Positions 1 through 64,000 of a stretch of 64,000 nucleotides of DNA are shown in pieces. Below the pieces are notes generated by a model, which ran no database searches, was not told where the DNA came from, and saw nothing but the letters and a program-made list of their open reading frames with translations. The position numbers and the translations under genes were made by a program. Numbering within the stretch: the stretch's first letter is position 1; each line of letters opens with the position of its first letter. The stretch lies in assembly GCA_000320545.1 (NCBI GenBank), contig ADNK01001956.1, positions 1 through 64,000 of the forward strand, read 5' to 3'. This stretch comes from Bigelowiella natans CCMP2755. Its lineage: Eukaryota > Protista > Cercozoa.

Positions 1-13164: not shown

Positions 13165-14200
13165 ACAGGGCTAGACACCTTTCAAGCTGAGCACGTTGTT
13201 CGTATTCTTAGACGATTAGCAAGGTGTCACCAAATGATGGTGATGACTCATCAGTTAGTGTTGATTTGAAGTTGACAACTGCCTACTTAACTATGTTTAT
13301 TTGTTGTATCATCATCATCATCATTATCATCATCATCATCATCATCATCGTTTTCATCTTTCTTCTTCTTGCTTATCTCAATTGCTACTACATGCATAAT
13401 ACTGCTACTCACTAACAGCACAAAGCAAATTGTAGTAGCTTTAACGCTTCATCAGGTGGTATTGGTGGTGGTTGTGTTGGCCATTAGGATTCTATGCATG
13501 TAACATCCAAATTATCATCATTATCATCATTATATCAATACCACCTTAACAAACATCTGTAGTAGGATAAATGATGATGATGATAATAGACCACATTCTT
13601 TGCTTCTTCTTTTCCTTTGTGTTACTGTTGTTGTTGCTGTTGATGTCATTGCTGGTGGTGGCTTCTAATCAAATATAAAGCCAAGGAGCTCAGTGTGGAC
13701 AATGTGAGATGATATTTTGATTATTTCCATCGTTGTGGAATGGAATAGTGAAAAATTTGTAGTTGTTAGCTCTATTTCTATGCTCAATTGTACATTTATG
13801 TAAGAGTTTCATAATGCTATGGGGGTCATCAGGATTTGGATTTCTCATCATAATTTATTAATATCATCAGATGATGATTAGGAACACACACACACACACA
13901 CACACACATATTTGCACACACATATCTGCACACATATTTTTATTTTTTATTTATCATTTTTTAGGCTAGACGAGATTTTACTTCTCACACCAAATGGAAA
14001 AGTGGCATACCATGGTATATAGCAGTAGTAGTAGTAGTAGTAATAATAATAATAATAGTAATGATAATAATTACATAAACACTACATGCTGCTGGGCTGC
14101 TATTACAGCAAAATCAAACAAGTTGTTATCATGCTTGGATACGATATATATCTTACAATATGTGTAGTTATATGTAAAAATGTAATGTTTAATCGAATGT

Positions 14201-14234
<34 letters not shown>

Positions 14235-14263
14235 CTTTTTGCTGCTGCTACGATCGCTAAAAA

Positions 14264-14305
<42 letters not shown>

Positions 14306-15231
14306 TATGTGTCATCTGGCTGATAGTGCTGTTGATGATCGATAAATATGATGATGATGATGATGATGATGGTGGTGGTATCAAACTACAGGGCCCACAG
14401 ATGAAGCATTAACTTACTTTAAACGGTGATATTGTATTATTATATAACAGTCAGTATCATAATAATAATAAAATAGGTGTGTGTGTGTGTGTATGTGTGT
14501 TTTTATTATCTTTCAAGACAATATGTTAATGATTTAATATTTGAGTATACCGATAACAAGGCAATAGTAGTAGTACTCTAAACAACAACATGTGTTTTAT
14601 TTTAGAAGATATATCCTTATCATGATCATCATCGTCTTACTGTTATTTAGATTAGGATACCGATGTCCAGTGCTAATGAATCCGTCTGAGTACTTGCTTG
14701 ATCTCGTATCAATAAACCCTGATGATGTTTCTCGACGATGTGCCGACATTGCAAGGATAGCAAAGGTGATTATTCATTGTTTATTGTTATCATATGCACG
14801 TATTCGTCAAAACAGTGTGGTGTGTGTAAAATGATGATCTGTTTCTTCATTAATTGAAAATGACGATCTTGTAAGGTGATGAAAATTATATCTTCAGAAG
14901 TAGCAGCAGTCGGAACTAGTAGAGCCATCGTCGTCGTACATAGTTATTATTTGTGTTGTTTTTGTTGTTACGATGGTGGTGGTGGTGGTGGTGAGGGATT
15001 AGACATCTCTTAGGTGGCTAGCATCTTTTATGCAAACATAATCAATTTTCCACTATCCCTCCCCCCTTCATTTTCCTCTCTTTGTGCGCGTGTACATATC
15101 TCTCATCAGCTTGAGTCGTGTTTTGAACGACGCTTATCTACACTCAAGGAAACTCAAAGTAGTATTAGTAGTAATACTCGTACGATTAGTATATACTTAA
15201 GATATATAACTTGTGAAAAAGAAGCAACCAC

Positions 15232-15263
<32 letters not shown>

Positions 15264-15390
15264 CCACTATCATCATCATTACTATCATCATCATCATCAT
15301 CATCCTATCGATAGTAAGCATAAAAATGGATGTAGAACAGTCCTTCTCCCTTCCTCACTCACTCACTCACTCACTCACTCAGTAGTTGTA

Positions 15391-15430
<40 letters not shown>

Positions 15431-16503
15431 GACACACAGTTTGTGTACCAGTCCTTCCTTCTGCCCTTCGATGTGTACTATAGTGATGTGTGCATATATC
15501 ATATATAAATCAGTGTGTAAAAATGTATATATTATTTATTGTACTAGCGGTATGCATGTGTTTATGACATAAGACACCGAATGATATATGCTAAAACCAA
15601 TGGTGGTCGTCGTCATCATCATCATCATCATCATCATTATCGTCATCATAATCGTTTGTTGTTATTATCATATATTGATTTCAGTATCATCCCCGACGTC
15701 ATCTTCAATATCATCATCATCTTCATTCTTTTCATCAATCAAACGATGGACGATGATATCATCATCTTCATCATCATCATCATCATCATCGTTGCCGTCG
15801 TTTTCTTCTTCTTCTACTACTGCTACTGCTACTTCTCTCACAACATCATCACATTTGCCCCAAGCTCAGGCAGTTCTTCAATGCACGGTAAGATCAAAGA
15901 AAGAGAACAAGTATATGGCAGTGATAATTATTGTCATGGAGAGTGACTTACTTTCTTCCTTCCTTAATATATTGATAATGAAGAACAACACTCATTTTAT
16001 AGCTGATTCTCTCGTGTCACATTATTGAATTGTAGGAGAAAAAGAGCAAGAATGAGAAGAATATGACCATAAAGAAGAATAAGATAAAAGATTATGTGTT
16101 GGTGCGCTCCTTCTCCTCCTCCTCCTCCTCCTCCTCCTCCTCCTCCTCTTTACGAATGATTGGAATGGCAAGAAGGATAGGTCTACTTCTGAAAAGGGCT
16201 TGGAAACAGGTACTACTAGAATAATTACAATCATACCTCTACATGTTTATCTTGCACATTTTCTTCCTTTTTCAATATGATAACATACGTCAATATACTC
16301 TCACAGAATAGCCGTGACACATTCGTGAATGGTGTGCGACTAATGAGCTGTGTTGGTCTTGCAAAGGTATTAATATCTAGTTATATTGCAGGCAGAAAGA
16401 TGTAATTAAGAAACCGAAGAAGAAGGAAAAGAAGAAAAATACGACAAATTAACAAGAAATAATAACAACAAGAAAATATAATGGCAACATGATATATCAT
16501 TTA

Positions 16504-16539
<36 letters not shown>

Positions 16540-16674
16540 GGTGTATAGTGCTGTTCTTGGCGGAGGAGCAGAAGGTAGTTGTATACTGTGTTTCATTGAA
16601 AATCAGTATCTTCTCGTTTATTACAACACAATTAGCATCTTATCTACCATGTTCCAATATTATGATGCATTTAT

Positions 16675-16710
<36 letters not shown>

Positions 16711-16893
16711 ATACATACACAAAATGAGAAGAAGTAGCATGGTGTGCTTTTCTCTGTATTGTAAGCAATTTTATACTTTAATGATATCAGTGTATTTATG
16801 CACACTCATCATCATCATCATCATCAACACCATCATCATCTGGTCTAATACTAATCAATGATTGAATGACCTACTATAACTACAACTACTCTC

Positions 16894-16925
<32 letters not shown>

Positions 16926-17535
16926 GGAATGAGTGCTGCAGCACTACCAGGAAAAATATCTCTAATAACGTTTGGTGAGGAGGAAACAGAAGAAGAAGAA
17001 GAAGAAGATGATGACGATGATAAGAATGAGTATAGAATAGTCTTATTGATGAATATTAAATGATATGCAATGATAATTAATGTGTAGATAATGATGGTGA
17101 TAATTAATGAATGAGTAGATAATGTTGATGATCAATCCATCCATTAATTAGTTGTCTGCTGTTTGAGCATAGTATAACATCAATCGTTTGGATGTTATTC
17201 ATTTATATCTTTTTCTTCTTCTTGCCTTCTTCCAATTTGTGTCTCCCTCTATCTTCTATCTTCTACTTACTGCTTTTCCAACAACAAATCACCTCCTTTA
17301 CAACCTCCTCTTCCTCCTCCTTTAAAAGGTGTCATATCAATGGCTCAGTTGTCCCTCATAAAGGTAATAATAATAATAATATTAAAGATAATACTTGTTT
17401 GTTTTCTTTGTGATAATACCACCACCATCGTCTTTGTGCTGTTGATCACGGCATCCTCCAAATATATCATCCTGTGGTGCAGCAGCTACTCCTAATTACT
17501 ACTACTACTATTACTACTACAACTACTATTACAAA

Positions 17536-17568
<33 letters not shown>

Positions 17569-17594
17569 GAACATTACCTGGTCTTCGTCATCAT

Positions 17595-17630
<36 letters not shown>

Positions 17631-18567
17631 TATTATCATCGTCATCGTTGTCATCATCATCATCATCATCTATTACCACCTCCACACAGACGTTGGATTT
17701 ATTTTCGAGAGAGAGAGAGACGGTGCAGAGAGAAAGGGCAAGAGGACAATACTGTAATAGCTAGTAGTAATAGGAGCAATGATTATTGAGTTGTCTGTTG
17801 GTGGCGTCGTATCATCACCTACCCTATTATTCTTATCTGTTCACACTACTTCAAACTACACTATTTACTACTACTCACGTAGTTTTATTCCTCTGCCTCT
17901 TCCCTCCCTCATATTCGTTATTATTATTATTTTTTTTAAATATCACAGCGGCACTTGAATACGTGTTTAGCAAAGTGATCACTGAGCTTCCAATTGATGC
18001 ATGGTGAGATCATGATGATGACAGTGATAACGATGATGATGATGATGGATATATTTGGATGTACTCTCATATCTTCTTGTTATTGCTTCCTACTATTGTG
18101 ATTGTTATCATTGTGTTTCTGTCATTATCACTTGAATGCACGCACACGCACACACACACAAATCGTGATCTTTCTCCTATCTATCATTTCTAATCGTTAA
18201 ACGTGGGAGAGTTGTCATAATCATCATCATCATCATCATCATTATCATTATGTATGTTTCTTTTTAGCTACAGTGCTTTATACGCTTTTGTGCTTCATAA
18301 CGGTTGCGACTTCCACACCACTCGAAGGTTAGAAACAACACAGCACAACACAGAGTAAAACAACACATCACACATGATGGAAATAATAGCATTGATGATC
18401 ATGATGATGATGGTGATGATATATAATTATCTATATCACCACGCACGATTCTAGAGGCACATGCACTTGTTATCATCATTATCATCATCCTCATCATGAT
18501 CATCTTCATCGTCGTCTTTATCGTCTTCTTTGTCTTCTTGGAAATAGTAGTATAAACTTAGCAATGT

Positions 18568-18601
<34 letters not shown>

Positions 18602-18983
18602 ATGGATTGATGATTTCTTCCTCGTCATCATAGGAAATTCATGGGCCTCTACGCTTTGATCGCCCTAGTCTCCTCATCATTAGGTATTGCATCATTTAGT
18701 CCTCATTCTTGCTCATTATCCTTCTCTCCCTCCTCCTCCTCCTCCTCTTCATTCTCATCAACCGCTAATAATGATGAAGCAGCTAATGCTTGAAAAAATG
18801 ATGATAATTATATATTTTGCTTGCTTCATCATTCGTCATGATACTACTACTACTACTACTACTACGACTACTACTACTACGGCTACTACGACTACGACTA
18901 CTACTACGACTACTACTACTACTACGACTGCTACTACTACTACTACGACTACTACTACTACTACTACTACTGCTACGACTACG

Positions 18984-19018
<35 letters not shown>

Positions 19019-19697
19019 GAGTTGTCTTCGAATCTCTTGCTCTCACTTTGATAAAGCACGGTTTTATATTAAATATATGTAAATGTTTCTAATACTCAAT
19101 GCTCATCATCATCATCCTCATCATCATCATACGATATACACGTCGTAGGTCTTGCAATAGGAGCATCATTACCATCAGGAGAATCTGCTCTTGTCGCTGG
19201 TTGTTGTTTATAATAACGATGATGATGATGATGATGGAGGAGAAGTAATACTAATAATACTAATACTAATAGGTCCTACCTTGATGGTAATTTACATGGT
19301 TCTTGGAGTGCTAAATCCCTCAGGCCAACCACAGAAGATAAACAAAACAAAATATACTACGAGTACGTTGTCATCATTATCATCTGGTAAGAAGGAACTA
19401 TAGTCATCGTGTTTTGTGTCTTGAGGGGGGATAAATAGTTGGGAGGTGTACGACGAATAGAAGCGTAACATATATTATGTATTATCAAATAGTAAGGTTA
19501 CGAGAGAAAATATGGTGATGATGATGATGATGATGATGGTGTAAGAATGGTGACTCTGAAAGCAATCACAATGTGTGTTGATAAATACAGAAACAACAAC
19601 AGCTACTACTACTACTACTACTACTACTACCTACTAAAATGGTACTGATTTACATTCTGATACTGATACTGAGAAATCTGCTTACTTGCTGTGTTGC

Positions 19698-19766
<69 letters not shown>

Positions 19767-21825
19767 CGATCTTAACAACTACTGGGCATCAACAACAACA
19801 ATTACATCTCAACTAGGGAAGCAACATCAAGAAGAAGAAGATAAACAACAACAACAACAAAACTACAATGGATCATCTGAAACTTGTCCAAGTAGTAATA
19901 GTAGTAGTAGTGATCAACATCAATATATAATATAATAATAACATTAATAACAATAACCAATATCATCATGATAATAATACTACTTTAGATTATTTACTAC
20001 ATGTATTATGCAAAGAATGCGAAGATAATAAATGGTATTGATGATGATGATGAGGATGATGGGTAGTAGATATAGGTAGCCGATTATAGTATTAGTATTA
20101 GTAGTAGAGTAGTAATTGTAATAGTAGTAGTAGTAGTAGTAGAAACTTTTGTCTCCCTCTCCACCACAATGTATATATAATGTAAATACGTGTGTTGTAT
20201 TTATGTTTACTAGGAGTTCTGCTTCCTCTAAAGATGTGTTCTCCTATCAAATGGTCAATAGAATCACTTCTGGTACTAACAAGTACTAAACACTACTGAT
20301 TAATTCTGAAATATGGTATACATAGCAGCACCTATATCACCCTTAAAGATAAGATTGTGTGTAAGAGAGAGAGAATCTTTTGATTGTGTTGATTGGTTCA
20401 TGTGTAATCAATAACGAATCAATGAATGCAAAGGAGGAGGAGGAGGAGGAGGAGGAGGAGGATATTTTTCAAATTATTCCTTATTTATAATTATTATGGG
20501 ATGGCAATAGTAGTAGTAGTAGTTGTAGTAGTAGTAGTAGTAGTAAAACGTTGATGCTGTCGTGGGGTGTTATATCCTTGTTCCTTAACAACCTCCTTGT
20601 TATCATAACATCATTCACACATTGATTGATTATTGCTCGAATCCTCCTCCTCCTCCTCCTCCTCTTCCTTTGAAACCTTATCATTCCATCATTATCATCA
20701 TCATCATCATCATCATCACCACCATTTTTACAAAACGATGATAGTGAACAAACAGGATCAATTATGAGTGATGTGTACGATCTTTCTTCCGATTAGTGCT
20801 CAGAGTTTCGAGGTCTAGAGTTTACACGCGACTTCAGGTTTCATGGAGAGTGCATTACTATCCTCATATATTCAGTTTGTTTATGCGAAAAGAGAGAGAA
20901 AGAGAGAGAGGGAGGAGATGTAGGACAACAAATCATCATCGTCGTCATCATCAACATAGTTAGTGATACTAGTACAATTAAGGAGTGGATAAATACTAGT
21001 CTTATAATAATATAGCATACTTGTTACCAATTGATTAGATCAGCACCTCAAATGGGGGCAATAGCACTTGTTGGTTCTGGAGATCAGGTAGTAGGAATGA
21101 TGGAGTCGTTCGTTGTTTTATAACCATGGTGGTGATGATGATAATGATGGTAAGTGTGACAGTAGTGCTGATGATGGCAAATACATGTTTGTCTTGCCAT
21201 AGTTACTATTATTGTTATTATTATTATTATTGTTATTATTATTATTACTCTTCTTCTCGTAGAATTATCCTTCTTAAATCTTGTCTTTTCTGTTTCTTCT
21301 TCTTAGCCTAACTCTTATTCTTATTCTTTTTATTCTTCTTCATTTTTCTTCTCTTAAGGCATTGAAAGCTTTAGGACTTAGTCATCAGACCACAGAGTAC
21401 AGCTACTACTACTACTACTACTACGACTAATAATAATAATAAGTCATCAGACCACAGAGTACAGCTACTACTAATAATAAAATAAATACTAATACTACTG
21501 GCTCTACTATTAGCACACTGTATAAAGTAGTAAACCAACTACTGGCAGAAAAGAATAAACTGATCGATTATCATCGATGCCATCATCATCATCACCATCA
21601 CGCAATAATCTTCTTTTCACCATAATAGATACTAGGTAACATCTCATCATTATTATTATCGATTATGGAAAGCACGTTAGTCATGCACACTTTCCTACTA
21701 CACAGAAAGTGCATTAAAGCAATGATGACCCTCCTCGTTTCACACATTGCTGTTGCGGTACTACTACTACACTTCAGTCAAAAAACAATATAATTCATCT
21801 TAATAAAAATGTATTTACATATATG

Positions 21826-21892
<67 letters not shown>

Positions 21893-22209
21893 TGTGTATC
21901 GGCGAATAAATCAGTTCTTTGAAGACAATTTGATGCATAAATTGACATATAAATATATGTGTCCATGCATGTCTCAATGTGGGACATCAGATAGGAGCCT
22001 TGGCAATGAGAAGACAGAGGCATGTGACTCTGGATGATGATGCTGCTTCTTCCGTGAACAGCATCTACTTCACGTTAAACAACAACAGCAACAACTACAA
22101 CACCGATGATGCAACTACTACTTCCAAAAACGTAACCAGAACTAGTGACAAAACAACTAGTTGGCTCCATCGACTCTTCAAATCAAATTTGAAACAAAAA
22201 ACAAGGTAG
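9303..22209 (+). CDS. ABCG: ABCG (White-like) half transporter, many small exons; start approximate
   Basis: Exon-split Walker A LLGIMGPSGC/GKTTMLNCL (10320/10862), VRETLEIAAQLQLP (11515), signature SGGERRRLSLARELL (12546), Walker B ILIADEPTS/GLDTFQA, H-loop TLHQ/PRSS, NPSEYLLDLVS, then ABC2 membrane domain (FSRERETVQRERARGQY, SKVITELPID, SPIKWSIESLL). Last exon ends in TAG at 22209. Confidence 0.9.
18842..19019 (+). repeat. Long imperfect (CTA/CGA)n intronic microsatellite, representative of dozens of di- and trinucleotide tracts in introns
   Basis: Directly visible. Similar (CAT)n, (TAG)n, (TAA)n, (CAA)n, (GGA)n, (CA)n, (GA)n and (TA)n tracts occur throughout 9-49 kb. Confidence 0.95.
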
Positions 22210-22960
22210 CTAAAGCTAGTTGAAACCATTAGCGCATCAAATTGTGCCCATGCACACACCTCACAATGGCACAAAGAGACACGGCCACATTTCCTGTTCC
22301 GCATCCATCTTCAGTTCTCTCACATCAACACTGAGTGAAAAAAGCTGGTCACACGCACGGCGAGGATGCTGCTTACTTAGCTGCTGCGTTAATGTTGTCG
22401 CATTGCAACAATCTTTGCATCATTCCACCTTGTGTTGTGGTTCTTAGCTCGCATCGTCATGCGGATTGTGCGTCGCATGCATGAATTGCATTGCATGCTA
22501 GCATGGTGGTGGTAGTTCCATGTTCCATGCCTAGCTGTTTTTGCATTTGTTTCCGCTACATGCGGGCGCTGGAATCGACCGATCGATGTGATGCGAGCGC
22601 AACAAGCAGCAAGTCGATCATCTATGATGCAAGCTGAGCAGAATGTGCACGCACAATGAGTCACGCAGTGCCAGCGTGCATGTAACTGTTTTCACACACC
22701 GCATCGATCATCGACGATTCCGATTCCATGCTAGCATGCAAGTCGTTGTCACACGTAGCAATGAAAACGGCCACGATGAAGCCGCAGTGTGCTGGATGCA
22801 TGCTGGCATGGAACAACAGCGTGTTAAGGGATTTCATGTGGCGGTGTTGTCTACGTGGCGGCACATCTATAGACAAGCGCAAAGCTTTAGGCAATGCGTC
22901 ATGTGTGGTCGTTGGCGGCATGGCGGAACGAAATGACGTACAGAGGAGTCTGCGATCCAC
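22210..22960. other. Partially TpA-depleted intergenic island between convergent 3' ends
   Basis: About 21 TA in 22201-22920, of which 17 are in CTA or TAG context; strong TGCA/CATG excess. Confidence 0.7.
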
Positions 22961-23238
22961 TTGCCTGTTATTTTACTAATTGGTGAGCGAAGTGTTGCTA
23001 GACTGAGGAGTGACTAAAATCTGTCATTTGTGATCATACAATCGTCGTCATTTGCATCTAGGTTGCCAGCAATGATTGATTTTGTTGCGTATAGCTGGCC
23101 ATTGAAAATTCTGCCCTTTAGCGGGTGTGCACGAGGTGAGGCGCACGCTATGCACCAACACACACTTGACTACGTACAACTTCTTCTTCGATCCATTCTA
23201 CACGCATTGTCCTACTACCGCTCACATAACATCTCATA

Positions 23239-23985
23239 TTATTTTCCTGTAGCAGCATGCACATCTCCCATTCCCCCAGTAGAATCTTCCCGTTTCGGTT
23301 TAGCTTGCAGAGAAACATAATCGCTTGTCAACGAAGGAGCAACATTGCATGATGTTTGCCCTCCTTCGTTATTTCTCATAATATCGTCGTCATCGCTAGC
23401 AACATCAACAACATTTTGCTTTGGCCTTCGTCTGTTAGCCTTTTCTGGAATTGATATTTGCACGTAATTGTCTTTCTTCCTCTTCTTCTTTTTCTTCTCA
23501 TTCATTTTTGGCTGTTGTGATTGATCTTCATTATATCTCACCGTAGTAGTATCATCAGAGTTAGTTTCTGTGATAGGAAGTGAAGCAGACGAAGACGATG
23601 ATGGCAATGACTCAGTAGTCGATGAAACACCTACAATTTTAAGATGATTGAATTGGAATGGATTAACAACACAAACACAATCTTCCTCTAATTTATTTAG
23701 ATCATTGCAGAAAAAGTTTGCAAACTCTAATTATCATCCGTTTATCTCCCCTCTAATAGCTCAAATATCTCCTTACAAATCTCAATTCAGATAATTTTAG
23801 AGTACTCCTCTTTCTGATCATCATCATCATCATCTTCCACTTCCTCATCATATCATCATCATCATCACCTGGCAATCCATCTGCTGGTGCGGATAATGTT
23901 TGCATCATTAATGATGGCTAATAAATAAACATAGACACACTCATTAGGGTTGTACTACTATTATTACCACTACTACTACTACTAT

Positions 23986-24018
<33 letters not shown>

Positions 24019-24166
24019 CACTACTACAGCAAACACAACGAGAGAATAATGGTGGATAGACTTAATAATAATAGTAAGAATAATAGAAATGCTCATCAGA
24101 AGTCAGTCCTAACACTAGCTTGCATCAGGAATACAAACGACAAGCATCTTGTTCTTCATTGTAAGC

Positions 24167-24197
<31 letters not shown>

Positions 24198-24865
24198 CTT
24201 TTGGTTTTTGCAAAGGAGGAAGTGTGGGCGATGGAAGAGAACTTGCAGCATCAGAATGATGTCCCTCCACCTGCTTTTGTTGGTGCTTTGGATGGTGAGG
24301 AGGTACTGATAGAGAACTAGACATGGTAGCTTTCACTCCTCCTCCTATCTGGTTCCCCCCCCCCCTTTTTATGAGGGATAGCCTCTTCTGTAAAGGAGTT
24401 TCTGGCCTCGGTTTCAACTCCGATTTCTTCTTGACAACTGGTAGTGGAACATCGACTACGTTGACCCTTCTCCGATCATAGTTTTCACTTGGTTTTGACA
24501 AATACTCGCTCATGCCGAAAGAAGATGCATCATTACCCTGGTTTCTACTACTGCCTATTGTCTCCTGTTGTTAGTTATTATTAGGAAATCAGGCGAGCAC
24601 GTAACAAAAGCATCAGATATCCATGTAGTACATATGAGCTATTGAATATTGTCATCATTGTGGAAGACTTTTTTGAAGTGCAGTAATACATAATTTTGAT
24701 GTCATCATCATCGTCATCATCATCATCATCATCGTCATATGTCACAACCTACCTCACCATATTACCACCTCTTCATCTGCTGCTACTACTACAACAACAA
24801 CAACTACTACTACTACTACTATCTCTCTTCATCTCCTATTTGAATGAGCAACTACCAATTAGACC

Positions 24866-24898
<33 letters not shown>

Positions 24899-27110
24899 CC
24901 ATCACCACCACCACCAGCATTTTTTTAGTATTCCTACTAGTGCTACAACGAGCACTGCACTATGATTAGTACTGATCAGAACTATCACATTCCTAAATCA
25001 TAGTTGATGATCAACAACGATGTCATAAAACCACGACGACCGACCTCAAAGGCGTATGGATTCAAAGTTGCGGAATTATCTTTGGAATCAGCAGCATCCA
25101 AGTCTTCCATACGTGCAAATTGTCTGAGCTCCTCAAGGACCATATCAGCTTTGTCTCCTGTGATATGATTGTTGTGATGATGATGATTACGATGATAGCT
25201 GAGAAACAACCGATGAGTTTTTGCACGATATAGCTTCTCATTGGATTGCCATAGCGATGACTAATTTACCATAAATCTCCTTCAATTTCTTCCTGAAAGT
25301 CTCTTCTCCTTCTTCGACAAGTAAATTTAAGGCTTCTTCCAATTGAGAAGAAAAGTTATTATTATTTTTTTCTCCTTTTTGTCCAGAAGAAGAAGATGAT
25401 GATGATGCTCTTCTAGCTTCTTCCACCTCAGCTTCTACTTCTGATGCGTAATGATGAAACAGAGACGCACCTGAAGACAATAGATGATGATTATCATAAC
25501 ATGTGTGTTATCTGTTAAACAATGGAAAACAATTAGACGCAGGAGTAGTGTACCGATGTACTAATCTCTTCCATTATTTGCACTCATCATTATCATCCTT
25601 CGATGTACTAATCTCTTTTACTCATGTTACTCATCATTAGTTTCCTAACTTGGTGGGACAACGCTACCTCGTAACCGCTGGACAAACAAATCCTCAACTA
25701 CTACTTCTACTACTACACTAATCATCATCATCATTGTAGTCAGACAGCACTAACCCTCTACATTCCTCATCATCTTAGCTACATCAACGTTTTTAGATCC
25801 AGGGCCTGAATATCTGCAGAGGTAGTGAAGTATTTTAACAGCATGTAAATTTCACATTGAGACAGATTGTGTGCAGCAGTAATCACATATTGTTTTGGAA
25901 TCGCTTGGTGTTAGGATGAATATAGTGTTTATGATCAAGAAGCCATGATGTACGTGAACAGCCATGTGCAGCATTAAAAAGTATCATCATGGTGCTGCTT
26001 TATAGTCAACACTTCTATATGTAGTAACACTGCTACTAGCAATGTGTCAGCTTCACAATTATGGCTTTTGAGATTGTTTTAAGAAGGATATTGAATGAAA
26101 GGAGGAGAATCTCAGATTGCTGTAGTTTTCCTTGATCAATGTTAGGAACTCTGTGTTATGCTGTACATGGATTAAGTTATAACACATGTTACCCTTTTTC
26201 ATTTGCTGTGATTACTGTTCTGAATAATTCGTAAAGTTCTTTATTTTGGCCGAAATGCCTACTTGTTGCCCTATCAGGATCTGGCTTTATGAACACCCCT
26301 ATGAGAGATAGATAGATGAATAGATGAGAGGGAGAGACAATGAAGAATAATCTTTACAACTTAGAATGATAATGGCAACAACAAGCCGCCTGTAATGCGA
26401 AAGCAAAAATTTTACTACTGATCAATAATTGCCAAGCATGTGAAATACAGTGGTAACAATATTGCAGCGCAACTATGCTGAAAATAGTAGTATGCAAGAA
26501 CATTGGTGGTGGTTGTTGTTTTCTTCTGTTGTTCATTGATCTACTACCACATGATTTTTCCTTGAGCTCCTTATCGAATTTTTCTACTTTTTTAAGATTT
26601 CGTATTTCCACTTTGCGCGAGGGTGCTTTACCAAGAACATCAGAGCTAGCTGAGAGAGTAGTAGAGAATGTCTTATCATTAGAGAAAGTAGTAGTAGTAG
26701 TAGTAGTAGTAGTTGTAGAAGAGAGGACGAAGAAGAAAAGGAAGAAGAAGAAGAAGGCGCTACTGCCAGAAGAAGAAGAAAAGGAAGAAGAAGAAGAAGG
26801 CGCTGCTGCCAGAAGAAGAAGATGGAATTTTGAAACAACCTTTTTTCCTTTTCCCATAGGCAATCATCAATGCAGCCCTTTGCCACCTTCCAATCAGCTG
26901 TCTATTTATAAGCGAAAGTCTCCTGTTCATCATCATGCTGTTCACTGCTTCCCTATCTCTTCTTCCTCCCCCTCCTCCTCCATGTAAAGGATTGGATGCA
27001 CATTGTTCCGATAAGAAGACGAGGGCAAAGACGATGAAGAAGAAGATTCTGGAACTACAGGGAGGACTTTGACGGAAAGGGGGATTCGGATTCAATCGAA
27101 AAGATATCAT
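23239..27110 (-). CDS. Hypothetical multi-exon protein with N-terminal signal/transit-like leader
   Basis: ATG 27110, hydrophobic IFFFIVFALVFL followed by an R-rich stretch. Coding-like exons at ~26640-26550, 25470-25270, 25160-24990, 24560-24200 and 23630-23239 between microsatellite introns. No domain recognised. Confidence 0.5.
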
Positions 27111-27274
27111 GAAGAATAAGGAGAAGCTGCCAAACGTCTTCTATGTTTGCCGATGAGGAGGAAGGAGAGCCATCATCATCATCATCATCCTCATCATCAT
27201 CATCCTCATCATCGACGTCGCGTCGTAGTCGTAGTCGTAGTTGTTGTCGTTCTGAACTACTCTCCTTTGAAGGG

Positions 27275-27376
27275 TTTTTCCTGCTGCGACAACAATACTT
27301 TCCATATTAGCGAGAGATTTTTTGCTGCGACAAGAATACTTTCCATATTAGCAAGAGATTTTTTTGCTGCGACAAG
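27275..27376 (+). repeat. ~41-bp tandem repeat (2.3 copies) in the divergent promoter between the hypothetical gene and SHMT
   Basis: TGCTGCGACAA(C/G)AATACTTTCCATATTAGC(G/A)AGAGATTTTT starting at 27282 and 27323, partial at 27365. Confidence 0.85.
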
Positions 27377-27638
27377 CATTTCAAGCCGACTCACGTTTGC
27401 CAGTCAATCGTCGTGTGGTGGATGGTAGTGTATTAGGGGGAGGAAGGGTTAGTTAGCTACTGCTGTCGCTCGCTCGCTCGGGGATTCGGTGGCGAGGATA
27501 GGGGGGGCGGTATCTGTCTCTCTATAAGTAGGACGTGTCTACGACGAATTACTTCTCATTGATTCTTATAATGTAAAACACGACATCAGGTTATGCCCCC
27601 CCCGTCCTTATTCTCAGTCTGAGCTTTTGCAGCATTCA

Positions 27639-29280
27639 ATGAAGCATCATAAAGGAAGAAGAATCTCTCTAGAGATCCTGCCATGTCTTGTGGCCGCATC
27701 AACGATGATCTTAGTGTTACTACTACAGAGCACATATTATCACGTGGAAGAAGAAGCAGCAGCAGCAGCCGCATTGACAACTCCCTTGAAACGCACCATG
27801 AACAACTATATTCGGACTAGGCAAGAAACAGGTGGTGGTTCTTCTTTAGCGACGGTCTACACAAGAAGGAGATTGAGGAGACCACGAAGTCAAGAGACTA
27901 AAAATTTTTCTCCAAGTAGTAGTATTCTTGGAGATTGCAAGGATATAGCACAGACATCTTATTCGTCACCGTTGACTCCTAGCCCCCCCTTTCGATCGCG
28001 TAGCTTGCGAGGAGGGGGAGGATCCATGAGTGCAGAGAAAGTTTCATCATCATCTTCTTCAGTAATAGGAAACGAGGCAACAGCTGCAAAAACTCGATTG
28101 GTATTATTTCTATCGTTGTCATTGTCATTGTCCGTCGTCGTCGTCTTTCCTCGTGGTTCTCATCGTCGCCAAAAGCTTTCTACTTATCCTAATAATAATT
28201 ATAATAATAATAATAATAATAATCATCATCATTATCATCATCGTCATCATTCTTTTTGTTCTCTTCAGAATGATAATACGGCAGAAAAAGCCACATGGGC
28301 ACAAGCGGCAATGGATGTATCTTTGGAGGAGGCCGATCCAGAGATGGCTGCTATTCTTAGGGGAGAAGAACAGAGACAAGTCAGGGGTAGGCCATTTATT
28401 ATCTGACTTATGATGATGATGATGATGATGATGATGATAATGACGAAATGATTTCCTGATATTCAACATCAATGCATATCCTTGTATCCATCCATCCATC
28501 TTTGTTAGTGCAACGTAGATGTGAGTTTAAATGAATTCATACTGAAAACAATACGATGGTCTTTCAGAATATGTTGTCAGCGAGACTCATAACTTATTGC
28601 TTTCGCGTCGTCGATCACATGGTTGCAGGATTGGAGTTGATAGCATCAGAGAACTTCGTTTCTAAGGCTGTATTAGAGATGTTGGGTTCTGTATTCACGA
28701 ATAAGTACTCGGAAGGCCTACCTGGTAAAAGATACTATGGGGGAAATGACTATGTTGACCAGGTGGGTGCTGTGAAACAAATAACTAATAATGCATCTAG
28801 CTAGCTGTATCCACGAGTGATTGGAAGAAGAATTGAAACAAACAGCAGCACACGATAATACTAATAATAGTAAGAAGAAGAATAAGTTGTTTCTTCTATT
28901 TAATGATGATATAGATGGAAAGATTGTGTCAGCAAAGGGCTTTAAAGGTACTAGAACGATAATACGGAGCAGCATATAATCAATCACTTCCATATGCAAT
29001 AAAAACTAACCTTTCGCAGAAGAAGCAGCAGCAGCAGCAGCTATGAATAATATTATAACATAATCATCATAACACTGTTTTCCGACACAACTATGAGGAT
29101 AATGATGATGATGATGATTATGATTATTATTATTATTATTAGGCGTTTTCGTTGAGTTCTGAAGATTGGAGTGTGAACGTACAAGCATACTCTGGAAGCC
29201 CTGCAAACTTTGCTGTATACACAGCGGTATCAATTCATACTATTGTATTCCATATCAATAAAGTAGCAGTAGCCTCCCTT

Positions 29281-29328
<48 letters not shown>

Positions 29329-29330
29329 TT

Positions 29331-29367
<37 letters not shown>

Positions 29368-30393
29368 TCGTCTGTCTGTATTTCTTCTTCTCCTACCTCT
29401 GCTTGAAACGATGATAAGGATAACACGACAAATTGTGAGCGCTGGTGCTTCTTACATGTAGTAATATATTAGTGGCAAGTAGGTATTAAATCCACATGAT
29501 GGGATGATAGTGTTTACATGTATAATAATAATAGGTATTGAATCCACATGATCGAATCATGGGCCTAGATTTACCATCTGGAGGCCATCTCACACATGGG
29601 TACTACTACAACTACTACTACTACACCATCATCATCATCATCGTACGTCATTGTTGCTCCTTATGTCATGCTGCTATAGTTGTTGTAATACTAATTTCAG
29701 TCTTCTATATTTTGTACTCCACCTTATCACTGTCTTTCTCCTCCTAGTGGTACTACTAAGTTCAGTCTCCATTTACACTAACCCTATCATCATCATCACT
29801 CTCTTCCTCCTTAGCTACTATACAGCGACACGCAAGATTTCCGCAACATCAATTTACTTTGAGTCCCTCCCTTACCAGCTTTCTCCATCAACAGGTGTGC
29901 TACTTGTTGTAGGAGGAGGAGGAGGAGGGGAAGGAGAGGGAGGAGGAGGAGGAGGAGTATTGGCGTTTTTTAAGTAGTATCATCATATGGAATCATAACA
30001 GCTGTAGTAGTACCAACAGGAGTCACGTCACAGAAAGATGACATGCCACCTCCTTCTTCTTCTTCTTCTTCTTCTTCTTCTCTACGTGATGACAGGGCTT
30101 GTCGATTACGATGGCTTAGAAGAAAGTGCTCGTCGGTTTTTACCCAAAATTTTGATTTGTGGTGCTAGTGCGTATCCCCGTGATTGGGACTACAAGAGAT
30201 TGGTAGTAGTAGTAGTTGTATTCTCTTTAGGAAGGGAGGGAGAAAGGGAGTGATAATAATGACAGCATCATCGGTAGTAGTAGAAACACGCACACACACA
30301 CACACCATATCCATATCCATATCCATATTAATTTTTGGACCATCATAGACGATCAGAACCACTACCCATGATATTATATGTGTGAATACACAA

Positions 30394-30447
<54 letters not shown>

Positions 30448-31248
30448 CAAGATACACACATTATAGAAGTGATAATCGGATAGAAGGGGGGGGGGAGGTT
30501 TATGAATATTGTTAAGCAACTTTGATGATACGCAGTACTACGTGATGATGATGATGATGATAATAAACACAGCGTGAGATAGCAGACAGTGTTGGTGCCC
30601 TTCTACATTGTGATATGGCTCATTTCAGTGGGCTGGTGGCCACGGATCAGGTTGTTGCTTAGTGAGCAAACCATGTTGTTCAATCGAGTAGTTCAGTAGT
30701 GGGATTTGGTTCCTTTCTTTCACAAACGAAGCTGTTCCAACAATTAATTGCTGATATTTTACATCATCGTTATTATTATCTTCATCACCGACATGATCAT
30801 CATTTTCTTCGTCTTGTCGTTTATAAATGGAATTGTTGTATCAGGTTGCCTCCCCTTTCGAATATTGTGATATTGTAACCACAACTACGCATAAAAGCCT
30901 ACGAGGTCCCAGGGGAGCAATGATCTTCTCTCGAAAAAATGTTACAGTGAAAGGGAACACGCAGCTCCTTGATGATGCAGTCAATTTTGCTGTTTTCCCC
31001 TCTCTGCAGGTGGTTAAAACCTGAGCTGCTGCTGCCTCTAATTGAATAATCAACTTAAGTTAGTAGTAGAGTAACCCAAATGCTGCCTGTGAAAGAATTA
31101 AGAAAGAGATGTTAGTAGTTTTAGTAGTAATAGTAGTAGTAGTAGTAGTAGTTTTAGTAGTAGTATAGTAGTAGTTTTAGTAGTAGTAGTATAGTAGTAG
31201 TAGCAGCAACCTTTATTCGTCGTCGTCGTCTTCGTCGTCTAATACCTG

Positions 31249-31284
<36 letters not shown>

Positions 31285-32054
31285 GAACAAGAAGAAGCAG
31301 CAGCAGTAACAACAAGGATAATGTACATGGAAATGATTAGGGTGGCCCCCATAACAACGTGATTGCTGCACTAGCATTGCAACTAAAAGAAGTGGATTCT
31401 CCTGTTTTCAAAGAATATTCGCACCAGGTGAATGGGTGGTGTTTCTTTAATGTTTCTTTAAAATTATTATCATTATTAGCAAGCTGCTATATTATTAAAA
31501 CAACAGAACAACAACAACAAACGTATGATCTGATAATTTACATATGCTCCTCCTCCTCCTCCTCCTCCTCCTCCTCCTCCTCCATCTCTCCGTTTGCTTG
31601 TTTAATTCTTAAGGTTATACGAAATGCTAAGGTACTGGCAGACACCTTAATATCCAAAGGTAGAATCGATCATCATTTTAACCACAAACGAGTTGTAAGA
31701 AAATAATACGATGGTAAGTAAGAATGATGGTGATAATAAAGAGTATTACCTTCTCATATATTGTCATAATCATCATCATCATCATCATCATCATCATAGT
31801 TTGTTGCTGCAAAATAGGCTACAAGCTAGTGACAAATGGAACAGATAATCACTTGATTCTTTGGGATCTAAGACCTCACAACATCACAGGAAGCAAGGTA
31901 GGATATGATTGCTTGTACTTATTCGTCCTCATACTCGTTCTGATAGTTGTAGTATGCTGATAGTGGTGCTGATATCATCTAAATTTTGAAGACTTTTCTT
32001 CTTTATCATCATCATCCCTCCCTCTCAATAGATAACAAACACCAATTGTATCTT

Positions 32055-32087
<33 letters not shown>

Positions 32088-32959
32088 GTCAGATGGAAGC
32101 CTTGTGTGAAGCTGTAAGCATAACCCTGAACAAAAATGCTGTATTTGGAGATACAAGCGCACTCACGCCAGGGGTGTGTGTATGTACGCACTATGATGAT
32201 GATGATGATCACACTGAATGAATAAGAGAATCTTCAAGCATTTTATAATAGAACATTTGATAGTAAAGACAACAACAACAATGCAGACAATGTTAAGTCT
32301 ATTATGACTGAAATAATAAAAGTAATAATGATGGCAAGAAATAAAAATAATAATGTCAACAATTGCAAGCAACGTGAGGTGTGATTGTGATTTCACTACT
32401 ACATATACCATTATAAGACAAGCAGCAGCACCAATGATAGATTTTTAATTCATTGCATTGTATTGCAGGGAGTACGTGTTGGCACACCCGCACTTACTAC
32501 AAGAGGATTCTTGGAGAATGATTTCATCAAAGTCGGACAATTGCTAGATAAGGCATGTACTCTCGCTCAGAAGGTGATATTAAGAATAAATATTGATAAT
32601 TAATAAAATAATAATAATAATATTATTTTTATTATTATGTGTATGATGTTGGAGTGCTATGCTGATGTAGTGTATTTCAGATTCAGCGTGAATCTGGAAG
32701 TAAAAAGCTTGTTACATTCAAACAGCAAATGCAAGGACATCCTGAGGTACTAATACTACTACTACTTACTGCTACAACTATTACTACTACTCAAAATCTA
32801 CATTTGAAATGATGATGAATGATGATGATGATAATGATGATCAATCATAAATCTTGCTGGTACTTGCTTGATTCGTAGGTACAGGCTTTGAAGGTTGAGG
32901 TGGAGAGTTTTGCAAGTGGCTTCTTCTTCCCCGGTATAGATACTTCTTCGTATCGATGA
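27639..32959 (+). CDS. SHMT: Serine hydroxymethyltransferase with long bipartite N-terminal extension
   Basis: [65 protein letters not shown]-lysine [44 protein letters not shown]; TGA at 32957-32959. Confidence 0.96.
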
Positions 32960-33466
32960 CAAGAGGCATCATCAACAAGGCAGATGCTAGTAATCATCAT
33001 ACATGATGGGTTCTGAATGACAACGCGCTCACATCGTGATTGCATAGCAACTATGACACATTTATCAAAACAACTCCTCACCACAAATCACCAACTGTGT
33101 GCGTACCACAGAGGCTTAGAATTGGATATTTTTCCAATCGCTAGATCGCTCACACCATCTAGACTCTGTGGGGGCAATTGCTTGTGAGGCCAACGTGCAT
33201 GCTAGCATGGCTAGATGGCGCGAGGGGGGACACCTTTACAAGTCGATCGCACCTGCAGCCTGCACCATGCTAGCATGTGCGCTCTAGCGCTCATTGCACA
33301 CTGGCATGAAAGCACGTGCACCTTCTAGCCACATGCTACTAGCATGCTGGCATGGACGCAGCCTCTAGCTAGCCAGAGGCTAGTTTCAGCCAGCCCATGC
33401 CACACACATCTAGACATGCCAGCATGCACACACCTGCACAAGTGCGATGCACACACACTGGACACA

Positions 33467-33500
<34 letters not shown>

Positions 33501-34316
33501 TTGCACATCTCTAGATCTCCAAACAGATCTAGAGATCTCCAGATCTGGACGTGCTGCGCTCTCCAGCTAGCTAGCTGTCCAGGTTGTGTGCTGGTCTGGC
33601 AGTCCAGCAATGCAAGACGAATGTGATGAATCAAATCAAGTTTGTTCAATGGTCATGCTCATGCAGCTGTGCATGTGGTCAGTCTGCGACCACCAAATGC
33701 ATGCAAGTGCGCATGCGCATGCATGAGTGCAAATGGGAGTGCACGTTGTGCTTTGTCATGTCTCACATTTTCATGCAGGCATGCTCATGCAGGTTCAGGC
33801 TGCATCCACTGTGGCTCAGCTAGTCACACAGGGGCATGCAACGTGACACGTTGCATGCCCAGAAACATTGTTGCAGGAGGGGGCACGTGCAGCGGGAAAA
33901 CATCCATCTCGGTTGTCAAACCGTGGATGTTTTCCAGGAGCACCCTCGGTGTCTCACTTGCGACAAGGAGTCGGCCCACGCAGTGTGACATTTCAGGGAA
34001 AAATGGCGGGGATTTTTCCCGAATTTTTGGGCCACTGTGGCTGCGCAGCATGCTGCTGATGGGGATGCTGTGTGCCCAGCGCATGACGTGCATTGGCGCT
34101 CAATGATTGGCCAGTTTGGCATGCTCTGAACGACCCGCAAGCAAGCGGCAAGCTTTCTTCTTTGGCAGTTTGCTCATGCATGGTCACCTCACGTCACACG
34201 TTCATCAGGGTGTTGGTTTTGTGGACTCAAGCATTGTCAAAGCACACATCAGCACGGTTGTGTTGTCAGCGCTGCGCAATGCAACTGCACTGGTGGCGGA
34301 CGAACTGCGTCAAGTG

Positions 34317-36650
34317 ATGGATCAAGGGAACTCGATTGGGTCTCAGGATGTGACCAGGGACCATGTGGAGGGAGCTGAGGGCAAGGAGACCAAGTCAGAA
34401 AAATCGGAAGTTTGGACGGGAGGCAATGGGCTTCGGGAAGGTGTCCCGGTGGCTCAGCCCGTGGCTTCTGAGCGTTCACATGAGCTTGGAACGGGCGCCC
34501 GGCACTCCCTGACCGTGCAGGACGTTTTGGAGCAGTTTGGGAACTTGGGTGTTCACGACAGCCGACGGGTTGCAAAGTGTGTCTTGCACTGCGACGGCAT
34601 CGATGAAAGTGTGGATGACTTGGTCAAAGTGATGACCAATGACTCATTGGAATCGCGGGAGTTTGCACTTTGTCGTTGCATGGACAAGGGGGCAACTTTG
34701 CGAACTTGGGCCTGCACGTTCAAGAAAAGCAGGGACCCGGATCGTGCTCCACCAGGCACGCTGGAGACGAAGGAGCGGAAGGCCAAGCAGCAGCCTTCTG
34801 TTCGGGACATCACGGGCGCCATCGACTCACTTCGACGGCACTGCCCGATCAAAGGGAAGCTGTGTGTGGCTGCTGTGAGTCCACCACAGTTTCGCAGGAA
34901 AGCTCGTGGGCTTTGTGATGAAATCAAAGCACGCGCTGCTTTGGTCGGTCAAACCGACTTGGGGTTCGGTTGCAAACGTTTCCAGACGTGTTCATCCTCT
35001 CGTGCGCTTGAGAGGCTTCGTCGGGAAGCAGTGAGGAACCGGTGTGACTCAGAGACTCCAGAGGACCAGTTTGAGATGGCCCTGGAGCATCCATGCGATG
35101 AGGAGGACAAAGATGAGCTTCAACGGGACTTCGAGGATGAGCTCGATTTTCTTCGTCGAAAGCGGCATCGCCACGTTGATGCGACACACCGGCAGTTCAG
35201 CGAGCTCACACTGGAGTTGCTGGGCCACGTTTTGGTCGTGCTGACAAGTTGCGGTGCTTTCAGCGCTTGTTGGCAGGCCATCAACCACGCGACAGGTTCA
35301 TCGCGCCACTCAATGGGTTCAGGCCGCACGACGTCGATGAGCTTGTCAAGCATTTGAGGCCGCTGGAGGAGAGCCATTGTGATTTCAAAGCTCACCCTCT
35401 TCATTCTGATGCTTCTGCAGTTGCAGGACCTGCGGTGCAGCGTGAATGCGTGCACTTCAAACGTGGGAAGTGTGATCACGGTGATGAGTGCAAACTTTTG
35501 CACACCAAGCAGCAGACCACAAGTGAGCAGAAATCCAGGAAGTGCACACTGGAGCAGCTTGATGGGATGAAGAGTCAAGACTGTCTGCTTCACTTGAAAG
35601 GCAAGTGCCATCGTGGGGACAAGTGCAAGTTCCGCCACGGTGCTGGGAGTCTTGAAGCTGCTGGAGGGGTGCCTGTGGGCTTTTCCTCTCACACCTGTGA
35701 GGAGTCTGCCGATGCTCCCAAGCAAAACACGGAAGCATCGCTCCTCCAGGTCAACTCCCAGTCACTTCCTGAGTTGATCAGAGAAAGTGAGCAGCGTCAT
35801 CGTGAGCGAGACCCAAGTTTGAGGTCTCGGAAAAAAGTCAAGTGCTTCCTGCAGGCGGACGATGGCGCCGTTGCAGCACTTGGTCCAATCGACTGGTGTT
35901 GAACACCAGTGCAAATGGGTTCGTTCTGAAGCTTGCTGAAACTTCACTTTTGAACAAGCTCGTTTGCACTGGTGTTGAACACCAGTGATCGATGATGGGG
36001 CCCAACCTGCCACCACTTCAGAGGCTCCGTGCCAAAAGTCAAAATCGGCTGGTGTCAAGTTTGGCCACCGTCCGATGGTTGGGGAGGCAGGAGGCTCAAG
36101 TTCATCGATCAAAAGTGAAACTTTGCGAGAAGTCGATTTTGCGGTCCAGATGAAAAAACACGAAAAGCATGGAGCGCACGTTGAGCTCCGCACTTGTGCT
36201 CTGGTGCTGTCTGGACCGGTCTCGCAGGACTTTGTGTTGGGCATTGGAACCCTTGACGTGAATGGCATTGACTCTGTTGAGGATCCTGACCCAGTGAAGC
36301 GAGTTGTGACGATTGGTGGTGAAATCGTTGGTTCACATCCGTGCAGCGTTGACGTGATGTCAGCGACTGTTGCAACCGTCACGGGGATGGACATGCCTCC
36401 AATGGCGGCGGCTCCCGGCGAGGTTTGTGGCATGGATGCAAGCCTTGCGGGAGAATTGCCGGGAGTGGAGGAGGCATCTGCATCGATCGTCAGTTGTGCG
36501 CAAAGAGCTGGCGGACACCGTGGATTGTGGTTTCGCAAGTGACCATGACCACGTGATCAAAGCACAAGCTGGCAAGGTTTGCCGGACATCGATGTCAAAT
36601 CGATGGCAAATCCCATCGAATCTGGTGGAGTGCTTCTCCAGCGATCATCC
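34317..36650 (+). mobile_element. Degenerate LTR-type (Ty3/Gypsy-like order) retrotransposon fragment: gag with two CCCH fingers, aspartic protease, start of pre-RT linker
   Basis: CVHFKRGKCDHGDECKLLH and CLLHLKGKCHRGDKCKFRH (C-x7-C-x5-C-x3-H); protease (L)IDDGA...DFVLG once the 35893-35992 insertion is removed; frameshifts; no RT, RNase H or integrase visible. Confidence 0.7.
35893..35985. mobile_element. 93-bp fold-back/MITE-like insertion with 7-bp target-site duplication
   Basis: Both ends carry the near-palindrome CTGGTGTT-G-AACACCAG; imperfect inner IR TGCAAATGGGTTCGTTC / GAACAAGCTCGTTTGCA; flanked by CAATCGA (35886-35892) and TGATCGA (35986-35992); splits the protease Asp codon. Confidence 0.8.
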
Positions 36651-38180
36651 AGCATTGTGCCGCTGTCAGAGTTTGGCGACCAACGTGCAGTCGCCAACTC
36701 TGACTTGGTGAGCGGCCACGTGCTGGACGTGCTCGATCGCTTGGAGCGTGATCGAGGTGGTTGCAAAGGAGGAGAGCAGCACCATCCTCAAGGACGCCAT
36801 CGACACACACAGCCATCGGGGCAGAGTCAGTTTTCTCCCGAAGTGGAGTCTGGCACCAGGAGCTGGCTGCGTCTCCATCGAGGCTCTCGAGTCTGCGGTG
36901 GCAAGCGTTGGTGCTGTGCTTCTTGGCGTTGCGTGGTGATCTGTTGAGGTCACGTCTGAGGCGACTGGCCATGGGCACAAGTCGACGGTCTCCTTGTGAG
37001 ATGAGGTGCTCGCATTCACGAAGTTGTGATCCAAGGGAGTCGACACAAGGACCATGATGGACGAAGGGTTTCCTGTTGGGGCGTTTTTTGCCAACTGCAC
37101 GCCTGGCTTTTGCCAGGATGGTGTTGGTCACATCGACGGGAAGGCATTCGTGCCATTCGTGGTTTGCAAGAGCTTGACCAAGGGCTTGCATGCGGTCCCC
37201 ACGTTTGTTCCACGAACGTTCAGGCAGTGGTTGGGGCGGCTTCGTGCCCCATCGTGGGAACGCTGCTGCTTGTTGTTTGTGATCGCTGCCGAGGCCAGCG
37301 AGGGTGTCGCAGGACAGGAAAGTGGATGCCCCGCGTGCAATGGCTTCAGAGGTGCAGAATGTGTGGTCTGGGGATGAGAGTTGAACTTGGAGGACGTCAT
37401 TGGTGCCAATGTGCTCCACTCTCGTGTGTTTCCCCATCGCGACGTTCCACTCAAGGTCGACATGGTGTTCACCCAAATCGTTCATGGTTTGGGGAAGGTT
37501 TTCGCCTTCGCGGTTGGATTTCGAGTCCCCACGTGCTCCGATGATTCTGCCATTGAAGTCGCCTCCGGACAGGAAGCTGTCACGTTTTCGTTCGCCCATC
37601 AGGAGTGCACTGAGAGCCTCCCTGCGGCGGGCATCTCCAGCACAAGGCCAGCAGGCTGTGTGAAATGCCAGTTCATTGTTGCCAATTTCAAACCATGCGT
37701 TGAATTCATCATGGGAGAGGATTGATGGCGGGATCTTGCTCAAGATCCCCATTCCTCTGGGCCGCGTTTCATCCAATGCATGGCACTTGTGGTCGCCGCC
37801 TGAGACGTCTTCGTTTTGCAACTTGGCATCAAATGGACACGCGACGTCAATTTTTTCTCTGGCAAGGGACTTGATTAGCAGGCTCCTCTCATTCCGCAGG
37901 CCACGCAAATCAAAGAAGGCTGCTTTCAATGGAATGTCCCTTGCAGCGGCGGGAAGGTGTGGGTGGACGAACGGTCACGCCAGCACGCGCTGCCCAGCTG
38001 TGGACGTTTGCGAAAATGGCAACTGGGCTGAAACCACGATTGCATGAAACTTCATGAGACTTCGAACAAGAGGCGTTCCTCTTCATTAGCTCACTCAATG
38101 AATCTCATCGCAAACTCAACCCAGAGGCCAGAGTGGGGGCGCGCGGCGGCGACGTTCACGTGCGACCTTCCCGGGAGACA
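36650..38180 (-). mobile_element. Non-LTR (LINE) retrotransposon 5' fragment with APE/EEP endonuclease, lacking RT
   Basis: ORF 37929-36595 has GGDFNG, NREGE, SSPDHTF (ancestral SSLDYIF), GSDH and FFDLRGL (ancestral FFNLRGL); no Tyr in 444 aa. Confidence 0.85.
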
Positions 38181-38517
38181 TTGATTTCATTTGTTGATTC
38201 GGCCTCCTACATGTACTCTCGAGATATTAATTTTATTTATTAATTCGGCCTCACTTGCTACCCCTCTCTCTCCCCATCGGGTACATTATTCACATAGATC
38301 TAGATCTTCTACTACTATAGATCTGGGAGGAGAGGACAGACAATCTTTATTGCAGGTAAGTCAGGAAGGAAGCTAGGTTGTGGTGGCGGAAACGTTCATT
38401 GTAATCTGATGTGGATGACACAATTACTAACCGAAAGCTACAGCATCTGATCGATTTCATTCTCCAGGCAACTTGACGGGTCACTGGAGCACACAATAAT
38501 CTGAATAATTTAGCATC

Positions 38518-39039
38518 ATGTTGTTGTTTGCAACCCCACCTTCCACAACCCTGCTCTACCATCTGCTCCTCCTTGTCAACAACTTTGCCTATTCGTCATC
38601 ATCAATGGAACTCAAACATGTGGTTTATATGTCTCGCCACGGAGTACGTTCGCCATACCCACCTGAATTTGGATACGAGGTGCGTGGGGAAGATACATGA
38701 ATGAAAGCAAGTCGTTGTCGCTTCAATATTGACAGTGTTCCATGTGGTTGTTGTTATTACATTATTGTTACTTTTATTATTAGGCATATTCGAATAAACC
38801 CTTCCCAACTGCTGCAGATTGGGGAATGACGGGTATACATTGTCAGCGATAAGTTGCAATGTTTATTCTCATACGAGTTGAGTGAATGTGTTGTTGTCAG
38901 ATTATGACTACAATCACCAGTACCTTACAGCACATGGCAAGAAGCTGGTATGTACGTAGTATGAGCAACATTAGCAGCAGCAATAAACAGCAGGAGAGCA
39001 TGAAACTGAGTAGTAATCTAACTTCAAAGAATAATAATG

Positions 39040-39086
<47 letters not shown>

Positions 39087-39323
39087 ATGTACTATTTAGG
39101 TTCCTCTTATTGGAAGCTACTTTCGTCAACTTTACCAGTCTTCAGCACTCTTTTCAAATGAAAAACCTCATGGTAGAAGAATAGTCAAAGTTGTAGCCAA
39201 TGTGGGGATGTGTGTTAAGATGCACCGTACCATAGATAGAGAGAATATATTTTGTATTTGCCTATCATATGATTTCAATTGATAACTGGTGTTGTTTTAA
39301 AGTGATGATGATTATTATCCTCT

Positions 39324-39356
<33 letters not shown>

Positions 39357-39516
39357 TAGAATGCCCCACAACTTTGCAAGTTTATGCTGATGACTCTATA
39401 AGAGATGTCCAGGTGATTTGTTATTATCGGTAGGAGGAGAGGGAATAATAGCACCATTATATCTACGACGACATATAATTATATTTAAACATGTAGCCAT
39501 CCTCTCTAAGTTGATG

Positions 39517-39564
<48 letters not shown>

Positions 39565-39624
39565 CAGACAGCGAGACTGTTCCTCGAAGGATTTTTGCCC
39601 GAATGTCATGTGGTAAGAAGCAGC

Positions 39625-39665
<41 letters not shown>

Positions 39666-39714
39666 TAGTGAGAAGACTTAAGAATTTAATATGCTGCGGC
39701 TGCTGGTGATGGTG

Positions 39715-39755
<41 letters not shown>

Positions 39756-40458
39756 GAACAGGAAGTTGCAGTCGCAAATGGGTCGCAAGCATTGATGGAA
39801 CCTGTTTTGAGCGATCACTTCAACACCTCATGTCCCTTGGCGACATACGTAATGTAGAAGAAAAGCAACAACTCAAACAACTTTTAATGTATATATATAA
39901 TATATATCTACCATTGATGGAATAACCACTGAATTATCCTTGTCCATTATTCCATCACCATCACCAACAACAACAGCACCAACACCCTCACTTCTTCTCT
40001 CTTCCTCCTCCTCCTCATCATCATCTTCTTATTCTTTCACTAGGAGGAGATGAATGGAACATTTGGAGGTAATTTTCCAGCATTATCTGGGTTATACACC
40101 CCACAGATAAAGCTTGTTTCAGATATCCTTCAAACAGATAAGGTGCTGCAGTGTTATTTTTTATGCTGGTGTGTACCATATCAACTAACTAATATTTTAT
40201 AAATACTATTTGTTGTTGAATTAGGTTGCATGGAATGAGTCTGTGTGCTCAAAGGCAGGGCTTGCTCAAACTTATGAGGGAGAGAATTGCACTCTGGACA
40301 AATTACGTACAGAATGACAATGACAAGATAATTATGCAGTAAATCACGAGCATCTGACTTTTTCTCTTTTTATTCTTCAGCATTTCAGTACAACGGAGTA
40401 TATTATCAAGGTAGTGAAAATATGACGTTAACATGCGGATGTTGATGGTGAAAGATGG

Positions 40459-40493
<35 letters not shown>

Positions 40494-41761
40494 GTCATCA
40501 CGCACTTTTTCTATGTGTGTTTGATACTACAAGCGACTGTTAGTATGTTGTGAAAGTTCCACCTTCCTCCTCTTCCTCCTCCTCCTCCTCCTCCTACTGC
40601 TATCACCATCAGGAATGGCATTATCTCCTTTATACTATGCTAGCCAATTTGCAGAGACGTGGTTTTTCCAGTAAGTTACTGCTGTCTATAAAAGAGGAGA
40701 ACAAAAAGAAGATCGATTACAACAACAACAACAAGAAGAAGAAGAAGAAGAGAATATTTGTTATCGTGAGTAGTCTACTATATCTGGAATTTAATAAACA
40801 CATGTACACCCCCACTGTAATTATGGTTTGATGAAAACATACTGCCTGCATCGTCATCGTTACGTTATTATCATCGTTGTCATCATTTGAAGTTCTACTA
40901 CTACCACTACTACTACTACTGCTATATCTGTTGGCTTTTCTTCTTATGCTTATATTTGCTCTTATCATGGATTGAACCTATCTTGGATTATATGATAACA
41001 AATTGCCAATGATGATAATCATACTGACAATGACTGATGATTATTATGCTCACTACTACAAGATATCTCTCTGGGTTGGAAAATTGGGTGGGTAGTATTA
41101 GAGGAGAGGAAGGAGAGGAGGAGAGGAGGCGAAGTGGAAGAGAAAGGAGGGTTGAGTATTATTCAAATATTATGGAATATACAATTATGTAAATGGGTAT
41201 AAGCATAGTCGAGTTGAGTAATATCCAAATATTATATCATATGTATAATCAGCATACTCTTGAATTTGTAGTCACGATGATAACATCATGCATCATCATG
41301 ATCATCTTTTATTGGTTGATTGTTGTTCAGGGATTTAACCAAATAAGCTATCTGGAACTTGCTGCTTTGTACAGGATGCATATTCAGGTGATGATAACAA
41401 TTGATTCATTCATTCATTAATTAATTATTATCATGTAAAAACTACTACAATTTTATAAAAGTAGCTCAATACTAAGTTGTGGGTACTTAACTGATGAGAA
41501 TCTACTAGAACAAGTTGGTGGTGCTCTTGTCTTTTCATTAATTGTACGAAGGGCACTTGTCATCATCTTATCTAATCACTAATTCATTTCCATACATCAT
41601 CATTATTATCTCGGCTGCTGCTGCTGCATCCATCCTAAACAATCAAGGTTATGGCATTTGGATCTAACTATTACAACTCCCTCAAGTATGCCTCGCAAAC
41701 GCTCGGATTTATTCTTGCGGTACTGTGCTTTCTGCCTTTTCTTTTGACAATAAATGGAAAG

Positions 41762-41792
<31 letters not shown>

Positions 41793-43548
41793 GGGTGATG
41801 ACAACGATAATGATGATGCATTTGCCTTTAATATAGGTTATGGAGCAAGTTGTTACCAACACAAAGATTCAAGGTTAGATGTGTGAAGATTTTATAATTC
41901 AATGACAGATGATGGTCTGAATATCTTAAAGAAGTCAAATCAACTCTATTAACTTAAGTGAAAATCTAATATTTGATGAAGGTTAGATGCGAAGATTTTG
42001 ATAGTGGTGATTGTGATGATGATGGTGATAATGATGAATATGATGATGATCGTGGGTGATAGAAAGGATGATGATAACGGTGACGATGATAATAGAATCC
42101 ACGCCACCAATTCAATCATTATCATCATCGTCGTCGTCGTCGGAACAACGTTTATTCTTTTGTACAACTAAATACTCTTGAAAGGAGTTCCTGAAGCAGC
42201 TGACGATAAGGCTTTTACTCTGCTATTCAATCATGATACAAATGCTTTGTAAGAAGATAAAATTGCTAATATAATATGTTGTGAACAGCAACCTGTATTG
42301 GTCACGTACACACACAAACACACACTCTCTATCTTATCGGAAAGCATTACGATCAAGTGCTATATATCTCTTTTTGTCTGTTTTCCTCCTCTCTCCTCCT
42401 CCTTAGGTACTTGAAACAACTACTAGATCTGGATTGGCTAGTAGAAACCTTTGCTTTGAATGTAGTTATACTAGTAGTAGGAAGTATAGTAGTATGAGCA
42501 TATCATCAATATATCTTAGTAACAAGAGGAAAAGAGAGAAGGAGAGAAGAACAATATGCAGCATGTATGTGGTGGTGATATATGGTAATAGATATCATAC
42601 AATCTACCTACCTACATGCCTCCTCTCCTAATGCTCATGTTGTTGCTTAATCTGTAGTCTGCAAGCACTGCAGGAGCTCTTGTTTTCGAGCTCTACAAAG
42701 ATGGTAGCAATAGTAGTACTAGCTTCTCCTACAATAAAATCTTATTTGTTGATGTTATTCAAAAAGGGGTATGTGATGTGATAAGAAGTTAATAGAAGGC
42801 ATCATGGATGTGTTCATCTTTTGTCTTCATTATCATCATCATCATCATCACCGTAATAGCAGTAGTGTTGTGTTATTATCACTTATTCGTTGTTTCCTCA
42901 TTTTACTTCTGTGACGTCGTGAATGATGATAATAGATAAAGGCGATTATTATGTGAGCTTGTACTATGCGGCTGCCACTCCAGAGCAGCAAAGATATAAT
43001 CAAACGTAATAATCAATAATAATCACTACATCTGCTGGATATAGAAAATATACAATCAAAGGAAGAAAAGGAAGGATTGATGGTTGTTGATAAGGATGGA
43101 AGGAGCTCTTTCTCTTCCTTTGAATAAGCATTCATTATCGTCTACTTCTTCATCATCTTCTTCATTGCATCATTAGCCAGCCAACAAGCTATTCAAGAAA
43201 TGATTGATCATTATTATAATAATAACTGTTGTAACGATGCTTTTTTATTTTATATTGAAAAACAAAATATAAGTGGTGTTAGAATGATTATTTGTGTAGG
43301 GGCAAAAAAAATGCAGTATATTAAATTGTATAATGTTTGTTGTTGTTGCTTTCCCACACACAGCTTGACACTTGAGAATCCGCCTTCAAAATCCCATATG
43401 ATCATAAGGCCTTGTTCAAATCAACTCTGCCCGTAAGATCGTCATATTATTATATTATATTATATTATATTATATTATAAGATGAATGATCTCTCTTGCT
43501 CTCATTCTTTCAATCCATCAAACTTTCTCCTCTTCTTTTCGTAGCAAG

Positions 43549-43587
<39 letters not shown>

Positions 43588-44758
43588 TAAAATAAACCCC
43601 ATCATCATCATTATCTCATATCTGCTGTTTCAGGTATAGCGAATTCAAACGCATCGTTTTGGACGTAATAGAGTTCAGGTGCATGGAAGAGCCGCTCAGG
43701 TACTACTTCTTTTGCTGCTGCTGCCACTCGGTTCATTTGGTAGTAGTAAAAATTGGTAATATATGTATTATGCTTGCTGCTTTTTCCATCATGCTATCAT
43801 TGATTTGTTGTTGTTGTTGTTGATGATGATGATGATGTTTTGTTTGATCAGAGAATCCCTTGTGCAAATGTACCAGTCATTACAACATGCAGATGATGAC
43901 GGCAATGAAAATTGTGACAACGTGGTCAAATCTTGGTACGTATTACTTGTGTTACTCTTATGTACATAAGGAGAGAATAATTATCATGTAGTGGACCAAT
44001 TTTGCTACGTTGACACACCATCATCATGTCTCAGATTTACTCCTTCCTTTTGGCCACAACTAGACCTCCTCTTCATAGCTTTCATCACAATCATCATCAT
44101 CATCATCATTCTTAGGCGCATTTCCTTGATCGTCACAGCTACTATCGTAGGATTACTGATATTTGGAGGTTGAAAAAACAGAAGAGATGAAACACATCAG
44201 CATGATCTGTTGGTCTCACTTTCGTTGCTGCCGTTGTCATCATCATCATCATCATCTTAGTTGTTGATACTACTACTACTACTACTACTACTACCTGCTA
44301 TGCAGCATTGAAGTTGAGTTATTATTTGTTAGGAATAGCATTCCTTCTAGGTCGTTATATTCTGGGACAAATGCAAGGAAGAGAAGGAAGCAGTGATTAT
44401 AGGCAAGCTGCATTGAATAGTGTTGATGAGGGAGGTACTACTAGTGCAATTAGTTGTTGTTGTTGTTGTTGTAATATAGCAGTGGTAGATAAAAGCATGA
44501 CCACGAATATGCATTTTTGCACTCACTCTCTCACTACTCACTTCTCCAATGTGTAACTAACCCATTCACCCAAACGATGAATATATTATTTCCTTACTTT
44601 AATCACATGATATTCCTACCAAATAGCCCCTCATTGCAATTATCATCATCAGCATGATCATCATCATCGTCATCATTCTGGATCAACCATTGTTAGTCAC
44701 AGCTTCTTGCTTTTCTTCTTTTTCGTTTTCTTCTTCCAACCTTATCATGACTACGTAT

Positions 44759-44790
<32 letters not shown>

Positions 44791-44825
44791 TATCATCACA
44801 ACTACCATCACCAGGACCTATCTGA
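38518..44825 (+). CDS. Histidine acid phosphatase / phytase-like (branch 2), secreted type-I membrane protein
   Basis: Signal-like N-terminus, catalytic RHGVRSP (38635), LTAHG (~38925), distal HD motif LLFNHDTN (~42220), C-terminal TM exons (ISLIVTATIVGLLIFG/GIAFLLG); likely stop TGA 44823-44825. Confidence 0.85.
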
Positions 44826-45279
44826 CTAGTACATCAAAGGAAAAGCTCTTCACTAATGAGTAAGTGTCACAAAAGCTATAGTACTCAAAGACGACGACAA
44901 GCTACGGAGAGGAAGCAGAAAGATGGAAAAGCATTCGAGGAGGGAAATCAATCACTGAATTATGACGCTCACAATGATGAGCTAAGGCCCATTTCGGCAA
45001 CAAAGAAAGAAATGCTGCTCACCACCTATGGAAGCTGCATATCCTGCACCTTAAACACTAGTGCTAATAGTACTACTACTACTACTAGTAGTAGTAGTGT
45101 ATCAAAACAAGTTTCGAGAGCAGACACTGACATTTTCAGGGATGTTATAACCGTATTTGTAAGTAATATTTATTTCAATCTAATTTTGAAGGGGAGAACA
45201 GATAGACGATGTGAGAATACACCTTTACTCAGCCGATGATATTATCAATGAGTATTCCTGTGCTTTACACACAAGTTCA

Positions 45280-46560
45280 TCTAGGCATTTTTAATCATAT
45301 GCACGTGCATTATGCGCGGTAGTATATTGCACAAGCCAACGTCATTGTCTATCAAAAGGCGGCGTGAGCTAGCAGTGGCGTAGTACAGGAGTATGAGTAG
45401 ACAATTATATTGTTCTTTTGCGACCATAATGTCTAGGTGTTTATTAGCTAGATGTATAGCAAATGCGCTGCAATCTGCAATCCATGCCAGTAGCTGCTGT
45501 GCTATTGCCATCTACCTTAGTCTGTAGCAGATATATAGATGTGGAGTATTAATTGTCACACACACGCATCTATAGCTAGCTAGCCATTAATGTATTAAAT
45601 GTACCACATGTAGTTCTAGATAGATGTTTGTGTAGTCCATCCTAGCAGCATCGTCTAGATGGTGCTTGCTGCAGATGAGTGCTACGTACCAATGATGGCT
45701 AGATAGGCTATGCTCTATGCATGAATACTAAAATGGAACATTGCATGCACAGTTACATGCGTTTCTCATAAACTACTACGCTACGACATGTGCATCGCAT
45801 GAACGAACAATGAAGCTGCACGTTCTTATTTTGGTCGAGCATTAGACACCGTGCAACAACATTGCTGCGAAATCGAACATGCATGCTAGCATCATGGCAG
45901 ATGTCTATGTACTATCTGTGAGCACTACAGCAGTCAGCAGTGCTAGCTAGCTAGAGTACCATGCTAGCATGTGCGCACATTTCTTAGGTGCATAGCAAAG
46001 TTTGGCCTCGTTGTGATTCACGCACTGTTCTAGTGTTGTCCCTCTTTGTTGTGAAATTGTCATGTCATCTCTCTACTCACATTGCGATCACTTGCTTTCT
46101 TGTGTAATGCTGGAAAATTAATGAAACACACAGGAATCAGTCATCAGTCATCAGCATCACTGTCACTATTCATTTGCTCATGCGAACACTGAAAGTGCTA
46201 AGAAGAAAATAAGCCCTGGCAAACGCAATGAGCAGCATGGTCGATGCATAGCGCAATGCTACAATGACAATCAAATCAAAAACGAATCTTTTCTGGACAC
46301 ACATGGCTTTCTGGCTCCTGCATTTGCATTCTCTAACAAATGCAAGACGGCCATGCTGTGATGATCGTGTGTGCTTGTGCATGTGCTGGTGGTCCTGTGA
46401 TCGCATCAATGGCTGAGTAGCGATTGTGCTACAAATTCTAGTGACTGACACAACACATGCTATGAACAATTTTCGATTGAATGGGAAAGCACATTTTCAC
46501 TGCAGCCTTTGCCACCACAGTTGTGACACCACGTTAATGTAGTTACGTTACTACCAGATC
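45280..46560. other. Partially TpA-depleted, CTAG-rich intergenic island between convergent 3' ends
   Basis: Many GCTAGC/CTAG and TGCA/CATG words; non-CTA/TAG TA is reduced, mainly after ~45780. Confidence 0.55.
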
Positions 46561-46600
46561 GTCGGCACCGTCGCCGAATTGATACACCACCTCCAACTGT

Positions 46601-47897
46601 TCAGAAAATTGTAGAGAGGAAAAGGGTGAATGCATGCCATGTCCTCAACCTTGTTGCCCGCCAATAGCCCTCGCCATATGACATCAGAATCTCCTCCCCA
46701 GCATCTATAGACCGTGTAGCTTTCACCAACACCTTATAATTTACTTTTCTAAATGGAAGGGAAGCAGGAGTAGAGGTAGGATAAGCAAACAATAATTAAC
46801 GACAACGTCGAGAATAGAGTTACTCCTTCTCATTCTCCTTCTTCTCATCAATATTATGTGTTGAATATAGGTCATATGGCGCATGCATTAATGTTACATC
46901 ATCATCAATATCATCATCCTCATTACGCTGTGGTCGTTGCCGGCAAGTAGTTCGTCGTCGTCGTCGTATTTCCCTCATCCCCCCTCTCAGGGCCACCATT
47001 CAAATGTCCTCCTACTCGACGTTGCTGCATTTCTTCTTCTTCGTTTCCATGATCCCCAAAAATATCATTGGTAATTTGTTTTGAGCGATAAGAGTTGGAT
47101 TTATGCCAAACTCCCATTGTGTGATCATAATATTCATCATCAATTTCAGGGATGTTATCTTCCGAAGTAGTCATCACCATCTCCGCATTGTTGCCTTTAG
47201 TCATTATCCAACCTACCACATCATGCACACCCAATCAGTACTAGAGTATTATATCATCTTCTCAACATCATACAGCTGTTACACCCGCCGCGAACAAGAA
47301 GCATGCATGTGATTGAGATTTACACTAATGATCAGATTGCGAGAATGAAGAAAGATGTGTACGATGATGATATTTTGGGTCATCATACGGCTACTATGCT
47401 AGGCCAAGAATGATATATTATCATCGTGCAATTATTGTTGTGGCGACTAAACCTATTGATTGTCTGTAATAGATGGGGCCTTGCTGAGAATGTGATGGTG
47501 ATGATGGTAATGGTGATGACGATGATGATGATGATAAACCTATTCCAGCGGCTGCATCGTTGATATACCGACCGTGTGATAATACGTGGTGCTCAGCATC
47601 AAGAACCCTTAAGAAGAAGATCACATCACATCACATCACATCATCATTATTATTATTACTATTATTATTATTATTCTCAACACCCTAGAACATGGTAGGC
47701 GTTCGGAGACGCTAACTAATTAATAAGACGATTATTTGTTTCTCTTGTTTCTTACCTGCCATTGCCAATTGAAACTCCATAATTCCCTGTAATGTTTTCG
47801 TTCTGAGTCCTATCGATGTACCTAGTTTGTTTAGGATAGACGATTAAGGTTATTGTAGTAGTGGTGATATACGTGCGACGAAGTATATATAGCTTGT

Positions 47898-47931
<34 letters not shown>

Positions 47932-48192
47932 GAGTACGACAACAACAACAATAACAAATGGAAGAAGACCACACTAGGCACAATGTCAATGATGATAACC
48001 ATGGTTTAGATATTCACCAATGATTCATATCCTCCCCCTCTCCCCCTCTTCTCTCTCTCTCTCTCTCACACTCTCCCCCACTTTCTCTAAGATAATGTTT
48101 CTCCTCTCCTCCTCCTCCTCCTCCTCCTCTTCTTTTTCTCATGAGCTGCTAGTGTGGTAGAATTACTCGCTCAGAGTGAAGATATCCCCCTT

Positions 48193-48236
<44 letters not shown>

Positions 48237-48837
48237 CATTATCGATCGATACGTAGATGTGAGAAGGAAGAAGAGAAACATATGGCGGGGTGATATTGAT
48301 GGTGATGATTTCGTGGTTATTGATAACAAAAGGAAAATATAAAATATACCACGAAGAAGGTCACTCACAAAATAGACAGCAGCAGACCTCATATTCGCAA
48401 ATTACTTCCCCCTTAAATATCCAACATTCCACAAAAAAAACAGTAGAAAACAGTTAGAATTGTTGTTCATCAAGTTGTTCCTAAGTGTTATATGTGTTTA
48501 GCACTACCTTCTCATGTCCTTGCACAGAATACAATCCTAGACCTGCTCCCTGGATAATTGTGGTTGTAGTAAATAAGTAGTCGTTGTTGTAGGTAGGTCA
48601 TCGAAATACAGTAAAGGAGGCCTATAAAGCAGCAGTCGACAACTTGAAGAGGTAAACAAATGTACTTTCTTTAGTTCCCAGAATTACCAATAATTTGACT
48701 GTTGTGTTGTTTTTGTTATCAGTTACCGGTATGCGCGAAGACTTGACCTCCAATCGTTCGCTATTGTTGTAACTATTTTTTTTTGGGAATTCTACGTGAC
48801 GATGGTTGGGAGGAAAAGAGTAGGCTTTTTGATATGC

Positions 48838-48873
<36 letters not shown>

Positions 48874-49247
48874 CCATGGTGATGATCGCGATAGAGATGC
48901 TTTATTTTGTAGAAGATTAAGTGATGACGAAACTTGTATCAACGGTGGGGACGTTGGTCGCGCTGCTGCTGCCTTGTTATACAAAGTTGTAGGCTTCTTT
49001 GTTGCGATTGTAACAGTATCTTCGGTGTAGCAGAAGCAGAAGAACTACCAGCAGAACAATATTTATTTCTCTTTCTCCTCATCCTTGCCCTAAACTTAAT
49101 ACGCCGCCCCATGAAATTTAGTGAGTAGCTCTTTTGATGGATGCATTGTTTGTTGGAATCGGAATGGTATGCAGCCCTAATAGTAGTACTAGTGGTAGAA
49201 GTAGCTTTAAGGATTAGCATGATGACTGCAACTGCCCGGCAAAACAT
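46601..49247 (-). CDS. SET-domain protein lysine methyltransferase with signal/transit-like leader
   Basis: Exons encode LEVKSSRIP/GAGLGLYS, GEVICEYE/G, GRYINDA and VKATRSIDAGEEILMSYGEGYW (SET motifs). N-terminus MFCRAVAVIMLILKAT followed by an S/T/R/K-rich region. Confidence 0.82.
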
Positions 49248-49560
49248 GTGGCTGCTGGTGCTGGTGCAATGTTCTCAATGCAAGCTCAGGACCACAAATC
49301 GGAAACAGTTTTGAGTTGACATGTGTGTTCTGAGTGGATCTAGTGCCATGTGGTGCTCCATTTGAGTATCACTAACAACATTGTTGTTACTGTTGTTAAA
49401 TTATAAATTAATAGCACATATAATTTTAGAAGTATGACCATACATGAGTAAGTATCACTAATGATGTTGTTATTAGTCCACTATGAAAATCACTTCGGTG
49501 TAACAACATAGCTGGGAAGTCAAGGGCGCGAAAAGATTAACTAACTAACTAACTAACTAG

Positions 49561-50120
49561 TTGTTGTCAAGTTGTTGCAAATCAACATCATTGTTGATGT
49601 GCCTTTGCATGCGCCGCCGTCACATTGCCGCTGATTGCGCTGCCCCACGCTGGCACGTAGCTAGCTAGACAGAGTGCTAGAGTGCCAAGTTTTCAAGTCC
49701 AATCAGTCCTCGCTGAAGCCAGCTAGCCAATTCGAGGCACTGCACGCGTTTCGTGCTTTGCAATGACAGAGTGGTTCATGCAACACTTTGGAAATGCAGT
49801 TCTTGTTCACGTTTGCTTGTTTGTTTGTGTTTTTGGAAGCATGAATGTGCATCTGTGGATTTGACTAGTTGAGCTCGCGTGCATGGATGGTGCAAGAACA
49901 ACCAACTGACTGACCAACCGAGCTAGCGAGGATGCTGGAATGACCAACCTGGCAACTGACCGCTAACTGACCAATTTGACCGACTGAAACCCATGCCAGC
50001 ATGCCACACAAACACAATCCGACCAACTGACAACTTCCTTTCCTGTTTCTGCTCGTGCCCTTGCACGGCCTGCGAGCCAAAGTCCTGCTGTTCTTCTAGC
50101 TGCTGTGACATTGTTAGTCA
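49561..50120. other. TpA-depleted intergenic island
   Basis: About 10 TA in ~555 bp, 7 of them CTAG and all in CTA or TAG context; abrupt left boundary next to an intact (TAAC)n tract. Confidence 0.75.
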
Positions 50121-51086
50121 AATCGTTTCCCGTGTGTGGAAGCCAAAGGTTGTTGCGCGTAAGGTGTTCACAGGCCGAGGCGCTACGTGCACAAGTAGGC
50201 AGGGGGGGGGAAAGGCACGTTTGCTTCCTTTTGAAGAGTTGTGTTTATTTTTATTAAAGATTATATTTTTATTAAATCGTGCACTGCGTAATCATTCGCG
50301 AAGCTTTCGCGAATGCCGCCGCACGTGGGGCAGCACACTTCCGGTGTGCTGCCATGAGTCCCGCCGGAACCCACGTGCCTATGCTGTATTAATATCTACG
50401 TTATCTATATTCTATATCCGCGACAACCCCTTTGTTGTCGCACGTGACTTGTGCCCGCGTAGTGGTACGCGCTACAGCTAGCATGGGGCTAGTCATGCTA
50501 GCCATGTAGCTAGCTAGCGCGACTGACAACACTGGAACAGTCGCTAGAGGTGCACTAGCTACGTACATGTACGCACGACGACTAGACGACACTACTTCGT
50601 GCACAGCACTGCGCAAAAAGAGCCTCTAATTAATGGGCTATTTGTACGAAGCACAGATGTGGTTGGAGAAGGGCACACAAAAAGCCTCTAATGGGCTATT
50701 TGCGCACGTACATGCGCAAGTTTGCATCTCTACATCTGCTCTGCTAAGGCATAGCACATGTCATGTTGTGTAGTATCATACTGAGTTGCATGATGATTTA
50801 GGAATGAGATCGGTACACAAAACAAAGATGTACCTGCATGTTTCTATACACATGCTCTGACAATCTCTAACAATGAACCAAATGAACATTTGAGTTCGAA
50901 TAAATTTAAATACTATTCATAATAATTTTTTTCTGTCTTGGATGAGTCGTCTATGTCTGAGAGTGCTGCTACAAATTCAACTTGAAGCTTCCCACCAAGA
51001 TCCAGCATACATATAACTAATTATAAAGCTTCTATGATTTGTTCTCTACACAGAAATCACAGTGAGCTTATGTTCTAACGAGATTT

Positions 51087-53648
51087 TTATTTTGACGAAG
51101 ACGATGAGAAAACATCCTCCGCAGTCTGCGTATCATCAAGAGGTCTTGTTGCAATCCAATATAGAGCGGCAGTGAGGGAGTTTCCATCATCAAACTCGCT
51201 CCCATTGAGTGTTTTGATTCCCATCCAAGCTCCTTTCGGGTCGATGATACTTTCGGCCATTCGTATGTATCCTGCCCAGGTGGGCTTCAAAACAGGCTTT
51301 TTCCTTCCTAATGCCATTCCCATTTGTCCATATTCATGTGTGACAAAATCTTTAGGAAGTAAGTACTCGGAAGCAGGTGTAAAAGGAAGCATCTGTATGC
51401 CGTGTACATATTCAACGTTAGTTCCAAACCACGTCGTATGGCTTGCCATGTCTCCCCCAACGACTCCAACGATTGCATTCTTTGTGAAAAGTGGAGGATA
51501 TAGTCCCGTTGAGAATAGAGGGAAATACGTTTCTAGGACAACACCAGGTATGTGCCAGTAGCTTCGACTGGCCAATGTTTCAAGTGCACACAGCATGCGA
51601 CCGTAGTCCCTCATCTGAGTGTCACCAAGGACAGATCCTAGTAAAGAAACTGCATAATAAGCATTGACAGCTTCTGAAGAACTTTCCTGCTCCCTTCCAT
51701 CCGGCATCTTAAACAAACCACTAGCCCAGCTGTGACACTCATAGAAATCAAAATGCCTTGCAACAGGGAACTCGATTACGCCTTTCTCAGAATTGGCAAT
51801 GTCCTTGACCAGAGCGATGGCATAAGTTGCAAGATGTCCATCAAGAGCCTCCTTTGCAGATTCAGGTCTTAAGTACATCCAAACAGCCAGGCTGTAAATC
51901 ATGTAACCATAGTGAAAGTGATGATCATTGTAGTATCCATTCCCGAAGTCGTATATTGGAAACTTAAGCCCTCTTTCAACAATCAATCCCCCCCATGTCT
52001 GATCATAAACTAGTCTATTTGCTGAATCAGTTCCATTTAGCCAACTAATCATCAATTTCTCAACTTTATCAACAGCAATGTTCATCTCTTTCGTTTGGTG
52101 AAGTTGTTTTGCAATAAGTGCAAGTTTAGAGAGCATTGCTAATTTTTTCCCAAGATGATAGGTATCGTTAATGGAACCAAGAGGTTTCTGTACGTCAGAC
52201 TTCAACGCTGAAGTTATGACATCTTGTGTTATCTGAGGCGGCGAATTAACCTGTCCGTAAAAGCCAAGGGCAGGTAGATCGATACTTAATGTCCATGTTT
52301 CATTGAGATTCTCGAGGGTCGAAACGACAGGGGTCATAGGCCCCCTAGACGACCAGTGATGCATCATGCTTTGCCAGGTATTGATGGTAGTTGGTGGTTT
52401 CCGGAGAGATGTGACTTTATTTGAGTCCATCATCATCATATGATGAGGAAGATAGGACATTAGAAAACCATAGTCCTTCACTCCTCTTGTTTTCCATTGA
52501 TACATAAGCTCAGCCTTATCTGTTGCATCACCAGGACCCGGAATAATACGATAATCTACTGAACCGCTCACAGGATATCTATGAAGAAAGGGAAGAATTG
52601 TTTGAAATGCGCTCTCTTGGCATGGCATGAAATTCTTCTGCCAGGAGACGGAAGGGAACCCGCACGTAAGCATTCCTACTCGAATAGTCCCTGTATATCG
52701 ATCCTTCGAAGCAGGGTTCATTCTCATAAATGTTGTGTTGGTCCATTCAAATTGTAGAGCAGGCCGTGAGTAAACTAACCAATTTTGGCCGTTTGAAAGT
52801 TGTACCTGATAAGTTACGGATCCTTCTGAATTTGAAGGTCCTTCCGGAATTTCTAACGCCTTTATTGGAACCGTCCATTTAAGAATGGGTTTTGCTGATT
52901 TTAACTCCATGGTAATTAGTGGGCTTCCTCTTACAAGAGGTACCACCATTTGCGCCTTAGAATCATCATCTGCTGGCCCGTATGTCACTTCTACTGAAAG
53001 GTCATCAAAATCGCTCACTTGTGGGCTTTCAGAATAACCATCTTCCAGTGAGATAGCAACATCTGCGGTAAAACCTCCAGTGACTGAGAAGTCTGTCACC
53101 TAAGATATAGAATAGATTAGACTTTACTGTTGAGCCGCAGTTCTAAAATTGTTCATGTCATTTGTTATGAGGTAGCTCTGGCATTGACTTACGTAGGCAG
53201 TGCGCATTGGATAGCAGATTTGGAGTCCATCAGGTAAGCTCTTAATTGCGTATGGAGAGGTAATAACGGGACTGTCGAGATCTAAGAGGAGATTTTCCCA
53301 CCATGCATTTGTGGGGAGTGCAGCCTTAGATTTTTTGCCCTTCAAGGCCAACCGTTTGGGTTGCACAGGGTGCACAGCAGAGTGAAAAGGAATCGTGATT
53401 GAATCTGCAGGTAATTGCTCTGTACTGGCGCCACCAGATGGAGATGGTTGAATCTTCCGTGGTAATGACGTCAATGCAGGAGTCATTGAGGGAGTCAAAA
53501 CAGACAAAATTGCCAGCACACTTATAAGAGCCACAGCAACCCCAGATCCAACTTGGGAGGCGCGGCAGCTGAAGATGCGTTGTAGCCATGATCTATTGTC
53601 ATTGCAACTAGGAGGGGGCGACAGCAAGTGTGTACTTTCCGTTGGCAT
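51087..53648 (-). CDS. Glycoside hydrolase family 81 endo-1,3-beta-glucanase, membrane-anchored; exons 53648-53193 and 53099-51087 (further 5' exon possible)
   Basis: LPTNAWWEN, DFGNGYYNDHHFHYGY, RHFDFYECHSWASGL, GREQESSSEAVNAYY, YVHGIQMLPFTP, DDGNSLT; N-terminal TM VAVALISVLAILSVL. Confidence 0.93.
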
Positions 53649-54768
53649 TTCTCCGTCGCTGACGTAGCACAGAAGAAATCATTTACATTAAACCCGCAGA
53701 CAACAGATCACACTACTTCCACTAAGCACCACCATTTCCCTGTATGTACTTCATAATCATACCTACTGGAGATCCGAAAGGTGACGGGCCACTGCTGCTC
53801 TTCGTGCTGTCTCCTTGCAGAGATAGTTCTAGAAAATGGGATCCGTGGGGGGAGAGCGTGTAACTTTGAGTTGATGTAAGTACCACACCACGCACCTTCA
53901 GCTACAACGTCTGCTAAATGTTCTTAATTAGGTAACATGATGAATGGGATTAATAATCTGCGACATTTAGAATGAGCTTGTAGTCATAAAATAGAAGGTG
54001 CATGAAAGACTGTATAAGTACACAAGAATCTGAAATGTTTTTCAAACCTATCTTCGCTAAGCTGGGGAATGTTTTTTTTAAAACCATATCCATTTACAAT
54101 CTTTTCGTACATATTACGATGTCGCACACATATTATATGTTATTTGCCAACGCAAACATGTGTTTGCATTTGTTGAAATATTGATTGAAGATCAAGCAAG
54201 AGAAAGAGAGTAGCAGAAGGCTGTCTTAATTGAGAGAAACAGTATCCAAACATCGGTGCGACTTCGTCCAACGTACCGATTTCGCTTCAAACAATTGAAA
54301 ATTCTCGTCTTCACTGGGAATTTTGGCCAAAAAAGTGCACAATATGAAACAAAATACATGTAAGAGTTTATATTTTTCTTTAAAACTTCCATGCGTAGTT
54401 TCTCGGGGTACCGCTACGTGTGTGCTGTGGATAAGGCCCGATTTGTAAGGAGAAGCAGTTTATCTGGGTCTTTTTAGATGTTTTCACTGGAAATTAGGAA
54501 ATGCTCGACACTTGAGATTCTCCATCGGTAATTTATTATACATGTTGTACAGCTGCAGGAATGTGTAATTTTGAAATTCATATTTCGTAAAACTGTGAAG
54601 TCGCAAGATCGAAGTGCAGCAGTTCGGTGCTCATTTGATTTTGCTGGAATTTACCAGTTGCGACATATCATAGGCCCCCAATTATCCAGTGAGACACAGG
54701 CGTTTCTTGCCTCCGAAAGTTCACGGTTTCTGTCATCTCTATCCTCATCCCTCAGGAAGGTGATGACT

Positions 54769-54817
<49 letters not shown>

Positions 54818-54866
54818 ATTTACTCTAAGCAAATAATGATATTTAGGAAAGAACACATAGCAAAAT

Positions 54867-57800
54867 ATGAGTGGAGTTGGAGATTTCAGCGTGCAAGCTT
54901 TGGTGTCAAAAAGCAGTTCAGAGGCAGAGATGAAACAGAAAATTTCCCGAGAAAAGCTTTCTGAGCTTCTTCAGCTCTGTGGGATGACTGATCCTCCACG
55001 CAAAAAACATGTTCATGACTTTTTTAGGGTGTCCAAAAATCAAACTCTAGATGAGTTCGTCAATGAATACCTGAGGTCCTGCGTTAACTTACTCGAAAGG
55101 CTTTAATTCTAATAATGTTTCATATATTTCCTGTACAACAGAATGATTAGTCTCAAATCAATACTGGCAATGCATCATGATATAAGTTCAAAGCAGAAAG
55201 TAGATCAGAAAACTGTACTTTCATACTTCACCTCAAATAGCTGCAATATCGACGCGAAATACCTCATCGACAAGCTTTATAGTTATTTGAAGAAGGTGTA
55301 AAGTAATTACTATAAAATTTCAATCTGACAAACTGGAAAACCTCCTTCTCAGATTAGTTGTTAATGTAATTCAGAAAGACACTGCCACAATAACTCTCAG
55401 CGAAACTCTCAAATGGTTGTGTGGGTTTTGACATAAAAAAATCTTTTTCGTGCAGGATTTTTTAACACCGAATTTTCGTAGGTATCAAAACCAGTTTCAT
55501 ATGATTGGAGAAAATCGAGAATCTAAGCGAGGGTCTCAAGCTGCTTCCGAAACCAAGGAGAAGAAGATCGATGAAGTTTACAATGAGAAGAAAGATGAAC
55601 TCCCGTCTATCATACGTCGAAATTCGAAGGTCCTACACATCTATATTTTATACCCCCGCCGCTATTAAGCAGAGTCCTTCTCAGATCGTGGCCACCTTGG
55701 GACCAGCCTCGAGTAGCCTAGATATGTTGCGAAAATTAGTTCGGTATGATCTTTACAGTTTGTGCGAACGTACAGAGAGTCTCATGATGATAGTTGTCTC
55801 TTAAATTAGAGTGGGAGTCAATATTTTCCGCCTGAATTTCTCGCATGCGAAACCGGATTATAGTAATATGGTACCATTGATTGAAGCACTCCAACAAATT
55901 AAGGTAGTACTCAAACAGCCAACTTTACTTCAACATTATATTTAGAGTTGAAAACTCTTCATCAGATGAGTACTAATAATCTCTTTCCTTTTAAATAATG
56001 ATGAAGCGTGAGAACGCAGGAACTCCATATGTGCCGGCTGTATTGGCAGATCTACAGGTACTTCGCAAAATCAAAAGTTTATATTTTTACAACTCTGATG
56101 GTTCCGGATCTTAGGGTCCAAAATTTCGCACTGGGGAACTAAAGGATCATAAAGAGGTCACCTTGGTTAAGGTATAATATTTCATTTTACCAAAATTAAA
56201 AATTAAGATATGATTACCCAAGTTTGAATATTCTGTATCATTATAAATTATAGGGTTCAACAATAAATCTTGTTACATCGAAAATCCAGACTGTGGGGGA
56301 TGGAAAGACAATCACAACAGGTCATATCCTAACTATTTTAGAGACCTCATATTAATAAGTACACTGTATATTTAGGAACCGCTGATGCAGATCTATGTGT
56401 ACGAAACTTGGAAGTTGGACAGAGAGTCATGATCAATGATGGGTAATTTTTAAGTGGTGTTGCCAGATTCAATGATCACAGACATGGGGCTAGATTTATG
56501 ACATTTTCACAATATAAATAGTGCCATTGTTCTCCGCGTGAAAGAACGTAAATCAAAGGAGGTAATAATTACGCAGAAAATCTAGTCGTTTTCGTGATAT
56601 GATTTCTTGTTACATATTTTTCTTGAAGGAATTGAAGTGTGAAGTGCTGATTGGAGGTGTTTTAAGTGAAAGAAAGGGGATAAACACTCCCGAACTTACT
56701 GTAATAATTTTTTTAAAACGAAAGTGTTCTTCTGATGGAGGTAGTAATATCTCTCAGGTTCCACTTCCAGCTCTAACTGCTAAGGATAAAAAAGATTGCA
56801 AATTCGTATGCGAAGGCGGCTTTGCGGTAGATATCTCGTATGATGTATCAAGTTCCGCAGGCTAAGTGTTATGTTACACGTAGGATTTTATTGCACTTAG
56901 TTTTGTGCAGAGAAAGGAAGATGTGGAAGAACTTAAGCAGCTAATTTCTATAGTACGCAATCATTCAATATTAATGTGATATTGTTCTTAATTGTAAACC
57001 ACTCAACGCCAACAGAGTCTTCCTGAGGATGCCGAACAACCCAAAATTATTTGTAAGATAGAAAAGCCACAGGTATGCTTTCGTTAATTTCATTTCTGTG
57101 AAGATGTAAACTCAAACACAACCTAGGCAATTGAATGTATCGATTCAATATTGGAAGTCACAGACGGTATCATGGTCGCGCGAGGGGACCTAGGAGTTGA
57201 ATGCAGCCTGCAAAAATTACCAGGGTTCCAACTAAAATTATATTAATTATTTGTTGAATGCAATTTGGTAAATTGTTCGATATGGCAGATATCAGAAGCT
57301 TTTAATCCATAAAGCCAACCTATCCAAGAAAATCGTTATAACTGCAACACAAGTATATCAACCATTCTGGATATTATTGTAGATAAATTACAGTTATACT
57401 TGTATTCTAGATGCTTGAATCAATGATTACCAATGCGGCTCCGACTCGAGCTGAGGTAAGTTATCGGGTCTCCTCACAGGAACCGCTAAGTTTCAATTTT
57501 CACTCAAGCTTTGAATTTAATTTGCAAATCATTTGCCATTTTCAATATGATACAAGCGTCGTGAAATACTATCTCCATCTTAGGTGTCAGATGTTGCAAA
57601 TGCGTGTTACGACGGTACGGACGCAGTAATGCTCAGGTATTCATGTATGTATGCAAAATTTGTGTGTATGTGTGTGTGTGTGCGTTGTGTTCAATGTATT
57701 CGTCGTTGCTTTGCCTTCTAATCTGATACATTTCATGCTTTAAAGTGGGGAGAGTGCGGTTGGAAATTTTCCGATTGAGGCAGTGACTATGATGAGTGAG

Positions 57801-58674
57801 ATATGTCTAGAAGCAGAGGTATTGTCTTGATTTTTTCAGTATACTTGAATATTTCTCACCCTGAAAGTTGCAGAAAACGATGAGGGAGCTCGAAAGGGAT
57901 CGCTTAGACTATGAGGTGAGAAATTGATCAAGGGTGTGGAATTATGAATATTAACCTTAAACTTATCTTATAAGGAGGAAGAGGACATTGGTGGTTTAAA
58001 GTTCCGTTATGCTGTTGCAGAGGTTCTAAAATAGGACTTAAACACATAATTCATCCAACTAAATCATTTTTTCCACCGCTAGAGCGCTTGTAGGGCTGCC
58101 GAGATTATTCAGGCAAAAGCAGTGATTTTTTTCTGCGAACAATTTGAGGTAATGGAAATTCTGAATGAGCATTGTAGGAATTAATTTTACGGGATTTTCG
58201 AAGGTTGCGATCTATCTGGCGAAATTGCGACCAAGTTGCCCAATTTTCATCGTAACCTTCACCGAAAGTATTGCATCCTGCACCCAAGGTCATAGTAGAT
58301 TAGGTTTTAACACATCAATATCTGACTAGTTTATTTGTCAGGATTATATGGATGCCATCCGATATTAATAAAAGAGGTGAGAAGTGATGATGTGAGCTTC
58401 CATGCATTTCTTTCTAATGATAATATATCATTCTAGGACATCGAAAGTTTCAAGACTACTGATGATTTTACGAGGACTATCGAACGTCACATTTTTTCTT
58501 TGACAGGGTATTGAGCACAATGAATTCGGTGTCATTGAGGTCACAACATGATTTTTCTTGCCATCCAGGACGGCCCTGGAAGAATCTGATGTGATGGTTT
58601 GTGCCCATCGTTGCCAATTCCCAAGTTTGCACAACACGGTTCGAATGGTGAAATTAGGCAAAAGTCGCGGTTGA
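54867..58674 (+). CDS. PYK: Pyruvate kinase with ~180-aa N-terminal extension; more than 20 short introns
   Basis: RRNSK/IVATLGPAS, FRLNFSH, LADLQ/GPKFRTG, KGINTP, IALSFVQ, KIEKPQ, DGIMVARGDLGVE, VITATQ/MLESMI, PTRAE/VSDVANA, DGTDAVML/SGESAVG; last exon 58569-58674 (NTVRMVKL). Confidence 0.95.
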
Positions 58675-58679
58675 TCGGG

Positions 58680-60300
58680 AAAACCTCAGGAGGACCAGTG
58701 TCTCCATTGAATGCGTTTGCCTAGTTTTGAAATGTGATCAATGACCTCGCAATTTTGCATCATGTAAGTTCTCATGCTTGCAGGACAATCCATGCGCGCG
58801 TGCAGTGTCCTCAAAGCTAGCAGACTGCGGTGGCTTGTTGTGCTGTCATTGCAGGGAACTCGCGCTCGAAGTGAGTGCACACGTGTGCGATGCTGTCGAT
58901 CAGCTGTGTGACCATCTTGTGCGACGGTGATGCACAGATGCAAGATGGATGCAATGAAGTGATGTACGAACTGTTGGCCAGTGCCAATGAGATCAGCGTG
59001 CAGATGATGACAATTTTTGGGAAAAAAACCAAAAAAGGTCAGGAATGATTGTTCCAGAAGCCACGCTGTGCATTGTGTGATTGGAGTTGTGTTTCTTGCA
59101 TGTTGGCACAATCAATGTGAACTTGTTGCATCGCAGGTCCGCAACACTCGCCACGTCATCGCGACATTGAGATGACAAACCAAAAAAGTCGAGGTGGCCG
59201 GGCTAGCCCCCTGACTCGACTTTCTGCATCAAGCTCGTGTGCACTCGTTGTTCGAACTGGCGACGTTTCGAGTGCCATTGACAGGGCTCCCTGTGCGATG
59301 CAGACTTGGACGCGTGCTTTTGCAGCCAAGCGCACGTGTGGATTAATCAACAATTCATCGCGACGACGTTCACCTCGTCTTTCACTTTTTCCAATGATGG
59401 CATTGCTGTGTCCATTGTTCCAGACCTACTGCTGTGCTTGCTGATCTTGGGAAGTGGTCTGTTGTTTTTGCTCCTTTGTTTCGCTGGCATGAAACAGAGG
59501 TCTGAGGTGGAAGGACCAAAAGGGGAACGATCAATTGGTTCATTGAAGCACAGAGAAGCATTGGGCTGAATCGTTTTCATTTTGACGATCATGTCGCATC
59601 GATCGCGCGACGCTCAGAACAATGAACAATGAACAATGAACAATGAACAACAATGATGAACCACACTTCCAAAGTGTGACAAGACATTTGCAGTGTGCGA
59701 AATGCAGTGCCTCGAACTGACTTCAGTGAGGTCCACCTAGTGAAACCAGAAGGAATCAAGAATGGCATTCTGGCCACTCCTCCGTTCCTAGTTTCATTGT
59801 CTTTGGTGCCTGACACTTGCCAACTTCAGGACCACGCACCCCTGAATCCTGCCGTGATGGTTTGCTCATGCTTGGAGATCACCAAGCAAGAACACCACAC
59901 CTGCGAACCCCAAGCGAACAATCAATCCCATGGACCACATCTTCATGGTCTGCTTCATGCCTGCCACAACATCCCCGGCTTTTGCGGAGACATTGCCCTC
60001 ACTGGAAGGCATGAAGATGGAGGAGGATGCATTCTTCGTTGCTAGTCCACTTGGACAACGAGCTTCGCAATGACCACAACATCCCCGGCTTTTGCGGAGA
60101 CAAAGCCCCCATCATTGCAATTGGAAGCACTAGCTTCACGCCAACCACAACATCCCCGGCTCAGAAAGAACAATGAACAACAATGAACAATGATGATGAA
60201 CAGAACGACAACGTTTCCGGAGTGTGAATGAGAAAAGAATGAGAAGTTGTAGCAGTGGTGTTCGAACATCGAGAATTTCTCTTCAGATGAGAGATTCCTG
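58680..60300. other. TpA-depleted island, probable degraded repeat or TE relics
   Basis: About 12 TA in 1620 bp, 7 of them CTAG; internal direct repeats and a hairpin; no recognisable protein domain. Confidence 0.8.
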
Positions 60301-61008
60301 GATTTCCGGTTTAAAAAAGAAGCAACAAAAACACATTTCATTTCTGCCATTATTAAGCAGTTTTCTTGGTATAACTGCCTTGAACGGCTTGTTTTGCCAT
60401 GCATTGATCCAACCAAAGTGAACTTCGGAAATTCTTCGTACACTACCGGATTTTATGATTCATTGAAATGAATTTATCGCTCTTATGCAAGTCGAGCGAC
60501 GTGCTCGCCCCAGGAGTTAGTTAACACAAAGAAAAAACGCAGGACATTCGTGATGAAATGTGTCTCACGTGAACACCTCTGGGAATAAACGCGGGGTATG
60601 CGGAGAAACGCTAAGTCTTAGAAAGATGCAGTATTGAAATTATGCGGCCCTATTGATACCTTGGAACTTTACAAGTTTTGCTTGTATCAGTGAAGACGTA
60701 GGCGATAAATGCCAGCATAATGTAAAAGCCGTTCGAGAGCTTTGTAACTATTAATTTATACTTTACGAGGTGTCATCGTCGCCAACCTAACCTACTCAGC
60801 CTGCGTCACCGCAAAAAGGAGGGGGACGAGAGAAAGAAACAACAGAGAGAGCGGGAAGAGTCGCAATTCAATCCACACAAACTCTTAGCTGACCTTCGAC
60901 CAACACGGGACAACCTCTCAGGTAGTTTTTGATCTATGCATCTTCTCCGCAATCTCACAATGGTACTCCGACAGATAACCCAGAAGGACCACTGTGATCA
61001 ACGAAGCT

Positions 61009-64000
61009 ATGAATCTAAAAGATATGGTCGTTATGGCCGGGATTTCCGAGGAACCCACGTTGATGAACCTCTTTCAGTTCTTGTGTGCCAATATGCTGGT
61101 TTGTGCGCTCGTCTATTTTGTTCTGAGGATGACAAAGCTCGGCGATCGAGCCTGGTGCTGCTAACACTAAAACTTGCTTTCTCGAGCGTTCTGTCATAAG
61201 AGCTCTAACGAAATCAAATTTGATGGTCTACTGTTTCCTAATTGGTGATATCATATTAATGTCGCTGAAAATTTCAGGTACCTAACTGTGTACTCAAGCG
61301 GGGTAGCGTCATCTTTTGGGATTTACTTCATCCAACAAGCTTATTTAAATGGAATCTACAATACTATGACCACTGAGACAGAGTGGTCAACATATGCTGC
61401 CATCTTCTTCCTGGCATATTGCGCTATGGATCTGGTTAGTTGATGCAGCTGGTAGGAGAGTCTCGCCTAATTATTCAAACTAATGTCAATAATTCCATTA
61501 GGTTATCGGGTCGTACGAATATGATGAAGCTATCGATTACAAAGATGGCTGGTATTAAATTTTAGTTATCGAAATTCGGAAGGGAAAGCAATATTGTTAA
61601 CTTTTCCATTTATGTTTAATTCCAACTCGAAAAGGCTGCGTATTGAATATCTGTACCAACTATCAGGGTTCATCACTTTTTCTTCATCATTCTTCTCGGG
61701 TGGCTTCTTTCTTCCGGACTCACTGGACTTTTCGCAATTGCCTTGATTGAAGAGGTTCCCACAGTCATCCTCTCTATGGCAAGGGTTTCGATGAGCGCCA
61801 GAGTGCCATTTGTAAGTCATAATCTCTCTTGCGCAACGACCTCCCTTTAAAGTGGTATTTTGTGATCATTATCATCATTTCTTAGGTGTTCGGACTGACC
61901 TTCTTCGTTCTGAGAATCAGCTACCACTGCTATTTGACTTACGCTGTTATCGAGTAAGTTTATCAACCCCTAATCTGATGAATGATCTACAATGGTATTA
62001 ATTATGTTGTTTACTATATACACCAATCATCTTCATCAGGTATTCAACTGTTGCATTTGTGATCGGGGTGATTTTGATGAGATCCCACCTAAAGTGGTTT
62101 CATCGATGGCTCTCAGGACACCTCACTAAGAAGGGACGAATGCCACTCAGCATTAAGGTATTACTGGTCATCATTTATTGTTGTCGCTGCTACTGATGGA
62201 AGAAGTAGTCTTTTGCTCCACAGTGCTCCCTCTGTTTGATTGATTATTCCCTGCTGCTGCTGCTGCTGCTGCTAACAACTGCTGTCTTCCTATCACTAAT
62301 GAAAAGGTGGCTGTATTTGCGGCTCTGATTGTGCTGCAAACAATTGGCCACGGATACGCCGTGTACCAAATGGTTATCAAGAATTATCTTGTTGCTGCTT
62401 CAGGAGCTGTCATGGTAGTAGTAGTTGTAGTAGTAAGTACGACGAATATCCTTGTTGTCATTGTTAGGAGTCATTAACAAATTTAGTTAATTTGCTGTAA
62501 TGATGCTGCTGATATCTCCGAGGGAGAGAATGTTTTTAAAGCTAGTGTTTGACGAAATGCTTTGAAGATATGTGATGAAAATGATGATGATTTGCCCTAA
62601 TTTTTGTTGGATGGCGTGCAAAGGTTCATTTGATTATCTTCCTTTACTTCTCGGCCAAGATGATTATGGTAGTAACTATAGTAGTAAGTAGTAGTAGCAG
62701 TAGTAGTATAGTAGTATAGTAGTAGCAGCAGTATCTAAGAAATCTATAATTGGGAGTAGGAAAAACAAGAGCAATTACCAAGAACAAAACATCATATTTA
62801 GTTAATAATATATATCATTTCAAGGTTATTCAAGATGTTTACACACAAAACTTCATCTTCGAAGCTATCAAGGAGAAAAAAGTAATTTATAACATTTCCT
62901 GGGAAGATCCTCGAGTGGATCATCAAGTGCTGAAAGTGACCGATAAGGACGTTGTCTTAACAATATCTTCTGCTGGATGTAACGTGCTGGATTATATGAT
63001 TGAAGGGCCAGGAGAAATGGTTGCTGTGGATTTCAATGCTGCCCAGCTTTGCGTTCTTGAGCTTAAGATATTATGTATTAAATACCTTAACTGGGAGCAA
63101 TTTTGGCAGATTTGGTCATGCAGCAACTACGAACTTTTCAAGGAAGTTTGGCCAAAATTGAGAAAATATGCTTCTGACCGATGCAAGGAATTCTGGGACG
63201 AAAACGGGGATCTGATTCGTGACAACTTCATGTTCGCAGGAACATCAGGGTTGATGGCTAAGATTCTATCATTTCCCGCTGGATTCATCGGGTTGAGCAA
63301 CTACATGCGTCAAAATACGGGGAAACCGTTCAAAGGATCGTTCGTTTTTAATATGATCGTCAAGTTCCTCTCCTCTTCTGCGTGGATTCCAGTTGGTAAA
63401 TGGCTTGCTCCTCTAGGAGGTGTACCTGAGAAACAACTCAACCTCGTCATGAAAACACCTGGAAGCTGCGCAATTTTTGCGGCTAAGATTGGAGAAATCT
63501 TTGAGAAAATCATGTGGGAAAAGGATAATTACTTCTACTACGCCTATGTAGCAGGACGATGGGACGAACACTGTTGTCCTAGATACATGATGAAGAAGCA
63601 TTTCAAGACTTTAAGAGATCGTGTTGATCGTATTACATTGTTCCACGGCTCGGTTTGTGATGCAGTCAAGGCTATGCCTCAAAAGTCAAAGAAGAAGTTC
63701 ACTGTTTACTCGTTGTTGGACTCCATGGATTGGATGCCAGAGAGTATGGTGGCAAATCAAATTGGTACAATAACTGATGAAAAGTATTTCAATCGTGAGG
63801 ATGGCCGCATTTTCTGGAGGTCATTTGCAACAGGTGACAGAGCTCATTCTCCAGTCCTGCAGCAGTTGAATCCTACAATGCTGCCTGACACTAAATATCC
63901 AGACCGAGTGGGGTGGTATCTTACCCAGCTATGGACTCCAAAGTTAGACAAAAAATTCAACAATAAGAACCTCCTAATCGAAGAGGATGCTTCAAACGTC
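61009..64000 (+). CDS. BTA1: TLC-domain + BtaA (DUF3419) fusion; betaine lipid (DGTS) synthase-like, 3' end beyond window
   Basis: Spliced N-terminal TLC-like segment (FFLAYCAMDL...GWVHH...IEEVPT...FFVLR) joins in frame to the exon starting at 62825, which has IYNISWEDPRVD, LTISSAGCNVLDY, AVDFNAAQLCVLELK, DNYFYY, LLDSMDWM, GRIFWRS and DRVGWY (BtaA motifs). Confidence 0.88.

What the first reader, a model, noticed from the sequence alone, without database searches (positions are those of the whole stretch)
37357..37929. Reverting TG/CA to TA rebuilds the conserved LINE endonuclease motifs, fixing the direction of mutation
Seen on the minus strand: TCC CCA GAC CAC ACA TTC (SPDHTF, 37374-37357) becomes CTA GAC TAC ATA = SLDYIF with three single TA restorations. 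TTT GAT TTG CGT GGC (FDLRG) becomes TTT AAT = FNLRG. GCC TGC TGG CCT (ACWP) becomes AYWP. Established: xNxRGL, YxP, GDFN, SxL/IDYxF and SDH are the conserved APE-type endonuclease motifs, and the TA-free motifs GDFN and SDH are untouched here. Inference: the element once had these TA sites and was inactivated by their loss.
Basis: partly seen in the sequence, partly recalled or inferred. Interest (0 to 1): 0.85.

Follow-up and report, generated by a model that had tools for sequence, protein, structure and literature searches.

The report
TA-erased LINE endonuclease fragment, known hypermutation

Summary
Window 33821-37876 has no TA in 4,054 bases, where about 200 are expected. TG and CA are in excess.

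**What is there.** It abuts a truncated, equally TA-free Ty3/Gypsy fragment on the plus strand.

**Direction TA to TG/CA is confirmed:**
- An intact TA-rich Gypsy copy elsewhere in the genome has 204 aligned TA sites. In the window, 91 are CA, 72 TG, 12 CG and 1 is kept.
- The window LINE and its paralogue on contig C485 differ at 23 CA-versus-TG dinucleotides. These make up 46 of their 85 mismatches.
- Tyr-bearing LINE homologues carry Y where the window has C and the paralogue has H, and N where the window has D.

- ACWP from AYWP: correct.
- FDLRG from FNLRG: correct.
- SPDHTF from SLDYIF: wrong. S-x-P-D-H is native in the intact homologues and in all three paralogues.

**Novelty.** The mechanism is already published (Mettrop et al., bioRxiv 2026), and this scan has found it on other pieces of this genome. 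New here is detail only: each site is resolved independently, there are no strand-coordinated runs, and a TA-poor, Tyr-free LINE relative exists in an assembly that is not this genome. The organism is almost certainly B. natans, but I could not confirm the name directly.

The parts
33821..37876 (.). TA-free island: 4,054 bases between two flanking TAs, with no TA inside
   Evidence: 0 TA against 199.8 expected; TG 1.39 and CA 1.63 times expectation; GC 0.555 against about 0.40 in the flanks.
36768..37959 (-). 5' fragment of a LINE (non-LTR retrotransposon): endonuclease plus linker, truncated before the reverse transcriptase
   Evidence: 88% DNA identity to copy G000:C485, which continues into RVT_1 at E 4.9e-20. 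Homologous to LINE ORF2 proteins.
37150..37929 (-). APE-type (EEP) endonuclease domain, Tyr-free and missense-damaged
   Evidence: Alignment A2. The profile of A2 hits TRAS1 EN 1wdu (1.8e-12) and L1 EN 1vyb/2v0r. No Pfam hit on its own.
37911..37912 (-). TG derived from TA: Asn to Asp in the N-terminal xNxRGL motif
   Evidence: The window has TG and the C485 copy has CA at this dinucleotide. N is present in all sequences covering the column.
37652..37653 (-). TG derived from TA: Tyr to Cys in AYWP (active-site Tyr position of APE-type nucleases)
   Evidence: Window TGC, C485 CAC. Y in 5 of 5 intact homologues; per-site gain +9.0.
37357..37374 (-). S-P-D-H-T-F motif, native rather than TA-derived
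   Evidence: Homologues read PPPPP and HHHNT at these columns. The three paralogues all read CCA GAC CAC.
33661..36762 (+). Truncated Ty3/Gypsy LTR-retrotransposon fragment (upstream region plus gag-pol residues 1-772 of 1597), TA-erased, with frameshifts
   Evidence: tblastn at 70-75% aa identity to the intact 1597-aa ORF of L015. DNA alignment and fate of TA sites.
33411..33573 (.). Left edge of the island: the five surviving TAs all lie in CTAG
   Evidence: positions 33411, 33512, 33530, 33568, 33572. CTAG makes up 47% of survivors in TA-poor islands against 4.3% in the background.

Best explanation
The stretch is the 5' part of a LINE retrotransposon: an APE-type endonuclease on the minus strand, lacking its reverse transcriptase. 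It lies tail-to-tail with a truncated Ty3/Gypsy element. After integration, both were hit in place, at the DNA level and on both strands, by a TpA-specific A:T-to-G:C hypermutation. An A preceded by T becomes G; on the other strand this reads as T to C. The process ran to saturation, so every TA is now TG or CA.

Consequences for the protein:
- Every Tyr codon is lost, giving His or Cys.
- TAA and TAG stops are erased, so long spurious ORFs appear in all six frames.
- At least two active-site positions of the endonuclease are changed: Asn to Asp in xNxRGL and Tyr to Cys in AYWP.

Shown here: the direction, the TA specificity, the two-strand symmetry and the independence between copies. Shown by others: ongoing mutation in culture, from the mutation-accumulation experiment in the preprint. 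Inferred only: the enzyme (an ADAT2/TadA-like adenine deaminase acting on DNA, as the preprint proposes) and a genome-defence role.
For: - **TA void.** 0 TA against 199.8 expected, with TG and CA in excess.
- **Gypsy comparison.** Against the intact TA-rich copy L015 (1597-aa ORF with RT, RNase H, integrase and CCCH fingers), 204 TA sites became CA 91, TG 72, CG 12, kept 1. TG stayed TG in 178/228 and CA stayed CA in 117/149.
- **No strand runs.** Outcomes are randomly interleaved: 83 runs against 81.4 expected.
- **LINE paralogues.** Window against C485 shows 23 CA/TG discordant dinucleotides, which is 46 of 85 mismatches; 81 of the 85 are transitions.
- **Family status.** Every same-family LINE copy found is TA-free.
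- **Homologues.** Intact homologues carry Y and N where the copies have C/H and D. The per-site control test gives p=0.0125 and p=0.007.
- **Real sequence.** Exact-match contigs appear in independent DNA runs of 2011, 2021 and 2025.
- **Published experiment.** 230 of 231 de novo mutations in the two hypermutable regions were A to G or T to C, and all of those transitions fell on TpA. TpA-poor CDS were enriched for Endonuclease-reverse transcriptase and RT Pfams.
Against: - Pfam does not recognise the window's own translation as an endonuclease. That assignment rests on homologues and on a paralogue.
- No TA-bearing copy of this LINE family was found, so its ancestral state is inferred rather than seen.
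- CA/TG discordance is not proof of an ancestral TA at each site. The catalytic SDH His codon is CAC in the window but TGC in C485, which implies a CA to TA to TG two-step route.
- The organism name could not be confirmed, because run and organism names are coded.
- The enzyme is unknown.
Confidence: 0.9

Rival explanations
1. Classical RIP-like C to T at CpA/TpG. The TA-free copies would be ancestral, and the TA-rich copies would be the mutated products.
For: TA-rich and TA-free copies of the same Gypsy family coexist. Fungal RIP does produce TpA-rich copies (general knowledge).
Against: - The TA-rich copy holds an intact 1597-aa ORF with all Pfam domains. The TA-free copy has frameshifts and no Tyr.
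- TA-free LINE copies disagree CA against TG at the same sites, which requires a TA intermediate.
- A coding sequence with no TA cannot encode Tyr.
- The published experiment saw A:T to G:C.
Confidence: 0.01
2. ADAR-like editing of the retrotransposon RNA (U-A context) before reverse transcription, so that the copies were inserted already mutated.
For: ADARs prefer a 5' U, and retrotransposons pass through RNA (general knowledge; also discussed in the preprint).
Against: - Both outcomes occur about equally on the sense strand (CA 91, TG 72) and are interleaved. Sense-RNA editing would give only TG.
- One continuous TA void covers two elements in opposite orientation and their junction.
- The preprint observed mutation in situ in single-copy integrated DNA.
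Confidence: 0.04
3. The minus-strand 'endonuclease' is a chance ORF made possible by the loss of TAA/TAG stops, and is not a LINE domain.
For: No Pfam hit. The island has 25 ORFs of at least 80 aa across all six frames. The neighbouring 36600-36771 is in fact Gypsy coding sequence on the opposite strand.
Against: - Full-library HMMER hits to LINE ORF2 proteins with EN plus RT, at E down to 1.7e-18.
- GDFN, PDH and SDH align in register.
- The paralogue has RVT_1 downstream in the same frame.
- The profile hits solved LINE endonucleases.
Confidence: 0.02

Closest known systems
TpA-directed hypermutation of integrated foreign DNA in Bigelowiella natans (Mettrop et al., bioRxiv 10.64898/2026.01.13.699255)
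   Same: Exclusive TpA to TpG/CpA change, TpA-poor and CpA+TpG-rich clusters, and enrichment of Endonuclease-RT and RT domains among TpA-poor CDS.
   Different: - The preprint follows two viral insertions that still keep TpA (3.3% and 9.2% of dinucleotides). This island is saturated, with none left.
- The word 'retrotransposon' does not occur in the preprint's main text. It does not report CA/TG discordance between copies, the absence of strand runs, or CTAG sparing.
- The combined CA+TG ratio here is about 1.49, just under the preprint's 1.52 cut-off.
Repeat-induced point mutation (RIP) of fungi
   Same: Dinucleotide-specific, saturating transition mutagenesis that wrecks transposon copies in place and on both strands.
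   Different: The chemistry and direction are opposite: RIP is C to T at CpA and makes TpA, whereas here A to G at TpA destroys it. Duplication does not seem to be the trigger. The preprint's NCLDV region is single copy, and identical TA-rich LINE and Gypsy copies persist in many copies.
APOBEC3 / ADAR hypermutation of retroelements in animals
   Same: Deaminase-type editing used against retroelements, and the 5'-U/T preference of ADAR and TadA-type adenosine deaminases.
   Different: This acts on integrated DNA, on both strands, without strand-coordinated clusters, and to saturation.
APE-type endonuclease of LINEs (TRAS1 EN 1wdu; human L1 EN 1vyb)
   Same: Same fold family by profile. GDFN, xDH and SDH motifs are in register.
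   Different: The window copy has lost the motif Asn (now D) and the active-site Tyr (now C). It falls below Pfam thresholds and lacks the RT.

Membership tests
LINE APE-type (EEP) endonuclease domain | Significant sequence homology to endonuclease domains of LINE ORF2 proteins | tested here: met
   P0008 at 1.7e-18 and P0010 at 9.6e-16; these proteins carry Exo_endo_phos_2 and/or RVT_1.
LINE APE-type (EEP) endonuclease domain | Pfam Exo_endo_phos or Exo_endo_phos_2 above the gathering score on the sequence itself | tested here: not met
   no family at E up to 0.1. A 31%-identical TA-free relative reaches only E 8e-4.
LINE APE-type (EEP) endonuclease domain | Reverse transcriptase downstream in the same ORF | tested here: not met
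   The window copy ends at 36768 against the Gypsy fragment. The feature is met in the paralogue C485: RVT_1 at E 4.9e-20.
LINE APE-type (EEP) endonuclease domain | Catalytic motif residues intact (N of xNxRG, Y of YxP, D/N of GDFN, D of xDH, D-H of SDH) | tested here: not met
   N is now D and Y is now C. GDFN, PDH and SDH are retained.
LINE APE-type (EEP) endonuclease domain | Profile similarity to solved LINE endonuclease structures | tested here: met
   1wdu at 1.8e-12; 2v0r at 1.3e-9; 1vyb at 1.3e-7. The profile includes intact homologues.
TpA hypermutation island (Mettrop et al. 2026) | [quoted passage not shown] | tested here: met
   TA ratio 0.0; TG 1.39; CA 1.63. The combined ratio of about 1.49 sits at the edge of the paper's 1.52 cut-off.
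TpA hypermutation island (Mettrop et al. 2026) | Changes are A to G or T to C at TpA specifically, on both strands | tested here: met
   203 of 204 TA sites changed, 175 of them to CA, TG or CG; 23 CA/TG discordances.
TpA hypermutation island (Mettrop et al. 2026) | Target is foreign or mobile DNA | tested here: met
   LINE and Ty3/Gypsy fragments.
TpA hypermutation island (Mettrop et al. 2026) | The genome is Bigelowiella natans | tested here: inconclusive
   Organism names are coded. Size is 91.4 Mb against about 94.5 Mb implied by the preprint (85,048,595 callable nt = 90% of genome size). Holders include 16 studies, most dated 2025. Earlier scan notes name the species.
TpA hypermutation island (Mettrop et al. 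2026) | Ongoing de novo mutation at this locus in culture | not testable with these tools
   No TA substrate is left in the island. Only Logan contigs were available for the DNA runs.
Fungal RIP | C to T at CpA, giving TpA-rich copies full of stop codons | tested here: not met
   The direction is opposite.

The most novel reading that the evidence does not exclude
The TpA-erasing process may not be confined to this genome. The closest Tyr-free relative of this endonuclease, P0007 on contig L072 from JGI sample 3300017173, is TA-poor (ratio 0.11, with TG 1.39 and CA 1.34). Its 15 surviving TAs all sit in [C/T]TA[A/G]. It has no DNA match in this genome and at most 34% protein identity to it. 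If it belongs to another species, the pathway is a lineage-wide genome defence with a readable extended sequence preference, which would narrow the search for the DNA adenine deaminase.
Probability: 0.35. Interest if true: 0.55.

Novelty: already known. Interest (0 to 1): 0.3.

Why it matters
A targeted A:T-to-G:C hypermutation restricted to TpA mirrors fungal RIP and is a rare case of apparent DNA adenine editing used against invading DNA. It is remarkable biology, but it was published in 2026 and has been met repeatedly in this scan.

This locus adds a clean natural experiment on retrotransposons, which the preprint called only a potential target:
- An intact and an erased copy of one Gypsy family show 203 of 204 TA sites converted.
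- Two LINE copies were resolved independently, site by site.

Practical lessons:
- TA-erased DNA yields long false ORFs, because TAA and TAG vanish.
- It drops below Pfam thresholds.
- Motif 'reversion' by eye can mislead unless it is checked against intact homologues.

Tried and rejected
- **Pfam on six minus-strand ORFs of the island:** nothing.
- **BLASTP of the window endonuclease against the genome's own intact LINE (L071):** no significant alignment.
- **Word-indexed protein search with the C485 ORF:** only 5 hits, of little use.
- **TA-bearing copy of this LINE family in the genome:** none found.
- **Strand-coordinated, kataegis-like runs of TG or CA:** absent. The suggestive clustering among the 23 LINE sites was not borne out by the 163 Gypsy sites.
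- **CTAG as an absolute exception:** rejected. Five CTAG sites of the intact Gypsy copy are all mutated in the window, so CTAG is slow, not immune.
not done. Such a sequence has no reference and would be a mended element. A per-site test against intact homologues was used instead.
- **Naming the organism from sequencing runs:** not possible, because the names are coded.
- **Pfam on ORFs of the other two TA-poor stretches of the window:** nothing.
- **Read laying:** given 5,201 letters.

Full report
**1. The observation**

They lie in a much larger anomaly. There is no TA at all between 33821 and 37876, which is 4,054 bases with 199.8 TA expected from base composition. TG is at 1.39 and CA at 1.63 times expectation. 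GC is 0.555 against about 0.40 around it. The rest of the window has TA at 0.86 of expectation.

Two shorter TA voids exist at 122-1002 and at 59427-60043; the second is two adjacent TA-free runs (59427-59738 and 59789-60043) with a few TAs between them.

Because TAA and TAG cannot exist here, only TGA stops remain. The island therefore shows 25 ORFs of at least 80 aa across all six frames, and open frames mean little.

**2. What the DNA is**

Pfam finds nothing in six minus-strand ORFs. A search of the window's own genome (G000, 91.4 Mb) showed that the island is two different repeats joined near 36770.

*Gypsy fragment.* Window 34317-36752 on the plus strand encodes residues 1-772 of a Ty3/Gypsy polyprotein, in three frames. 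It is 70-75% identical to an intact 1597-aa ORF in a TA-rich copy, L015, which carries CCCH fingers, RT, RNase H and the integrase zinc domain.

- It is 88% identical to a copy on contig C485. That copy continues in frame into RVT_1 at E 4.9e-20.
- An exhaustive HMMER search with the window translation found Tyr-bearing proteins of 800-1200 aa carrying Exo_endo_phos_2 and/or RVT_1: P0008 at 1.7e-18, P0010 at 9.6e-16, plus P0009, P0011 and P0014.
- A profile of the resulting alignment hits solved LINE endonucleases: TRAS1 1wdu at 1.8e-12, and L1 2v0r and 1vyb. It also hits ExoIII and APE1.

However, the window copy lacks its RT and is below Pfam detection.

**3. Direction of mutation: the Gypsy pair**

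Aligning the intact TA-rich copy with the window gives 204 aligned TA sites. In the window, 91 are CA, 72 TG, 12 CG, and one is kept. By contrast, TG stays TG in 178 of 228 sites and CA stays CA in 117 of 149.

The TA-rich copy is the one with the intact ORF, and a TA-free gene cannot encode Tyr. The direction is therefore TA to TG/CA, not the RIP-like reverse.

CA and TG outcomes are about equal and randomly interleaved: 83 runs against 81.4 expected. This indicates many independent single-site events on both DNA strands. It argues against a processive single-strand burst and against editing of the sense RNA before integration.

**4. Direction of mutation: the LINE itself**

Every same-family LINE copy found is TA-free, so no unmutated copy exists to compare with. 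The copies were resolved independently, though.

The window and C485 differ at 23 dinucleotides where one has CA and the other TG. These account for 46 of their 85 mismatches, and 81 of the 85 are transitions.
- At 37912/37911 the window has TG (Asp) and C485 has CA (Asn).
- At 37653/37652 the window has TGC (Cys) and C485 has CAC (His).

In the alignment with intact homologues, the second column is Y in 5 of 5 (AYWP or CYWP). The first is N in every sequence that covers it.

*A caveat on the discordance test.* The catalytic SDH His codon is CAC in the window and in the C2936 copy but TGC in C485. An ordinary C-to-T change can evidently create a new TA that the process then converts. A CA/TG discordance therefore proves a TA intermediate, not always an ancestral TA.

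**5.

At S-P-D-H-T-F the five intact homologues read STPDHGF, STPDHVF, SSPDHSW, TSPDNVF and SCPDTVA. The genome's own active LINE reads STLDHVL. All three paralogues read CCA GAC CAC.

In the per-site test, changing P to L scores -10, H to Y scores -4.2 and T to I scores +0.8. C to Y scores +9.0.

**6.

I did not build a reverted sequence. Instead, each single TG-to-TA or CA-to-TA change in the endonuclease was scored by BLOSUM62 against the five intact homologues. These were compared with the same base changes (G to A, C to T) in other contexts.

TA reversions fit the homologues better: Mann-Whitney p=0.0125. Gains of 2 or more occurred at 7 of 58 sites against 3 of 143, Fisher p=0.007.

The effect is real but modest. 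In the Gypsy alignment only 24% of the window's TG and 35% of its CA dinucleotides derive from TA.

**7. Reality of the sequence, and expression**

Contigs with no differences from independent DNA runs of 2011, 2021 and 2025 cover parts of the stretch. The paired TG/CA 'variants' seen at 90% likeness are the paralogues.

One RNA run, about 6% of which was read, puts almost nothing on 34600-38400. This is weak evidence for silence.

A 70-aa protein filed under Prorocentrum lima in EukProt is 100% identical to the C485 copy. It probably reflects cross-sample carry-over. It also hints that at least that copy is transcribed.

**8. What is known**

Earlier notes of this scan pointed to a preprint, which I read: Mettrop et al., bioRxiv 10.64898/2026.01.13.699255.

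Its main results, from a mutation-accumulation experiment in Bigelowiella natans:
- 231 of 302 nuclear mutations fell in two integrated viral regions.
- 230 of those 231 were A to G or T to C, and all of these transitions fell on TpA.
- 324 TpA-poor CDS were enriched for Endonuclease-reverse transcriptase, RT, DDE and a zinc finger.
- There were 124 TpA-poor clusters.
- An ADAT2-like candidate deaminase, Bn78255, was proposed.
- The conclusion names transposable elements only as potential targets.

The genome here fits that species by size and by the pattern of runs. The names are coded, so the identity is inferred rather than shown.

**9. Mechanism**

*Shown:*
- A saturating, TpA-specific, two-strand A:T-to-G:C process acting on integrated DNA.
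- It resolves each site independently.
- It erases Tyr codons and TAA/TAG stops.
- It changes the motif Asn and the active-site Tyr of this endonuclease.

*Inferred:*
- Adenine deamination by a TadA/ADAT2-like enzyme.
- A defence role.

*Not shown:* that TA loss was what inactivated this copy, since it is also truncated.

**10. Extended context**

Across the loci fetched, 47% of the TAs surviving in TA-poor islands lie in CTAG, against 4.3% in the background. CTAA/TTAG and GTAG/CTAC come next.

CTAG sites of the intact Gypsy copy are nevertheless mutated in the window. CTAG is therefore slow, not immune, as earlier scan notes on other pieces of this genome also concluded.

**11. Verdict**

- The direction-of-mutation inference is correct. 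It is supported by two of the three cited motifs and contradicted for the third.
- The phenomenon is already published and was already found by this scan on other DNA of the same genome.
- Interest is therefore modest.
- The one lead that goes beyond the literature is a TA-poor, Tyr-free LINE relative in an assembly that is not this genome.

Noticed in passing
L072:800-2851 (JGI sample 3300017173, contig Ga0186188_101424): The closest Tyr-free relative of the window endonuclease (P0007, 366 aa, no Tyr) lies on a TA-poor contig: TA ratio 0.11, TG 1.39, CA 1.34. All 15 surviving TAs sit in CTAA, TTAG, TTAA or CTAG. It has no DNA match in G000 and at most 34% protein identity to it. The process may therefore act in another organism or strain.
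   Followed up: partly
window 33411-33573; loci L001-L071: The five TAs left at the island's left edge are all in CTAG. Across the fetched loci, CTAG makes up 47% of TAs surviving in TA-poor islands against 4.3% in the background. It is not immune, because CTAG sites of the intact Gypsy copy are mutated here. This agrees with earlier scan notes.
   Followed up: yes
L027:1939-2148 (G000:C485): P0006, a 70-aa protein filed under Prorocentrum lima in EukProt, is 100% identical to the C485 TA-erased LINE copy. This is probably cross-sample carry-over in transcriptome data, and it hints that this dead copy is transcribed.
   Followed up: partly
window 122-1002 and 59427-60043 (also 22001-23000, TA ratio 0.5): Further TA-free or TA-poor stretches in the same window. 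They have no similarity to the Gypsy or LINE proteins and no Pfam hit in their ORFs.
   Followed up: partly
L071:1782-5273 (G000:C2903) and at least 10 identical copies; L015:4427-9217 (G000:C2420): The genome also holds TA-rich, apparently active elements. One is a LINE with a 1164-aa ORF from the first ATG (1179 aa open frame; Exo_endo_phos_2 plus RVT_1) in many identical copies. The other is intact Gypsy copies. On contig C236 a TA-free Gypsy copy lies a few kb from a TA-rich one. Being repeated is therefore not enough to be hypermutated.
   Followed up: partly
window 37281-37282, compared with L027 (C485): The catalytic His codon of SDH is CAC in the window and in C2936 but TGC in C485. 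This is a CA/TG discordance at a site that cannot have been TA in an active element. It implies an ordinary C-to-T change followed by TA to TG.
   Followed up: partly
window 36598-37752 (-): A public protein collection holds a 385-aa predicted protein (P0001) identical to this frame. It runs from the dead endonuclease into the antisense of the Gypsy fragment. This is an example of a false gene model created by the loss of TAA/TAG stops.
   Followed up: partly
window 36752-36768: The LINE (minus strand) and the Gypsy (plus strand) meet tail-to-tail, and both lack their 3' parts. This suggests a deletion or rearrangement between two insertions. Its timing relative to the hypermutation is unknown.
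   Followed up: no
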